DNA of 64,000 nt from an uncultured delta proteobacterium (GCA_963827685.1 CAWHBU010000002.1:352001-416000); one strand, 5' to 3'; positions 1-64,000 are shown, counted from the first letter of the stretch. Notes: generated from the sequence alone by a model not told the origin. Numbers and translations: made by a program.

Positions 1-173
1 TTTTGGGTGAATACGGATGCAAAGATTTTGATTTTAACCTTGAAGATCGTTTCATGGGGCAAGTGGCAAGGTTTAAATTGGTTATAGATAGCGCTTGGTG
101 TCCTGATCATTTTTTCAAAAACGGCGATAAAAGAGAATTAGCTATCTATGTAAGAAGAATTGAGTGCAAATAA
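1..173 (+). CDS. 3' end of a gene entering the window; probable glycan-locus protein with a C-terminal beta-sandwich
   Basis: Open frame from nt 3, ...DSAWCPDHFFKNGDKRELAIYVRRIECK, then TAA at 171-173. The GDKRELAI ending resembles DERLLAIAI at the C-terminus of 21819..23930. Confidence 0.6.
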   Translation, partial: LGEYGCKDFDFNLEDRFMGQVARFKLVIDSAWCPDHFFKNGDKRELAIYVRRIECK

Positions 174-227
174 CTTTCACAATAGATTTTGTGACCCTTC
201 CATAGAATTTAGAAAGGAGAGATTAGG

Positions 228-749
228 ATGAAGAGTTTAAAAGTGGTGACTGTGTTCTCATTGGTGGTGGTCATCTCAAGTTTCGTTTTTGGGGGGATGG
301 GTTGTGGAAAGAAAACAGGAGAGGCTGAAAAAACTGAAATCATTGCTGACGGGCCTCTGACCGATAAAGCCTTCAAGGCAAAGATTTCAATCGAACATGC
401 GCCAACTTCAATAAAAACGAATTCCTCCTCAAGAATAAAATTAAGAGTGAAAAATCTCAGCAATACTGTATGGCCCTCCAAAAGTCTACCATTGCTGAAT
501 GGGGAATTTGCCATCAATCTGGGAGATCACTGGCTTGATAAAAATGGCAAAATGCTTATCCATGATTTGGATAGATCGGGTCTACCACGCGATGTTAAAC
601 CGGGAGAGGAAGTAACCATTGAAACAAATCTGACAGCTCCTTCAACTCCTGGCGATTATATTCTCGAATACGATATGGTCCAGGAGGCTGTTACGTGGTT
701 TGCAAGAAAGGGGTCAAAAACATCAAGAGTTAACGTGAAGGTGAAATGA
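228..749 (+). CDS. Lipoprotein with Ig-like domain
   Basis: AGGAG RBS; hydrophobic signal ending GMG-C; LPRDVKPGEEV...APSTPGDYILEYDMVQE...WF pattern. Confidence 0.75.
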   Translation: MKSLKVVTVFSLVVVISSFVFGGMGCGKKTGEAEKTEIIADGPLTDKAFKAKISIEHAPTSIKTNSSSRIKLRVKNLSNTVWPSKSLPLLNGEFAINLGDHWLDKNGKMLIHDLDRSGLPRDVKPGEEVTIETNLTAPSTPGDYILEYDMVQEAVTWFARKGSKTSRVNVKVK

Positions 750-2302
750 GGAAAATTATGTCAGACGATTTTATAAATGTTGATGAACTTATGGCAAGGA
801 TTAGAGAAGAAGTAGCCAAAAGGCGGGTTTACGAGAGCCAAGCTGAGCCCATGCCAAATCATGCAGTCACCAGCCTGCCACCTTTTTCATCCAATTGGGC
901 TCAACTTACGGCAATATTGAGTCAGATGGATCAGAATGCTGATGTTGGGACCAAGAATTTGCCAATGGTGAGATTTAGCCGTTCCTACCGGTGGTTAGCC
1001 CGTCTCTTTGGTCGCGTGGTGCTCTATATGGGTGAAGTCATCACAAAACCGCAAAGAAGGTTTAACCGTTCGGTTCTGGATGCGCTACGTGTTACCACTG
1101 AGGGACTTCGCCAGTATGAGCAAGGATTGTCCGAGCGTGATCGCCGAATAGCGGGCCTGGAACAGTCGTTGATGGAGTGGGGCAGTAGGATCGCCAGCTT
1201 AGAAGGATCTCTGAATCAAGGATTATCCGACCGAGATCATCGGCTTGATGGGTTAGAGCAATCCTTGAAAGAACGGGATAACAGAATCTCGGGCTTAGAA
1301 GGATCTCTGAATCAAGGATTATCCGACCGAGATCATCGGATTGACGGGTTGGAAAAGTCTGTAAAGCAGGAATTGACGGAGCAATGGGGTCGGGCTGCTG
1401 CACTAGAGCAATCCTTGAAAGAACGGGATAACAGAATTTCAGGCTTAGAAGCATCCCTGAATCGAGGATTATCTGACCGAGATCATCGGATTGACGGGTT
1501 GGAAAAGAACATGGCTTATTTGAAAAACAGCTTGATTTTGCAGGAACGCCGTGTCTCTATCCTTTTAGATGAAGCTCGAAAACGTTTACCAGGACCTTTT
1601 AATCAAAAACAACTCCAGGTTATTGCGAATGAGAGTGCTCACTTATTGGACTCCTTGTATGTTTCTTTTGAGGACGAGTTTCGCGGGACGCGGGAGGAGA
1701 TCAAAGACAGGCTTAGGGTCCATCTCCCCTTACTTGAAAATGCGAAAGCAGGTAAAGAGAAGCGCCCTATTTTAGATTTGGGATGTGGACGCGGTGAGTG
1801 GTTAGAGCTATTGCAAGAGGAGGGGTTGCTGGCTCGTGGTGTTGACATTAATTCCATATTCGTTGAGCAATGTAGGGAGAGAGGGCTTGAAGTGATTGAG
1901 TCCGAGATGATGACATTTCTTCAAAAACTCCCCGAAGCCAGTCTGGGGGCAGTGACGGGGTTTCACATCATTGAACATTTGTCCTTTGAGATATTGATAA
2001 AGCTGCTCGATGAAACGGTCCGGCTACTTAAACCTGGGGGAATAGCAATCTTTGAAACTCCTAATCCTCACAATATTCTTGTAGGGAGTTGCAATTTCTA
2101 CTTAGACCCTACCCATAAGAAGCCTTTACCGAGTTCGATGATGAAATTTATTGTAGAAGCTCGTGGTTTGTGCAGGGTGGAAATAATGAATTTACATCCC
2201 TTCCCTGAATCATATAGGCTATCGGGATCAGACCTGGCAGAACGCATGAATGAATATTTCTACGGCCCGCAGGATTATGCCCTGATTGGGTGGAAAGCAT
2301 GA
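746..2302 (+). CDS. Class I SAM methyltransferase with a long N-terminal repeated coiled coil
   Basis: LDLGCGRGEW motif I, FHIIEH, LKPGG, ETPNP, DPTH; heptad repeats around aa 125-260. Confidence 0.85.
   Translation: MRKIMSDDFINVDELMARIREEVAKRRVYESQAEPMPNHAVTSLPPFSSNWAQLTAILSQMDQNADVGTKNLPMVRFSRSYRWLARLFGRVVLYMGEVITKPQRRFNRSVLDALRVTTEGLRQYEQGLSERDRRIAGLEQSLMEWGSRIASLEGSLNQGLSDRDHRLDGLEQSLKERDNRISGLEGSLNQGLSDRDHRIDGLEKSVKQELTEQWGRAAALEQSLKERDNRISGLEASLNRGLSDRDHRIDGLEKNMAYLKNSLILQERRVSILLDEARKRLPGPFNQKQLQVIANESAHLLDSLYVSFEDEFRGTREEIKDRLRVHLPLLENAKAGKEKRPILDLGCGRGEWLELLQEEGLLARGVDINSIFVEQCRERGLEVIESEMMTFLQKLPEASLGAVTGFHIIEHLSFEILIKLLDETVRLLKPGGIAIFETPNPHNILVGSCNFYLDPTHKKPLPSSMMKFIVEARGLCRVEIMNLHPFPESYRLSGSDLAERMNEYFYGPQDYALIGWKA
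1120..1510 (+). repeat. Intragenic mosaic tandem repeat of 42-bp and 54-bp modules
   Basis: gcttagaaggatctctgaatcaaggattatccgaccgagatcatcgg at 1197 and 1293 with a variant at 1443; tagagcaatccttgaaagaacgggataacagaat at 1254 and 1404. Confidence 0.9.
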
Positions 2303-2356
2303 TCGTTGGTATCATCCTGGCAAATAGTTATGTTACCCTTTTTTAACCATTGAAGA

Positions 2357-3811
2357 ATGACACCTCTTGCATTTATCATAGTTCTTAACTGGAATGGCAG
2401 GCATCACCTCCAGGACTGCCTGAGTTCCCTCTCCTCCCTTGACTACCCGAGTTATAAGATTCTTCTTGTTGATAACAACTCTCGGGATGAAAGTGTCCTT
2501 TTCGTTAAATCAAACTACCTCCATGTCAATATCATTCAAAATGATAGAAATTTGGGGTTTGCTGAAGGAAATAATATAGGGATTCGGTATGCCTTGTCTC
2601 AAGGAGCAGAGTATATCATTTTGTTAAACAATGATACGCGCGTTGAACCGGATTTTCTGACCCATTTCATCCAAAGAGGGGAAGAAAAAAAGGAGGTGGG
2701 TGTCCTGGGGGGGAAGGTTCTCATGTTTTCCAACCCTCGTATCATTAACAGTACCGGAGTCAATCTAAATCAATTTGCTTATGGATGGGACCGGGATTTT
2801 GGAGAAGAGGTCCTACGGATTGACAGAGATCGAGGAGAGGTTCTCGCTGTCACAGGATGCCTCATGGCCATCAAAAGGGAGGTTTTTGGAAAAATTGGCT
2901 TCCTTGATTCCAAATTTTTCGCCTATTATGAGGATGTGGATTTCTGTATCCGGGTTTGGAAGTATACTCCTTTCAGGGTCGAATATGTTCCCGAATCGAT
3001 CATTTACCACAAATTCTCTGCTTCCGTTTCAGGGGAATCCTACTTCAAAAAGTATCTCATGTTTAAGAATCAATACCGGATATTCTTCAAGCATTTCCCC
3101 CCTGCCCAATTGATTAAGACATTTCCTCTTCTTTTGTGGCACCATTCTGGGATACTTCTGGGGCATCTGAAAAGGCAGGATTTTCGTCTTGTTTTCGCAG
3201 AGAGCCTGATCTTGTTGAAGTCCCTGATACTTTTTCCACTCAATTTCTTTCTTCGAATCTCTGATTCATTTAAAAAAGGCTGTGATGAGAGAAGGTTCTG
3301 GGAGAAGGTGATCCCAGAGAAGAGAGTGCCTTCCTTTAACCCCTTTTGTCCGGAATATACACAAGTCATCTTGAATAAAAAGGAGGTTAAGGCAGATAAG
3401 ATCTCCCACCGTATTCTCGTGGGAGTGAATGATGAGATGCTTGGGGAAGGATGGTCCCGATTAATATCGGATTTTCCAAAAATTCGGAGAATGGGTCAGA
3501 ACGCTGTCTGTTTCTTAAGAAATGAAAAAAGGTTCGAGTATTTGCAGATCCATGGTCTGTGGGATTCCAATACCCATAAGCCCTGGCTCGAAGTGGCCAT
3601 CGAAGGGCAGACCGTGGGGCGCAGGAAAGTCGAAATGGGATGGCATACCTACATCTTTCCTTTTGAGAATAGACTCAAGGAAGGACCGGTCGAATTGTGC
3701 CTCCGGATCGATCCCTCAGACCACGGATCTGCATTCGGAAAGGGTTTTGGCGTCAATGAGGTAGGGCTGTTTTCCTTGGGATCGCCTCTTTTGAGGCTGA
3801 CTGAAGCATGA
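2357..3811 (+). CDS. GT2 glycosyltransferase (rhamnosyltransferase-like) with extra C-terminal domain
   Basis: IIVLNWNG, VDNNS, NLGFAEGNN, LLNNDT, FAYYEDVDFC. Confidence 0.88.
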   Translation: MTPLAFIIVLNWNGRHHLQDCLSSLSSLDYPSYKILLVDNNSRDESVLFVKSNYLHVNIIQNDRNLGFAEGNNIGIRYALSQGAEYIILLNNDTRVEPDFLTHFIQRGEEKKEVGVLGGKVLMFSNPRIINSTGVNLNQFAYGWDRDFGEEVLRIDRDRGEVLAVTGCLMAIKREVFGKIGFLDSKFFAYYEDVDFCIRVWKYTPFRVEYVPESIIYHKFSASVSGESYFKKYLMFKNQYRIFFKHFPPAQLIKTFPLLLWHHSGILLGHLKRQDFRLVFAESLILLKSLILFPLNFFLRISDSFKKGCDERRFWEKVIPEKRVPSFNPFCPEYTQVILNKKEVKADKISHRILVGVNDEMLGEGWSRLISDFPKIRRMGQNAVCFLRNEKRFEYLQIHGLWDSNTHKPWLEVAIEGQTVGRRKVEMGWHTYIFPFENRLKEGPVELCLRIDPSDHGSAFGKGFGVNEVGLFSLGSPLLRLTEA

Positions 3812-5055
3812 GGAAGAAAAAGATCCTTTACGTGATACACCGCAGCTGGCCTTACATGGGAGGGGCCGAAAGACATTTTTTTGAGTGGGCCTTGAGTTCT
3901 AAAAAGAGGGGATTTGATACAACTATTTTTACAACAGATGTGTGGGATATAGAGTACTTCCATGATAGGAGCAAGCGCAGGATCGATCTTTTGGAAGAAA
4001 TGGTAGATGGGATAAAAATCAAGAGGTTTAGAGTATTTTCATTTCCAAGAATCGCACACTGGAGGACTCTGAAGGCTCTTTCAGCGATTCCTTCCCAATT
4101 CTGCAGCAACATTTTTGGATACCCTCATATTCTCCTCCCCAGATATGCTTGGAAAATGTTTTTCATGAATGAAAAGTTCGATCTCGTTCATGCCGGAGTT
4201 TTTCCTCATTTGTTTCTGATATACCCTGCATTGAAGTATAGTAAAAGACTGGAAATCCCCGCCATATGCACTCCCTTGATCCATTCGGGAGAACCCCATG
4301 CCTCAGAGGGTGCACCCCATTACCTTGCTCCGAAACAGGTCGAACTTTTGGAGATGAGTGACAAAATCACCTCAAACACCTCCGTAGAGAGAGCATTGCT
4401 GGAGAGCAAAGGAATCTCTGGCGAGAAAATTCACGTGATTGGTCCGGGCGTTCATCCAGAAGAAATGTTGGGGGGCATAGGTGAAAGGTTTCGTGAAAAA
4501 TATGGCATTAAAGGTAAAATTGTTCTTCAAATCTCAACCCAAACCCATGACAAGGGATCACCTCACCTAGTAGAGGCAGTAAAGCATCTGTGGCAAAAAG
4601 GAATGGATGTCACAGTGGTTCTTATTGGCCAGATCATGACTGACTTTGATACCTATTTCCTCAAGCAACCGCCAGAGGTCTATGAGAAAACCCTCGTACT
4701 GGACTATATCGACGAGCAAACTAAAAAGGATGCGTTGGATGCCTGCGATGTCTTTGTGATGCCATCCAAAGCAGACTCCTTCGGGATCGTATACTTGGAA
4801 GCATGGTTATACAAGAAACCGGTTGTTGGTGCTTATGCGGGTGGAGTTCCAGAAGTCATTACAGATGGAAAAGATGGGTTTCTGGTCCCATTTGCAGATG
4901 TCCATATGCTTTCTGAATATATCCATTTACTGTTATCAACCCCCCCTCTGGCACATGCCATGGGTCATAATGGTTACGAGAAAGTGCTGAGACACTATAC
5001 CTGGGAGAATAGCTGCAACAAAATTCAGTCATTATATGATGAACTGTTGATTTAA
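3808..5055 (+). CDS. GT4 glycosyltransferase
   Basis: GGAE at the N-terminus; PSKADSFGIVYLEAW; KPVV...GGVPEVI. Confidence 0.88.
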   Translation: MRKKKILYVIHRSWPYMGGAERHFFEWALSSKKRGFDTTIFTTDVWDIEYFHDRSKRRIDLLEEMVDGIKIKRFRVFSFPRIAHWRTLKALSAIPSQFCSNIFGYPHILLPRYAWKMFFMNEKFDLVHAGVFPHLFLIYPALKYSKRLEIPAICTPLIHSGEPHASEGAPHYLAPKQVELLEMSDKITSNTSVERALLESKGISGEKIHVIGPGVHPEEMLGGIGERFREKYGIKGKIVLQISTQTHDKGSPHLVEAVKHLWQKGMDVTVVLIGQIMTDFDTYFLKQPPEVYEKTLVLDYIDEQTKKDALDACDVFVMPSKADSFGIVYLEAWLYKKPVVGAYAGGVPEVITDGKDGFLVPFADVHMLSEYIHLLLSTPPLAHAMGHNGYEKVLRHYTWENSCNKIQSLYDELLI

Positions 5056-6215
5056 TGGAGAAGATCAGAATAGGGATAGATATTAGCCGAACCGTTGAAG
5101 AATCGACCGGGGTGGGGTATTATGCGAAGAATCTCGTTCATGCCCTTGCCAAGATCGACTCTGACAACGAATATCTCCTTTACGGAATCTTTTTCGACTG
5201 CTTTCCTAAGAAGTGGAAAGAAGCTCCCGTGCCGATATCCCCAAATTTTCGCCTTCACCTGAAATCCTTTCCGTCCCCGTATGTGATCCGAAGGTGGAAG
5301 AGGGCCAGACGATCTCCGGGGAAGATAATAGGAGGGATCGATATCTTACACAGCACGGCTTTTACAATGCCACCAGTCTCCAGCCCAAAGGTCATCGTGA
5401 CGATCCACGATTTGAGCTGTTATGTCTACCCGCAATTTCATACGGAAGCCAATCGCCAATTTGTAAATCGGAATGTTCATCAGGCAGCGAGACGGGCCCA
5501 CTTTATCATCGCCGATTCGGAAAGCACAAGAAGAGAGATCAAGAAATTTCTTCATGTCCGCGATGAAAAAATGGAGGTAATCCATCTGGCTGCCCATGAA
5601 AACTTCCAGGTGAGGTGTGATCCCACTTCCGTTGAAAAGATCAGGCATAAATACGCGTTAAGAAAACCTTATTTTCTATCTGTCGGTTCCATCGAGCCGA
5701 GGAAGAATCTCGGGCGAGCTCTGGTTGCTTTCAAGGCATTGATAGAGATGAAGAAGGGTGATTATCAATTTGTCGTCACAGGAGGAAAAGGTTGGAAAAA
5801 CGAAGCCTTTTATAATCTGATAAGAAAGTTGAATATCGATGAATATTTAGTCTTTACGGGTTATGTGCCCGAAGAAGATCTTCCGGCCCTCTACCAGGGA
5901 GCAGAAGTGTTTATCTATCCTTCTCTCTATGAAGGATTCGGGTTACCTATCCTGGAGGCCATGGCCTCTGGGATCCCCGTGATTACATCAAATACCTCCT
6001 CTCTCCCTGAAGTGGCTGGAGATGCTGCCCTTCTGGTCAATCCAATAGAAATCTTTGAACTCTATGAAGCAATGGAGGCGTTAGCAACAAAGCCACAACT
6101 CAGAGAAGAGCTGAAAGTTAAAGGGAAAGAACAGAGCAAAAAATTTTCCTGGGAAAAAACAGCATTAAAAACGTTAGAAATTTATAAAAAGATGTTCAAA
6201 AATGATAGAGTATAA
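5055..6215 (+). CDS. GT4 glycosyltransferase (mannosyltransferase-like)
   Basis: TIHDL, GSIEPRKN, YPSLYEGFGLPILEAMASG. Confidence 0.9.
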   Translation: MEKIRIGIDISRTVEESTGVGYYAKNLVHALAKIDSDNEYLLYGIFFDCFPKKWKEAPVPISPNFRLHLKSFPSPYVIRRWKRARRSPGKIIGGIDILHSTAFTMPPVSSPKVIVTIHDLSCYVYPQFHTEANRQFVNRNVHQAARRAHFIIADSESTRREIKKFLHVRDEKMEVIHLAAHENFQVRCDPTSVEKIRHKYALRKPYFLSVGSIEPRKNLGRALVAFKALIEMKKGDYQFVVTGGKGWKNEAFYNLIRKLNIDEYLVFTGYVPEEDLPALYQGAEVFIYPSLYEGFGLPILEAMASGIPVITSNTSSLPEVAGDAALLVNPIEIFELYEAMEALATKPQLREELKVKGKEQSKKFSWEKTALKTLEIYKKMFKNDRV

Positions 6216-6243
6216 ATAATATTTCTGATTTTATGAGGCAACC

Positions 6244-6645
6244 GTGGCCAAAGATTTAGAAAAAGTCGCAGACTACTGGGGTAAAAAAGCAAAGGAAAGA
6301 ATAGAGTCGGAGTCCCGGTCGTGCGCATGGACTGATTCCCCACTCATTCAAAGATATTATATTCACCCTACTATTTCAGGGCATATGAATGCAAATTGGT
6401 TTATGTGGGTCAAGGAAGAATTTTTTTCTGAGCCGGTAGAGAATGCATTGAGCCTTGGATGTGGTGATGGATGCCTTGAACGGCATGGTGCTCTTATCAA
6501 CGTTTTTAAAAAATGTGGTGCTTTCGATATATCGCAGAGGGTAATGCATATTGCAAAAAGCAGAGTAGAAGGGTTGGGATTGGGTCAAAAAATCAACTGC
6601 CCCTTGAGGATATCAACAAAATTCAGCTGACGGAAAATTTCTATC
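6244..6645 (+). pseudogene. Truncated, frameshifted SAM methyltransferase
   Basis: LSLGCGDG motif I and FDIS motif II. The expected continuation EDINKIQLTENFY lies in another frame after about 6600, then similarity is lost. Confidence 0.65.
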
Positions 6646-6738
6646 ACCATAGAAGGAGCGGCGATAGTTTAGCAAAGAATACAACAATCAAATGGCTTGC
6701 CATTTGGCACAAAATTCTGACGATCAGGGGATCCCATT

Positions 6739-7773
6739 GTGAGAGTCAAGAGCGATTTGCAACAGGCCCGCGGCTATTTTGATTTCGTGGAGTTCAAGAA
6801 TCGACAGCTGATCGTTCACGGTTGGATGCTGTTGCCGGAGACAGCACTTGACACCTTTCTCGTCTTTGTCAACAAGAAATACGCCGCAGAGGTGCCGGTG
6901 CTCGAAAGAGATGGCGTCGCGCAGGCATTTCTGTTTATCCCCCACGCCAAGCGTTCGGGGTTTCAGGTTTCACTGCAGACGGACGGCATAGGCGACGGCG
7001 GCTTAATCGATATCTGTCTAACTGGCGTATCGAAGGGTGAACAGGTCGCAAAAATGGAGACCTGGCATTCTCAAGAAGTTGCAGATGCAATGCCTATTCC
7101 ACCGCTTCCACTCATGAAACGAGTCGCCAATACCGAGAGCATCTCATTCTTTCGCACCTCGTCGTTCAAGTCCTTTCGGGACTACTGGGAACTCGCCTCC
7201 AAACATTCAGACGCAAAGATGATTCGCACCATGTTGGATTGGGGGTGCGGGTGTGGGAGACTAATCAATGCCTTCATCCACTTGACCGAGATTAGCGAGA
7301 TCTATGGATGTGACATCGACCACGAGGCCATCGCTTGGTGCAAACAGAACATCTTCAGGGCTGCGTTCGCTGTAATACCTCCCGAGCCACCCACCGGGTA
7401 CCCTGACAACTCATTCGATCTTGTAGTAGGAAACTCCGTATTGACGCACCTGACAAAAGATGTCCAACTTGCCTGGCTCAGGGAGGTCAGGAGAATTGTC
7501 GCCCCAGGCGGTCTTTTTCTCACAAGTCTGCATGGAGAGTTTGCCACGTACTTTGCCTTCCAGAACTCCGCCCATGACATCCTGAAACGAGGTATTTATG
7601 ACGAGATCCTAGACAGCAATCTTGACGGCATAGCCCCAGAGAACTACTATCGGGGCACTTATCAGTCAAAAGAATACACAAAGAGAGTTTTCTCAGACTA
7701 TTTTGAAGTTCTGGACTATATCGAGAGGGGCTCGTTGAACTTCCAGGATGTGATTGTTTTAAAAAAATTGTAG
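6739..7773 (+). CDS. Class I SAM methyltransferase with N-terminal beta domain
   Basis: LDWGCGCGRL, GCDID, FDLVVGNSVLTHL, APGG. Confidence 0.85.
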   Translation: MRVKSDLQQARGYFDFVEFKNRQLIVHGWMLLPETALDTFLVFVNKKYAAEVPVLERDGVAQAFLFIPHAKRSGFQVSLQTDGIGDGGLIDICLTGVSKGEQVAKMETWHSQEVADAMPIPPLPLMKRVANTESISFFRTSSFKSFRDYWELASKHSDAKMIRTMLDWGCGCGRLINAFIHLTEISEIYGCDIDHEAIAWCKQNIFRAAFAVIPPEPPTGYPDNSFDLVVGNSVLTHLTKDVQLAWLREVRRIVAPGGLFLTSLHGEFATYFAFQNSAHDILKRGIYDEILDSNLDGIAPENYYRGTYQSKEYTKRVFSDYFEVLDYIERGSLNFQDVIVLKKL

Positions 7774-7845
7774 CCCCACGGAACCTTGCCTTGGAGATTT
7801 ACCAAGGGGATTCCCGAGAAGAACGGTCTTTCAAAAGGCTAAAGC

Positions 7846-10725
7846 ATGGAGCAAAAAGCACCTCAAAGTGAACTGAAAAAGAATCTTGCTCCTACAAAGA
7901 CCCGATTATCGCGAACTCTTCATCCTTTGGCGGTAGTCGCCTTTTATTTAGTACTCTATCTCATTTTTTTCTCACCCGTTATCTTTTTTGGGCGATTATT
8001 GGCACCAGGGGATGCAAAAATTCAGAGCATCCCTGCATTCTACGCAGCACGTACGTTATGGACACCTCTTCTATCTTCTGGGTTTCCAGTAGCCGCTGAT
8101 CCAACCGTTCAGACATGGTATCCTCTCTCGATTTTATTTTCATCTGTCAACTCCTGGAATGCCTTTGTTATATCGGCATATGTTTTGTCCAGTTGTTTTG
8201 TATACGGGTATGTTTATTCCTTAAACCGGTCCAGGTTAGCGGGGTTTGTGGCTGGTATCGTTTATGGCATGAGTGCGTTTATGATGGCCCATCTTGGTCA
8301 TACCACGATGATCCATACCGCAGTATGGTTGCCACTCCTTATCTGGGCTTTAGAGAGATTGCGCCATAATGTTGCTGCCCATTGGTATGGAATCGGTGTC
8401 CTGTCGATCACAATGGGTGCCTTGGCTGGTCACCCGCAGATACTTGTTTATACCCTGGGTATTGGTACTGCCTATGTTACGATTCTCGGATGCTCAGGAC
8501 CGGTAAGGCCTTGGAAGTACTACGGCCTATTTTTGTCGGTTATGATTTTGGGCTTGGGTCTTGCTGCAATTCAGCTTCTTCCAACCGCAGAGCTTACAAG
8601 ATTGGGAATGCGGCATCAGATGAGCTTTGCAATGTTCAATGATTGTTCCCTGCACCCTTATCAGTCGATTGCTCTATTATTTCCTTATTTGTTGGGTGGC
8701 ATTCCAGGATCTATTTATGGACCCTATTTCGGCCCTTGTAATGTCCATGAGCTCAGTGGTTACATTGGTCTTCTACCACTCATATTAGCAGGTGTTGGTT
8801 TTCTGGCTTACCTTAAGAGGTCTATGGTATGGTTTTGGACAGTAGTTGGCCTAATTGGGTTCTTATTAACCCTTGGTGACGCTACACCACTTGCTAAACT
8901 TATGTATTATCTGCCTGCATACAATAAATTTCGCGTCCCATCTCGTCATTTTATGGAGGTGGCATTCGCTGTTTCTGTATTGGCAGGTTTTGGTGTGACT
9001 GCCATTCAGAACCAAACAATAATGAGACGCACAATCTTTAAAATTATCTTGGTCGATATGGGAGTTATGCTGATAGGTCTCTCTGTCATCTATATCTTTT
9101 CAAACAAATTACAAGGACTTGCAATTAGCAGCGGTATTGGGAAAACAGCACTCCAACCCTGGTCGAACCCAGCAATAGGATTACCATTGGTAATTTTCCT
9201 TGCTGTTAGTATTGCGTTGATCTTCTGGAGTAAACGACCATATAACTCTTTTCATCAGATATTCCTCCTATTCATTTTGGTAATAGATCTCGGCAGTTTT
9301 GGATGGTTTATTAGTTGGAAATATGCTTCACCAAGCAAGCAACTCTTGGAGCCTCCTGCTGTAGCCGAAAAATACAAAATGATACTAAATAAGCATAACC
9401 AACGTTTGCTCCCAATCCGGGGTGCATTGGGGAGCGTCTCAGAACTTCCTCCAAACATATCGAGGTTATGGGGAGTCCCCAGTGCCAGTGGCTGTGGTCC
9501 CCTACTCTTAAAAAGGATTATGGAGGTGCTCTCAACAGACCCTGCAGGAGTTATATATAGTTCATGGGATTCCGGATTCGACCGCAGTCTAGATATCATG
9601 TCGATAAGATACGTTCTAATACCAAAGCGTGAAGTGTATAAACCGATTGTTTTAGAGAGTAATGGGTTCTCTTGGCTTACAATTGATCTACCCTTCCAAA
9701 TGGGTCCTGGCTGTAACGCCCCACATTCTAATTCCATCGAAATTAACCTTCTTAGCCCTTTTAATGCCACAACTATTGGTATTGTGAGTGCGATGGCATG
9801 TTCTACAAATATAGCAAACAATGTCGAGGTTGTGCGCATAAGGATAACAGACAAATGTGGAAACTTTCATACTCAGAGTATTCTTGCTGGCCGTGACACA
9901 TCTGAATGGGCTTATGATTGCAGTAATGCCCGGTCGCGTATTCAGCACCAGCGGGCTCCCATTTTCAAAAGCTTTCCGAGTGGAGAAGATTCCTCTGGTT
10001 CTTGCGAGGGGCATCACTATTTGTCGGTCCATCATCTTGGTAAAAGGATTGACGTCAAGAATTTAGAACTTCTATGGGTCGGGCCTGCCGGATTAATTGC
10101 TATCAAGAAAATTAGTCTGCTCGATGAGCAGACAGGTCTCTCTTATCCTGTCTTAGCCCCGGGCAGTTCATTATTAGATAACACCCGCTGGCACCGTGTC
10201 GAGGATATGGGGGAGGTAAGTGCATATGAAAACAAACACGCAATGCCAAGGGTCTGGCTGGTACCAGAAGTGGTGAGCACAAAACCAGAGGAAATATATC
10301 ATGCCATTAAATCATCACAGGTACCAGACGGACGTAATTACGATCCCTATCAGATAGCTCTTGTGGAAGAACCTTTTACCTTCAAAACCAAAAATTTGGA
10401 TAAAAGTGCAACCGCACAAGTAGTACATTTGGAAGATACAAAAATAGAAGTCCTTACGAATTCCACATCACCGTCCTTTTTGGTTTTAAGCGATGTATAT
10501 TATCCGGGTTGGAAAGCTACTATCGATGGAATTGAGACGCATCTATTCAAGACAAACTATGTACTCCGTGGAATCATGGTGCCGGCGGGTGGGCATATGG
10601 TGCGCTTTGAGTTTAGACCGAAGAGTTTCTATCTTGGAGCGGGGATAAGCGCAATATCTTTGTTTTTACTTGGATTGCTCTTTTTTAGGTTTCCGAAAAA
10701 GTGGAGAATCATACCGAATGATTGA
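7846..10725 (+). CDS. YfhO-family multi-pass membrane glycosyltransferase (GT-C)
   Basis: LWTPLLSSGFP, GHPQ, QLLP, FRVPSR, many TM helices, C-terminal LVLSDVYYPGWKATIDG...VPAGGH. Confidence 0.88.
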   Translation: MEQKAPQSELKKNLAPTKTRLSRTLHPLAVVAFYLVLYLIFFSPVIFFGRLLAPGDAKIQSIPAFYAARTLWTPLLSSGFPVAADPTVQTWYPLSILFSSVNSWNAFVISAYVLSSCFVYGYVYSLNRSRLAGFVAGIVYGMSAFMMAHLGHTTMIHTAVWLPLLIWALERLRHNVAAHWYGIGVLSITMGALAGHPQILVYTLGIGTAYVTILGCSGPVRPWKYYGLFLSVMILGLGLAAIQLLPTAELTRLGMRHQMSFAMFNDCSLHPYQSIALLFPYLLGGIPGSIYGPYFGPCNVHELSGYIGLLPLILAGVGFLAYLKRSMVWFWTVVGLIGFLLTLGDATPLAKLMYYLPAYNKFRVPSRHFMEVAFAVSVLAGFGVTAIQNQTIMRRTIFKIILVDMGVMLIGLSVIYIFSNKLQGLAISSGIGKTALQPWSNPAIGLPLVIFLAVSIALIFWSKRPYNSFHQIFLLFILVIDLGSFGWFISWKYASPSKQLLEPPAVAEKYKMILNKHNQRLLPIRGALGSVSELPPNISRLWGVPSASGCGPLLLKRIMEVLSTDPAGVIYSSWDSGFDRSLDIMSIRYVLIPKREVYKPIVLESNGFSWLTIDLPFQMGPGCNAPHSNSIEINLLSPFNATTIGIVSAMACSTNIANNVEVVRIRITDKCGNFHTQSILAGRDTSEWAYDCSNARSRIQHQRAPIFKSFPSGEDSSGSCEGHHYLSVHHLGKRIDVKNLELLWVGPAGLIAIKKISLLDEQTGLSYPVLAPGSSLLDNTRWHRVEDMGEVSAYENKHAMPRVWLVPEVVSTKPEEIYHAIKSSQVPDGRNYDPYQIALVEEPFTFKTKNLDKSATAQVVHLEDTKIEVLTNSTSPSFLVLSDVYYPGWKATIDGIETHLFKTNYVLRGIMVPAGGHMVRFEFRPKSFYLGAGISAISLFLLGLLFFRFPKKWRIIPND

Positions 10726-11563
10726 CAATGCAGAAATAGAATATACCTCATGTCCTTTATGCCACAGAGAGGAACAGGATATAGCCTATAAGTTTGATCC
10801 ATACGCAGTAGCACATTGCCGTTCGTGTGGCTTTTACTATCTCTCGCCCCGTTTGACAGAGGCAGCTATGCTGAATATGTATAGAAATGATGACTATTTT
10901 GAAGGCAAAGGAGTCGGCTATGAAAGATACAACGAACAGGAGTCGTCTCTCCGAGCCACCTTCCGCCGCCTTATGATCAATCTTGAGAAACGCAACCTAA
11001 CCGGAGGAGTTCTGTTGGAAGTAGGTTGCGGTTACGGTTATCTTTTAGAGGAAGCAAGAGGCTTTTTTGATACCCGTATAGGAACTGAATACTCCCGTCA
11101 GGCCATTGCACAAGCTTCCAAAAGAGCGGACCGCACCTACGAAGGAGGTATTGATCAGATTCCTGCCAATGATAGATTTGACTGTATTTTTACGATCCAA
11201 GTCATCGAACATATCTATCAACCCAGATCCTTTCTGGAAAGTTTATGTAGACATCTCAACCCCGGAGGGAGAATGGTCATTGTCACCCCTGACATAGGCT
11301 GTTTCTGGCGACGCTTGATGGGACATCGTTGGCCAGCTTTTAAGATACCGGAACATGTTCTTTATTTCAACAAGTGGTCGTTGTATAAACTGCTGCGGGA
11401 AGTTGGGATGGTGGGCATAAGATCCTTGCCTTATCCACATGCCTTTCCTCTCTCTTTGCTTGCCGCAAAATTGAATATCTCATTGCCTTCAATATTAGGT
11501 AGATTTATCTTGTGGATCCCTGCAGCCACACTTGCAATGGTTGGAGTCTCTCCTGATGAATGA
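10718..11563 (+). CDS. Class I SAM methyltransferase with N-terminal Zn finger
   Basis: CPLC...CRSC, LEVGCGYG, VIEH, PEH; the ATG at 10718 overlaps the upstream gene end. Confidence 0.85.
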   Translation: MIDNAEIEYTSCPLCHREEQDIAYKFDPYAVAHCRSCGFYYLSPRLTEAAMLNMYRNDDYFEGKGVGYERYNEQESSLRATFRRLMINLEKRNLTGGVLLEVGCGYGYLLEEARGFFDTRIGTEYSRQAIAQASKRADRTYEGGIDQIPANDRFDCIFTIQVIEHIYQPRSFLESLCRHLNPGGRMVIVTPDIGCFWRRLMGHRWPAFKIPEHVLYFNKWSLYKLLREVGMVGIRSLPYPHAFPLSLLAAKLNISLPSILGRFILWIPAATLAMVGVSPDE

Positions 11564-12506
11564 ATCTTTGCTCAGTAAACCCGCTCTTTCTATTGTCATC
11601 CCTCTTTATCGAGAGGGGTCTGTCTTGAAAACAGTACTATCGACCATTCAAAGAAACCTGGAATCTGTAAATGAGTCATATGAATTGATACTCGTGGATG
11701 ACGGTTCACCGGACGACACTTGGGCTGTGATCGAGGAGGAGTCAAAAAACTACCCGATGCTTCGGGCAGTCCGCTTAAGTAGAAATTTTGGCAAGGAGTC
11801 TGCCTTATGTGCTGGCCTCGATGTGGCAAGAGGAAGTGCTGTCATTCTAATAGATGGCGATTTGCAACATCCTCCAGAGCTTATCCCGGAGATGGTCCGT
11901 CTGTGGAAGGAGGGATTTCGGGTGGTGGAAGGGGTGAAGGCAAACCGTGGGCAGGAACCCTTGACCAACCGATTAGGCGCAACATTCTTCTATTGGATCA
12001 TGAACCGGTTGGTTGGGTTTCCCCTCCGCTCTTCATCCGATTTTAAATTATTGGATCGGACAGTGGTAGAAGCCCTTAAGACCATGGGAGAAAGAAGTCG
12101 CCTATTTCGAGGAATGGTGCCCTGGCTTGGTTTCCGCCGTGCAACCCTTCCATTCTCAGTGGCTAAAAGGTTAAGTGGAACTTCTCACTGGTCAAGAAGG
12201 AAACTACTTCGCCTTGCTGTGAATATCATCACTTCTTTCTCTTTCCTTCCCCTTCATCTCGTGACGGTTATGGGAGTTTTCACTCTTTGCTTTAGCCTTC
12301 TCATTGGCATTCACACCCTTTACCTTAAATGGATTGGTAAAGCCGTAAGTGGATTTACTACCGTGATTTTGCTCCTTCTCCTCATGAACGGAGTGCTCAT
12401 GATCAGTTTGGGTATTATCGGAGAATATATGGCACGCATCTATGAGGAAGCGAAAAGACGGCCCCTTTATGTCATAGAAAAGACATTAGAATCTGGTTGT
12501 TCATGA
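11556..12506 (+). CDS. GtrB/ArnC-like polyprenyl-phosphate glycosyltransferase (GT2)
   Basis: VDDGSPD, LSRNFGKESA, DGDLQHPPE, two C-terminal TM helices, GEYMARIYEEAKRRPLY. Confidence 0.9.
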   Translation: MNESLLSKPALSIVIPLYREGSVLKTVLSTIQRNLESVNESYELILVDDGSPDDTWAVIEEESKNYPMLRAVRLSRNFGKESALCAGLDVARGSAVILIDGDLQHPPELIPEMVRLWKEGFRVVEGVKANRGQEPLTNRLGATFFYWIMNRLVGFPLRSSSDFKLLDRTVVEALKTMGERSRLFRGMVPWLGFRRATLPFSVAKRLSGTSHWSRRKLLRLAVNIITSFSFLPLHLVTVMGVFTLCFSLLIGIHTLYLKWIGKAVSGFTTVILLLLLMNGVLMISLGIIGEYMARIYEEAKRRPLYVIEKTLESGCS

Positions 12507-12559
12507 CCGTCTATTTATTTCCATAATTTCAAATAGCGGAATTCATTAAAATATATGCC

Positions 12560-13435
12560 ATGGAAAACATCTTTCACTGTGATGATATCGGGGCAACCTC
12601 TTCTATGACCAAACGGATTCTTGAGGCGTGGAAAGCCGGGCTCCTCAATGGTTTTAGCATCTTAGCCAATGGCGATGCCACTTCGGAAGTGCGTCTCGGG
12701 CTTTTATCAGACCCAGATCGAGACGCACGTATTTCGGTCCACTTGAACCTTTGTGAAGGCAAATCTCTCATCGAACCTCGTGATATACCCCTCCTCGCCG
12801 ATAGCCATGGAAACCTAAACCAAGGCTTCGTCAGGTTGCTAATTTTGTGGTTTACCAGTTCGAAGATGAAGAAGAACGCTCTACTGCGACAAATAGAAAA
12901 AGAATGGCGCGCCCAAATCACTGAGGTTAAGAGAATCTGCAGCCCCCGTAAGATCACGGCTATCGACAGTCACATGCACATTCACATGATCCCTTTCCTT
13001 TTTCCTGTTGCAGCCAGGTTGGCAAAGGGACAAGACATTCCCGAAATCAGGATATCATACGAAGTTTTCTACTTTTCATCCAGTCTCGTCGAAAGCCTAT
13101 CCTTGCCCTTCCTTGTAAACGTCATCAAGCATTTGGTCCTACGGGAATGCTCGCGGTTTGCACGCCGTTTTGCAAAAGAACATGGATTGACGGGCCCAGA
13201 ATCTCTCATCGGTATTCTATACACGGGAAGGATGACCCGTACGGCTGCGAAGTCAGGTATCGCGGCAGCGATGCGCAAAGGCCTTCAGATGGTAGAAATT
13301 CTCTTCCACATTGGGCGAGCCTCTGACAGGGAATCCGGCCGTTGGGGACACTGTCGACGTCGAGGAACCTTCTCCTTGAGTGAACGACGCGACAGGGAGT
13401 ATTTCGAATTGATGGCTTTGAGGAAGGAGATGTGA
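12560..13435 (+). CDS. ChbG/HpnK (YdjC) family carbohydrate deacetylase
   Basis: HCDDIG, VHLNLCEG, IDSHMHIH, EILFH. Confidence 0.85.
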   Translation: MENIFHCDDIGATSSMTKRILEAWKAGLLNGFSILANGDATSEVRLGLLSDPDRDARISVHLNLCEGKSLIEPRDIPLLADSHGNLNQGFVRLLILWFTSSKMKKNALLRQIEKEWRAQITEVKRICSPRKITAIDSHMHIHMIPFLFPVAARLAKGQDIPEIRISYEVFYFSSSLVESLSLPFLVNVIKHLVLRECSRFARRFAKEHGLTGPESLIGILYTGRMTRTAAKSGIAAAMRKGLQMVEILFHIGRASDRESGRWGHCRRRGTFSLSERRDREYFELMALRKEM

Positions 13436-14409
13436 TGGTATCGGTCGAGGTGTTGGATCCTAATAGCCTGGACTATGAAGCCTACTCGAATCTGCAGAAG
13501 GAGGCTTTTTCAGAGCTATTGTCGAGATCGAGTGTTTGCGATGCTTTCATGACACCCCAGTATTATCAATGGAAATATCGTCCCCCTGAAGGTTCTGCCA
13601 AGGTCGCGGTCGTTCTGGAAAGTGGAAGAATCGTAGCGGCAAACGGCATGTTTCCTCTTCGTATTCGATATAGAGATTTTTCTATCAGGGGTTGGCAGTC
13701 TTGTGACACAGCCACTTTGCCCGGTGCACGAGGAAAGGGCTACTTCATGAGATGTCTAAAGGCACTGGAAAAGGAATTGGGGGCGAAGGAGATATTCTTC
13801 GGTTTCCCGAACCAGAACTCTTTGTCTGGATTTATAAAGCTGGGCTGGCGAGAGAGGGGAGTAGTTACGACCTGGGTTAACCCTTTCCCTTTCAAAGGGA
13901 GACGAGCATCGGTGAATATCACAGAGGTGGACCGCTTTGATCATAGGCAGGACTCATTGGCTGAACAGTTCACTCACTTGGATGGACCAATGTTGGATCG
14001 GGGTTCAGCTTACATGAACTGGCGCTATCATGACCATCCAATTTACAAATACGCCTCCTTTGTTTATCAGAATGATGGAAATTGGCAGGGTTTCGCGGTG
14101 GCACGAAGAGTTCAAGCAATGAGAAGGGACGCTGCCCTTATCATGGAGTTGTGGGGATTGTGTCCTGAGGTTTCACGCTCTTTACAAAGACACGTAGTCG
14201 GCTGGGCCAGAGAGCAAGGTCTCAAAATGGTAGTCTTGCTGGATAATAGCCTTGCTCCTGGAAATGCTTTGAGGGTAGGCTTCTTCCCTATACCTTCGCA
14301 GTTCCTACCCAAGAGACTTAGGTTAATGGGTTATGCTACAGGTGGAGAGGCAGAAACGATAATGGAGAGAAAGTGGAGGGTGCAGGCTGGAGATTGGGAT
14401 ACCTTCTGA
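13432..14409 (+). CDS. GNAT-family N-acyltransferase
   Basis: WKY, DTATLPGARGKGYF (acyl-CoA loop), GFPNQNS, R...YMNWRY, C-terminal GDWD. Confidence 0.8.
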   Translation: MMVSVEVLDPNSLDYEAYSNLQKEAFSELLSRSSVCDAFMTPQYYQWKYRPPEGSAKVAVVLESGRIVAANGMFPLRIRYRDFSIRGWQSCDTATLPGARGKGYFMRCLKALEKELGAKEIFFGFPNQNSLSGFIKLGWRERGVVTTWVNPFPFKGRRASVNITEVDRFDHRQDSLAEQFTHLDGPMLDRGSAYMNWRYHDHPIYKYASFVYQNDGNWQGFAVARRVQAMRRDAALIMELWGLCPEVSRSLQRHVVGWAREQGLKMVVLLDNSLAPGNALRVGFFPIPSQFLPKRLRLMGYATGGEAETIMERKWRVQAGDWDTF

Positions 14410-14657
14410 TATGTCAAAGTAAAATGCAAGGGCTAGAAATAACGATTGTTGGTTTGGCACAAATTTCTTTATTTGGTTAGATTTTAATTATTATGGTAGA
14501 AATTGATTATATCATAACAAAGAGATTATGATTTTCTGGGTAACAGTACTCGCTTTTTACTCCATGTTTTACTGTAAATGTTTATGTAGGCTTACATAGA
14601 AAGAAGAGGCTATTGGAGATTATTTTCCGAGTTTTTTGCCAAGGAAGGATGCACAAG

Positions 14658-15026
14658 ATGTGGTTCATTTTCTTAGTCCTTCTTTATCTCTTATTGAGTG
14701 CCACTGGCTTGATATTGATCAAACTTGGCTTTAATCAATTCAGCTTTGAAACTTATCACTTGGAAGAATATAGACGATTTTTAAAATATGCCTGTCACCA
14801 TCCTGAGATTATCCTTGGTTTACTCTTATATATTTTCAGCTTTCTATCCTGGCTCATCCTCCTGTCTAAGAAACAACTAACCTATATCTTCCCAATTGTT
14901 ACCGGTTTGGGTTATGCCAGCATTATTATCGCATCCGTTCTCTTTCTAAAGGAGGAGATCAATTTATTCAAAATCATTGGAATCATTCTTATTGGTGCGG
15001 GTATTCTATTCGTTATTAAAGTCTAA
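14658..15026 (+). CDS. Small four-TM SMR/EamA-like protein (ArnE/ArnF-like flippase candidate)
   Basis: Four hydrophobic segments; LTYIFP...LFLKEEI...GIILIGAG. Confidence 0.75.
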   Translation: MWFIFLVLLYLLLSATGLILIKLGFNQFSFETYHLEEYRRFLKYACHHPEIILGLLLYIFSFLSWLILLSKKQLTYIFPIVTGLGYASIIIASVLFLKEEINLFKIIGIILIGAGILFVIKV

Positions 15027-15058
15027 GCAAAAATATTTGAAATTTTTCTTACCTAAAA

Positions 15059-15150
15059 TCCCTCCCCTTTGACGGGGGAGGGTAAGGGTAGGGATGGATA
15101 ACAAATAAGGTTCCCCCTCCCCTTCCTCCCCTCCCACCAAGGGAGGGGGA
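15059..15150. repeat. REP-like double-hairpin element (ccctcccc...gggagggg family)
   Basis: ccctcccctttgacgggggaggg and tcccctcccaccaagggagggg hairpins; relatives near 41914-42095, 44375-44425 and 59665-59690. Confidence 0.7.
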
Positions 15151-15452
15151 GGTTTTGGGGGATATTTTCAAATGTTAGAAGAAAATTCTCAAATCTTATA
15201 TGTAAGAATATAAAGACAGAGTTTGCTTATGAAAAAGGGGGCGGTTCGCGAAAAAGGGGACTCCAAAAAAGGGGACAGTCCCCCGCCCCCTTTGCCTTTT
15301 TTTCTTGTGCATAACTTTAATAAAGCAAATAGTATGCGATCAGTTCAAAATATTCTCTCCACGAAATCCAAAATTTCATTGAAAAATAATATTTATTCGG
15401 ATATTATTTACAATAAATTTCTTCTGAATTCTTTCTTTTAGGAGGTGCTGAA

Positions 15453-15884
15453 ATGGTAAAAAAAGGGTTTATATCATTGGTTCTCTTTCACCTTGTGATC
15501 CTCTTTACGGCAGCAGGGATTTCCAATGCCCAGCCCAAAATCTCAAATTTCGATATCTCTCCCAAGGAGATCGGATATAACACAGAAGTCACCATCTCTT
15601 TCGATTATGAAAATGTGGAGGGGGGGCTGAAGGAGGCAAAGGTACTGCTCATCCAGAAGATTCAACTTCCAGGTGAAGAAAAGGTGGTTACGAGGACTTC
15701 GAACTGGCAGGCACACCTGACGGATCTATCCGCTTACCCTTCAGCGTTCGGGAGGTTTGAGAAGAAGTTTGTCAATGCAGAGCGTTGGAGGGGGCCAAAG
15801 ATAGAGCTTACCTATGAAATCAAAGTGGTCGATAGAAATAACAAGGAAAGTAATACCCTGAGCACAAAAATAACGCCAAAATGA
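15453..15884 (+). CDS. Secreted hypothetical protein
   Basis: AGGAGG RBS; signal peptide ending SNA; beta-rich. Confidence 0.75.
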   Translation: MVKKGFISLVLFHLVILFTAAGISNAQPKISNFDISPKEIGYNTEVTISFDYENVEGGLKEAKVLLIQKIQLPGEEKVVTRTSNWQAHLTDLSAYPSAFGRFEKKFVNAERWRGPKIELTYEIKVVDRNNKESNTLSTKITPK

Positions 15885-15918
15885 AAGGGGGTAAACATTT
15901 AAGTTTCACCCCCTTTTT
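15884..15918. terminator. Bidirectional intrinsic terminator
   Basis: aaagggggtaaac...gtttcacccccttttt between convergent genes. Confidence 0.75.
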
Positions 15919-15954
15919 GAGTTGAATTCAGTAAGGAATCAAATTGTTTCTAAC

Positions 15955-16422
15955 TTATTTGTGTTTGGTATTGCTAGCTGCTTCTCCCGCCCTGGCGGCA
16001 GGAAGAAATTGTGCCTGAGAGCCTGACGTTCCACCCAACCCGGGCTTGCCCGTATTGCCCACTACCTGCTCTCCAGACGGAACTAATTCATAACCATCCC
16101 TCAGCGCCTGGGCCTCCCTCGTACTTGCTGGGGTTTCGGCCTTTGCGGCAGGAAGAAATTGTGCCTGAGAGCCTGACGTTCCACCCAACCCGGGCTTGCC
16201 CGTATTGCCCACTACCTGCTCTCCAGACGGAACTAATTCATAACCATCCCTCAGCGCCTGGGCCTCCTTCGTACTTGCTGGGGTTTCAGCCTTTGCAGCA
16301 GGAGAAAGTTGTGGCTGAGAGCCTGACGGTCCGCTGCCCATCTCCTGGGCGCTGGCTCCGGCGATGAGAACAAGAAATATTAAGAGAGGAAGAAAGACAC
16401 TTCTAAACCCTTTTGTTTTCAT
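15955..16422 (-). CDS. Secreted low-complexity protein with 50-aa tandem repeats
   Basis: GGAGG RBS; signal peptide ending ASA; about 2.2 repeat copies. Confidence 0.75.
   Translation of the reverse strand: MKTKGFRSVFLPLLIFLVLIAGASAQEMGSGPSGSQPQLSPAAKAETPASTKEAQALRDGYELVPSGEQVVGNTGKPGLGGTSGSQAQFLPAAKAETPASTREAQALRDGYELVPSGEQVVGNTGKPGLGGTSGSQAQFLPAARAGEAASNTKHK
15995..16328 (-). repeat. Near-perfect 150-bp tandem repeat
   Basis: ggaagaaattgtgcctgagagcctgacg at 16001 and 16151; partial third copy near 16301. Confidence 0.92.
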
Positions 16423-16440
16423 AAGAACCTCCCCTGCCCA

Positions 16441-17208
16441 TCAATAGGAATATGGATAATATACTAAGCTTATACTGGCATTATAAACCCGAACGGATCC
16501 GCCGCTGTAGTCATATCCCTGTCCGGTAAGATAAATAGGTGTGTCAACACTTGCTGAACAACTAAACCACCGTGTTGTCGCGAAGGGAAAAGATATTTGT
16601 CCCGCTACTACGCTTGGCACATCCGTAAAAGACCACGCAACTTGGTCTCCCCCGGATGTCGTGGATAGATAAATTCGGGAATAGGCAGTATTTCCCGCAA
16701 CCTTATTATAATGGTTTACACTTCCGGATCCAGTAGCCTGAATAAAACCAGCCGTAGGACAATAACAACTAGCACTTTTGAGATTGGCGATCGTCGTATC
16801 CAATGTAACATATGACGTCATATCTACCGAGTTATACGCACTAAAATTCGAGTTAAGACCCCCTCCTGTCGCTGCAACAGGTGAGGGCGTCGAACCTCCA
16901 ATTTGAGCCCAGTCGTTATTGTAAGAACCATCTGCATTGAATGAACTCCTCCATATAGTATTAGCTGAAGAAACGCCGTAGAGATAATATCTTTGTGTAT
17001 CCTCATCCCAGATTAAAGTGGGTTGTGAGGCAAAAGTACCGGATATCGATGTCCATGCGGAACAAGAAGTCCCGTTACAGGTCATTGCCCATAGAGTGCT
17101 ATTTGACGCACGGACAACCACCAAATGGCTTGGATCTGCAAAGCCAATCGAAACGCCTAAAAGGATCAAGGAAAGGCACAAAAAAAATGCTAACACTATT
17201 TTCTTCAT
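16441..17208 (-). CDS. Secreted protein with N-terminal propeller-blade-like repeats and a C-terminal beta domain
   Basis: GGAGG RBS; signal peptide; VVRASNSTLW...WTSISGT...IWRSSFNADGSYNNDWAQIGGSTPS resembles the blades of 17473..19362. Confidence 0.78.
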   Translation of the reverse strand: MKKIVLAFFLCLSLILLGVSIGFADPSHLVVVRASNSTLWAMTCNGTSCSAWTSISGTFASQPTLIWDEDTQRYYLYGVSSANTIWRSSFNADGSYNNDWAQIGGSTPSPVAATGGGLNSNFSAYNSVDMTSYVTLDTTIANLKSASCYCPTAGFIQATGSGSVNHYNKVAGNTAYSRIYLSTTSGGDQVAWSFTDVPSVVAGQISFPFATTRWFSCSASVDTPIYLTGQGYDYSGGSVRVYNASISLVYYPYSY

Positions 17209-17347
17209 AATTAGGTCCTCCTCTTTGAGTCAATTTTTCGCTATTCGTAAATCAATCTTCTTTTCTGCCTTGCGACATTAAGCAGATCATACAATTTGAC
17301 CCCTGTAACCCCTTTCACCTCCTTCTTATCAAATTAGAGTTGTGACA

Positions 17348-17376
17348 ATCTTATAGGGAAAGTTTTAGTTTGTCAA
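17348..17376 (-). promoter_or_regulatory. Sigma70-type promoter upstream of 16441..17208
   Basis: TTGACA-17 bp-TAAGAT on the minus strand. Confidence 0.6.
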
Positions 17377-17472
17377 TAAAAATAATTGTGTCTGTGTGTG
17401 TCGAGGATCACGGTTCTATCAACTCAAATCTAAAGCAGGATGTCCTCGACAGATTGATGAAGGGGTTTGATT

Positions 17473-19362
17473 TTAATATAGCAAGCTCCACAGGGAACCA
17501 TCTGATGCTTGAACTATAATGCCCAAATATCCTATGGAAGGGAGATAGGCCATTCCTGGAGAAGAAGGTGTGCTCCCGGAAATATTGCCCCAATCATTAT
17601 TGAAGCTTCCACTCGAATTGAAGGTTCCGAACCAGATCGAATCATTAGATGCCCTCGCGAGGATACAGACTTTGGATGTCGAAGCATCCCAGGCCAGCGC
17701 AGGAGAGGAAGGGGTCGCCCCAGGGATGGGGGTCCAATCATTATTGAATACCCCACTTGAATTAAAGGTTCCAACCCAAAGGGAATCATTCGAACTACGT
17801 ACCACCATCTGAAGTTCGTTGGCAACCGGGTTCCAGGCCAGCGCAGGAGAGGAAGGGGTCGCCCCAGGGATGGGAGTCCAATTATTATTGAATACCCCAC
17901 TTGAATTAAAGGTTCCAACCCAGATCGAATTATCCGAACCACGCACCACCATCTGGAGTATGTTGGCTACTGAGTTCCAGGCCAGAGCTGGAGAGGAAGG
18001 GATCGCCCCAGGGATGGGGGTCCAATCATTATTGAATACCCCACTTGAATTAAAGGTTCCAAGCCAAATCGAATTATCCGAACCACGTACCACCATCTGA
18101 AGTTCGCTGGCAACCGGGTTCCAGGCCAGGGCCGGAGAAGAAGGTGTTGCTCCAGGTATCCATGTCCAGTCGTTGTTAAAGACTCCGCTGGAGTTGAAGG
18201 TTCCAGCCCAGATCGAATCATTAGTAGCCCGGACCACTAAAAAGAGTTTATTGACTGCGGGATTCCAGGCCAGAGCTGGGGCAGACGGTGTACTTCCAGG
18301 GAGAGAATTCCACTGTGGAGAAGCGTTGAACGTCACATTAAGGGTCTGGAATTGTCTGGAATACCAATCTGAATAACCCGACTCATGCATGATACAACTG
18401 TAATTCATATGCATCTTCATGCGGAAAAGGCCATTCGGCCTGCCACTGGTAGTTCCCCAGCTGTTCAAGACAATCCAATACTGCTGCGTAGGGTCAGTAG
18501 AGCTATCATCGTAACCAACGATCAAGACTGCGTGCCCTCCGCCCTGATTGTCAACCCATGTATGGCCACAATAGACGTCCGGATCCCAGATGGCAGTCTC
18601 GGGTCGATTTTCCCAAAAGTCATAGAATCCATTCCAGTCAGTGTTGTCGGCCAAATAAAAGCTAAAATAGATTCCTTTATTCGAATTAAGGACGGCCTTG
18701 ATATTGGCAATCGGTGTCGTATCGCTGGGATACCCCGTTGTACTAATGGTTGTATGTGAGATGGAGGTAATGGCGTAATTCGGAGTGGTCGAAATGCTGG
18801 CGCAGGGCACAATGGTTGAACCGCGCGAACTCGGACATGTGTATGTATAATCCGAGCCATCCTGAAAAGAGGCATTCGTATTGGACCAGGGAATCGCGTA
18901 ACCCGTTGAAGCATACCAGGTTGAGAATCCGGTCAAATTCCCGCCACAACAAGCATAGCTATCCGTCTTGCACGAATCGAGAAATTGCGTAGAAAGCCGG
19001 TCGTGAACACTATTCTGGACATCAAGAGCAATCTCCATGACCCCGGTTCCTGCCCAGACCCAGCAGTTACCGCAGCCTCCCTGATTCCGACCGGTTGGTG
19101 TATACTGAATATGGCTGAGGAGACTGAGCGAGGTCTCAACCCCTGCTGCTTGAGCCTGAAGGAGATATGAATGGATCTCCGGATTGATCTCTTCCCTGGG
19201 GGCTGTTTCGTACTCCAGTACCCATTGATGAAGAGTCTCTGGATCAGGCCGCATAATCGGTAATGCAGTATTAGGAAATGGCAAAGTCTCCTGAGCAAAA
19301 ACTGCACCACTTAGAACCAAAGCCAGCAAGAGAACAATAATTCCCCGAGCCATCTTTTTCAT
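17473..19362 (-). CDS. Secreted papain-like (C1) cysteine peptidase with C-terminal six-repeat beta-propeller
   Basis: NQGGCGNCW, GGHAVLIVGYDD and NSWG catalytic motifs; signal peptide; 48-aa Trp-rich repeats. Confidence 0.9.
   Translation of the reverse strand: MKKMARGIIVLLLALVLSGAVFAQETLPFPNTALPIMRPDPETLHQWVLEYETAPREEINPEIHSYLLQAQAAGVETSLSLLSHIQYTPTGRNQGGCGNCWVWAGTGVMEIALDVQNSVHDRLSTQFLDSCKTDSYACCGGNLTGFSTWYASTGYAIPWSNTNASFQDGSDYTYTCPSSRGSTIVPCASISTTPNYAITSISHTTISTTGYPSDTTPIANIKAVLNSNKGIYFSFYLADNTDWNGFYDFWENRPETAIWDPDVYCGHTWVDNQGGGHAVLIVGYDDSSTDPTQQYWIVLNSWGTTSGRPNGLFRMKMHMNYSCIMHESGYSDWYSRQFQTLNVTFNASPQWNSLPGSTPSAPALAWNPAVNKLFLVVRATNDSIWAGTFNSSGVFNNDWTWIPGATPSSPALAWNPVASELQMVVRGSDNSIWLGTFNSSGVFNNDWTPIPGAIPSSPALAWNSVANILQMVVRGSDNSIWVGTFNSSGVFNNNWTPIPGATPSSPALAWNPVANELQMVVRSSNDSLWVGTFNSSGVFNNDWTPIPGATPSSPALAWDASTSKVCILARASNDSIWFGTFNSSGSFNNDWGNISGSTPSSPGMAYLPSIGYLGIIVQASDGSLWSLLY
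17480..18312 (-). repeat. Intragenic 144-bp tandem repeat, about six copies
   Basis: gaattatccgaaccacg at 17927 and 18071; unit WTPIPGATPSSPALAWNP...LQMVVRGSDNSIW.GTFNSSGVFNND. Confidence 0.92.
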
Positions 19363-19396
19363 AGCGAACCTCCTTGGTCAGTTAAAAAGGCAGTCT

Positions 19397-19822
19397 TCAG
19401 TTTCCCTTCATGTCCTCGGGAGCAATGGAAGGAAAATCGAACAACATGGGTGTACAGGTTCCTCTTACAATCACTTTCAGAGTGCAATCAAGAACCTTAC
19501 CCACTTTGATGTCATATTTCTCTAAAAAATTCAAACCTGGATAATAGTTATGGTTGAGCAGCAACAAGAATTCTCTTCCTTCGGTCTGCGCAAATGGTTC
19601 TTCAATCTTCTGGTCAGGAGTGAACCTAAATCTCACCTCATACCTGTCGCTCGAATAACCGGCAGGACGACCTATTGGCGTGATGGAAACGACCTCCGCG
19701 CGTCCTTGATATTGCTTATACTGGCAGTCTCCCCCAACGATTCTTTCTCCGACCACTTTATCTTCTGAACAAGCCGAAAAGGCAAAGATAAGAAGAACAA
19801 TGAAGCCTATGCTCGTTAGCAT
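19397..19822 (-). CDS. Lipoprotein, hypothetical
   Basis: Lipobox FSA-C after a hydrophobic signal; four further Cys. ATG 19822 preferred because GTG 19861 lies within a sigma54 motif. Confidence 0.75.
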   Translation of the reverse strand: MLTSIGFIVLLIFAFSACSEDKVVGERIVGGDCQYKQYQGRAEVVSITPIGRPAGYSSDRYEVRFRFTPDQKIEEPFAQTEGREFLLLLNHNYYPGLNFLEKYDIKVGKVLDCTLKVIVRGTCTPMLFDFPSIAPEDMKGN

Positions 19823-19844
19823 AGCTTTTTCCAGACAAATTGGC

Positions 19845-19860
19845 TGCATTTTATGTGCCA
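19845..19860 (-). promoter_or_regulatory. Sigma54 (-24/-12) promoter
   Basis: TGGCACataaaaTGCA with exact GG-N10-GC spacing, just upstream of ATG 19822. Confidence 0.6.
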
Positions 19861-20236
19861 CAGATCTAAAATATTTAACCTAATGATTTCTTGCGCTTTT
19901 TCAAATTGTTGTAAAATCCATCGATTCAGAAATGACAAAAATTGCCAATACCTGAAAAAAATTGTTTCTCTTTACAGATGAGAAAGATTTTTGGCAGCCT
20001 CCTTTTTTGATGGAGCTTTCGATTCAGACATAACGGGAGTTAGAATTTAAGTCTTCCCGCAATTCAGGAACGGCAAGCAAAGTAAGGTCTAAGATAAAGA
20101 TCCCTTCCGATGAATCAACTGGTCATTGAGATACGTAATGCCTATTATAAACATCATGTGTTTTTTTTTCAACTAAAATTTTGGACTTTTTAGGCCTATA
20201 ATTTTTCGAGGTGAATATCATCGACTAAAAAAGGCA

Positions 20237-20265
20237 TTGACTCTCTTGTGGAGGCTTTCTAAAAT
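20237..20265 (+). promoter_or_regulatory. Sigma70-type promoter
   Basis: TTGACT-17 bp-TAAAAT upstream of the GT4 gene at 20553. Confidence 0.5.
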
Positions 20266-20552
20266 AGGGAGAGTTGGTTGTTTAAAAAAATTTGTATCCT
20301 TTACTCGCGATCATTCAAAGTCAAAAACTCGGTGACAGCGAAAAATAGTTAACGCGGAGGCTATTTGTATACTTCTTCGGCATTGGTGAATGGTTCCGGG
20401 AAATTGGCGTATGGCTAATAATCTTGAGGGCCTCGAGGGTTGTCATAAACGTACTCATCTTGGACTTCGATGGGAGGCCATTAAGCGATACGTTCAGACA
20501 AACAAATGGAGGACTTTGTGGCCTCAGAATTGGCGAGTTTAAATAACGAAAT

Positions 20553-21695
20553 ATGAAGATTCTTCTTAATGGATTAGCCATCGTGTATCCGATTTCTGGA
20601 ATCGGTCAATATACGCTCCAGCTCGGTAGAGCTTTGGAAGCTCTTTTAGGTCCTGGAAAAATCTTTTGGTTTGGGGGAAATTCGTCGAGTGACAGGGATG
20701 ATCACCGTGATAATAAGGATTCGGGTTTAATCAATCGTATTCGTCATAGGCTAAAAAATGAGCTTCGTAAAATACCGGGTTTGAAAACACTGATTCACAC
20801 TTGGCGAAATAATCAATTTAGATCCTATAATCGAGGGATCAAGCCATCCCTGTATCATGAGACAAACTATGTTCCATTCTATTTCGAATACGGGCCCACC
20901 ATTATCACTGTTTGCGATCTTTCCTTCGTAAGGCATCCGGAGTGGCACCCGTCAGATAGGGTAAAATATTTTGAGAAATATTGTCTGAAAAAACTTTCTC
21001 AGATGGAAGCCGTTATCACCATTTCGGCCTTTAGCAAGAAAGAGATATTGAATTTGCTAAATGTGGATGGAGCCAAAATTTTTGTAACCCCTTTGGGGGT
21101 GGATCGAAGTTTTATGCCGAACGGGAAACGGATGCAAGGACTTCCAGATCAGTACCTCCTTTTCTTAGGGAACCTTGAACCTCGAAAAAATTTGCAAAGT
21201 CTGCTAACTGCCTACAGGTCTCTTCCCCGAAATTTGCGAGATCGATATCCTTTAGTGATAGCTGGAGCTAAAGCGTGGCCTACAAACAAATCGGAAAATA
21301 CGCTTCGTTCCTTTCGGGGAGATGAAAAAATCGTTTTTACTGGTTACGTTCCTCAAGTTCTGCTTCCCGATCTCTACAGGGGGGCATCGCTCTTTGTCTA
21401 TCCTTCCTTTTACGAAGGGTTCGGTCTGCCAGTGATTGAAGCGATGGCTTGCGGCGTACCCGTTTTAGCCTCAAATACAACTTCCCTTCCCGAAGTAGTA
21501 GGTGATGCCGGAATGCTCGTAAATCCTTATAATATTGATGAGCTTAGGGAAGGGATGATAAAGCTTCTGGACGATGAAAAAATGAGGATTGAAATGTCGA
21601 GCAGAGGTTTGGAAAGGGCTAAACTATTTTCATGGGATAAATGTGCCAAAGAAACCTTAGCCGTTTACGAAAAAGTTCTTGGTGAAAGGAGGTGA
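20553..21695 (+). CDS. GT4 glycosyltransferase (mannosyltransferase-like)
   Basis: [33 protein letters not shown]. Confidence 0.9.
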
Positions 21696-21818
21696 GTTAT
21701 CTCGGTAGATGGTTTAATGGTGGTTCATTTGATTCATTGCGGGTTACTTTGCAAAAAAGCAAAAAAGTGAATTGAGATCATAGCTATTATCCATAACTGG
21801 CTTACTGGCATGGAGTGT

Positions 21819-23930
21819 TTATCTTTTCTCCTCGATAACAAGCGATTGTATCGCAATTGCCAACAAGCGTTCATCCTCATTTATTCCCAATTCCTTAGGG
21901 GTAGCGGCTCTGGGCAAATGGAATGCAATCTTCAAGATGTCGTGATTTAGGATGGATTTTGGAATTCCTATCGAATATTCTCCAAAACTCCTGATCTCCA
22001 ATGTACCCACGGCCTTGTCGTTGACTGAAACGGTCACTGTTTGTGAGGTGATATTCGCTCCGAGCAGGGGAGAGGCGCGCAATTTCAAAACCAGATCAGC
22101 GGTCGCCGGCATTACCCATAATCCAATAGAAGCGAGATTTCCCTCCGTCCAGGTAAAGCCGTCTTCCAGATCGGAAAATCCACCGCAGATTCCGTATTGG
22201 TTTGCGTTTCCATGTTTCCCAAATTTGATTTGATCTCCCCAAGCATATTTCTTTACCGATTTCTGAATGTCCGTGTAATGGGGAACCCACGAGCAGCCAT
22301 CCCAAGAATGACCTCGTATCTCAATTCTACTTTGCAATTCGTATTGATCCTTTTCCTTATCATATTTCGAATATAGGAAAAATAATCTCGGTTTCTCATC
22401 CCAGCGCCGTCCAAGAAAGGATTTCCCTGATGGATTTAAATTGATTTCCTGCTCTATTGCTTCTTTGAGATCTCCCAGACTCATAGGAACATCGTTGATG
22501 GTTAGATGACCCCTCCGCTGAAAGGGTTTGACTAAAACCAAGGGTATTCCGTTTGCCTGCCACCATTTGATATTCCGGCAGAAACCGTTAAACATCCCAT
22601 TCTCGGGTAATTTTATTTTCAGTCCCTGCGCTCCTGCTCCATGGTCGCCGATGATGAAAATCAGCGATTGGTCATAAACTCCACCCTCCGATAATTTTTG
22701 GAGGAAACGCGTAACAATTCTTAACGCCGCTTTAGCTTGTCTTTTAAAGCTCTCCCGGTTAGCGGGCATCCTTTCATATTCCAGGTTTTCATTCAGAACG
22801 AACGGCCTGTGTGGAATGGGGAGGTGGAAAAGTTTAAATGTTTTTGGTTGGTCCTGGAAAGCAAAGGGGGCATCCTGGAATTCCGTAGATTTCGAAATAT
22901 GATCTTCGTGAAGCCATTTCACGAGGATTTGATAATAGGTGAATTTGAAGAAATGAGGGAGACAATCAAAGATGGAGATTTCATACAGTTGTCGGCAGGA
23001 TGGAATCGCATATTCAAACGAGAAAAAAGGTTTTGGTCGTATGTTCGAGATCAGTCTCTCGTCAAAATAGACAGCATATCGGAGCTGGGGAAATAGATCA
23101 ACCGAATATCCCGCCTCTTTCAATTCCTTTAATATGGACTTTGTCAAGTAGATATCCGGTAGTTGCTTTTGAAAGGGCCGGCCGAGATCTAAATATTCAC
23201 CGGTTAGAATATTGAAAGTCGAAGTCTCGGTAAAAGGATACGTTGCTGCGGCGTTTCGGTAATAGGAAAAACCATCAAATGAATCGGCCACGGAGGGAGT
23301 TTCGCTGATAATTTCCTGGAAGACATCACTTTGAAAGGCGTCGAGAATTAACACGATAACATTTTTTTGCGTGGAAAAAGTGAATTTCCTTTCATTGGTT
23401 AACAAATATTTTTTAAAACTTGGCGTGTCCGGTTGGTTGATCAGCAGGATCGCGGCCGCGATAATTTGAATGGTCATGAGGACGAAGCTCCCCTTGATGA
23501 CGACTTTTTTGAATAACATTTCAAATTTGAAGATGCTCAAAGCAATTCCTAAAAGCCAGATCGGACTGTCGATGAGGCCATAGACTATTTTTCTGTTCCA
23601 ATCGATTGTTGCATCAAAGCTCCCGTATTCCCATGGTAAAAGATTTCCTTGGCACCAGAAAAGAACGGACAAGATGAATAAAAAGGAAATGACCTTTTTG
23701 TATAAAGTCCCATGCAATCGAGAAAGAAAGAGAAACAAACCTAAGTTGGCTAAGAGGAGGATCGGAAAGAGGAAGCGGCAAAGCTCACCAAATTGAAAGG
23801 GAAATTCTCGAGAATCATGTAAGTAAACAAATGCAGGACCGAAAAAAAGGAGGGTCAATGTGAAGGATAAAGAGATTAGAAAGGAAGTATAAGACTTATG
23901 ATCATGATTGTTATTCAATTTCGGTCTCAT
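21819..23930 (-). CDS. Membrane-anchored alkaline-phosphatase/sulfatase-fold enzyme (LtaS-like phosphotransferase; NoeB-like)
   Basis: About five N-terminal TM helices; VIVLILDAFQSD; YPFTETS (Thr at the nucleophile position, no CxPxR); HLPIPHRPF; IIGDHG; C-terminal beta-sandwich. Confidence 0.8.
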   Translation of the reverse strand: MRPKLNNNHDHKSYTSFLISLSFTLTLLFFGPAFVYLHDSREFPFQFGELCRFLFPILLLANLGLFLFLSRLHGTLYKKVISFLFILSVLFWCQGNLLPWEYGSFDATIDWNRKIVYGLIDSPIWLLGIALSIFKFEMLFKKVVIKGSFVLMTIQIIAAAILLINQPDTPSFKKYLLTNERKFTFSTQKNVIVLILDAFQSDVFQEIISETPSVADSFDGFSYYRNAAATYPFTETSTFNILTGEYLDLGRPFQKQLPDIYLTKSILKELKEAGYSVDLFPQLRYAVYFDERLISNIRPKPFFSFEYAIPSCRQLYEISIFDCLPHFFKFTYYQILVKWLHEDHISKSTEFQDAPFAFQDQPKTFKLFHLPIPHRPFVLNENLEYERMPANRESFKRQAKAALRIVTRFLQKLSEGGVYDQSLIFIIGDHGAGAQGLKIKLPENGMFNGFCRNIKWWQANGIPLVLVKPFQRRGHLTINDVPMSLGDLKEAIEQEINLNPSGKSFLGRRWDEKPRLFFLYSKYDKEKDQYELQSRIEIRGHSWDGCSWVPHYTDIQKSVKKYAWGDQIKFGKHGNANQYGICGGFSDLEDGFTWTEGNLASIGLWVMPATADLVLKLRASPLLGANITSQTVTVSVNDKAVGTLEIRSFGEYSIGIPKSILNHDILKIAFHLPRAATPKELGINEDERLLAIAIQSLVIEEKR

Positions 23931-25315
23931 CGGGCTTCGTGCTTTTCAAGAAAATAAATGGACCGGTCCGAACCCTCAATTTGTTTGGAAGATCTAATTT
24001 TGAAAAAAGGGGCGAGAGCTCTCTCAAAATGATCCTGAGTATAATCAGAAAAAATGTCCGTGCGGGATCTGAGAAGCCATTGTGCCCAGGAGTCACTTTT
24101 GGGGACATACTCGATGATTAACCATCGGCGACAAATGGCTGAAAAAAATTCCGCAATTTTCGATAAAGGCAGATTATTCGAGATCGCCAGATGATGAATC
24201 AATGCAAGGGCCATTACAAGGTCTGCCGGTCCTCGTTCGACCAGGGATGCCCTTTCTGCATTCCACCAGCCGATTGCCGGGGAAGGGTTGAAAAGATCGA
24301 CAATTAAAGGAAGCGTATATTTTTCTCCGTTGGCTTTGCCCCAAAGGTAATTCTTTTCTATCGCTCCTGGGTCTGCGTCCAAAGAGATGACGGGTACATT
24401 CCTTACGGCTGCGATCCGACTGAAAATGCCGATATTCGCACCAAGATCCCAAATGATCTTGGGCTGAATTTGTTGAATCATTTCAGAAACCAAAACTTTT
24501 TTGTGCTCAAATGATCGATCTTGATAGTTCATGTCTCGATCATACTCACTCCATTCCGTCCCTTTGGGCTTCCACTCTAAATGATTCACCGATGAAACAA
24601 GGCTATCGATGAGAGCGTAAAGTCTGGACTTGTGGATCTCGACCCTTTTTTTTGAGAATGTGCGAAAATATTTTTTCTGGACCCAGGCGTGAAGATGAAT
24701 ATGGAGGAGGAGAAAAAAATGGAGAAATGTTCTCTTAGGGAGGAGTTTCTGGGTAAGATCCAGCGGGAGCCCATCAAGAAAAACCTTTGTCAATTGGTTG
24801 AGCCGTACATCGGTCTGGCTCATGAGGGCAAGGGGAGCCAAAAAATGCTGGCAGAATTGACGGTAGCCGATCCAGGCTTGCCCTTCAACATATTTTGTGA
24901 AAGAAAGCGTATCGATTAGAATGGGTCCCCCATCCTTAAATTGGATATTGTAGGCGCTTGCATCCCTAAGGATACAACCATATTCTAACGCGATTCTCTG
25001 GATGTTGATCGTCGCCAGGGCAGCATCTTTCAGCTGGCTGAAGCACCACTCATACGGATAGGAAATGAAGGGGAGGAATTCCGGTCGAATAGTCTTAAAG
25101 AGAGTGGGGTCGTCATTGGGAAAGAGATGAACTTCTTGATGGGGCAAGAGGAGTTTCTCCCGGAGTAGCCTTTCGTAGAGACCCGTAGCAGTCAGTGCTT
25201 CATAATCTTCTTTAAAGGAAATGTTGATTCTTCTGTATAATTGCCCTTCATAGAAAAAGACGGAACCGCTGGGATCTCGAAAGGATCCAGGGTGTTGAAT
25301 CATGTCAGTCTTCAT
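23927..25315 (-). CDS. NoeA-like protein: kinase-like N-terminus plus SAM methyltransferase
   Basis: SFRDPSG, ISYPYEWCF, LRDASAYNIQF, LIDTLSF, WDLGANIG, MALALIHHL. Confidence 0.85.
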   Translation of the reverse strand: MKTDMIQHPGSFRDPSGSVFFYEGQLYRRINISFKEDYEALTATGLYERLLREKLLLPHQEVHLFPNDDPTLFKTIRPEFLPFISYPYEWCFSQLKDAALATINIQRIALEYGCILRDASAYNIQFKDGGPILIDTLSFTKYVEGQAWIGYRQFCQHFLAPLALMSQTDVRLNQLTKVFLDGLPLDLTQKLLPKRTFLHFFLLLHIHLHAWVQKKYFRTFSKKRVEIHKSRLYALIDSLVSSVNHLEWKPKGTEWSEYDRDMNYQDRSFEHKKVLVSEMIQQIQPKIIWDLGANIGIFSRIAAVRNVPVISLDADPGAIEKNYLWGKANGEKYTLPLIVDLFNPSPAIGWWNAERASLVERGPADLVMALALIHHLAISNNLPLSKIAEFFSAICRRWLIIEYVPKSDSWAQWLLRSRTDIFSDYTQDHFERALAPFFKIRSSKQIEGSDRSIYFLEKHEAR

Positions 25316-25520
25316 CGCAATTCTTCTTGAAGAACCTTCCGACCCATTTTTTCAATTTCAGCAAGTAGGTCCTCAAAAGAAACAGGCTGGTCACAATTGC
25401 CGCAATGATCGCTTGGACGATATAACTCCCGGTTCCAAGATCAATGTAGGCATGGGCCTTATTTGCTACCCCTAGTATCAAGATAACCGCTGTAACGAAG
25501 GAAACATACGTTTTGGACAT
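25305..25520 (-). CDS. Small membrane peptide with a YIDxGTGS motif
   Basis: Signal peptide ending AHA, then YIDLGTGS, a TM helix and a Lys/Arg-rich tail; overlaps the next gene start. Confidence 0.8.
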   Translation of the reverse strand: MSKTYVSFVTAVILILGVANKAHAYIDLGTGSYIVQAIIAAIVTSLFLLRTYLLKLKKWVGRFFKKNCDED

Positions 25521-25689
25521 AAGATTAAATCACTATAACCTTAATTGAGTTAAAAAAACATAACGAATTTTGCATAAATAACTGGAAAAGTCTTTTAAGA
25601 TCGGGGTAAAAGCAATGTGGACTCAAAACCAATACCCATCTCCAGAAAGGCTTCATAGATCAGATATAATAAACCGAGCTTAATTGCAA

Positions 25690-26135
25690 GAAGAAACAAA
25701 CTCCTTCCCAGAAAATTTATCCGGCAAGATAGGACCACCTATTCAGGATTAGCCTTAGTAGACCATGTGTTTCGGTTGTACCGGCTCCATGCCCGGATCA
25801 AAGAGACCTTTAAGCATTATCATTTTTCAGGGGATTCCCATATCGGCGATATCCTTTTTGTCCTCTTGGTGATGCTTCTTTTGGGAGCGGAACGGCTTCA
25901 GCATATTGATTACCTAAGGAGCGATCCTCTGTTCTGTCGGGTCGTGCGCTTGACACGGGTTCCTCATTGGACCAAGATCTCGACGGCCTTGAAACAATTT
26001 ACTTCGGATTCGTCAAAAGCCCTCATCGAGGCCAATGCCGAGTTGGTCATCGAGAAGCCTCGGTCCCTCGGCAGGATAGACATTACCCTTGATTTGAACG
26101 GGACCGTTGTCAGCACCAAAGGTCATCCCACATGG
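25690..26135 (+). mobile_element. IS1380-family transposase remnant (N-terminal fragment)
   Basis: TTYSGLALVDHVFRL, GAERLQHIDYLRSDPLF...VP, ITLDLNGTVV (first DDE Asp region); similarity ends after KGHPTW. Confidence 0.75.
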
Positions 26136-26363
26136 GAAAAGGAGCATGATGTTTTTATTTTTTGGAAAAAGGTCCAAAAAACCGGTAAACACTTTCGGGC
26201 AGACCTTGGTTGGGTTTCTCAAGGGACACAAAAATTACTTTCAAAAACATAAATTTGAATCCGGAAGGGAAATAAATCAACGTGGGTTTACAGTTGGATG
26301 ACACTTGCCAAAATTCAGAAAAAATGGTAGGAGACGGATGATATTGAAAGGAATGGGTCGATC

Positions 26364-27479
26364 ATGAAGATGGCTATTATCCACGACTGGCTCACTGGCA
26401 TGAGGGGAGGAGAGCGGTGTCTCGAAGTTTTCTGCGAGATTTTTCCCCAGGCTCATCTCTACACCCTGGTATACACCCCCGGCTCGGTTTCGTCTCTTAT
26501 CGAGCAGATGCCGATTAAAACCTCCTTCATCCAGAACCTCCCTTTTTCGAAAAGGGGGTACAGAAAATACCTCCCTTTATTCCCAATGGCTATCGAGCGT
26601 TTCAACCTGAAGGGATATGACCTGATCCTGAGCTGCAGCCATTGCGTGGCCAAAGGCATTATCCCCCCACCCGACGCGCTCCATATCTCTTATGTGCTCA
26701 CACCGATGCGATATGCCTGGGATATGTATGGAGAATATTTTGGGGAGAGCAAGAATAGAATGATCCCCTTTTTTCTTCATTATCTAAGGATGTGGGATGT
26801 GACATCGAGCCAGCGGGTGGATCATTTCATATGCATATCAAAACATGTGGAGAATCGGATAAAAAAGTATTATAGAAGGAAGGCTGAAGTCATCCGTCCT
26901 CCGGTGGATACTAAACGATTTAGACTTCAGGACAAAAAAGAGAATTATTTTCTTACCGTCTCCTCCTTTGCCCCTTATAAAAGAGTCGATCTGGCTGTGG
27001 AGGCTTTCAATCGATTGGGTTATCCTTTAAAAATTATTGGTTCCGGTCAGGATGAGAAAAGGCTCAGGTCGAAGGCCAAATCGAATGTGGAATTTTTGGG
27101 ATGGCTGCCGGACGAAGCGGTTGCGGACTGGTATTCGAGATGTCGAGCCCTGATCTTTCCCGGGGAAGAAGATTTTGGTATCGTCCCTCTCGAAGCGATG
27201 GCCTGTGGCAAGCCTGTGATTGCCTATGGTAGGGGAGGGGCATTAGAAACGATCGTCCCATATGGTCAAGAGGTCAAAGCCGGAGGAGAGACTGCGACAG
27301 GTCTTTTCTTTTATGAAGAGACCGTCGAGTCACTAATCGCTGTGGTGGAGCATTTTCTTCAAGTGGAGGGGAAATTCGATCCCTTGGCTATCAGGAGCCA
27401 TGCCCTTCAGTGGGATCGGGAAATTTTCAAAGGGAAGATTAGAAAAAGTATTTTTGAGAAGATGGAGTCAAAATGCTAA
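26364..27479 (+). CDS. GT4 glycosyltransferase
   Basis: IHDWLTGMRGGER, TPMRYAWD, YKRVDL, EEDFGIVPLEAMACG. Confidence 0.9.
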   Translation: MKMAIIHDWLTGMRGGERCLEVFCEIFPQAHLYTLVYTPGSVSSLIEQMPIKTSFIQNLPFSKRGYRKYLPLFPMAIERFNLKGYDLILSCSHCVAKGIIPPPDALHISYVLTPMRYAWDMYGEYFGESKNRMIPFFLHYLRMWDVTSSQRVDHFICISKHVENRIKKYYRRKAEVIRPPVDTKRFRLQDKKENYFLTVSSFAPYKRVDLAVEAFNRLGYPLKIIGSGQDEKRLRSKAKSNVEFLGWLPDEAVADWYSRCRALIFPGEEDFGIVPLEAMACGKPVIAYGRGGALETIVPYGQEVKAGGETATGLFFYEETVESLIAVVEHFLQVEGKFDPLAIRSHALQWDREIFKGKIRKSIFEKMESKC

Positions 27480-28879
27480 AAAAGCATGCCAAATTCTTCG
27501 AGTCTCTGTTTTTTATTTCGGACCTCCTCATCGTTTCCCTGGCATGGATTCTGTCCTACTTTTTAAGATTTTATTTAATCCCGATCAGACCTCCTATACT
27601 GGGAACTCCTCCTTTTCTGACTTATCTCGAATTCTTGCTACCTCTCTGGGTGATATGGAGTTTTACTTCAAATAGGTTCGGGTTATATCGGCCCCGGAGA
27701 ATGGAGCATTTCTCAAAGGAGGTTTTTGATATTGCAAAAAGTTTGACCTTTGGATCTGTTATTTTGATTGCGCTGATCTACCTTCTTAGAAGGTTTGAGT
27801 TTTCCAGATTGGCTTTTTTATACTTTTGGGAGATCGGCTTTTTGGGACTCATTTCAATGCGATATTTCACTCGAAGAACGCTGATGATGCTGAGGAGCAA
27901 AGGATATAATCAGCGGTTTGCCCTGATTGCCGGAACAGGTGAACTTGGCAAAAAAGTTTTGAAAAACACCGGGCTCTATCCTGAAATGGGGATCCAAATC
28001 ATTGGTTTTTTGACACGTCAAATGGAGGAAGTTGGGAAAAAGATCAAAAACATTCCCGTCATCGGCGTGTACGAAGACCTCGACAAAATTGTTGGCGAAA
28101 ATAGGGTTGACATCTTCTTTGTTGCCCTACCCATCCATGAATATCACTACTTCGAAAACCTTATCAAAAAAGTTCAGGGGCATTTATCAGAGATTAAGGT
28201 AGTGCCAGGATCCTATGAATTCCTGGGATTAAGAGGGGGTATGGATGCATTGGGTGACCTTCCGATTGTGAGTCTTCAAGGCTCACCTCTCTATGGTTGG
28301 GATAGTTTTTTCAAAAGGACATTCGATCTGGTATTAGGAATTCTGATATTGGTGATGATATCTCCTATCATGCTGGTCATCAGCCTTCTAATCAAATTAA
28401 CCTCTCAAGGCCCGATCCTTTATAAGCAGGGGCGGGTAGGATTTGACGGTCGTCTCTTTCAAATGTTTAAATTCAGGACAATGAAGAAGGATGCAGAAAA
28501 AGAGACGGGTCCTGTTTGGGCGAGAGAAAACGACTCAAGGCGTACGATGATCGGTGCGTTTCTAAGGAAAACCAGTTTGGATGAGCTTCCTCAGTTATTT
28601 AACGTACTCAAGGGAGAGATGAGCTTGGTTGGTCCCCGGCCGGAAAGGCCCAATTTTGTCGAAGAATTTAGGAATAGAATTCCACTTTACATGCTTCGGC
28701 ATAAAATCAAGGCTGGAATGACCGGATGGGCCCAGATCAATGGCTGGAGGGGAAATACCTCTCTTGAGAAACGGATCGAGCACGACCTTTATTATATTCA
28801 GAATTGGTCAATCGGTTTTGATGTGAGAATCTTGTTGATGACAATCTGGAAAGGTTTTTTCAGCAAGTCAGCTTGTTAG
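27473..28879 (+). CDS. wcaJ: Undecaprenyl-phosphate glucose phosphotransferase
   Basis: N-terminal TMs, Rossmann-like middle domain, KRTFD, KFRTM, LRKTSLDELPQL, MSLVGPRPER, GMTGWAQING. Confidence 0.88.
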   Translation: MLKKHAKFFESLFFISDLLIVSLAWILSYFLRFYLIPIRPPILGTPPFLTYLEFLLPLWVIWSFTSNRFGLYRPRRMEHFSKEVFDIAKSLTFGSVILIALIYLLRRFEFSRLAFLYFWEIGFLGLISMRYFTRRTLMMLRSKGYNQRFALIAGTGELGKKVLKNTGLYPEMGIQIIGFLTRQMEEVGKKIKNIPVIGVYEDLDKIVGENRVDIFFVALPIHEYHYFENLIKKVQGHLSEIKVVPGSYEFLGLRGGMDALGDLPIVSLQGSPLYGWDSFFKRTFDLVLGILILVMISPIMLVISLLIKLTSQGPILYKQGRVGFDGRLFQMFKFRTMKKDAEKETGPVWARENDSRRTMIGAFLRKTSLDELPQLFNVLKGEMSLVGPRPERPNFVEEFRNRIPLYMLRHKIKAGMTGWAQINGWRGNTSLEKRIEHDLYYIQNWSIGFDVRILLMTIWKGFFSKSAC

Positions 28880-28895
28880 TCGTGAAGTACGTGAC

Positions 28896-28938
28896 CGTGC
28901 CTGCACGCCGAAGTGCCTGCCTACGGCACGCAGGCGTG
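28896..28938 (+). repeat. Miniature repeat cgtgcctgcacgccgaagtg...gcaggcgtg
   Basis: Identical 20-mer at 28896, 37864 and (minus strand) 44157-44176. Confidence 0.85.
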
Positions 28939-29019
28939 ACCGTGTTCCGTGAACGCAATGAATTGATTTTTGCGGATACAATCTTAATTCAGGGGTGATG
29001 AACCCCTTTATGGGGGATT

Positions 29020-30528
29020 ATGATAAAGAATGAGAAATTTGATCTTACCATACTCATTCTGGTTTCCCTTCTTTTAACCACTTACCTTTTCTTCAGAACC
29101 TACGTGATCTCCTTAGACGGGGCTTTCCAATACATCCCTATTGCTAAGGACTTTGCATCGGGGTTTTTCAGAAGAGCCCTAAGCCACAACCAGCAACCCC
29201 TATACCCTTTGATCATTGCCTTTGTTTCTCGATGGGTGCCCGATTTCGAATTGGCAGGGAAATTTGTCTCATCCTTTTTTGGAATCTTGATTATTCTCCC
29301 GGTCTATTTTTTGGGAAAGCGAATATTTGACGAGAAAATAGCATTCCTTTCAGCTCTTCTCCTAACCATCCACCCTTATGTTCGGAGGTTTTCAGCAGAC
29401 GTTCTCAAGGAATCGAGTTACCTCTTCTTTCTTGTCACAGCCATCTGGCTTGCCTGGAGGACCATCCAAGATGAAAGGAAATACCCATTTCTTCTCATTC
29501 CAATTATCTCGGTTTTGGCTTATCTTGTCAGACCCGACGGGATTGAAGTTCTTTTGGTCGTCTTCTTTTATGTCCTCTTTTTTAAGAAATTCAGTATTCC
29601 GGGGAGAAAAAGAAGAGTTATCCTTCTTCTAACGATATCATCATGTTTACTATTGCTTCCGTACTTCTTCTATTTAAGAGACATTAGAGGTGAGTGGACA
29701 TTTGCTAAGGCTAAGAGCATCGCAGAAATGTTAGGGTTGGGAGTGCTGAAGGACGGAGTTCCCTTCACGCATAAGATTCTCTATAGCCTTAAGAGATTGA
29801 ATTTGGAAATCTTCATTATATCTCACCCCGTCTACATCTTTTTGCTGATCATCGGTCTTCTGAAAGGGATCTTTTCACGCTTTAAATCCGGAGAAGGTTT
29901 TCTTCTCTCTTTTTGCCTCTTGCATTATGTGGTCTCGTTCTTGTTGGTGTTGAACATCACGGAATGGGGTGGAAACGGAACGATTAAGGCAGTTCATTTG
30001 AGCGGCAGACACGTATTACCCTTACTTCTCTTCTCCATTTATTGGGTCGGAGAAGGGTTTGTGACGATCTCTAAGTGGATTTCTGAAAAGATAGGATCTC
30101 TTCTTTTATCTCCTCGATTCAAACCAAGAGAACGATCGGCGATTATTATTCTGACGCTGTTGGTCTTGATATTAGCCACCGTTCTCCCCAAGACTTTAAA
30201 GCCTCAGAGATATGAACGGTTGCCTGAGAAGTGGGCAGGAATTTGGATCAAAAGTCAATCTGGGAAAGGGATGATCATTTTCACAACGGTGCCTCGCGTT
30301 GCCTTTTATGCTGATGAAAACTATGAATATATCGATCTAAGAAAAAGCACAGTTAAGGAGGTTAAAACTTCTATGTTAGAAAAGAAAGCCTTGTATTTAG
30401 TGATGCGTGAAAAAGATGTTATCGATTACCCCGAAGGGGTTAAATTAATACAAGAAGATTTCGTTGAAGTAAATCGACTCGAACAGGAAGGAATGGAGAA
30501 GATTATTATCTATAAGATAATTCATTAG
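29020..30528 (+). CDS. ArnT/PMT-like (GT-C) membrane glycosyltransferase
   Basis: ISLDG..Y, QPLYPL, VYFLGKRIF, ADVLKES, LAYLVRPDG; many TMs. Confidence 0.82.
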   Translation: MIKNEKFDLTILILVSLLLTTYLFFRTYVISLDGAFQYIPIAKDFASGFFRRALSHNQQPLYPLIIAFVSRWVPDFELAGKFVSSFFGILIILPVYFLGKRIFDEKIAFLSALLLTIHPYVRRFSADVLKESSYLFFLVTAIWLAWRTIQDERKYPFLLIPIISVLAYLVRPDGIEVLLVVFFYVLFFKKFSIPGRKRRVILLLTISSCLLLLPYFFYLRDIRGEWTFAKAKSIAEMLGLGVLKDGVPFTHKILYSLKRLNLEIFIISHPVYIFLLIIGLLKGIFSRFKSGEGFLLSFCLLHYVVSFLLVLNITEWGGNGTIKAVHLSGRHVLPLLLFSIYWVGEGFVTISKWISEKIGSLLLSPRFKPRERSAIIILTLLVLILATVLPKTLKPQRYERLPEKWAGIWIKSQSGKGMIIFTTVPRVAFYADENYEYIDLRKSTVKEVKTSMLEKKALYLVMREKDVIDYPEGVKLIQEDFVEVNRLEQEGMEKIIIYKIIH

Positions 30529-30861
30529 CAGACTGCTGAAAAACGCCCCTGCCTGCCGGCAGGCAGGCGTCTGCGTCGTTGCCCTCCTCCTCGCCCTGTT
30601 AGATGAGCAGCTATATTTTGGAGAGAACCAGTGAAAATATCAGCTCTCAAATGGCTGCAAAACGAATCAGGATTCTATCTAACAGGGCAAGTCGTTGCGG
30701 CGTACAGCCAAGTACGCCTCACTCCTCAGGATTTCGGGGGCCCCACAAGCGGAATTTCGCAACGCTCAACTTGCGTCCGCCTGCGCGTAGTCGCTCTCGC
30801 CTGCCAAAGAACTTGTTCGGCGAGCAGGTCGGCGGAGGCAGGAGTATTTTTAAGCAGCCTG
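30529..30861. mobile_element. MITE-like element with nested insertions
   Basis: TIRs cagactgctgaaaaa / tttttaagcagcctg; internal 30691-30738 matches 63492-63539; contains palindrome 30548-30567 and TIR mini-element 30594-30687. Confidence 0.78.
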
Positions 30862-31038
30862 ATAAAAATATTTTTTCAGAAACCTCTTAGTATTCCCAGA
30901 TTTCCCTTGAGTTTGAGAGACGGTTATGATAGTCTTTAAATCCAAAATAGGGATATTATAGGCCCAAAAATTGAATAGATAGAGAATAGAAACCCGCAAA
31001 AACCATGGTATTTAACACTCAAGCCCGAGGAGGAATGT

Positions 31039-31278
31039 ATGCCGAATAGGGTTGGAAAACATGGAATGGGGTGGATTCCAGATTATCCCGATTTCAGGGA
31101 TTATACTGAAGGGACAAAAGAGATTAAATTGGTTCTTGGTCATCAGGGGGTGTCAAAAGCTAAGGGTCTTGCTGTATCTGTAGATCTCCGACAGTGGTGT
31201 TCACCCATAGAAGATCAGGGTCAAATCGGTTCCTGCACCGCCCACGCAGGGGCTGGAATCAAGGTAGAAAGGGTTTGA
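31039..31278 (+). pseudogene. Truncated C1 cysteine protease (xylellain-like N-terminus)
   Basis: GMGWIPDYPDFRDY, SVDLRQWCSPIEDQGQIGSCTA; ends soon after the catalytic Cys, with no His/Asn motifs. Confidence 0.8.
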
Positions 31279-31331
31279 AACAATGGCGTGCTTTTGAGAA
31301 TCGAAGTTTAACGAGACATTAGAGAGATTCA

Positions 31332-31722
31332 ATGACAAAAGAGGCAAAAGAAACCAAACCCCGTTATGGGACTGTGAATTTTGAAAAAAGAAAGTATCCC
31401 AGGTTTAGTATTGACCTGCCCGCAGAGGCTCAGTCGAACTGACCTTTCCGTCAAACAGGGTCGTGCTATCAATGCCAGTGAAGGGGGATTGCTTCTCTAT
31501 GTTCCAGAGCGAGTCGAGATTGGTCAACATCTGAAATTGAAACTTTTCTTCGCTATGGGCTCTGAACTGAATGCTGTTGAAGCAATGGTTGAGGTGGTTT
31601 GGGTGGATATCCATTTGGAGAAAGATGGGGGAGAATATCGGGCTGGGGTGAGGTTTGCTGAAATTTCCACGCAGGATATGGCCAGCCTGAGGGATCTTTT
31701 GAGAAGTCTTTCCTCTCCCTAA
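31332..31722 (+). pseudogene. PilZ-domain protein, frameshifted
   Basis: ATG 31332 frame gives NFEKRKYPRF (RxxxR) and stops at 31440-42; NASEGG and VVWV...YRAGVRF are in the next frame. Confidence 0.75.
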
Positions 31723-31768
31723 GGGGAACGAATCTTAATGGCAGCTTGCTTGGTGAGAAGGGGCAGTC

Positions 31769-32524
31769 ATGGCTGACCGATTGATAATCCTGGTTACCAA
31801 CGATGATGGCATCCATTCCAAAGGCGTTATCGTGTTGGCAAAAGCCCTCCAGGAGATCGGAAATGTTTTTGTCGTCGCTCCTGATAGAGAACAGAGTGCG
31901 ATTGCCCATTCGCTCACCCTTCACCGGCCTCTCCGGGTAGAAAAGATTAGAAAGAATTTTTATGCCGTGGATGGAACCCCCGCTGATTGTGTACATCTCG
32001 GAGTGAATGCTATCCTCCCTGAACGACCCCGGTTGGTCGTCTCGGGCATTAACAAGGGAGGAAACTTAGGGGATGATATTACTTATTCCGGAACCGTCTC
32101 TGCCGCTTTTGAAGGGACCTTGTTAGGAATCCCTTCGTTCGCTATTTCCTTGGTTTCAAGGAGTCATTTCAAATTCAAAACCGCTGCCCGTTTTGCTCTG
32201 AAAGTGGCACACCATATTCTTAAGGGGGGGCTTCCAAAGGATACGCTTCTCAATATCAATGTCCCTAATCTGGACGAAGAAAAAATCAAATCCTTTAAGA
32301 TTACGCAACAGGGGAGATGGATCCATAATGGGAGTGGGGTAGTAGAGAAAATCGATCCAAGAGGGAAAAAATACTATTGGATCGGCGGCGGACAGCTGGT
32401 TTTTGACAAGAGAGGGGACACCGATTTTGAGGCGGTGTCCAATTCCTATATCTCCGTCACTCCGCTCCATCTTGATTTGACGGACTATTCATCCATCCAG
32501 CAGCTAAGAAAGTGGAGGCTTTGA
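31769..32524 (+). CDS. surE: 5'/3'-nucleotidase SurE
   Basis: ILVTNDDG, DGTPADCV, SGINKGGN, YSGTVSAA. Confidence 0.96.
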   Translation: MADRLIILVTNDDGIHSKGVIVLAKALQEIGNVFVVAPDREQSAIAHSLTLHRPLRVEKIRKNFYAVDGTPADCVHLGVNAILPERPRLVVSGINKGGNLGDDITYSGTVSAAFEGTLLGIPSFAISLVSRSHFKFKTAARFALKVAHHILKGGLPKDTLLNINVPNLDEEKIKSFKITQQGRWIHNGSGVVEKIDPRGKKYYWIGGGQLVFDKRGDTDFEAVSNSYISVTPLHLDLTDYSSIQQLRKWRL

Positions 32525-32590
32525 ATTTCACTCCCATTTTATCAAAGCAGGAGCAAATAGATTTCGTTTACGGAAAGATACTGAGCTAAT

Positions 32591-32727
32591 AAATTCCAAA
32601 TGACAAATTCCAAATTATAAATAAATTCCAATTTTCGAGCTCAAATTACCGAAACTAATTTGTTTGGAACATTTATGTTTTGAATTTGGTGCTTGTTTGG
32701 GATTTGTCATTTGGGATTTGGAATTTT
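32591..32727. repeat. Inverted heptamer-array element
   Basis: aaattccaaatgacaaattccaaat ... tttgggatttgtcatttgggatttggaattt. Confidence 0.7.
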
Positions 32728-32772
32728 AACTGGGATTCAAAATAAGGCAGTCAAATATTAGCAAAATTTCAG

Positions 32773-34116
32773 ATGGGAAAACACGTTTACATCGAGACTT
32801 ACGGTTGCCAAATGAACGAGCATGATTCGGAGCGGATGCTTCGGCTCTTAGAGGGGATCTCTTACTCCGAGACGAAAGAAGCCAAAGAGGCCAACCTCAT
32901 CCTCATCAACACTTGCAGCGTCCGGGAGAAACCAGAACATAAAGTCTATAGCGCCCTGGGAAGATTTAAGGAATTGAAGGAGGAAAGGGGCACGATCATC
33001 GGCGTGGCCGGATGCGTTGCTCAGCAGGAAGGCAAACGTCTCTTAGACCGGATACCTTATCTGGATATGGTTATCGGAACACAAGCGATCCCAGCACTTC
33101 CGGATTTGGTGCAAAAAGTTGAAGCCCTCGGTCAAAGGATCTGTGAAATAGGCTTCGATACAGAGGGAGAGTATCTGAAGACTCCTTTGCTCCCGAGACC
33201 CCCCGTGGCCGAATCTATTCGACTGGTCAAACTGAAATCCTATGTGACCATCATGCAGGGATGTGACCGTTTCTGTTCTTTTTGCATTGTTCCCTATGTG
33301 AGAGGAAGGGAGAGGAGCCGGCCGAGTCACGAGATTATTGAAGAGGTGAGAGACTTGGCTGAGATGGGCGTGAAAGAAGTCTGCCTTCTTGGTCAGAATG
33401 TCAATGGTTATGGGAAGGGAATAGGAGGAGAGTTAAGATTTCCAGAACTTCTCCACCGGATCAATGAGGTAAATGGTATCGAGCGGATTCGGTTTACCAC
33501 CTCCCATCCTGCAGATCTATCGGAAGAGTTGATTCAGGCCTTTTCTGACTTGCCTAAACTCTGTGAGCATATCCACCTCCCTTTTCAGTCGGGATCGAGT
33601 AGAATTCTAAAAGCAATGCATCGGGGGTATACGAAAGAATCCTATCTTGAAAAAATAGACCGCCTGAGAGAAGGCTGTCCCTCGATTGCTTTGACTGCTG
33701 ATGTGATCGTGGGATTTCCAGGTGAGGAGGAAAGGGACTTTGAGGAGACATTAGAACTTCTTCAGAAGGTTCGATTCGATGACCTCTTTTCCTTTAAATA
33801 CTCACCCAGAAAAAGGACACGAGCCGCACAATATGAGGACCGTGTTCAGGAGCAAGTGAAACAGGATCGATTGACGATCCTTCAGGGAATCCAAAAGGAA
33901 ATTACGCTTCAAAAGAATCAGGAATTAGAGGGTCGTGTGGAAGAAGTATTAGTCGAAGGCCAGAGCAAACAGAGCACCCAAGATGTGACCGGCCGAACCC
34001 GATCCAATAAGATCGCCAATTTTGAAGGCGATTTAAGTTTGGTGGGGAAATTGGTTCCTGTCCGAGTTGTAAAAGGTTATGCCCATTCTCTCAGGGGGGA
34101 GATATTTTCAGATTGA
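32773..34116 (+). CDS. miaB: tRNA-i6A37 methylthiotransferase
   Basis: TYGCQMNEHDSE, NTCSVREK, GCVAQ, CDRFCSFC, LLGQNVN, C-terminal TRAM domain. Confidence 0.96.
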   Translation: MGKHVYIETYGCQMNEHDSERMLRLLEGISYSETKEAKEANLILINTCSVREKPEHKVYSALGRFKELKEERGTIIGVAGCVAQQEGKRLLDRIPYLDMVIGTQAIPALPDLVQKVEALGQRICEIGFDTEGEYLKTPLLPRPPVAESIRLVKLKSYVTIMQGCDRFCSFCIVPYVRGRERSRPSHEIIEEVRDLAEMGVKEVCLLGQNVNGYGKGIGGELRFPELLHRINEVNGIERIRFTTSHPADLSEELIQAFSDLPKLCEHIHLPFQSGSSRILKAMHRGYTKESYLEKIDRLREGCPSIALTADVIVGFPGEEERDFEETLELLQKVRFDDLFSFKYSPRKRTRAAQYEDRVQEQVKQDRLTILQGIQKEITLQKNQELEGRVEEVLVEGQSKQSTQDVTGRTRSNKIANFEGDLSLVGKLVPVRVVKGYAHSLRGEIFSD

Positions 34117-34286
34117 ACTTCTATTCCGAAATCTGCAATCCGAATTCTGCAATTAAGAATGGGTTTACCCCCACTCCCTCCGCGGAGAGATTTGAAGTTC
34201 TGAGTTCGGCCGTCCCCGCAGTGCCACCTCCGCTGAAGTAGCTAAGGCTACGTAGGCCGGAAGCGCAGGTATGGAAAGGAGATTCC

Positions 34287-35276
34287 ATGATGCGATTCGA
34301 GCAAACCTTCATGAATTTTCTTCTTCAGCACCAGGAGAAACATAACCGGACATACCATTTCCTCATCCTGATGGACGCCATGATCAGTGCGGCAAGGCAT
34401 ATCCAGCACTACTATCTAACCGGTGCCTTAAAGGGAAATCTCGGCTTAGCCGGTGACGTAAACGTTCAGGGCGAGGATGTCATGCGTATGGATCAAATCG
34501 CCCAGGAGATCACCATCCATTATTTGAAGACCTCGGGCCGGGTCATTCATGCGGTCAGTGAAGAATCCGAAGCGATCATCCCGCTCAATCCCGACGGAGG
34601 ACGGTATTTTGTCTATTTCGACCCCATGGATGGTTCATCCAATATCCCCCATGGACTGCCGGTCGGGTTTCTATTCGGGATTGCTAAACGTAATCTGGAA
34701 GGGCCTGAGGACGGCCACCTGAGGGCCGGGAAAGATTTTATTGCTGCCGGTATGTTTGTGATTCCAACAGGGACGTTCACCCTCGGACTCAAGGATGCGG
34801 GTACGTGGCGGTTCCACATCGACGAGACCATGACGTATGTCAGGCCGACTCAAATGATCCTTCCTGAAGACACCAAGAGCTGGGAGTTGTCATTCAATGC
34901 GTCCAACCGGAACACCTATGCTGAATGGGTACAGAAATGGATTCTGGAGAATGAAAGTAAGTATGCTTTCAGGTACCTCGGCGCGTTAGCCGGAGATTTT
35001 CACAGGATTCTGGCGAACGGCGGTATGTTCATGTACCCCGCCATCGTCAATCATCCAAATCCGAAAAAGAACCGCCCCGAGGGCAAACTGCGGCTCATGT
35101 ATGAAGCCGCGGTGGTGGCTTTCATGTGCCGCGAAGCAGGCGGGTCAGCCGTCAATGAGGAGGGAATTCCGATTCTCGATATCCAACCGAAGAAACATCA
35201 CCAGCGAACAGCGCTCTATGTCGGTTCGAAGAAATTGGTGGAAGATATTGGGCAGGTCTTAAAGAACAAAGGTTAA
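34287..35276 (+). CDS. fbp: Class 1 fructose-1,6-bisphosphatase
   Basis: NVQGE, SEE, FDPMDGSSN, RYLGALAGDFHR, GKLRLMYE. Confidence 0.93.
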   Translation: MMRFEQTFMNFLLQHQEKHNRTYHFLILMDAMISAARHIQHYYLTGALKGNLGLAGDVNVQGEDVMRMDQIAQEITIHYLKTSGRVIHAVSEESEAIIPLNPDGGRYFVYFDPMDGSSNIPHGLPVGFLFGIAKRNLEGPEDGHLRAGKDFIAAGMFVIPTGTFTLGLKDAGTWRFHIDETMTYVRPTQMILPEDTKSWELSFNASNRNTYAEWVQKWILENESKYAFRYLGALAGDFHRILANGGMFMYPAIVNHPNPKKNRPEGKLRLMYEAAVVAFMCREAGGSAVNEEGIPILDIQPKKHHQRTALYVGSKKLVEDIGQVLKNKG

Positions 35277-35312
35277 GGTTGAGGTTAAGGTTAAGGTTAA
35301 GGTTAAGGTTAA
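35269..35312 (+). repeat. Hexamer microsatellite (aaggtt)n
   Basis: aaggttaaggttgaggttaaggttaaggttaaggttaaggttaa overlapping the fbp stop. Confidence 0.85.
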
Positions 35313-35496
35313 CATTAACCTCAAGATAAGATTAATACTGAGATTTCTGATTTCAGAGTTGAAGAATCGAATCACGAATCACGGACACGAGACACGTCAT
35401 TTAGTAAAAGTAGGTTGAGGTTGAGGTTCCTGATTTAAGAGTTAAAGAAGCGAATCACAAATCACCAACGCGAGTCACCTTAAAAGGAGAGAGGCC

Positions 35497-36789
35497 ATGG
35501 CCAAAAGGAGAGTTTCTTCAACCGGTTTTAAAAAAGCCCTTGAGATAGGAAGACCCCCCAATATTAAGAAGCTTTTTCCCAATTCCCAAGCCTTCATCGT
35601 GAGCGGAAAAGTGATAGACCGGGCCATGATGGCTAAAGGAAAAGCTGTGGCAATGGCTGCAAACGGCCGAAATCAATTTGTCATCCGGGGAGTGCTTCTG
35701 GCCGCCCAGCGCGCCAATGCTCCTGTTATTATCGAGATCGCAAAATCGGAAGGAGGCACAAAAGCCTATTGCGCAGTGAACTACTGGAATATTGCCATGG
35801 TGGTCGATGCCCTCTGCAACGAGCTTGGCATCACCATTCCGGTGGCAATCCATGCCGACCATTATGGGATTAGGAACGATAAGGACCTTGAAGCGGCAAA
35901 GGTTGAGATTCCGAGCTTCTTTGACGCAGGAATGACTTCGGTTGCCATTGATGCCTCTCATCTTCCGGATGACAAAAACCTTTTGGCCAATATTACCATC
36001 AATCCTTATATCCCTAAATGGGCAGGGCTTGAGACAGAAGTAGGTGAGATTAAAGGAGAGGAAGGTCTTTCAACAGTGGAAGAGGCCGTGTTTCTCATCC
36101 AGGGGCTCAACGCCCATAACATCTTCCCGGATTGGATTGCTTTAAACAATGGGACAACGCATGGCATCGAAGAGAAGGATTCCGGGATTCATGTGCCATT
36201 AACCGCAGATATTCACAAGGCCATAGAGAAATATAAAGTCTCCGGCGCCCAGCATGGAACATCGGGTAACAGCTCCGAGAGGCTTCGTCAAATCGCAGCC
36301 CAGACTCATACCACTAAAGCCAATGTTGCCACAGCCCTGCAGATGATCACGTGGGGTGTACAGGTAAATGATTACGGGAATGCCATTCTTGATGCAGAGG
36401 GAAATTTCAGCAAAGTGAAGGGAGAAGGCGTTTCGGAGGAGATGTGGGCTGAGATGGTGACTTATGCCCAATCGAAAAACTGGAAGAAGGGGGACTACAA
36501 AAACCTCAGCCTCCCGTTTGAAAATAAATTACTTGCCCAGCCAAAAGAGATCAGAGATCGGATGGTAGAGGAAGTAGAGGACTTTGCTTACAAGATGATG
36601 ACTGAGGTCTTCAATTCCCAGGATACAGCTTCCCTGGCCATCGAGGCCATTTTGAAAAAAGGTTCCTATCATCTTGGTCCTAAAGGTAGACGGATGGAAA
36701 ACCCCGCCGAATGGACGGAAAGTAAGATCGTGGAACGGTTTGCCAAACTTGGAACCGACAAGGGCCCCGCAGGCAAATTCGAGGATTGA
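35497..36789 (+). CDS. fba: Class II fructose-bisphosphate aldolase
   Basis: HADH, DASH, ETEVGEI, NNGTTHG, AQHGTSG, KANVAT; follows fbp. Confidence 0.85.
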   Translation: MAKRRVSSTGFKKALEIGRPPNIKKLFPNSQAFIVSGKVIDRAMMAKGKAVAMAANGRNQFVIRGVLLAAQRANAPVIIEIAKSEGGTKAYCAVNYWNIAMVVDALCNELGITIPVAIHADHYGIRNDKDLEAAKVEIPSFFDAGMTSVAIDASHLPDDKNLLANITINPYIPKWAGLETEVGEIKGEEGLSTVEEAVFLIQGLNAHNIFPDWIALNNGTTHGIEEKDSGIHVPLTADIHKAIEKYKVSGAQHGTSGNSSERLRQIAAQTHTTKANVATALQMITWGVQVNDYGNAILDAEGNFSKVKGEGVSEEMWAEMVTYAQSKNWKKGDYKNLSLPFENKLLAQPKEIRDRMVEEVEDFAYKMMTEVFNSQDTASLAIEAILKKGSYHLGPKGRRMENPAEWTESKIVERFAKLGTDKGPAGKFED

Positions 36790-36883
36790 GAAATCCAGCG
36801 GCGCAGTTAAAATAACTAAGCATTGAGTTTTAAAATTTACTTAACTATAGTGTACAACCTAGATATGTTGACATCCTCAATGT

Positions 36884-36971
36884 GTCATTGCGAACGAAGT
36901 GAAGGTCGATACGACCCACGTCGCTTCGCCCTGTACACCAAGCGGTGCAGGGCTTCGCTCCTCGCAATGAC
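36884..36971. repeat. gtcattgcga...tcgcaatgac palindromic element with nested hairpin
   Basis: 10-bp terminal inverted repeat; inner gccctgtacaccaagcggtgcagggc. Confidence 0.75.
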
Positions 36972-37065
36972 TACTTTTGTGTGTCGTTCGCAATAACTTG
37001 AGTATGTTCCTGTAACCATCCCCCCCTATAGCCATCCCGACACAAAAGACCAAACTTTAATGGCT

Positions 37066-37737
37066 TTATTTTTCTTCGGGAAAGAAATGTTCGAACTGGA
37101 TGACTTGACCCGGAGGCACGACGATAAACTCATCATCCCACGGCCCATCAATCATCTTTTTCACCAGGGCTGTCGATCCTTCAATTTCTTCATACCTGAG
37201 CCCAAATCGCTCTGCGGTGCGCCGCGCATAATCGCGGTACCGTTCCAATTCGTGCTGACCCGTATTGATTAACGCTAACCGCTTGTAGTTTTTGAGCATC
37301 AGACGTGTGAGCCGCTCGGCGAGTTCCAGGCCACGGGTTGCCACCATCCGTTCGTATTCGGCAAAGGGAGTATCGCCTACCTCAATCCAGCCCTTGGTCA
37401 AGTAATATGTTCCCGGTTCAGAACGAGACTGTTGTCGGTAAGCCGAGTATGAGCCTAAAAAAATCGCAATGCAGTCATCCACGCGCGGCACAACCAGTGT
37501 ACAGTCCGTGGCCCGTATTCCGAGAACACCTTTTGAACAAAGCCCATAACCCAGGATGATCGTATCCGCCTCGTTGCTCGATGCATCAATGGCCTCCTGC
37601 AGGGCATGGCGGAGTTTCTCAGGGTCAATGTGCAGGCCAAAGTCAAGAGTCCGGTGCCCTACATCAGGAGGTAAGAGAGGCAACATCTCTTCGATGACAG
37701 TGGCACAGGCAATTACCATTTTACGTGTTTCGGTCAT
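37066..37737 (-). CDS. DUF1638 protein
   Basis: IAC..I, GLH..P..L, LGYGLCSKG, DDCIAIFLGS, GTYYLTKGW. Confidence 0.85.
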   Translation of the reverse strand: MTETRKMVIACATVIEEMLPLLPPDVGHRTLDFGLHIDPEKLRHALQEAIDASSNEADTIILGYGLCSKGVLGIRATDCTLVVPRVDDCIAIFLGSYSAYRQQSRSEPGTYYLTKGWIEVGDTPFAEYERMVATRGLELAERLTRLMLKNYKRLALINTGQHELERYRDYARRTAERFGLRYEEIEGSTALVKKMIDGPWDDEFIVVPPGQVIQFEHFFPEEK

Positions 37738-37889
37738 ACAGATTCCTTAAGATCACCTACATATAAATATAACTCAACTGCCACCGAAATTTAAATGGGG
37801 ATAATTATCCCAAATTCCGATTTAGAGAATGAACCTCTTTTCCTATTCTGCACCTAAAAGGTGCGTGCCTGCACGCCGAAGTGCTTGCC

Positions 37890-38478
37890 TTTGTTTGTTA
37901 AAAAAGGAGCTAAGCCCTGGATGCCATTCCCGTGGGTCTGTTATGCCGTTGGAGCGATATTCCTTTTTGTCGGCCTTGAACACTATTCTTATCCCTCACC
38001 CTGGCTTGCCTTGAATGCCTCTTTTTTGCCCAACGTCATTTTTGTATTCTCTCTCTGGGCGGGTGCCCGCCTCACCCGTCGACTCGATCTGAAACTCGAG
38101 GCAGATGTGCAAGGGCTGGCCGGCCATGCATTTTTGGCACTGCTGGTTGCAATGGAATGTGTACGCTGGAGTCACTACACCAGCATCATCACTCCTAAGA
38201 CGGGCTTCAGTCTGATTTCGGCTGCCTGGGCCGTACAGGCTTTTGTTGTCATTTGGATCGGTTTGGCCAGACGATCTCCTCTTCTTCGTTATCTTGGATT
38301 TGCTTTATTCCTCCTGGCGGTAGGTAAAACATTGATCATTGATACGAGTGAACTTGAGAAGGTCTATCGTATCGTATCTTTTGCGGCGTGTGGTCTGCTT
38401 CTGGTGGCGGCCGGCTATTTCTACCAGCGTTATAGCCCAAGGATATTGGAAAAATTAGATTCGGAGATAAAGAGATGA
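37890..38478 (+). pseudogene. 5'-truncated DUF2339-like membrane protein
   Basis: C-terminal signature SAAW...LRYLG..LF...K.LIID...YRIVSF...GLLL...YFYQR; no N-terminal part; the repeat at 37864 sits at the break. Confidence 0.65.
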
Positions 38479-39790
38479 AAAAACTCCTGGTATTGATCCT
38501 TTTGATCAGCATAGCAACTTCTGTCCATGCGGCGATCGACCTTACAGGGTGGAGCTGGCAGCGTTCCATTGATGTACGAACGTCCGCGGGATTTGTTCGC
38601 CTCGCCATCACTCCTGAAATTTTTAACGAGAGTCAGGCAACACTTGATGATCTCCGAGTGATCGACGAGAACAGAAGACTCGTCCCCCATGTCATTCACT
38701 GGGGGAGGGTGAAAGAAACCCAACACCTGGAGTGGTAACCGGCCCGGCTACTGAACGAAACATTTGTTCCGGGGAAGTATGCTACGGTGACAGCGGACTT
38801 CGGGGAGTTGACTGAAAAAAACCATATTATGGTAAACCTATCCGGTCAGAATTATCGGCGCCGGGCCCTGCTTGAGGGAAGTCATGACGGCCGGGTTTGG
38901 GAGGTGGTTGCTGAAGAGGTATGGCTTTTTGATGTGAGCCTGCCGGGCCAAAATTTTAAGGTGGACGCCATCAAATTCCCTACCAATAACTTTCGTTATC
39001 TTCGATTGACGGTTTATAACATGACCGATGACCCGAGGCGCATTACCATCGAAGCGGTCAAAGGCGCCTTCCAACGAGCCGAAATGGAAAAAGAACTGGT
39101 ACCCGTGCCCGTAAAGCAGATAGTTGTGTCCCACGATGAAAAGAAAAATCAGACGGTGATTGAGTTAGACCTCGCTTTTCGCAACCTGCCTGTGGCGAAT
39201 CTCCAAGTTGAGACTCCACCTCCTATTTTTATCGCGGCTATGAACTTCTTGGGCGGAATGAGCCGAAGGAGAGAGTTCCGCGCAAGACAGAAACCAAATG
39301 GGACACCATTGAGCGGGAGGTTCCCTGGAGATCGATTGACCGGGGAGTTTTATACCGGATTCAGCATAAACAAAAAGTGAGTGAATTGCTCAGAGTCGAA
39401 AACATAAACGCTCCATACCGGTTTCTGCAAATCTGCATTTATAACGGAGACAACCCGCCATTGAAGATCGATAAGATTTCATTGTATCGACGTGATACCA
39501 GTTTGGTTTTTCAGGTTCAGTCGGGTCAGGCTTATACATTGATTGGAGGAAATCCAAAAACCGGCGGGGCAAACTACGATCTTGCCCGGTCCATTCAGGG
39601 GGTTGACGAATTTAAGCTGCCGGTGGTGAGTCTCGGTGCGTCAATTCCCATTCCCCACAAAGAGAAAATGGCTCCTTGGACTGAACGCCACGGTACTCTC
39701 CTGTGGATCGTTCTTATACTTGCTGTGGTTGGAATGCTGATCCTTATTGTGAGAAGTATAAAGAAGCTTCCATCGCAAGGGAAAAGGTAA
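38475..39790 (+). pseudogene. DUF3999-like protein broken by a nonsense codon and a frameshift
   Basis: Signal peptide and DLRVID; in-frame TAA at 38736-38 with the same frame continuing; frameshift near 39215; NGDNPPL...YDL...LLWIVL C-terminal TM. Confidence 0.8.
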
Positions 39791-39808
39791 GGTTGTTCAA
39801 TCGACGAC

Positions 39809-41740
39809 CTATTTCTTACCAATCTCCTCCAACACGACCTGCACAAGACTATCCACATCTAATCCTTGCATCCGGTAAAGCTCATCGGGTTTACCGGAAC
39901 TGCCATACTGAGTGATTCCAAGCTTCCGAAGACGGATCCCCAGACCTTGTCCTGCGAGAAAGTTGGCAATGAGGCTTCCCAGGCCAGTTTGAATATGATG
40001 GTCCTCATAAGTGATGATGATTCCTGTCTTAGCCGCTTTGAGGATCACCTCCCTATCCAATTCGCCCAAGCAGGAGATATTAATTACCTGAGCATAGATT
40101 CCCCTTTCTCTTAATATTTGACAGGCCTGGACAGCCCTGTAAACCATCCCCCCTGTGGTAAGTATCGCCGCATCTTTTCCATTCCTTACCAGATCGGCCT
40201 GACCGTATCGAAACTCATAAGAAGGGCCAAATAAGGGAGCTCCTTCTTCTGTGAGGAGGATTGGTATTGCAGAGCGACCCATCGGGACGAGAAAATTGCC
40301 ATAGGTTTTTGCCACATACCTAATGACACGATCCGTTTGATTGGGGTCAGCCGGAATAATGATTTTATATCCGAAGAGATTTTGCATCACCCCGACATAG
40401 TCAATACATTGATGAGTTTTCCCATCTTCACCTACATCAAGGCCATTATGGGTGCAGACGAGTTTAAGGTTTGTCTCATTGATATCGTTAAGGCGGTGTT
40501 GGTTATAGGTCTCATCCACACCAAAGACGCCAAAGTCGGCAAAGAAAGAGAGAAAACCGAGTGTAGAAATGGCCCCGGCGATGGTGGCAGTATTATGCTC
40601 CTGGATTCCTCCTTGGAAAAAATGATTCGGAAACTGCTTAGCGAACCCTGCCGTTTTCACAGAGGAGGCTAAATCACAGTCGAAGACTGCAATGGAAAGA
40701 GGGGAATCCTCCCGGAAATTGGCTTTAGCGATATCCACCAAGGCATTTCCAAAGGCGCTTCGATTATCTATTTTCTGGTCTTTCTCATAATTTCTCGGAT
40801 TCCCAGTCGAGATGGAAGGAACTTCCAGAGGATATTTTCGTCCGTCGAATGGAAAGGGACCTTTCTCGCGAATTTGGCGGTATCGATACAAATCATCTTC
40901 GACTCCCAACTCCTGAATCGCCTTTTTATATTCCTCAAGGGTAAGGGCTCTTCCATGAAATTCTTCTTTCCCTTCCATAAAAGAAACTCCTTTTCCCATT
41001 GTGGTATTTGCAATGATCACCGTGGGGTGTTTGGAAAGGGTCGCTTTTCGCAAGGAAGCATAGATTTCTTGAAATTGATGGCCATCTATTTCCATGACCT
41101 GCCATCCATCGGACTTAAAATTCTCTGAGATATTTTGTGGCATGATCTCCTGGGTGACTCCACTAATCTGCCTACAGTTGAAGTCGATGATCACAGTCAG
41201 GTTGTCAAGACCATATTTCATAGCAAAACGACGGGCCTCAGAAATTTGACCTTTCTGCTGTTCGCCACAGCCCATGGTGACAAAAACATGAAATCCTTTC
41301 TTTGAAATCTTTGATCCCAAAGCAAATCCACACCCCGCTGACAATCCCTGTCCCAAATTGCCGGTATTCCACTCCACCCCCGGAATGCTTTTCTCAACAT
41401 GCCCTTCAAAAGGACTTCCCGTCTTACGAAACGCAGCAATGGCTGCCTCAATCGGAAAGAAACCTATGCGGCCTAAAGCCGCATACACTCCCGGAGAGGT
41501 ATGGCCATGGCTGATCACAATCCTATCCCTATTTGGGTCTGATGAAGATTGGGGATGAATATTGGCATATGAATAGAGAACGAGATAGAAATCGATCGAG
41601 GACATGGACCCTCCGGGATGTCCAGATCCGGCAAGGGTCGTCATTTTTAATATATCGCCTCTCGCCAACCTCGCCAGTTCGGATAACCTTTTGAGAGATT
41701 CTTCATCCAATTTTTTGGCGCCAAATCTTTTCTTACTCAT
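39809..41740 (-). CDS. tkt: Transketolase (single chain)
   Basis: SGHPGGS, SHGH, TGNLGQG, GIQEH, THNGLDVGEDGKTHQ, EDH. Confidence 0.92.
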   Translation of the reverse strand: MSKKRFGAKKLDEESLKRLSELARLARGDILKMTTLAGSGHPGGSMSSIDFYLVLYSYANIHPQSSSDPNRDRIVISHGHTSPGVYAALGRIGFFPIEAAIAAFRKTGSPFEGHVEKSIPGVEWNTGNLGQGLSAGCGFALGSKISKKGFHVFVTMGCGEQQKGQISEARRFAMKYGLDNLTVIIDFNCRQISGVTQEIMPQNISENFKSDGWQVMEIDGHQFQEIYASLRKATLSKHPTVIIANTTMGKGVSFMEGKEEFHGRALTLEEYKKAIQELGVEDDLYRYRQIREKGPFPFDGRKYPLEVPSISTGNPRNYEKDQKIDNRSAFGNALVDIAKANFREDSPLSIAVFDCDLASSVKTAGFAKQFPNHFFQGGIQEHNTATIAGAISTLGFLSFFADFGVFGVDETYNQHRLNDINETNLKLVCTHNGLDVGEDGKTHQCIDYVGVMQNLFGYKIIIPADPNQTDRVIRYVAKTYGNFLVPMGRSAIPILLTEEGAPLFGPSYEFRYGQADLVRNGKDAAILTTGGMVYRAVQACQILRERGIYAQVINISCLGELDREVILKAAKTGIIITYEDHHIQTGLGSLIANFLAGQGLGIRLRKLGITQYGSSGKPDELYRMQGLDVDSLVQVVLEEIGKK

Positions 41741-41913
41741 CTTCTACCTCCGTCGCAACACAGATTAATCCTAATAGCATATTTGTTACCTTTTTGGAAA
41801 GAGGATATTGTTACGAAGGTATATATTAAGAACATTATCGTTTCATTATCATTGACAATCTTTGAATTTGGTTATATTCGTTAGAAAATGATCTCAGAAT
41901 AACTTCAAAGATT

Positions 41914-42095
41914 CTCCTCTTCCCTCGGTGGGAGAGGATTCACACTGTTAGATAGAAAAATATATGTCTCTGACGTTGGTTTAGAAGAAGCCTTATCTAA
42001 CAGGGTGAAGGCGAGGGGGGATCCAAAATTGCCTTGTCACCCCCACCCAACCCTCCCCCCTGCCTACCGGCAGGCAGGCATCAAGGGAGAGGGGA
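41914..42095. repeat. REP-like double hairpin carrying two nested mini-elements
   Basis: ttcacactgttagata...tatctaacagggtgaa (41939-42009) and cctgcctaccggcaggcagg (42059-42078) inside a ctctccc...gggagagg scaffold. Confidence 0.75.
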
Positions 42096-42204
42096 ATTAA
42101 TGGTATTGTCATCGTTCGTGAGGGCCGTATCATTCATGAACCATTGATTAGAAAACTTAATAAGAAAGTGAAGATTGGAAGTATCTTTGCTTAGGGAGGA
42201 TGCT

Positions 42205-43338
42205 ATGATCATTGGGGTACCAAAAGAGATTAAAGAGGATGAGAAAAGGGTGGGCATGACTCCTCAGGGTGTGGATGCCTTAGTTGCACACGGTCATCGT
42301 GTGCTTGTGGAAAGGACGGCAGGGGAGGGCAGCGGTTTCTCTGACCAGGAATATCGGAAAGCTGGAGCAACACTCGTTGAAGGGGCGAAGGGTGTTTGGG
42401 GCGAAGCCGAAATAGTGGTGAAAGTCAAGGAACCCTTGGAGCCAGAATTTCCCCTGATGAGACCCGCTCAAGTTCTCTTTACCTATCTTCATCTGGCTGC
42501 CAGTCGGGAACTCACTTTAAAATTGATGGAGCGGCGGATCGTTGGGATCGGGTATGAAACGGTTCAAGAGCAAGATGGATCTCTTCCTCTTCTTCGGCCA
42601 ATGAGCGAGATTGCGGGAAGGGCCTCGGTTCTCGCGGGAGGAATGTGCTTAGAGGCGAGGCACGGGGGAAGGGGGGTTCTACTCTGTGGGGCTTCGGGCG
42701 TCCCTCCGGCTAAGGTGGTCATCCTTGGAGCGGGGGTGGTGGGTACCAATGCCTGCAAGGTTGCTCTGGGGATCGGCGCCCGCGTCAGCATTCTCGATAT
42801 TCACCCGGAAAGGCTGGCTTATCTCCACGACATTACTCAAGGCCATATTGCCACTTTCATTTCCAATCGAATGACAATCGGAGAAGAGATCGCTGGTGCC
42901 GATCTTGTCATTGGAGCGGTCCTTATCCCAGGTGCTCATGCGCCTAAGCTGGTGACCCGCCAAATGCTGAAGAGGATGCGCCCCGGTTCTGCTGTGGTGG
43001 ATATCTCTGTGGATCAGGGCGGGTGCTTTGAAACTACACGCCCCACCACTCATGAGAATCCCACCTACATCGAAGAAGGAATCGTCCATTATTGCGTGAC
43101 CAATATCCCAGGTGTTTTTCCAAGGACTTCCACCTTTGCCCTCACGAATGCAACATTTCCCTATGTCCTTCAGATTGCAGACAAAGGTTATAAAAAGGCT
43201 ATGCAAGAGAATGCGGCGTTGAGAAAGGGCCTTAATTTGATGGAAGGACAGGTCGTTTATCAAGCCGTGGCCGAGAGTTTCGGATTGCCTTTTATACAGG
43301 AGCCTTTCTCTCCTCCTTCCTTGAAAAAACCTTCCTGA
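42205..43338 (+). CDS. ald: Alanine dehydrogenase
   Basis: IGVPKEIK, KVKEP, FTYLHLA, PMSEIAGR, GAGVVG, VDQGGCFET, HYCVTNIPG. Confidence 0.95.
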   Translation: MIIGVPKEIKEDEKRVGMTPQGVDALVAHGHRVLVERTAGEGSGFSDQEYRKAGATLVEGAKGVWGEAEIVVKVKEPLEPEFPLMRPAQVLFTYLHLAASRELTLKLMERRIVGIGYETVQEQDGSLPLLRPMSEIAGRASVLAGGMCLEARHGGRGVLLCGASGVPPAKVVILGAGVVGTNACKVALGIGARVSILDIHPERLAYLHDITQGHIATFISNRMTIGEEIAGADLVIGAVLIPGAHAPKLVTRQMLKRMRPGSAVVDISVDQGGCFETTRPTTHENPTYIEEGIVHYCVTNIPGVFPRTSTFALTNATFPYVLQIADKGYKKAMQENAALRKGLNLMEGQVVYQAVAESFGLPFIQEPFSPPSLKKPS

Positions 43339-43379
43339 TATGGTAAACCCCCTTAGAAAAGGTAGGGGTGGGTGTTGGA

Positions 43380-44078
43380 ATGGGGAAACCATCCAAAAGA
43401 AAAGGATTGACCATTGCCATCGATGGCCCTTCTGGCGCGGGTAAGAGCACTGTAGCAAGATCTCTAGCCAAACGACTGGATTACATCTATATTGACACAG
43501 GAGCGATGTATCGGTCTGTTGCGCTCAGGGTTAAAGAGAAAAACATCTCACCAGAGAATGAATTAGCTCTCAACCAATTGGCTTCATCCCTTCATATTAC
43601 TTTCTTCACAAAGGGGGAACAAACCCATGTTTTCTGCGGTGGAGAGGATATTACGGAAGCCATACGCACATCGGAAATCAGCCGTCTCGCCTCTTCCATT
43701 TCAAGACAAAAGGGGGTAAGAAAAGCGCTTGTTCGGATGCAGAGGGAGATGGGAAAGGAAGGTGGCGTCATCCTGGAAGGAAGGGATATCGGTACGGTTG
43801 TTTTTCCCGACGCGGATGTAAAATTCTATTTGGATGCCGAGAGCGACGAAAGGGTGGGAAGAAGATACCGTGAAATGGTTGAAAAGGGAGTTCCCGTGGA
43901 TTACAAAGAAACAGAAGAGGAATTAGTTCAAAGGGATCATCATGATACGCATCGGATCCATTCTCCCCTGAAAAAAGCAGACGATGCCCACCTCATTGAC
44001 TCCACCCATCGGTCTGTAGGAGAGGTCGTGGGAGAGATGGTCCGGATCATCAAAGAAAAAATTGGGAGTGATGAGTGA
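43380..44078 (+). CDS. cmk: Cytidylate kinase
   Basis: IAIDGPSGAGKST, DTGAMYR, EGRDIGTVVFPDA. Confidence 0.96.
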   Translation: MGKPSKRKGLTIAIDGPSGAGKSTVARSLAKRLDYIYIDTGAMYRSVALRVKEKNISPENELALNQLASSLHITFFTKGEQTHVFCGGEDITEAIRTSEISRLASSISRQKGVRKALVRMQREMGKEGGVILEGRDIGTVVFPDADVKFYLDAESDERVGRRYREMVEKGVPVDYKETEEELVQRDHHDTHRIHSPLKKADDAHLIDSTHRSVGEVVGEMVRIIKEKIGSDE

Positions 44079-44208
44079 TCAGTTGAGCGTTAAGGATCAC
44101 GAGACACGCCTGCTCACAGAAATATCTAAATAGAAAAGTATATCAGGTAAAGCAGTCACTTCGGCGTGCAGGCACGCCTGCTTGCCTAAACATCTTATCG
44201 GCCGGCAA

Positions 44209-44333
44209 GTGCCCCGCAACCCCCGCCTTGCAGGCGGGGTTAAGGGGCACAATTAAAACGATATTTCCTTTGCTCGCTTTCCGCTCGCCACTACGTGCCC
44301 GGGAAGCCCCGGCCTGTGGCCGGGGAGCTTCAC
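44209..44333 (+). mobile_element. Non-autonomous IS200/IS605-like miniature element (two subterminal hairpins, no ORF)
   Basis: ccccgccttgcaggcgggg hairpin and gaagccccggcctgtggccggggagcttcac right-end-like hairpin about 55 bp apart. Confidence 0.55.
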
Positions 44334-44665
44334 TTTCACGTAAATAATGGAACGAAGATTGCCATCACATTAGACCCCCTCACCTTTATCCCCGTAATCG
44401 GGGGATAGGGGAGGGTGAGGGATGGTTGCCGGGGAGAGAGAATCGGCTCAGAGAGGGTGCCTCAATCCCCTCTCGGGTCATCAAAGGGGCAGAGGAGAAG
44501 GTTTGTCACCTGAAAGCCTAAGGGGTTAAAAAGATTTCTGAAAAAGTCCAGAAATCTCTAAATCAGGAGAGCCAAAATAGTTTTTCAAGCTCTCCCAAAA
44601 GATTTGTATTTTTTAACCTGGTGTGGTATATATCATCAAATTCCTTATAGGAAAGGGGTTTTTGA

Positions 44666-46465
44666 ATGGGGAAGGAAGAAATGGCTTCTTCAGAGGAAGA
44701 GAAAAAACAGGCCTCTCTTGAAGGAGAAGAGGGAAGGAGAGAGGTGAAAGACCTTCCTCGCAGGGATGAACCTGAAGATTTTCAAACGCTCTATGAGGAG
44801 AGCCTGAAGACCTTGGAGGAAGGTCAGATTCTTAGAGGAATCGTTGTTGACATTACCCCGGATCATGTGACTGTGGATGTGGGATATAAGTCCGAAGGAC
44901 AGATCCCCATGGAGGAGTTTTTGAAAAGGGATAAGAAGGTCGACGTCAAGATCGGAGACCGGATCGATGTCCTTTTGGAGAAGAAGGAGAGTGAGGAAGG
45001 GTTATTGACCCTCTCGAAGGAGAAGGCAGATAAAATAAGGATTTGGAGGGATATCAGCAGATCCTGCCGGGAAGGGGAGGTCATCGAGGGGGAGATTGTT
45101 GGCAAAGTGAAAGGAGGACTCTCCGTAGATATTGGCCTGATTCAAGCCTTTTTACCCGGCTCTCAAATTGATTTAAAACCCATTCGGAATCTGGATGCCT
45201 TGATCGGCCAACGACTAAAGTTTAAGGTGATCAAGTTCAATCGGAAACGAAACAATATTGTTCTCTCCCGGCGTGTTCTTCTCGATGAAGAGCGGAAACA
45301 GTTAAGAGGGGAAACCTTAAAAAATCTCAAAGAGGGGGATATCGTTGAGGGGACGGTGAAGAATCTCACCGACTACGGTGCCTTCATCGATTTAGGTGGA
45401 ATGGACGGCCTTCTCCATATCACGGATATCTCCTGGGGTAGAATCGGGCATCCATCTGAGAAACTCTCCGTCGGAGATCGGATCAAGGTAAAAGTCCTTC
45501 ACTTTGACCGGGAGAAAGAAAAGGTTTCGTTGGGGTTAAAGCAAGCCCTACCCGATCCGTGGGACTCAGTGCCCAAGCGATATCCAGCGGGTTCCCGGGT
45601 CAAGGGGAAAGTCGTCAATGTGACGGATTACGGAGTCTTTGTGGAGTTGGGAGAGGGAGTCGAAGGGCTCGTCCATATCTCAGAATTGACTTGGAGCAAG
45701 AAAATGAAACACCCCTCCAAGATCGTCCACATCGGTGACACGGTCGAGGTCATGGTCCTCGATTGCGACCCGGTCAAACGCCGAATCTCTTTGGGAATGA
45801 AACAGGTCGAACCCAATCCATGGGCTCTGATCGAGGAGAAATATCCCGTGGGGACTAAAGTGGTGGGAAGGGTAAAAACCGTAACCGATTTCGGCATCTT
45901 CATTGGATTTGATGAGGGCGTGGATGGTCTCGTCCATGTCTCCGAGATGTCATGGACCAAAAAGATCAAACATCCCGGTGAACTTTATAAGAAGGGGCAG
46001 GAAGTGGAGGCAGTGGTCTTGAATATTGATCGCAAGAATGAGCGCTTCTCGTTAGGCATTAAACAATTGACTCCTGACCCCTGGAAGGATGTTGCTCGGC
46101 GATATCGAAAAGGAGAGGTGGTCGGAGGGAAGGTCACCAATGTCACCGATTTTGGTGCCTTTGTGGAACTGGAAGAGGGGATTGAAGGACTCGTCCATGT
46201 TTCTGAGATCAGTCGGGAGAAAGTGGAGAAACCCTCGGATGCCCTGAAGGTCGGGGATACCCTATCTGCCATAGTCCTTCACATCGATCCCTATGAACGG
46301 AGAATTGGCCTCAGCATCAAAGGGCTCAAAGAGAAGACCGAGGAGGCGGAGATCGAAAAATATATCTCGGACCAAGGATCCACTTCTCACAGGTTGGGGG
46401 AATTGATTCAGGAGGAGATGGAAAAACGAGGAGGCGGATTGCCTTCTAAGAAGGAGGGGGATTGA
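44666..46465 (+). CDS. rpsA: 30S ribosomal protein S1
   Basis: Six S1 repeats (DVGYKSEG, AFLPGSQ, DGLLHITDISW, EGLVHISE); downstream of cmk. Confidence 0.97.
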   Translation: MGKEEMASSEEEKKQASLEGEEGRREVKDLPRRDEPEDFQTLYEESLKTLEEGQILRGIVVDITPDHVTVDVGYKSEGQIPMEEFLKRDKKVDVKIGDRIDVLLEKKESEEGLLTLSKEKADKIRIWRDISRSCREGEVIEGEIVGKVKGGLSVDIGLIQAFLPGSQIDLKPIRNLDALIGQRLKFKVIKFNRKRNNIVLSRRVLLDEERKQLRGETLKNLKEGDIVEGTVKNLTDYGAFIDLGGMDGLLHITDISWGRIGHPSEKLSVGDRIKVKVLHFDREKEKVSLGLKQALPDPWDSVPKRYPAGSRVKGKVVNVTDYGVFVELGEGVEGLVHISELTWSKKMKHPSKIVHIGDTVEVMVLDCDPVKRRISLGMKQVEPNPWALIEEKYPVGTKVVGRVKTVTDFGIFIGFDEGVDGLVHVSEMSWTKKIKHPGELYKKGQEVEAVVLNIDRKNERFSLGIKQLTPDPWKDVARRYRKGEVVGGKVTNVTDFGAFVELEEGIEGLVHVSEISREKVEKPSDALKVGDTLSAIVLHIDPYERRIGLSIKGLKEKTEEAEIEKYISDQGSTSHRLGELIQEEMEKRGGGLPSKKEGD

Positions 46466-46468
46466 GCC

Positions 46469-47179
46469 TCACACCCTCTTGACATAAATATTCTTCACAA
46501 TATCCCTATCCAACGCAAGCGTTGTTTCTCCAATCTGTAAGACATAGGAAGGGTTTTTCTGGTGCATCCTGAGGATGCTGCCCGGAACGATGCCCAGGGT
46601 GCTCAACCGATCGAGCCTTTGGTGTGATTTGGGTGCGATGAAGACGATTCGACCCTCCTCGCCCAATCCCAATTCCTCAAGAGGAGTGACGAGAGGTTTC
46701 ATCTCTTTTCTAAATTTTGCACAGCAATCTCCTCTCGGAATTGGTTTTCCATGGATGCAAGTGGGCGGATGGCCGAGAAAGGTGCAGACGCTTTCCGTTA
46801 CTCCGGGACTCAAGATGTGTTCGAGTTTGCAAGCCTCTTCTTCGACTTCCTCTTCGGACATCTCAAAAATTTCATAGAGGAGTCTCTCTGTTAAGCGGTG
46901 ACGTCGAACGATCTCCCTTGCCTTCTCCTCCCCACGTTCCTTGAGGATCATCCGATTGCCTTCTATTTCAAAGAGATCGTCCTTGATCATCTTGCGGAGA
47001 ATGGAATTCGCTTCAATGTCCCGGGTCGTCCCAAGAAGGTGGTCCATATCCGACACCCCTTCTTCTCTTAAGGTCCAGACGAGCTCGAGGAGTTCATCGA
47101 TCCGGTCCTCTTCCACCCCGTCAACGGATGCGCCCATCCTTTGATGGTGGCCTCTTTTAGGTTCAGATTCTTTCGTCAT
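46469..47179 (-). CDS. DtxR/MntR-family protein with C-terminal FeoA domain
   Basis: RRHRLTERLL, EACKLEH, LGHPPTCIHGKPIP, RLSTLGIVPG. Confidence 0.88.
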   Translation of the reverse strand: MTKESEPKRGHHQRMGASVDGVEEDRIDELLELVWTLREEGVSDMDHLLGTTRDIEANSILRKMIKDDLFEIEGNRMILKERGEEKAREIVRRHRLTERLLYEIFEMSEEEVEEEACKLEHILSPGVTESVCTFLGHPPTCIHGKPIPRGDCCAKFRKEMKPLVTPLEELGLGEEGRIVFIAPKSHQRLDRLSTLGIVPGSILRMHQKNPSYVLQIGETTLALDRDIVKNIYVKRV

Positions 47180-47373
47180 GGTTTCGCCTTTCTTTTCCGT
47201 AAGGATTTAAAAAAATCGATGATGGCAGATTGTTCCTTATAGCTATACCCACAATGGGGACAGCAGAGGAGATTACAGTTCTTTGAAAGAAGGCAACCCG
47301 AATGGCATTTCATCTCCTCAGGAGAAAATTGCTTCCCACAAAGGGGACACCGGTAAGTGGTAGGTTTCTGCAT
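47176..47373 (-). CDS. Small Cys-rich metal-binding protein
   Basis: CPLCG...CHSGCLLSKNCNLLCCPHCGY; eight Cys; tightly coupled between feoB and the DtxR gene. Confidence 0.78.
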   Translation of the reverse strand: MQKPTTYRCPLCGKQFSPEEMKCHSGCLLSKNCNLLCCPHCGYSYKEQSAIIDFFKSLRKRKAKP

Positions 47374-47374
47374 A

Positions 47375-49348
47375 TTACACTCCAAAAATGTTTAATAAAA
47401 AATTTACAATCCCACCCACTCCAAAAGCAATGGGGATGATCACCGCCGATATCCACAGAGCTTTTCTTAAACCTCTCTCTTTGATCATCATAAAAAACTG
47501 GGCAATGCAGGGGATGAAAAGAGTGATGGTTACCAGGCTAACCAGGATTTGATGGGAATTGAGTTGCCCCTCTTTGGCTAGAATGAATAGACCTGCTGCT
47601 CCGTAGTCTCTTCGAAGAAATCCAATGAGGAATGCTTCCGTCACCTTAGGGGGAAGACCCAGAAAATGGACGATCAACGGGGTGGCAGCCCTTTCTAAAA
47701 GGGTTAAGACTTCTGTTTTGTGAAGTACAAAAAGAATCACGGTGCCCAGGATGAAAAGGGGAACAGCTTCTTTCAGGTACCATTCAATCCGGGCCAGGGT
47801 TTTGACGATCACATTGGAGATGAGAGGAATCCTTAAGGGTGGAATCTCCAAGATGAAATCAGAACCTTCACCCGGAATCACCCGCGATGCCAAATAACCC
47901 ACCAAGATCAGAATCCCAGCGATAATAAATATCCATGTGAAGAGGTAGAGGGCAGGAAGGGTTGCAAACATTCCAAGGGTGACCCCTAATTGGGCAGAAC
48001 AGGGTACCGCAAGGGCTAAAAGCAGTGTCACAATGGTCCTATCTTTTTCCGTCTCCAGGATCCGAGTGGTCATGGTAGCCATCGTGTCGCATCCGAGACC
48101 CAGAACCATGGGCAACACCGCCTTTCCATTTAACCCCATTTTTTTGAAGATCTGATTGGTCATCACGGCCAGTCTGGGTAAGTATCCCGAATCCTCCATC
48201 AGTCCAAAAACCAGAAAGAAACAGCCGACAATGGGGAGAACGATCGCAATGGCATACGTGAGAGCCATGGTGAGAACCCCATAGGGGCCGATAAAAAATT
48301 CTTGAATGAAGGGGATAGGGACAAAGAGCTGGAAGAGAGTGGTGACGGGCGGAAGAACCCATTTTCCAAACAGGGTTTCCTCTAAGAATTTGACACTGGT
48401 CTGTGCTCCGAAGACTCCGACAAATTCATAAGTGGCCCAGAGGATGAACAGAAGGATAGGGATCCCCCAGATAGGATGGAGGGAGAGGTTTCCTAAAAAG
48501 GAAGATATGGATTTGGGCGCCTCTCCTCGCAGCCCCATTACTTTTGACAAGAGCTCATCGACTTTCCGGAGCCTGGCCTGATTGATCAAATAACCGATCG
48601 AATCGGCAAGGTGAATCTGGATCTCGTGCCGGATTTTTTCAATTTGTTGAATATCCTTTTCTGAAAGGTTCGTGTGGAGCCATTCGGCAAGGCTCTCGTC
48701 TCCGGAGAGCAGCATGAGGGCTAAAGAGCGTTTGGAAATAGAGGCTTCAGGAAGGAGGGAGGTTATTTTTGAGAGGCCGCCTTCAATGACGTCTGGATAG
48801 TTGACCGAGATCGAGGAGGGCGGGCGAGCTTGAAGATTTTCTTTGATCTTCTCGAGACCTTTTTGTCTGGTGGCCACTGTTTTCAGGATGGGGGCGTCCA
48901 AGATCTCGGATAAGGTCTGGGTTTTAATTTCAATGCCTCTGCTCTTTGCCTCATCCCACATATTCAGGAGGACGATGAACGGAAGTCCCATCTCCGACAG
49001 CTGAAGAGAGATGAGAAGGCCCCGACGAATATTTTTCGTGTCGATGACCTGGACCAAATAGCTTTTGGGCTCTTTGAGGAGGATGTCTCGGGTCACCTTC
49101 TCATCTTCTGACATCGGGATGAGGGAATTGACGCCAGGGGTATCAAGCACCTGGAACTTCTTCCCATGAGCGGACAGAGTCCCGGTTGAAACTTCCACGG
49201 TGGTCCCCGGATAGTTTGAGACGGTCACATATTTTCCGGTGAGATAATTGAAGATGACCGATTTCCCAACGTTCGGATTTCCAATGAGAATCACTTTTTC
49301 TCTGGAAACATCGGTCCATTTCAGTACTATTTTGCTCGAAGATTCCAT
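47375..49348 (-). CDS. feoB: Ferrous iron transporter FeoB
   Basis: GNPNVGKS, NYPGTTV, DTPG, NMWDE, EDSGYLPR, LGLGC, PCSA, LFIPC. Confidence 0.95.
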   Translation of the reverse strand: MESSSKIVLKWTDVSREKVILIGNPNVGKSVIFNYLTGKYVTVSNYPGTTVEVSTGTLSAHGKKFQVLDTPGVNSLIPMSEDEKVTRDILLKEPKSYLVQVIDTKNIRRGLLISLQLSEMGLPFIVLLNMWDEAKSRGIEIKTQTLSEILDAPILKTVATRQKGLEKIKENLQARPPSSISVNYPDVIEGGLSKITSLLPEASISKRSLALMLLSGDESLAEWLHTNLSEKDIQQIEKIRHEIQIHLADSIGYLINQARLRKVDELLSKVMGLRGEAPKSISSFLGNLSLHPIWGIPILLFILWATYEFVGVFGAQTSVKFLEETLFGKWVLPPVTTLFQLFVPIPFIQEFFIGPYGVLTMALTYAIAIVLPIVGCFFLVFGLMEDSGYLPRLAVMTNQIFKKMGLNGKAVLPMVLGLGCDTMATMTTRILETEKDRTIVTLLLALAVPCSAQLGVTLGMFATLPALYLFTWIFIIAGILILVGYLASRVIPGEGSDFILEIPPLRIPLISNVIVKTLARIEWYLKEAVPLFILGTVILFVLHKTEVLTLLERAATPLIVHFLGLPPKVTEAFLIGFLRRDYGAAGLFILAKEGQLNSHQILVSLVTITLFIPCIAQFFMMIKERGLRKALWISAVIIPIAFGVGGIVNFLLNIFGV

Positions 49349-49351
49349 CCC

Positions 49352-49801
49352 CTAACGTTTTCTCCTGGCGGTTCTCTTCTTCCGGTTACATTCCTCACAG
49401 CGGCCGTAGAGCTCCAGGCGATGATGAGAGATCTTAAATCGGTGATGTTGAGCAATCTCATCCTGGAGCGCCTCAAGCGTTTGGTCCTCGAATTCAATGA
49501 TCTTTCCGCAATCCAGACAGATCAAGTGATCGTGATGGTTTCCTTCTGAAGCGGGTTCATATCGCGTCTCTTTGTCACCAAATTTCCGTTGGGTTGCAAG
49601 ACCGAGACGGGTGAGGAGCTTCAGGGTGCGATAAACGGTTGTGTAGCCGATTTTAGGATCTGTTTTGACGACCTGGGCATAAATTTGTGCGAGGCTTTTA
49701 TGCCCGGTCGAATTCAGGAAGATGTTGAGGATTTCTTCCCGCTGTCGGGTCGCGTTCAGCCCTTCTTCAGAAATTCGCGCTTTAAAAAGATCGGTCTTCA
49801 C
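49352..49801 (-). CDS. fur: Fur-family regulator
   Basis: TRQRE, IGYTTVYRTL, HHDHLICLDC, C-terminal CEEC. Confidence 0.92.
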   Translation of the reverse strand: MKTDLFKARISEEGLNATRQREEILNIFLNSTGHKSLAQIYAQVVKTDPKIGYTTVYRTLKLLTRLGLATQRKFGDKETRYEPASEGNHHDHLICLDCGKIIEFEDQTLEALQDEIAQHHRFKISHHRLELYGRCEECNRKKRTARRKR

Positions 49802-49816
49802 CCTTCATCCCCATTT

Positions 49817-49865
49817 TGAAATTGAATTTCAATTTCACTTTAACCCATAGCCTCCGATTTGTCAA
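49817..49865 (-). promoter_or_regulatory. Promoter and Fur-box-like operator of the fur-feoB operon
   Basis: TTGACA (49865-60)-17 bp-TAAAGT (49842-37), abutting the perfect palindrome tgaaattgaa-t-ttcaatttca (49817-37). Confidence 0.75.
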
Positions 49866-49873
49866 TGTTGAAA

Positions 49874-49902
49874 TTGACCTTGCCTCTGCTCTCTGTTAAG
49901 AT
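49874..49902 (+). promoter_or_regulatory. Divergent sigma70-type promoter
   Basis: TTGACC-17 bp-TAAGAT before 49927. Confidence 0.55.
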
Positions 49903-49926
49903 TTTTTAAAGGGATGAATACGACCG

Positions 49927-50934
49927 ATGACCTCTCATCACAGCCCAGGTTTAGAGGGATACGAAAAGATCGTCACCCACAATGACTTCGACGGCATCAT
50001 CAGTGCCTCTCTCTGTTCCTGGGTTTTGAAAGTTCAGAAGGTGATCTTTGCGGGCCCGCTTAATATTGCCCGTTCTCAAATCACGATCACCGAGAAAGAT
50101 GTGGTCTGTGATTTGCCTTATCCCCTCCAATGTGGACTCTGGTTCGATCATCACGAAGGAAATCTTCAGGAATTGACACTCCGTAAAATTGATCCTAAAT
50201 CGATTCCTGGCCGATTTGATTTGAGGCCGAGTTGCAGCCGGGTGGTTTATGAATATTTTTCTGAAAGGGAAGAGCTTCCTTCCTATTTTTTGAAGGCGGT
50301 TGAAGAGGCGGATGTCATTGATAGCTTTTCTTTCTCTTCGATAGAGGATTGGAGGCGAGAGACCCCTGGAACGGTGATTGATTTAACTTTAAAGGTCTCT
50401 TTTCAATCAACCGAGGATCAGGCGAGCTACATGAGAAACTTAGTTCAACAACTTCGAGACCGTTCCATCGAAGAGGTATCCCGTCTCGACTTTGTCCAGA
50501 AATGGTTGAAAAAATATCGAGAAGAAGAGGGACGGATGCTTCGAATGATTCGGGATGCCTCTTATTTCATTGAACGGGACGAAAAGAAAGAGGTGGTCGT
50601 CATCGATCTCACGCCTTATCAACGGAGACCCCACCTCATCAAGAACCTGGCCTTCTTGGTCTATCCTGAAGCCTTGGGGGTTTTGGAGGTCTATAGTCTG
50701 ATGGACCACCAAGGAGTGAAGAGTAATCATCTCGGTCTCTCAATGTCCCTTTCTATTAACGGAAATAGAAAAGATCAGAGTAAGAATATCGGCGAGATCA
50801 TGCGAACTCTCAACATCGGAGACGGCCATCCGGGGGCAGCCGCAGGGACGGTTCACTGTAAGTCGAAACAGGAGATGCTGAAGAAGAAAAAGGAGTTGCT
50901 CAATCAGATCTTTAAACTTTGGTCTTCCCAATAA
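49927..50934 (+). CDS. DHH-family phosphoesterase
   Basis: HNDFDG, CDLPY, WFDHH, SCSRVVY, GDGHPGAA. Confidence 0.85.
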   Translation: MTSHHSPGLEGYEKIVTHNDFDGIISASLCSWVLKVQKVIFAGPLNIARSQITITEKDVVCDLPYPLQCGLWFDHHEGNLQELTLRKIDPKSIPGRFDLRPSCSRVVYEYFSEREELPSYFLKAVEEADVIDSFSFSSIEDWRRETPGTVIDLTLKVSFQSTEDQASYMRNLVQQLRDRSIEEVSRLDFVQKWLKKYREEEGRMLRMIRDASYFIERDEKKEVVVIDLTPYQRRPHLIKNLAFLVYPEALGVLEVYSLMDHQGVKSNHLGLSMSLSINGNRKDQSKNIGEIMRTLNIGDGHPGAAAGTVHCKSKQEMLKKKKELLNQIFKLWSSQ

Positions 50935-50987
50935 AGTAAAAAATAGCTAAAGCTGGAAAAGGCAAATGGGAAATGGGAGATTAGAAA

Positions 50988-51026
50988 GGGAAGGGGGCTT
51001 CAACATTTTTTAAGGCACCCTTCCCC
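50988..51026. terminator. Hairpin between convergent units
   Basis: gggaagggggctt...aaggcacccttccc. Confidence 0.5.
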
Positions 51027-51032
51027 AATGTT

Positions 51033-51290
51033 CTATTTTAAGAAGAGAGATTCGTGGGCGTTTGTACCTGCCTTATATCTTGTATCGTCTTTACCCTATC
51101 CTGTGCGGCACCCATTGCACGAATTTGGGACCGCGTTTTTGGGGTTCTTCCTGAGCATGTCAAGGTTCAGACTGGGCTGGATAATCTCAAATCATGGGCG
51201 TGCACATCATCCGCCCCTGCAAGGAGATACGGTCTTTATCACATCGCACCAAAAGCATCAACCAGTACCTACGTCCCTGGGGCATAGTAA
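51033..51290 (-). pseudogene. Decayed C-terminal fragment of a multiheme cytochrome c
   Basis: Minus strand reads AGADDVHAHD/(shift)EIIQPSLNLDMLRKNPKNAVPNSCNGCRTG*GKDD...; CNGCR looks like a mutated CxxCH. Confidence 0.5.
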
Positions 51291-51325
51291 TGTTTAGATT
51301 ACATTCGAAAAATCAACTATTATTC

Positions 51326-52162
51326 CTATGGATAGGGAAGTAGTTTTCCCCTGGCCAGAGTGATGTGCTCTTCTTTTCCAACGTGGGGATGATGGCATCG
51401 GGTGCAGGATTTTAGGGCATTCCCCCTCGCTATTTTTCCACCCTCCGGGGCATTGGTACCCATCATCATCTCTTGATATTTTTCACCCGGGCCATGACAG
51501 GCTTCACATCCCACGTTTTTCTCTTGATAGGTTTTCTTTTCCGAATTATATCCTGTTGCATGACAAGGGATACATTTCGTCTGATCCTTTTCGTTCTGGA
51601 TCAGAGAGAAGGCTTTTTGTGCCATCAAAGATTTTCTCCAGACGTCAATGTAGCTCTTGTTCATGCTTTCATGGCATTCGATGCAGGCATTAGAGCCGAC
51701 ATAGGCTGCTTCTTCTTGGGCAAAAAGAGCCGTCTCCTTGGGCGCTGCTTCTTCGGGATAGGTGGGTGCTGTTTTCTCCCAGTTTCGAATAAAGGCCACC
51801 AGTTGATTGATCTGTTCCGGATTCAGGGGGCCTCCCTCTTTCTCCCCGAGAGCAACCATCCCTGTTCCGGGAATTCCGCGTTCAATGATTTTATAAAGGA
51901 TAGTGTCATTGACCGCCTTGAGGTAGTTTCTTGAGTTGATGGCACGGATTCCTCTCTGAGGGGCTCCGTTCTCTCCGTGGCATCGAGCGCAATGTTTCTG
52001 GTAGAGGATGTTCCCCTTTCCTGCGGCCTCCAATTTCATCTGTTCAGCCTCAACTCTCACACGATGGGACTCCAATAGCCAATAGGCTGTTAGGAGGGTA
52101 GCAATGGCCACTGTCAATATCATAGCGATAAATATCTTCTTTTCCGTCACGTTTTTTAACAT
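51326..52162 (-). CDS. Membrane-anchored pentaheme cytochrome c (class I domain plus tetraheme c554-like domain)
   Basis: One TM; CARCH with GIPGTGM distal Met; CIECH, CIPCH, VGCEACHGPG, CTRCH. Confidence 0.88.
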   Translation of the reverse strand: MLKNVTEKKIFIAMILTVAIATLLTAYWLLESHRVRVEAEQMKLEAAGKGNILYQKHCARCHGENGAPQRGIRAINSRNYLKAVNDTILYKIIERGIPGTGMVALGEKEGGPLNPEQINQLVAFIRNWEKTAPTYPEEAAPKETALFAQEEAAYVGSNACIECHESMNKSYIDVWRKSLMAQKAFSLIQNEKDQTKCIPCHATGYNSEKKTYQEKNVGCEACHGPGEKYQEMMMGTNAPEGGKIARGNALKSCTRCHHPHVGKEEHITLARGKLLPYP

Positions 52163-52163
52163 C

Positions 52164-52673
52164 CTAAGTCTTGACCAGCTGAGAGGGGTCGAACTTACTC
52201 CTTTCAATCGCACTGACTGTATCAATGACGACGTTTCCAGCCACAATTTGAAGTTTGTAAAGATCTAATGGGCGTGGAGGAGGGCCGGCAACCACTTCTC
52301 CGAATTGATTGAATTTAGCTCCGTGGCAAGGACATTCGAATTCCTTAATGACCGCGTTCCAGTTGACGATGCAGTGGAGATGGGTGCAGACAGAGGAAAT
52401 GGCTAAGAATCCTCCTTCCGTTCTGACGATAAAGGTTCTTTCCTTACGAAAGGGAATGACCTCGCCCACTTTAAAATCGGTCACTTTACCGCCGATGAAA
52501 ACGGTTTCAATCTTTCCTCCCTTTCGCCTCGGCCAGAGAAAGGCAAAGGTGCCGCCAATCAATTCACCGATCACAACAGCCGCCGCGACAATCCAGGCAT
52601 AGGCAATAAATCTTCTCCGCGAGATAGGTTTTTTGTCAGCCTGTGAACCGGGGTCCTTTTTCTCTTTCATCAT
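52164..52673 (-). CDS. Rieske 2Fe-2S subunit
   Basis: Tat SRRRFI plus TM; CTHLHC and CPCHG; GPPPRPL. Confidence 0.93.
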   Translation of the reverse strand: MMKEKKDPGSQADKKPISRRRFIAYAWIVAAAVVIGELIGGTFAFLWPRRKGGKIETVFIGGKVTDFKVGEVIPFRKERTFIVRTEGGFLAISSVCTHLHCIVNWNAVIKEFECPCHGAKFNQFGEVVAGPPPRPLDLYKLQIVAGNVVIDTVSAIERSKFDPSQLVKT

Positions 52674-53218
52674 TTCCATGGCAGAACAAAACTCCAATTT
52701 GGTCCTCTAAAGAGGGACCCGATCATTGTGAAGATGAGAGCTCCGAAAATGAATAGGGTGAATAAAGTAATCAATATTCTCCTTTTCTCACCGCCGATAA
52801 AGATTCGATTAAAAAGGGACGTCAGTCTGTTTTTCGGCTTCCTATCGATATAGGGGATCAAGAAAAGCCATATGAAGATAAGGAGAGGAAGGATGATTGC
52901 AGGAATCACAGGTTTATTCGTGTAATGGATTAACTCCTGAATCCCCGTAAAATACCAGGGTGCTTTGCCGGGATTGGGGGTGACAAGAGGGTTCGCGAGA
53001 TCTTCTAAGGGGGCATCGAAGAAAAGGGAGATCAGTAAAAGGGCGAAGGTGACGGCTAAAGAGCAGATCGTTAGAAGAATGATGTAGTGCGGAAAGGTCT
53101 CCACTGTGTCTTCCGGAGCCTTCTCCAGCATCGGTGAAGTTCCTTCCACAATCTCCATGAGACCGTAGGTCTTATTGGGATCCTTGATGAACACCTTATC
53201 ATCATCTTTTGTGATCAT
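52670..53218 (-). CDS. Cytochrome b subunit IV (PetD-like)
   Basis: APLEDLANPLVTPNPGKAPWYF, PYID, three TMs. Confidence 0.9.
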   Translation of the reverse strand: MITKDDDKVFIKDPNKTYGLMEIVEGTSPMLEKAPEDTVETFPHYIILLTICSLAVTFALLLISLFFDAPLEDLANPLVTPNPGKAPWYFTGIQELIHYTNKPVIPAIILPLLIFIWLFLIPYIDRKPKNRLTSLFNRIFIGGEKRRILITLFTLFIFGALIFTMIGSLFRGPNWSFVLPWK

Positions 53219-53238
53219 GATTGCCTCATTTATTAATA

Positions 53239-53308
53239 AGTTCGGAGTAATTAGTTCGGAGTTCGGAGCGCTTAATTTTATTAACTCCGAACTCTGAACT
53301 CCGAACTC
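53239..53308. repeat. Inverted heptamer-array hairpin within the operon
   Basis: agttcggagt...agttcggagttcggag / ctccgaactctgaactccgaact. Confidence 0.75.
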
Positions 53309-53320
53309 AAAAACTCAGTG

Positions 53321-54040
53321 TTAGAGTGGTCCTGATATCCCTCCATCTTTTCTCACCCTCCAGAAATGGACGACCATCAGGACGCCGATTATAAGAGGAA
53401 GCTCAACACAGTGCACTACATAAAAACGAAGCAAGGCTTCATGGCCTACCTCATCCGCTCCAAGAAGAAAGAAACGAACATAATTTCCGATGAAAGGAGT
53501 ATAGCTCATGATGGTCGTCCCTACTGTAATTCCCCAATAAGCAAGTTGATCCCATGGGAGAAGATATCCTGTGTAACTTAGAGCCAGGGTGAGGATGAGA
53601 AGGCCAATTCCGATCACCCAATTAAACTCCCGAGGAGGCCTGTATGACCGTGTGTAGAATACCCTCACCATGTGGAGGAAGACTGTCACCACCATTCCAT
53701 GAGCGGACCATCGATGCAAATTTCTTAAAATCTTGCCGTTGAAAATAAGGGCCAATGCCTGCATATCGAAGTAGGCCCTTTCAATAGAAGGCGTATAATG
53801 AAACATCAGAAGTATGCCAGTGACCGTGAGGATGATGAAGAGGAGACAGGAGATCCCTCCCAGGCAGAATGTATAAGAGAAACGGAGGCCGTGACGTTTT
53901 ATCTTGGCCGGGAAGATATGGAGGAAAAAGTTGTTATAGATCAACAGGGAACGCTTCAGATCGGTATCCGGCATCCCAGTTCTGAAGATCGAACGCCATA
54001 CTGCCGAATCTGAAATGCGTTGTAAAATCCCTCTCTTCAT
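53321..54040 (-). CDS. Cytochrome b6-type subunit (PetB-like)
   Basis: FCLGG (heme ci Cys), HRWSAH...[17 protein letters not shown]-x14-H, C-terminal GISGPL. Confidence 0.93.
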
Positions 54041-55842
54041 CCTTGTTCACCTCTGTAAAGGGTTGATTCACGATGGTACTCTTCCATCGTGATGGTTCCG
54101 GTAGGACATCGTTTAACACAGAGGCCACATTGGATGCAGCGCGATTCATCTTTGAAGATGACAGAGGCCAAGTTGAGTTTTTGAGCATCTTCTAAGGAAA
54201 CTTTGCAAAGAGATTCAACCAAATTTGAGAGCTTTTCGTCTCCCTCTATTTCATCGAGTCTTGCCATCCGAAAACAGGATTTTGGACAGATATCGACACA
54301 GCCGCCGCACAGAATACATTTTGTCCGATCGAAGATGGTGAAGATGTGGCACTGGAGACACCGAACAGCCTCCTTTACCGCCACCTCTCTGGAAAAACCC
54401 AATTCTACTTCTCTATCCATGGACCCTCTCTCCCGAGCAGGAAGAGTCTCCATTCTCTGTCGAGGTATCTTCTCCAGGTCGGGGTCGATTTGGACCTCCC
54501 GAATCGCGGTAAAGTAAGCGGGCTTCTTTTCGAATACTTCTCCACTCAGATACTTGTGGATCGAGAGACCTGCCTTCCTTCCATCGGCGATCACCCGTAT
54601 CACATCCCTGGGGCCTGTGACAAAGTCTCCTCCAGCGAAGATACCGTGCACATTCGTCTCAAAAGTTTCCGGATTGACGGATAAACGGTCCCACCTGGAA
54701 ATTTCGAAACCGATCTCTTCGGGAAGGAAAGAGATATCCGGCGATTGACTGACCGCCGGTATGAGGAGGTCGATATCGATGTCGAATTCAGTTCCTTCAA
54801 CGGGGATCGGCCTTCGGCGGCCATCCTTTTCGGGGTCACCCAACCGGTTTCGGATACATTGGACCCCTGAGACCCTTGTTCCATCTCTCGAGAGGACCCG
54901 AATCGGTTGGGTGAGATAATGTACTTTGATGCCTTCCTCTTCCACCTCCTCTAATTCCCTGGGATCAACAGGCATCTCCTCTCTGGTCCTACGATAGAGA
55001 ATGAAGACCTCCTTTGCGCCCAATCGAAAAGAAGAACGGGCTGAGTCCATAGCTGTATTTCCCCCTCCGATCACCGCAACCCTTGAGCCAATTTTTGGAT
55101 TCTTGTCGAAATTGACCATTCGCATAAAGGTCACGCCATGGATCACACCTTGAAGATCTTCCCCGGGGATCCCCAATTTCTCAGCCTTATGCGCCCCCGC
55201 AGCGATATAAACGGCATCATACTTCTTTCTCAAACTTTCTAAATTCAGTTCTTTTCCAATGGGGGTCTCAGTGATGATTTCAACTCCCAATTCTCTCACT
55301 TCATCAATTGCTTGCTGCACCACTTCTCTTGGAAGGCGGTAGGGAGGAATTCCAACATTAAGCATCCCGCCCGGAATGGGGAATGACTCATAGATTGTGA
55401 CGGAATAACCGAACCTGGCAAGATCATTGGCGGCTGAAAGCCCGGAGGGTCCGGCACCGATGACCGCGACGTTTTTGTCCCTCTTTTTGATCGCTGTTTC
55501 TTTTTGAGGGACGTGAGTTTCGAAATCCGCAGAAGCCCTCTTCAATGAGCAGATGGAAATGGGAAGGTCGAGCAGGAGGCCTCTTCGGCATTTCTCTTCG
55601 CAGGGGTGGACACAGATACGGCCCAGAATAGCGGGGAAGAGGTTATCGCCCCGGTTAAGCTCAAAGGCCAGATTATAATTCTCTTCTCGGATTGCAGAGA
55701 TGTATTGGGGAGCACGGGTATTCACGGGACAGGCATTTTCGCAGCCGATGTTTTCTTCAAACCAACGTTGATTCGGAATTTGGACATGAAATCGATTCAT
55801 AAGAGGCCGATTCACGGCTATCCGGGAGATGCAGTGTATCAT
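54037..55842 (-). CDS. NAD(P)H-dependent flavo-iron-sulfur oxidoreductase (GltD/NfnB/DsrL-like) with C-terminal 2x[4Fe-4S]
   Basis: [76 protein letters not shown]. The start may be ATG 55800. Confidence 0.92.
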
Positions 55843-55918
55843 ATGAGGAAAGACTTTGGAAGTAAATACAGAAAATCATGTATTTTTGATGGAGAAATGC
55901 AGTATTTTGAGGATGAAC

Positions 55919-57223
55919 TTAGAATTTTCTGAAGGAACCTTGTTTCCAAGCCTGATCTTCTTCTTCTCTCCTGAAGCTACGTTCAACATAACTGACGTGG
56001 CTGAATGCTCCTGTCTCTATCGGGATAGCCACCTTCATCAGGAGGGTGAAGACGAGGAGACCGACCGCCCAGATTCCAAAGGACACCATGAGTTCCAACA
56101 GGTTCGGAACATAAACGTAGATTTCACCGAGCGGGTCCGGGACAAATCCTGGTATGACGAAACCCGGTCCCTTTTCAATCCAGACCCCTATGATGACGAG
56201 AAGACAGCCCATGTTGAGGGTAGGCAATCGTTTTCGTGCACTGGGAACAAGGAAGAGGAGAAAAGCAATCACGTTCATGGCCATGGCTGCCCATATCCAG
56301 GGGACAAGCTGGTTGTGTCCATGGAGTCCTTCGAATAGGTATTTGAGGGGAGCAATATGGATGGTATTCGAATAATACTCCTTGTATATTTCGGCGGTGA
56401 GAAGAAAAAGGTTGACAAACATCGCATAGGCGATCAGCTCGGCAATCTTGAACAGTGCCCTGTCTTCAATCTTGATGTCTGATATCTTACGGATAATCTG
56501 AAAGATAATGATCATGATGGCCGGACCCGAGCACAAAGCGCTCGCCAAGAACCTCGGTGCGAGAATCGATGCATTCCAAAAAGGACGTGCCGCAAGGCCG
56601 TTGTAAAGGAACGCGGTCACGGTGTGAATGCCCACTGCCCATGGGATGGAGGCCAATATGAATGGAAGGATCAATTTCCAGTTGGGTTCTTTCCGATAGT
56701 AGAATTTGATCAAGAGGTAGATAGGAATAAGAAGATTCAAGAACAGATAGCAGTTGAGAACAAGGACATCCCAGGCCAGAAGCGATTGAGGAAAGTTCAT
56801 CAATCCGACAAAAGGAATCATGTGCCAGAACCGGTCGAGCCTTCCGAGGTCGACCATGACAAAGAGGATGGCCATCACAATGGACGATGCGGCGAAGAGT
56901 TCACCCAGGACGACGATCTCTTTGATCGGTTTGAACGAGTAGATATAGGATGGGATAACCAGCAGGACCGCGGCCGCAGCCATGCCAACCAGGTACGTGA
57001 AGTTGGCAATGTACAGGCCCCACGAAACCTGATCGGTCATATTCGTTTCGATGAGACCGAGTTCATGCTGTTTCAGGTAAAACGACAAACCTATGAATAT
57101 GATCGTCAACAGGAAAAGGCACCAGGCATAGTAGGCTTTGTTCCCTCTCACCACAAGGGACAGCGTCCTTTCGTAAAAATGCCATGTTTCTTTCATTATT
57201 TCCCTGAATTTATCCATTGGCAT
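55919..57223 (-). CDS. NrfD/PsrC-family quinone-interacting membrane subunit
   Basis: SWGLYIANF, VDLGRLDR, SLLAWD, IHTVTAF, RPFWN, APRFLASA. Confidence 0.92.
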   Translation of the reverse strand: MPMDKFREIMKETWHFYERTLSLVVRGNKAYYAWCLFLLTIIFIGLSFYLKQHELGLIETNMTDQVSWGLYIANFTYLVGMAAAAVLLVIPSYIYSFKPIKEIVVLGELFAASSIVMAILFVMVDLGRLDRFWHMIPFVGLMNFPQSLLAWDVLVLNCYLFLNLLIPIYLLIKFYYRKEPNWKLILPFILASIPWAVGIHTVTAFLYNGLAARPFWNASILAPRFLASALCSGPAIMIIIFQIIRKISDIKIEDRALFKIAELIAYAMFVNLFLLTAEIYKEYYSNTIHIAPLKYLFEGLHGHNQLVPWIWAAMAMNVIAFLLFLVPSARKRLPTLNMGCLLVIIGVWIEKGPGFVIPGFVPDPLGEIYVYVPNLLELMVSFGIWAVGLLVFTLLMKVAIPIETGAFSHVSYVERSFRREEEDQAWKQGSFRKF

Positions 57224-57225
57224 CT

Positions 57226-58140
57226 CTATGCTTCGAAAAAATAATAGAACTTAGGCTCGGTATTTAAATCTTCCTTGAGCCGGAAGACCCGCTTTCGATC
57301 GATGATATACCTGATTTCGCTGTTAGGGTCGAGAAGATTTCCGAATTTCCTTGTTCCTGTGGGACAGGCTTCCACACAAGCCGGGTATCTTCCATTTCTC
57401 ACCCGCTGGATACAGAAGGTGCACTTGTCAACAGCACACTTCATCCTCGGTCTGTTTCCGAGGTAGTGGACCGAAGTATTCACCTCTTCGGACGGGATGT
57501 TTGGCTCCGCCCAGTTGAAGACTCTCCCTTTGTAGGGACATGCGGCGATACAGTACCTGCAACCGATGCACCAGTTGTAGTCGACAACCACCAATCCATC
57601 CGGCTCCTTCCAGGTGGCATGGACAGGGCATACCTTCACGCAAGGAGGATTCTCACAGTGCTGGCACTGTACGGGCAGATAGACGAACCCTTTCTCCGGG
57701 ACCTGAGGAGGATCGTAGTAATGCTCGGAGTTTTCAAGATTGATCAGATTCCCTCGCTTGAGTCTGAGAACCCTGATCCATTGGAGCTGAGGTTTATAGC
57801 GGGAATTATTGTTTTCTTTTACACACGCGTAGACGCATCGTCTGCAGCCGATGCAACGTGAAAGTTCAAAGCCGTAACCCCACAGGGTATCGGGGAGGGC
57901 TTCCTTTGTGCTGATCTCAAATTTCTTTCCGTATTTTTGCGAATATCTCTCTTCCAGCTTGGCAATGATGCGCTTCTTCTCATCAGGGGTTAATTCGCGA
58001 AAATGCTTTTGCAGAAGATCCTCTGCCTCTTCCTTCGAGCAAGAGGAGAGTATGGGAAGAGAAACACCTGCCAGAGCGGTCAGGGAGAGATTGTGGAGAA
58101 ACTCTCTTCGGGTATAACGTTTATTATTTCGATTTTGCAT
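57226..58140 (-). CDS. NrfC/DmsB-like Fe-S protein with Tat signal
   Basis: TRREFL; lipobox-like LSSC; CIGCRRCVYAC, CQHCENPPCVKVCP, CIGCRYCIAACP, KCTFC...PACVEACP. Confidence 0.92.
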   Translation of the reverse strand: MQNRNNKRYTRREFLHNLSLTALAGVSLPILSSCSKEEAEDLLQKHFRELTPDEKKRIIAKLEERYSQKYGKKFEISTKEALPDTLWGYGFELSRCIGCRRCVYACVKENNNSRYKPQLQWIRVLRLKRGNLINLENSEHYYDPPQVPEKGFVYLPVQCQHCENPPCVKVCPVHATWKEPDGLVVVDYNWCIGCRYCIAACPYKGRVFNWAEPNIPSEEVNTSVHYLGNRPRMKCAVDKCTFCIQRVRNGRYPACVEACPTGTRKFGNLLDPNSEIRYIIDRKRVFRLKEDLNTEPKFYYFFEA

Positions 58141-58633
58141 CGTGGTTTTTTTCCGGACGATATGGTGGAGGCTCAGGCTTCAACGGTTTAAATTTCGGGT
58201 CATGGGGGTTATGGCAATTGGCGCAGAGATAGTAAACCCTCTTGCCCTGACCGGAAAAGTATCCGACCCGCTTTCCATGAATACCGGCCTTCCAGTCCTT
58301 ATATTGAGGGCCATGACATTCGCCGCACAGCCGATAGCTTTCAGTGAATTTGATTAAATCCCCGTTATAGAGCCTCAGCTTATCTCGATTCTTCGCATCA
58401 TGGCAGTCGAGACACCATCGCATCGTTTCGGCGTGATGGAGCTTGATATCGGTGTGTTCTTCTTTCAGTTCTCTCTTCTTTCGATTCACCTCCAAGGTGG
58501 CATGACAATTGCTGCAAGGAAACATTCCCTCTGTCATTGGAGGAGGAGTATATTCTTCAACGACCGCCGTGGCAGAGGAAGCGAAAAAAAGCAGCAGAAA
58601 CAGTGAAGTAACTGCTGCGTTGGATACTTTCAT
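58124..58633 (-). CDS. Periplasmic tetraheme cytochrome c
   Basis: Sec signal; CSNCH, CLDCH, CGECH, CANCHNPH. Confidence 0.9.
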   Translation of the reverse strand: MKVSNAAVTSLFLLLFFASSATAVVEEYTPPPMTEGMFPCSNCHATLEVNRKKRELKEEHTDIKLHHAETMRWCLDCHDAKNRDKLRLYNGDLIKFTESYRLCGECHGPQYKDWKAGIHGKRVGYFSGQGKRVYYLCANCHNPHDPKFKPLKPEPPPYRPEKNHDAKSK

Positions 58634-58797
58634 GATCGTTCTGTAGCCTTCCTGCCCAAAAAAGAAATCTCGAAGATGTGCAATTCTATTCTACGAGGCA
58701 CTAAAAATAACAAATAGCATCTCCCGTGACAAATTGCAACCTCTTTTTCGATGGAAATTTCTGGCCGGGTATTCCATTTCTTGTTCCCTCAAGGAAC

Positions 58798-58826
58798 TTG
58801 CAACCGTAAGAGAGGTGTGATAATTT
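58798..58826 (+). promoter_or_regulatory. Sigma70-type promoter for comB
   Basis: TTGCAA-17 bp-TAATTT with extended TG; the ATG starts 7 nt after the -10 box. Confidence 0.45.
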
Positions 58827-58832
58827 TTGTTT

Positions 58833-59555
58833 ATGCACATCGATATTCAGTTTGTGCCTTCTCCTCCCAATCCTAATCTTCTTACTGATCGAGTCGTTGT
58901 GGTTATCGATGTTCTCAGGGCAACTTCTGTCATGGTGCATGCGATGTCACAAGGAGCTCTTGAGATCATTCCCGTGGCCACAATAGAGGAAGCTTTTCAA
59001 ATAGCTAAGGCTTTTCCACGAAGTTCTATGCTTTTGGGAGGAGAGAGGGAAAGCAAGAAGATCCCGGGATTTGATTTAGGAAATTCTCCCAAAGAGTATG
59101 TCGCAGAAAGAGTGAAAGGGAAGAAATTAGTCCTGACCACGACCAATGGGACAAAAGCGTTTCATTTGGTTTCTTCCGGGAAAGAGATTTTGGTAGGAAG
59201 TTTTTTTAACATTGGAGCCGTAGCACAGAGATGTCTTGAATTGGACAGGGACCTCCTTATTTTTCCTTCGGGGGATGGAGGAAGTTTTTCGCTGGAAGAT
59301 TCTATCTGCGGAGGAATGTTGATCGAACGGATCACAAACAAAGGAAAAAAATCCATTTCTTTGACCGATGCCTCCTACAGTGCTCAAATCCTTTATCAAA
59401 GATTCAAAGATAATTTATTAGAGGCTTTTCACCTCTCACACCACGGAAAAGAGCTGATTAACCATGGCTTCGAGGATGACCTCGTCTATTGCGTTCAGAT
59501 TGATACTACAAACATCGTTCCAGAATTTAAGGCTGGAGTAATCAGGGCTAAGTGA
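58833..59555 (+). CDS. comB: 2-phosphosulfolactate phosphatase family protein
   Basis: VVIDVLRATS, GGER, FDLGNSP, TTTNGT, SLED. Confidence 0.88.
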   Translation: MHIDIQFVPSPPNPNLLTDRVVVVIDVLRATSVMVHAMSQGALEIIPVATIEEAFQIAKAFPRSSMLLGGERESKKIPGFDLGNSPKEYVAERVKGKKLVLTTTNGTKAFHLVSSGKEILVGSFFNIGAVAQRCLELDRDLLIFPSGDGGSFSLEDSICGGMLIERITNKGKKSISLTDASYSAQILYQRFKDNLLEAFHLSHHGKELINHGFEDDLVYCVQIDTTNIVPEFKAGVIRAK

Positions 59556-59567
59556 TTGCAGAATGGG

Positions 59568-59587
59568 TCTGCCTGCCGGCAGGCAGA
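59568..59587. repeat. 20-bp perfect palindrome tctgcctgccggcaggcaga
   Basis: Same core at 30548-30567 and 42059-42078. Confidence 0.85.
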
Positions 59588-59724
59588 GATTGGGCGATGC
59601 GGAGTATAATAAAGATAATTCGTCATGAGGGCTGCAACACCCACAAGCCACGAAAATAGAACTATTCCCCTCTCCCTTGATGGGGGAGGAAATTTTTTAT
59701 TTTCTCAGCAAAGAGGAGAGAGCG

Positions 59725-60195
59725 ATGCGACGCCGAGATCGGGAATTAGGGAATAAAGAAACCATCCTCGCCATTTTAGAACAGTCTCCGGTAGGAAGGA
59801 TGGCCACCATCAATCGGAAGGGCTTTCCGGTGATCAAGCCTGTCAACTTTCTCTATTGGGACGGAAGGATTTACCTCCACTCCTCAACGAAGGGAGAGAA
59901 GATCAGCGATATCCGTCGAGGAAGTCCCATCTGTTTTGAAGTGGATGAGCCCATTGCCTATGTGGCGGCTGTAAGCCCCGCCTGTAAGAGCACCTATTAC
60001 TATCGAAGCATCATCGTTAAAGGAAATGCTGCCATTGTGAGCCGGCTTGACAAGAAATTAGAAATTCTTGAGAGGCTGATGGAGAAATATCAGCCAGAAG
60101 GCGGCTGTGAAGGAGTAACAGAGGAGATTCTTAAGAGAACAGCGGTGATCGAAATCTCTATTCGTGAAATAACCGGAAAGGAGCATTTGGGATAA
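59725..60195 (+). CDS. Pyridoxamine 5'-phosphate oxidase-like flavin-binding protein
   Basis: MRRRDRE, IYLHS..KGEK, ICFEVD, YRSIIVKG, ITGK. Confidence 0.85.
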   Translation: MRRRDRELGNKETILAILEQSPVGRMATINRKGFPVIKPVNFLYWDGRIYLHSSTKGEKISDIRRGSPICFEVDEPIAYVAAVSPACKSTYYYRSIIVKGNAAIVSRLDKKLEILERLMEKYQPEGGCEGVTEEILKRTAVIEISIREITGKEHLG

Positions 60196-61344
60196 ATGAA
60201 ATCTACTGTCTCCATTGTCAAGTGCAAAAATTATGAGGAAGATAAAGTTTTGAATGCACTTCGGCAGTCCATTGACCTGATTGGAGGGATTCAGACTTTT
60301 GTAAAGAAGGGCAGGCGTGTCCTTCTCAAGCCAAATCTCCTTTTTGGAAAACCTCCAGAAAAGGCTGTGACGACTCATCCCTCTGTCATCAGAGGGATGA
60401 TCCAGATCGTTCGGGAAGCAGGAGGGGTCCCTTTCATTGGAGATAGTCCTTCGGTCGGAAGTTTGACGAGGACGGCTGAGAAAGCTGGCATCAAGGCAGT
60501 GGCCGATGAGATGAAATGCCCTCTTGTGGAATTTAACAGACCTGTTCTCCCTTTGAAAGGAGGAGGGAAAACATTTAAACAATTGGAAGTTGACCAGACT
60601 GTTTTGGAAGCGGATGTGATCATCAATCTTCCTAAATTCAAAACTCATAGCCTGACGCTTCTCACCCTGGGGGTAAAGAACCTCTTCGGGTGTATCCCCG
60701 GACCGAAGAAAGCCTTATGGCATCTTAAGGCAGGAGATGATCGAAAAATCTTTGCCCAAATACTTTTTGATATCTACCATGTGATCCAGCCCTCCCTCTC
60801 CATTTTGGATGGGATTGTGGGGATGGAAGGGAATGGACCGAATAGCGGCCGCCCGATTCCAATAGGATTGATTCTGGCAAGCGGGGATCCCTTGAGTTTG
60901 GATCAGATCGTATGTGACCTGTTGGGGATTTCAAGGGAATCTCTGTTGACGAACCGCGTGGCGCTTGAACAGGGGATGGGAAAAGATCCGATTGAGGTTT
61001 TGGGGGAGAGCGTAGAAGATCTTAAGATTTCTGACTTCCAATTTCCAGCCCTCTCTCAGCCGGATTGGAACTTACCGGGATTTTTGGGAAAGGCGTTGAA
61101 GAACGCTCTGACTTCCAAACCAGTGATTGATGAAGAAGTGTGCAAGGATTGTGATCGATGTGCAGAGATCTGTCCTCCTAAGGCCCTGGCGAGAAAGGGA
61201 GAGGATTTGATTTTCGATTACGGACAATGCATCCGCTGTTTATGTTGCCTCGAGGTCTGCCCAGAAGGAGCCATCTCGATCAAACCAGGATGGGCATTGA
61301 AGATAGTACGCGGTAGGCAGAAGGCAGAAAGCAGAAAAAAGTGA
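60196..61344 (+). CDS. DUF362 protein with C-terminal 2x[4Fe-4S]
   Basis: LLKPNL, TTHP, NLPKFKTH, KNLFG, MEGNGP, CKDCDRCAEICP, CIRCLCCLEVCP. Confidence 0.88.
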   Translation: MKSTVSIVKCKNYEEDKVLNALRQSIDLIGGIQTFVKKGRRVLLKPNLLFGKPPEKAVTTHPSVIRGMIQIVREAGGVPFIGDSPSVGSLTRTAEKAGIKAVADEMKCPLVEFNRPVLPLKGGGKTFKQLEVDQTVLEADVIINLPKFKTHSLTLLTLGVKNLFGCIPGPKKALWHLKAGDDRKIFAQILFDIYHVIQPSLSILDGIVGMEGNGPNSGRPIPIGLILASGDPLSLDQIVCDLLGISRESLLTNRVALEQGMGKDPIEVLGESVEDLKISDFQFPALSQPDWNLPGFLGKALKNALTSKPVIDEEVCKDCDRCAEICPPKALARKGEDLIFDYGQCIRCLCCLEVCPEGAISIKPGWALKIVRGRQKAESRKK

Positions 61345-61378
61345 TGTAGCGCCCTCATTGATTGAGGGCGGAGAGCTG

Positions 61379-62116
61379 ATGCGCAATATCAAACTTATCA
61401 TTGAATATGACGGAACGAATTATCAGGGATGGCAGATTCAACCCAAGGGTCCGACCATCCAGGGAATCCTCGAACAAAAATTAGGGCTTCTCACAGGCCA
61501 ACCCGTACAATTGTTCGGTTCTGGAAGAACAGATTCGGGGGTTCATGCATTCGGCCAGGTAGCTCACTTCAAGACGCAAAGCCAAATGGATATCCGTACG
61601 ATCCAGAGGGCGCTGAACAGTCTCCTCCCTCCTGACATTGTGATTCAAGAGGTAGAAGAGGTTGATGAAAGTTTTCATGCACGAAAGCATTCGAAAAGCA
61701 AAGTCTATGAGTACCGAATTCTCAACCGAAATCTTCGGTCAGCCTTTCATCGAGGATATGTGTGGTATATCCCTCAAAAATTAAATTTGATCGAGATGAA
61801 GAAAGCGACCCAAGGTTTGATTGGAGAACATGACTTCTCAGCTTTTCGCACAGTGGGCTCTCCAACTCGAACGGCTGTTCGGAGGGTGATCCGGGCGGAA
61901 TGGAAGAGGGGACGTGATGGCCTCATCCGTTTCGAGATCGAAGCCAGTGGTTTTTTGAAACAAATGGTGAGATCAATCGTCGGAACATTAGTCGAGATTG
62001 GAAAAGGCAGGATGAATGCCGCGGATCTTCGAAAGATCTTAAATTCCAAAGACCGAAGAGAGGCAGGCCCCACCGCCCCAGCTCAGGGGCTTTTTCTGAA
62101 AGAAGTGAAATACTAG
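61379..62116 (+). CDS. truA: tRNA pseudouridine(38-40) synthase
   Basis: EYDGTNYQGWQ, GSGRTDSGVHA, GEHDFSAF, MVRSIVG, TAPAQGL. Confidence 0.96.
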   Translation: MRNIKLIIEYDGTNYQGWQIQPKGPTIQGILEQKLGLLTGQPVQLFGSGRTDSGVHAFGQVAHFKTQSQMDIRTIQRALNSLLPPDIVIQEVEEVDESFHARKHSKSKVYEYRILNRNLRSAFHRGYVWYIPQKLNLIEMKKATQGLIGEHDFSAFRTVGSPTRTAVRRVIRAEWKRGRDGLIRFEIEASGFLKQMVRSIVGTLVEIGKGRMNAADLRKILNSKDRREAGPTAPAQGLFLKEVKY

Positions 62117-62181
62117 ATTTAGGCATTGAGGGATTGCGAATTGAGGAATTAATTAACCTCAATTCCTTAATTCCATAATCC

Positions 62182-63315
62182 CTAAATTTTGATTAATTCG
62201 TAATTCCGTGTTCCCATCCCGATTTCTTCGGCATAAGCAAGCTGAACGGTCCAGTCCACTTTTGGATAAATCGCTCGAAATTTATCTTCTCCAGGTTCCC
62301 AGGCTCCAGGGAGTTTGGAGGATCGGTTTCCTTCTTGCCCATTCACCAAATCAACCGAGGCTTGATCGATTGCAACCGGATCCTCAGAAGAAAGGATCCC
62401 AATATCATTGACAATCGGTATATCGGAATACCCATAACAGTCACAGGCGGGGGAGATTTGAGTGAGAAAGTTGAGGTATAGGGTCTTGCTCTTTTTCTTG
62501 TGGATAACTCCATAAGCATGCTCCACCATTTTCTTTTGGAAAATAGGGACGCTCTCGTTCCATTGGATTTGAATGGCCCCTGAAGAACAGGTGAGGATGC
62601 ATTCTCCACACCCAACGCATTTCTTAGGATCGATAAAGGCAATGCCCTGTTTGGTTTCGACTCCCGATTGAGGCGGCCGCATCGAAATCGCTTCCTGTGC
62701 ACACCAACTGAGACAGGTTTTACACCCTTTGCAGGCTTTCCCATTGACTCGGGGTGAGATATTTGAATGCTGACTCAACTTTCCTTCACGGCTGGCGCAC
62801 CCCATTCCCAGATTCTTCAAAGCTCCTCCAAACCCCGACAGTTCATGTCCCTTGAAATGGGTAACGGTGATCAGTCCATCCGCCATATAGATCTCTCGGG
62901 CGATGGAAACTGTTTTGAAAATAGGTTTGTCAATTCGAACTTTCACGGCACTATTGCCTCTCAAACCATCGGCAATCAGAATAGGGGCATTCACGACAGA
63001 CTCTGTGAACCCGTTTTCGAAAGCGGTGATTAGGTGGGAGACCGCTTCACTCCGAGTTCCAACGTAGAGGGTGTTGGCATCGGTTAAGAAAGGTTTCCCT
63101 TTATATTGTTTGACTCGATCGACCACCCTTCTTAAAAAGATGGGCCGAACATAAGCTGTATTTCCTTTCTCCCCAAAATGGAGTTTAATTGCCACCAGAT
63201 CCTTCTCCCTGATCTTTTCCTTCAAATCAGCGCGATCCAAAAGGATGTCCAATTTATTCAGGAGTGTTTTCCCGGATTCAACCTTCAGATCTGAAAAGAA
63301 GACAGAGCTCTTCAT
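62182..63315 (-). CDS. DUF362 protein with internal 2x[4Fe-4S]
   Basis: KLHFGE, HFKGH, GGALKNLGMGC, CKGCKTC...C, CVGCGEC...C, CDC, DPVAIDQA. Confidence 0.88.
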   Translation of the reverse strand: MKSSVFFSDLKVESGKTLLNKLDILLDRADLKEKIREKDLVAIKLHFGEKGNTAYVRPIFLRRVVDRVKQYKGKPFLTDANTLYVGTRSEAVSHLITAFENGFTESVVNAPILIADGLRGNSAVKVRIDKPIFKTVSIAREIYMADGLITVTHFKGHELSGFGGALKNLGMGCASREGKLSQHSNISPRVNGKACKGCKTCLSWCAQEAISMRPPQSGVETKQGIAFIDPKKCVGCGECILTCSSGAIQIQWNESVPIFQKKMVEHAYGVIHKKKSKTLYLNFLTQISPACDCYGYSDIPIVNDIGILSSEDPVAIDQASVDLVNGQEGNRSSKLPGAWEPGEDKFRAIYPKVDWTVQLAYAEEIGMGTRNYELIKI

Positions 63316-63336
63316 ATTGGAACCTCCTTGCCAAAC

Positions 63337-63365
63337 ATTCTAAGGAAATCCCTCTGCTGTGTCAA
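63337..63365 (-). promoter_or_regulatory. Sigma70-type promoter
   Basis: TTGACA-17 bp-TAGAAT, then GGAGG before ATG 63315. Confidence 0.7.
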
Positions 63366-63383
63366 TGATCGGAGGGGAGACGA

Positions 63384-63571
63384 CAGGCTGTTGAAAAACG
63401 CCCATCTGCAGCGTTATCCGGCCGCCTCACCGTCTCGGCGGCGTGGCAACAAGTCGCTCCTTATTCGTCGCGACACCACCCCTCATCCTTCGTCGTTGCG
63501 ACGTACATTCAAGTGCGTCTCACTCCTCATGATTTCGGGCGCCTTGCATCTGGGCATTTTTGATCAGCCTG
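63384..63571. mobile_element. MITE-like element
   Basis: 21-bp TIR caggctgttgaaaaacgccca / tgggcatttttgatcagcctg (18/21 match); homologous to 30529-30861. Confidence 0.8.
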
Positions 63572-63758
63572 CAAAAAACAAATTTTCCACCAGGCCGATA
63601 AGAGGTTGACCCATTCGTTGAAAGCGAACCCCGTTATTCATCTGAAGAAGTTGAAAGGAAGAAGTCGAAAAAGAGGGCGCAAGGGTTGACTTTTGATTGG
63701 GAAAAGAGGTAATTTATATTGTTCTTTTAGATGGGGTAAGTGACGGAAAGGAGAAGAG

Positions 63759-64000
63759 ATGAAACGAGCTGAACCGACCCAGATTCGTAACATAGGAACC
63801 TTTGGCCATGGCGGAGAAGGGAAGACTTCCTTGGTCGAGGCAATTCTTTTCGATACGGGGGAGAATACCCGCCTTGGCCGCGTCGATGATGGGTCCTCTT
63901 TAATGGATTTTGAACCGGAGGAGATCAACCGAAAGATCAGCATCAGTGCCTCTCTTTCTCATTTTGAGTGGAATAAGCATCAGTTTCATATCATTGACAC
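63759..64000 (+). CDS. fusA: Elongation factor G paralogue (EF-G2 type), 5' part
   Basis: MKRAEPTQIRNIGTFGHGGEGKTSLVEA...GRVDDG...MDFEPEEINRKISI...IIDT; runs off the window. Confidence 0.85.
   Translation, partial: MKRAEPTQIRNIGTFGHGGEGKTSLVEAILFDTGENTRLGRVDDGSSLMDFEPEEINRKISISASLSHFEWNKHQFHIID

Follow-up and report, generated by a model that had tools for sequence, protein, structure and literature searches.

The eight co-directional genes g1–g8 on the minus strand (58633–51326) of the 64,000-nt stretch of DNA analysed here (the window) probably encode two separate respiratory modules, set side by side by a deletion of roughly seven genes. The second of these (g4–g8) would form a five-subunit flavoprotein-linked Rieske/cytochrome b6 complex. 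This reading is drawn from gene content, conserved linkage, the deletion and sequence motifs, and from these we infer the subunit contacts, the direction of electron flow and the physiological partners. The second module is the more interesting half of the cluster: a Rieske/cytochrome b complex, as yet uncharacterised, that would include an NAD(P)H-binding subunit and belongs to a type already noted in anammox bacteria.

Organization of the gene cluster

The eight products are a tetrahaem cytochrome c, a DsrO-like and a DsrP-like protein, a GltD/NfnB-type flavo-FeS protein, cytochrome b6, subunit IV, a Rieske protein and a pentahaem cytochrome c (Table 1). An earlier note on this DNA had described the cluster in similar terms, and its gene identities are borne out by the open reading frames, domain matches and CXXCH motifs. 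The ATGA overlap that it gave for g4 and g5 (54040–54037) is likewise present, and inspection of the flanking genes agrees with its statement that no molybdopterin gene lies next to the cluster. The upstream flank is a divergent gene of the 2-phosphosulfolactate phosphatase family and the downstream flank is Fur/FeoB. Alignment with 18 orthologues suggests that g4 starts at GTG 55815 (592 aa), the reading frame as listed starting at ATG 55842 (601 aa). With this start the short gap reported between g3 and g4 exists, at a size of 103 nt and not 76 nt. The likely starts of g7 and g8 are ATG 52679 and ATG 52162, respectively. Hydropathy of all eight products agrees with the topology expected for each, with no transmembrane (TM) segments in g2 or g4. 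The host organism, a Thermodesulfobacteriota MAG lineage, carries dsrAB, which suggests a low-potential lifestyle.

Table 1. Genes and intergenic features of the cluster, in window coordinates
Feature	Position	Strand	Description
g1	58124..58633	-	Tetrahaem cytochrome c, periplasmic, 169 aa; N-terminal signal or anchor; first gene of the DsrJOP-like module
g2	57226..58140	-	NrfC/DsrO-like periplasmic 4Fe-4S protein, 304 aa, Tat signal
g3	55919..57223	-	NrfD/DsrP-type integral membrane quinone-interacting subunit, 434 aa
Gap g3/g4	55816..55918	-	Intergenic; read as deletion scar
Repeat AAAATAC	55908-55902		In g3/g4 gap
Palindrome AAATAC-N10-GTATTT	55885-55864		In g3/g4 gap, upstream of promoter-like element
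Promoter-like TTTACT-17-TATGAT	55866-55838		In g3/g4 gap
g4	54037..55815	-	Cytoplasmic GltD/NfnB-type NAD(P)(H)-FAD FeS flavoprotein, C-terminal 2x[4Fe-4S] ferredoxin domain
g5	53321..54040	-	Short b6-type cytochrome b, 239 aa
g6	52670..53218	-	Subunit IV-like protein, 182 aa, 3 TM segments, Qo motif APWY
g7	52164..52697	-	Rieske [2Fe-2S] protein, Tat-type anchor, one hydrophobic anchor segment
g8	51326..52246	-	Membrane-anchored pentahaem cytochrome c; one class I domain and a four-haem domain

The flavoprotein-linked Rieske/cytochrome b module

Cytochrome b6 (g5) matches Pfam Cytochrome_B and the NCBIfam model ExtP (276 bits, cut-off 290), and has three clear TM segments and one weak by hydropathy. 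Across 105 aligned cytochrome b sequences His109, His123, His210 and His225 do not vary, and the cysteine of the FCLGG motif is residue 59. Subunit IV (g6) matches ExtQ (69 bits, cut-off 150) and, weakly, Pfam Cytochrom_B_C; its APWY motif is found in 18 of 18 Desulfobacterota orthologues. The g7 protein matches Pfam Rieske, and its translation contains the cluster ligand motifs CTHLHC and CPCHGAKF. Its best PDB matches are 8hn2, 9rk4 (E 2e-19) and 9rk3 (E 4e-15), of which we take the last two to be Kuenenia proteins from their molecule names, the listing naming no organism. The Rieske signature is A-F in 16 of the 17 g7 orthologues that include the motif and V-F in the remaining one; the aligned 9rk4 has S-Y where g7 has A-F. 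The potential rule, as given in PMC4122944, lists G-F as low, and by extrapolation of this sequence proxy to A-F, which is not itself in the rule, g7 is predicted to be a low-potential Rieske protein. The pentahaem cytochrome (g8) carries its CXXCH motifs at residues 86, 188, 225, 247 and 281, matches Pfam Cytochrome_CBB3, Cytochrome_C554 and c3/c7, and has one N-terminal TM segment by hydropathy.

The flavoprotein (g4) matches Pfam Fer4_20, Pyr_redox_2 and Fer4 as well as NCBIfam PRK12771 (450 bits), and its nearest solved structures are NfnB and the GltD-like modules of NfnABC/StnABC. Its cysteine motifs have a four-cluster pattern, invariant in 10 divergent Rieske/b-linked homologues, which agrees with the four-cluster wire modelled for Kuenenia (PMC12954380). 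In a phylogenetic tree, 12 Rieske/b-linked flavoproteins form a clade apart from eight paralogues of the window's genome and one homologue from a Clostridia MAG. Support for this clade, and with it for a single origin of the link between flavoprotein and Rieske/b genes, is only moderate (81/80), the paralogues being drawn from that one genome and the Clostridia MAG.

Module 2 is present in 20 of 41 related genomes, always with its genes together, as they are in 18 of the 18 loci examined that run beyond the flavoprotein gene (50–98% identity). The same gene set occurs in a Chloroflexi MAG (36–57% identity), and three other Desulfobacterota families have it linked in the order flavoprotein, Rieske, cytochrome b, subunit IV. 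Among the best 80 metagenome loci the linkage is seen in 66; of the remaining 14, six extend for less than 420 nt past the flavoprotein gene on its downstream side.

Direction of electron flow

In the proposed complex g4 would be wired through its four FeS clusters to the n-side of cytochrome b6, with the pentahaem g8 (c5) in place of cytochrome f/c1. The Qo site, the Rieske cluster and c5 would then make up a path between menaquinol and periplasmic cytochromes, and the b haems, probably with haem cn, a path to the FeS chain, FAD and NAD(P)(H). Our tentative preference is for NAD(P)H as the donor, because A-F predicts a low potential, unlike the anammox proteins at >+300 mV. Electrons would thus enter the b-haem/Qi side, either in an NAD(P)H-fed Q cycle or with confurcation at Qo reducing menaquinone.

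It is rather unlikely, by comparison, that module 2 operates exactly in the anammox manner, with menaquinol oxidation bifurcating at Qo so that the b haems and FeS chain reduce NAD(P)+ and the other electron passes from the Rieske cluster through c5 to a high-potential acceptor. Such a direction is consistent with the same subunit composition in Kuste4569-73 (PMC12954380), with the matches of g7 to 9rk4 and 9rk3, and with the class I domain of g8. The window's genome also encodes a homologue of haem-copper oxidase subunit I (COX1), a possible sink; this homologue and that class I domain would both fit an exit of electrons at high potential and forward flow of the anammox type. The low-potential lifestyle suggested by dsrAB argues against it. 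So does the A-F signature in place of S-Y, with which there would be little driving force toward about -320 mV against the membrane potential (PMC4122944, PMC12954380), and subunit IV here has three TM segments where the published Kuenenia model has five (PMC12954380).

Module 1 and the junction between the modules

Module 1 is predicted to be a complex of three subunits: the tetrahaem cytochrome c, the FeS protein of NrfC type and the membrane protein of NrfD/DsrP type. Judged by family, it would connect the periplasmic cytochrome pool with menaquinone by electron exchange. The four CXXCH motifs of g1 lie at residues 40, 74, 103 and 137; the protein has one hydrophobic segment, at the N-terminus, and matches Pfam Paired_CXXCH_1 and Cytochrome_C7. 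It has no NCBIfam DsrJ match at E<0.01, where a true DsrJ of the same genus scores 156 bits. The g2 gene overlaps g1 by 17 nt, and its translation carries the twin-arginine motif TRREFL and matches Pfam Fer4_11. It scores 186.4 bits against NCBIfam DsrO, under the cut-off of 200 (a true DsrO, that of G002, scores 301.8 bits), and 158.6 bits against QrcC. The g3 protein, with about 10 hydrophobic segments by hydropathy, matches Pfam NrfD and is the sole DsrP match above cut-off in its genome (404.4 bits, cut-off 350); against QrcD it scores 43.6 bits (cut-off 570).

Module 1 is read from these matches as a paralogue of the DsrJOP part of DsrMKJOP and not that part itself, because G002, of the same genus, has a canonical dsrMKJO(P) elsewhere (DsrM 448, DsrK 722, DsrJ 156 and DsrO 302 bits), a separate operon with its own NrfD subunit. 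Identity with DsrJOP was rejected on the tetrahaem g1 without a DsrJ match, the score of g2 below the DsrO cut-off and the lack of adjoining dsrMK, which were not found in the cluster flanks. A dsrM/dsrK-like gene pair, named from its position (best Pfam match to the NarI family, 37.8 bits), is found on contig C11.

In six related genomes seven extra genes lie between g3 and g4, giving a 15-gene set; these code for a Qrc-like complex along with two c-type cytochromes and a protein that binds cNMP. One relative has the cNMP gene alone at this place, and the window's genome and its sister G004 have none of the seven, direct adjacency of g3 and g4 being seen only in these two. The left part of the gap aligns with the spacer between the DsrP and QrcA-like genes of G010, G009, G006, G020 and G002, the right end joins the conserved flavoprotein start directly, and the junction of G004 is the same (88% identity over 153 nt). 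Since the breakpoints map to the DsrP–QrcA spacer and to the flavoprotein start, the adjacency is best read as the product of a lineage-specific deletion of roughly seven genes.

The earlier note had suggested that the two quinone-reactive modules and the flavoprotein could make up one circuit, with Qo bifurcation driving reduction of NAD(P)+ or ferredoxin, or the reverse. Such a circuit or supercomplex of all eight products, in which the NrfD-type and Rieske/b modules share the menaquinone pool, now appears improbable, and the tight adjacency of the two is the deletion product. The two modules are distributed independently: of the 41 related genomes, both occur in 13, module 2 alone in 7, module 1 alone in 8 and neither in 13, so that 15 of the 28 genomes having either module lack the other. 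Conserved linkage in other genomes, the absence of which the note would have counted against its proposal, is found across phyla for g4–g8, but the g1–g3 and g4–g8 halves are independent in their distribution. In G013, for example, module 1 has no module 2 beside it. DsrOP-like genes were absent from the Chloroflexi locus and from 54 distant metagenome loci with cytochrome b (6–10 kb on each side, less at contig ends). The note had also looked to a promoter or terminator in the gap as a sign that the halves are separate. A promoter-like element is present there by sequence prediction and is kept, with its upstream palindrome, in seven genomes; no terminator-like site was found within the gap.

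A functional link between the modules is possible, however, because they are neighbours in at least nine genomes of one family (f1) and the missing terminator-like site would allow read-through. In f1 and f3, Qrc-like complexes of the NrfCD type recur beside flavoprotein-Rieske/b clusters, and the distant G197 has one in divergent orientation; a quinone module of NrfD type paired with a Rieske/b complex is therefore a recurring theme. The recurring partner is nevertheless the Qrc-like complex that the window has lost, not the DsrOP-like module.

It is highly improbable that g4 is a soluble oxidoreductase of the Nfn, DsrL or GltD type that shares a transcript with an ordinary menaquinol:cytochrome c oxidoreductase but takes no part in that complex: its family is large with many soluble members, at least eight paralogues occur in the window's genome, and eight metagenome loci have full-length homologues (40–42% identity) without Rieske/b genes within 3.2–6 kb downstream, but the ATGA overlap suggests translational coupling to cytochrome b6, the linkage is kept across phyla and two gene orders, the Rieske/b-linked proteins form their own clade, and Kuenenia complexes with cytochrome b and the large oxidoreductase are highly expressed (de Almeida 2016, as cited in PMC5600118).

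Comparison with known systems

Literature searches found no characterised operon identical to the cluster. Module 1 shares with DsrJOP the layout of periplasmic cytochrome, FeS protein and NrfD protein, with g3 passing the DsrP cut-off and g2 nearest to DsrO; it differs in that DsrJ is trihaem, whereas g1 has four CXXCH motifs. A set like the Qrc menaquinone reductase (QrcABCD) sits between the two modules in the relatives, comprising four genes with QrcA (123 bits) and QrcC (300 bits) matches, both below cut-off, and a molybdopterin-like subunit. It is absent from the window, where the cluster has neither the QrcB molybdopterin-like subunit nor QrcD; g2 and g3 were rejected as Qrc subunits at only 159 bits (QrcC) and 44 bits (QrcD).

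The Fer4_20 and FAD/NAD(P) core of g4 is shared with NfnAB, NfnABC and StnABC (PDB 5jca, 9bov, 8oh5; E 1e-96 to 1e-116), from which g4 differs by its extra C-terminal 2x[4Fe-4S] domain and its linkage to a membrane cytochrome b6. No NfnA-type or HydBC-type partner gene was found among g1–g8 or in the flanks, and identity with the NfnAB transhydrogenase was rejected on the lack of NfnA, the homology of the core notwithstanding. DsrL has a similar GltD-like core and C-terminal ferredoxin domain, a likeness of architecture alone, and g4 is not linked to dsr genes.

The Rieske/b core with multihaem cytochromes resembles ExtOPQS of Geobacter sulfurreducens, a Rieske protein, cytochrome b, membrane protein and cytochrome c of the extHIJKLMNOPQS cluster (PMC5877670), ExtP and ExtQ being the nearest named models for g5 and g6. 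Identity with ExtOPQ was rejected, both scores lying below cut-off. Among the Ext products PMC5877670 lists a porin, a rhodanese and cytochromes with 10 and 12 haems, but no flavoprotein. The APWY motif alone would place g5 and g6 in the cytochrome b 'subfamily G' or 'APWY clade' (Dibrova et al. 2013/2017, PMC5600118; Kao and Hunte 2014, PMC4122944), with its short cytochrome b, its spread over several phyla and its noted co-occurrence with genes for large NAD(P)-binding FeS oxidoreductases (PMC5600118). Rieske signatures of this clade are described as Mid+ to high (Kao and Hunte, PMC4122944), as against A-F in g7.

Among the nearest known systems are the Kuste4569-4574 and Kustd1480-1485 complexes of the anammox bacterium Kuenenia stuttgartiensis; the earlier note had rightly drawn the comparison with anammox Rieske/cytochrome b complexes that carry an NAD(P) oxidoreductase. 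Its remark that descriptions of such complexes come mainly from anammox bacteria should be qualified, as the linkage is already in print: Dibrova et al. (2017) note cytochrome b genes near similar oxidoreductase genes 'in many other cases' (PMC5600118). In the published description Kuste4569-4573 are a Rieske protein, NAD(P) oxidoreductase, b6, subunit IV and multihaem cytochrome c (PMC12954380). Gene order in module 2 differs from that of the Kuenenia clusters, the cytochrome has five haems in place of six or eight, and an HAO-like partner is missing here. In relatives of the window, unlike Kuenenia, a further gene for a cNMP-binding protein lies upstream together with a Qrc-like complex, and the host is the dsrAB-bearing lineage described above. 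The Kuenenia Rieske proteins have S-Y and a measured potential of >+300 mV (PMC12954380), a high-potential signature that g7, predicted low by the sequence proxy, lacks; module 2 thereby departs from the anammox type in combining A-F with the APWY motif at Qo. The published Kuenenia models contain haem cN (PMC12954380), and g5 carries the CxGG haem-cn cysteine. By composition, module 2 corresponds to the Kuste4569-73 and Kustd1480-85 complexes: g4–g8 have the Rieske ligands, a short b6 with four histidines, a separate subunit IV and a multihaem cytochrome c that substitutes for cytochrome f/c1. The operon further includes the gene for a cytoplasmic NAD(P) oxidoreductase, with FAD and four FeS clusters in a chain, as in Kuenenia (PMC12954380).

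Gene content of the cluster and its host genome

The eight co-directional genes of the cluster (g1–g8) are present as the earlier note described them, the ATGA overlap between g4 and g5 is real, and no molybdopterin gene adjoins the cluster, the flanking genes being unrelated. The first gene product, g1, contains four CXXCH motifs and the last, g8, contains five, one of which lies within a class I cytochrome domain. Protein g2 is of the NrfC type, with FeS clusters and a twin-arginine motif, and g3 is an NrfD protein; in NCBIfam g3 falls within DsrP (404 bits, cut-off 350) and g2 slightly below DsrO (186 bits, cut-off 200). The flavoprotein g4 consists of a GltD/NfnB core (Fer4_20 and Pyr_redox_2) followed by a C-terminal 2x[4Fe-4S] domain, and among solved structures it is closest to NfnB and to the GltD-like modules of NfnABC/StnABC. 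A short cytochrome b6 (g5, ExtP 276 bits), a subunit IV-like protein (g6) and a Rieske protein (g7) follow. By simple hydropathy g4 is soluble and the cluster proteins match the expected topology. Orthologue alignments correct the start of g4 from that of the listed ORF to a GTG at 55815, giving 592 aa; the ATG at 55842 sits within the -10 hexamer of a promoter-like element (see below), which further argues for the GTG start.

The host genome (G000) comprises 5.2 Mb in 14 contigs and is 94.5% complete with 8% contamination. No match to NrfA above the cut-off is found in it. Its dsrAB genes lie on a pair of small contigs that resemble each other, C11 (6,971 nt) and C12 (4,194 nt), which suggests strain heterogeneity, duplication or contamination. 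A separate molybdopterin-like/QrcC-like pair indicates that the genome encodes a Qrc-type complex at another site. This pair, a second cytochrome b6-like gene and the iron-related genes next to the cluster are listed in the table.

Locations of the cluster, of elements within and around it and of related loci
Feature	Location	Strand	Remarks
Cluster g1–g8	window 58633-51326	minus	
g3–g4 gap	window 55816..55918		
Promoter-like element TTTACT-17-TATGAT	window 55866-55838		
Repeat AAAATAC and palindrome AAATAC-N10-GTATTT	window 55864-55908	minus	at -35 region; kept in seven genomes
Fur-family regulator and FeoB ferrous iron transporter	window 47375-49801	minus	directly downstream of cluster
Second cytochrome b6-like gene	G000:C1:210803-211360		40% identity to g5
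Molybdopterin-like and QrcC-like pair	G000:C2:211958-215083		34% and 48% identity to relatives' Qrc-like genes
cNMP-binding-domain protein, ~157 aa	L027:8411-8884 (G020)		
cNMP-binding-domain protein	L057:9343-9780		
Same cNMP gene	L021, L022, L023, L024, L025, L026, L028, L029, L030, L031, L033, L053, L056		
Inverted repeat, 13-bp arms (CCCCGTTAGAAAT...ATTTCTAACGGGG)	L023:8221-8260 (G010)		between cNMP gene and flavoprotein start; G010 only
dsr locus	L067 (G002:C4:953000-966000)		dsrN, dsrC, first dsrM/dsrK-like pair, dsrM, dsrK, dsrJ, dsrO, NrfD protein
Qrc-like operon (QrcA-like, molybdopterin-like, QrcC-like, NrfD), divergent beside flavoprotein-Rieske-cytochrome b-subunit IV operon	L102 (G197:C33:15000-32000)		distant Desulfobacterota family

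Relationship of g1–g3 to DsrJOP

Within G000, g3 alone matches DsrP above the cut-off, and five relatives likewise contain a single such match. That g1–g3 are the organism's DsrJOP, an identity initially based on g3 being the sole DsrP, is rejected in view of the relative G002, which has canonical dsrM, dsrK, dsrJ and dsrO (448, 722, 156 and 302 bits) and after them an NrfD protein reaching merely 116 bits on DsrP. The first three genes (module 1) are a paralogue of DsrJOP; compared with DsrJ, g1 has four haems and gives no DsrJ match. The dsr region of G000 is split over contigs, such that C11 ends past a dsrM/dsrK-like pair, named from position and weak family matches, and C1 begins inside the NrfD gene. 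The DsrP-scoring gene of the genus sits in the cluster studied here and not in the dsr locus.

Two modules joined by a deletion

Orthologue-level matches to the flavoprotein occur in 20/41 related genomes (64–100% identity), after which identity drops to paralogues at ≤51%; orthologues of the DsrP-like gene (≥74% identity) occur in 21 genomes of the same set. Both modules are found in 13 of the 41, the flavoprotein-Rieske/b module (g4–g8, module 2) only in 7, the DsrOP-like module only in 8 and neither in 13, counts that are descriptive as the genomes are related and some are incomplete. In G013 (98% complete) module 1 is followed by unrelated genes. Genomes of family f3 carry the set from the Qrc-like genes to the pentahaem cytochrome, and no DsrOP-like module is present in the 3.3 kb upstream of that set in G027, a member of this family.

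The order flavoprotein, cytochrome b6, subunit IV, Rieske, pentahaem cytochrome c is observed in all loci with enough sequence, and the neighbourhood upstream of it varies among relatives. Five genomes (G010, G009, G006, G015, G020) and the MAG MFD05942 contain a 15-gene cluster in which a tetrahaem cytochrome c, DsrO-like, DsrP-like, QrcA-like, molybdopterin-like (777 aa) and QrcC-like protein and a second NrfD are followed by two multi-domain class I cytochromes c (~390 aa each), a cNMP-binding-domain protein of 157 aa and the flavoprotein module. In the MFD05942 locus (L056) the QrcA-like, molybdopterin-like, QrcC-like, cytcX, cytcY and flavoprotein genes are split into HSPs in different frames, probably through assembly frameshifts. 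In another MAG (L053) the cNMP gene alone separates the DsrP-like gene from the flavoprotein, and only in G000 and G004 does nothing lie between the two.

The ~95 nt after the g3 stop match the DsrP-to-QrcA-like spacer of G010, G009, G006, G020 and G002, and beyond them the sequence runs straight into the conserved flavoprotein start; the junction in G004 is identical in kind. Judged from these alignments, the g3–g4 gap is a deletion scar that retains a promoter-like element. The element lies within the retained spacer, and its counterpart in G010 reads TTGATA-17-TAGAAT; TAnnAT is kept in 7/7 genomes with a spacing of 17 nt (18 nt in G002). No terminator-like site is predicted within the gap. 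The palindrome overlaps the -35 hexamer and, together with the conserved repeat, looks like a putative operator for some regulator. The eight-gene hybrid of the window is thus a juxtaposition made by deletion. The earlier reading of the eight genes as a single circuit is partly supported: all eight genes are confirmed, and their unity is improbable, since they form two independently distributed modules.

In most relatives, and also in a Chloroflexi MAG, the cNMP gene directly precedes that of the flavoprotein; it overlaps the flavoprotein start in G020 and has been lost from the window and from G004. The best NCBIfam match of its product is to the N-terminal part of FtrB/CRP (52 bits), and no DNA-binding domain is matched in the ~157-aa protein, which might serve the Rieske/b complex as an accessory or regulatory subunit.

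Distribution of the flavoprotein-linked Rieske/b complex

Of 401 genomes evenly sampling the phylum, 7, which all belong to families f1 and f3, encode a close orthologue of the flavoprotein (E ≤ 1e-190), and 105 have related cytochrome b genes (E ≤ 1e-45). At 3/22 second-tier cytochrome b loci (48–64% identity, 1.5-kb flanks) a g4-like flavoprotein gene precedes those for Rieske, cytochrome b and subunit IV, in that order; the genomes concerned, G301, G056 and G197, represent three additional families. G197 shows the Qrc-like and flavoprotein-Rieske/b genes paired independently, in a second layout. The Chloroflexi MAG encodes the cNMP protein, flavoprotein, cytochrome b, subunit IV, Rieske protein and a cytochrome c at 30–57% identity.

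Queried with ten of the linked flavoproteins in alignment, metagenomes yield at least 515 stretches encoding relatives. In the best 80 of these, cytochrome b lies beside the flavoprotein in 66, with Rieske too in 61/66; six of the other 14 have <420 nt downstream and eight have ≥3.2 kb downstream in which Rieske/b genes are absent. A large group from soil and peat (L127-L182) has the order flavoprotein, Rieske, cytochrome b, subunit IV, a flavoprotein identity of 36–41%, the Rieske signature S-F and the Qo motif APWY, and several members have a downstream cytcX-like multi-domain cytochrome c. Full-length g4-like flavoproteins (40–42% identity, C-terminal ferredoxin domain included) on contigs L115-L121 and L125 have no Rieske/cytochrome b genes within 3.2–6 kb downstream and are a sister subfamily in a different context. 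The 12 Rieske/b-linked flavoproteins group in one clade (support 81/80), containing two strongly supported subclades, in a tree built from 21 sequences; eight G000 paralogues and one Clostridia homologue fall outside this clade.

Qo, Rieske and haem-ligand motifs

In 18/18 Desulfobacterota orthologues the Qo motif reads APWY, the Chloroflexi orthologue having AAWY; among those of the best 80 of the at least 515 metagenome loci in which subunit IV is matched, it is APWY in 8/9 close and 44/45 distant loci. The Rieske signature is A-F in the window and in 16/17 orthologues, V-F in one, and G-F in the Chloroflexi protein; distant loci with a Rieske match among the same best 80 have S-F in 51/54 and S-Y in two. 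When aligned with g7, PDB 9rk4 has S-Y. Going by their molecule names, we take 9rk4 and 9rk3 to be Kuenenia proteins. Kuenenia Rieske proteins have been measured above +300 mV by Hauser et al. (PMC12954380). In the rule given by Kao and Hunte (2014; PMC4122944), potential is read from residues two and four past CxCH, G-F being low (~150 mV), S-F Mid+ and S-Y high; an ‘APWY clade’ covers delta-Proteobacteria, Chloroflexi, Nitrospirales, Planctomycetes and Actinobacteria, with no member characterized and reverse operation proposed. Combining APWY with A-F, for which a low potential is predicted by extrapolation, the present lineage departs from the pattern described by these authors (PMC4122944).

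The four b-haem histidines are invariant in cytochrome b, and the CxGG cysteine is present in g5 and variable across the family. This haem-cn cysteine is not diagnostic of the family, occurring in 35/86 linked and 18/19 unlinked cytochromes b (unlinked meaning that the flavoprotein is not within 1.5 kb). An N-terminal histidine was considered as a marker of the linked complex because Kuenenia models contain a possible extra haem b ligand; all 105 sequences (86 linked, 19 unlinked) carry His41, which does not discriminate, and His50 is variable among them.

Direction of electron transfer

NrfD/NrfC/cytochrome modules link periplasmic cytochromes to the quinone pool by electron exchange, and in Rieske/b6 cores the electrons of quinol oxidized at Qo bifurcate, with the Rieske cluster and haem bP as acceptors. 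The cofactors of GltD/NfnB-type proteins are NAD(P)H, FAD and FeS clusters. AlphaFold3 models of the anammox complexes place four FeS clusters, and perhaps an additional haem b, on a path that leads from haem bN/cN to FAD, and the authors prefer a direction in which the high Rieske potential drives NAD(P)+ reduction (PMC12954380). Complex prediction for cytochrome b6 with the flavoprotein of the window gives a score of 0.21, the mark being 0.32.

The low predicted Rieske potential would leave little force for NAD(P)+ reduction, especially against a membrane potential, and for this reason we incline to NAD(P)H as electron donor on the n-side, either by Qi-type menaquinone reduction in a Q cycle or by confurcation at Qo. 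The anammox-type direction, with menaquinol oxidation driving NAD(P)+ reduction, is a strong rival: it has the low predicted potential against it, and a high-potential outlet would be consistent with the COX1 homologue in G000 and with the class I domains of the cytochromes.

It is conceivable, though in our estimate improbable, that the flavoprotein-linked Rieske/b complex is a quinone-based confurcating or bifurcating device working with an NrfD-type cytochrome:menaquinone module, a closed menaquinone loop joining the periplasmic cytochrome pool to cytoplasmic NAD(P)(H). The NrfD-type partner would then be Qrc-like in most relatives and DsrJOP-like in the deletion lineage of the window. If such a loop operates, sulfate reducers of this class of soil and peat Thermodesulfobacteriota would move electrons between the periplasm and pyridine nucleotides, in either direction, without complex I or Rnf, and the low-potential Rieske centre would tune the complex unlike the anammox enzymes.

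Comparison with known systems

To our knowledge, Rieske/cytochrome b linked to an NAD(P) oxidoreductase is the only proposed quinone-based bifurcation feeding pyridine nucleotides, its function being unproven even in anammox bacteria. A literature search for non-anammox flavoprotein-Rieske/b operons gave solely the general remark of Dibrova et al. that the cytochrome b and oxidoreductase genes are close ‘in many other cases’ outside planctomycetes (PMC5600118); on this remark the core linkage is already known as a genomic pattern and is biochemically uncharacterized. The Desulfobacterota clusters, their Qrc-like/cNMP/DsrOP-like neighbourhood, the A-F signature and the deletion variant were not found in print in a search of main article texts. 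The natural variation in predicted Rieske potential and the natural deletion variants, with or without the Qrc-like, cNMP and DsrOP-like genes, provide comparative handles on direction and partners. The cluster is a variant of a known, biochemically uncharacterized Rieske/b kind, whose five-subunit design is common beyond anammox bacteria, in a dsrAB-bearing class of Thermodesulfobacteriota, a Chloroflexi MAG and many soil and peat metagenome contigs, has at least two gene orders and Rieske signatures that differ by group (A-F here, mainly S-F in distant loci), and is adjoined by a Qrc-like complex in several lineages.
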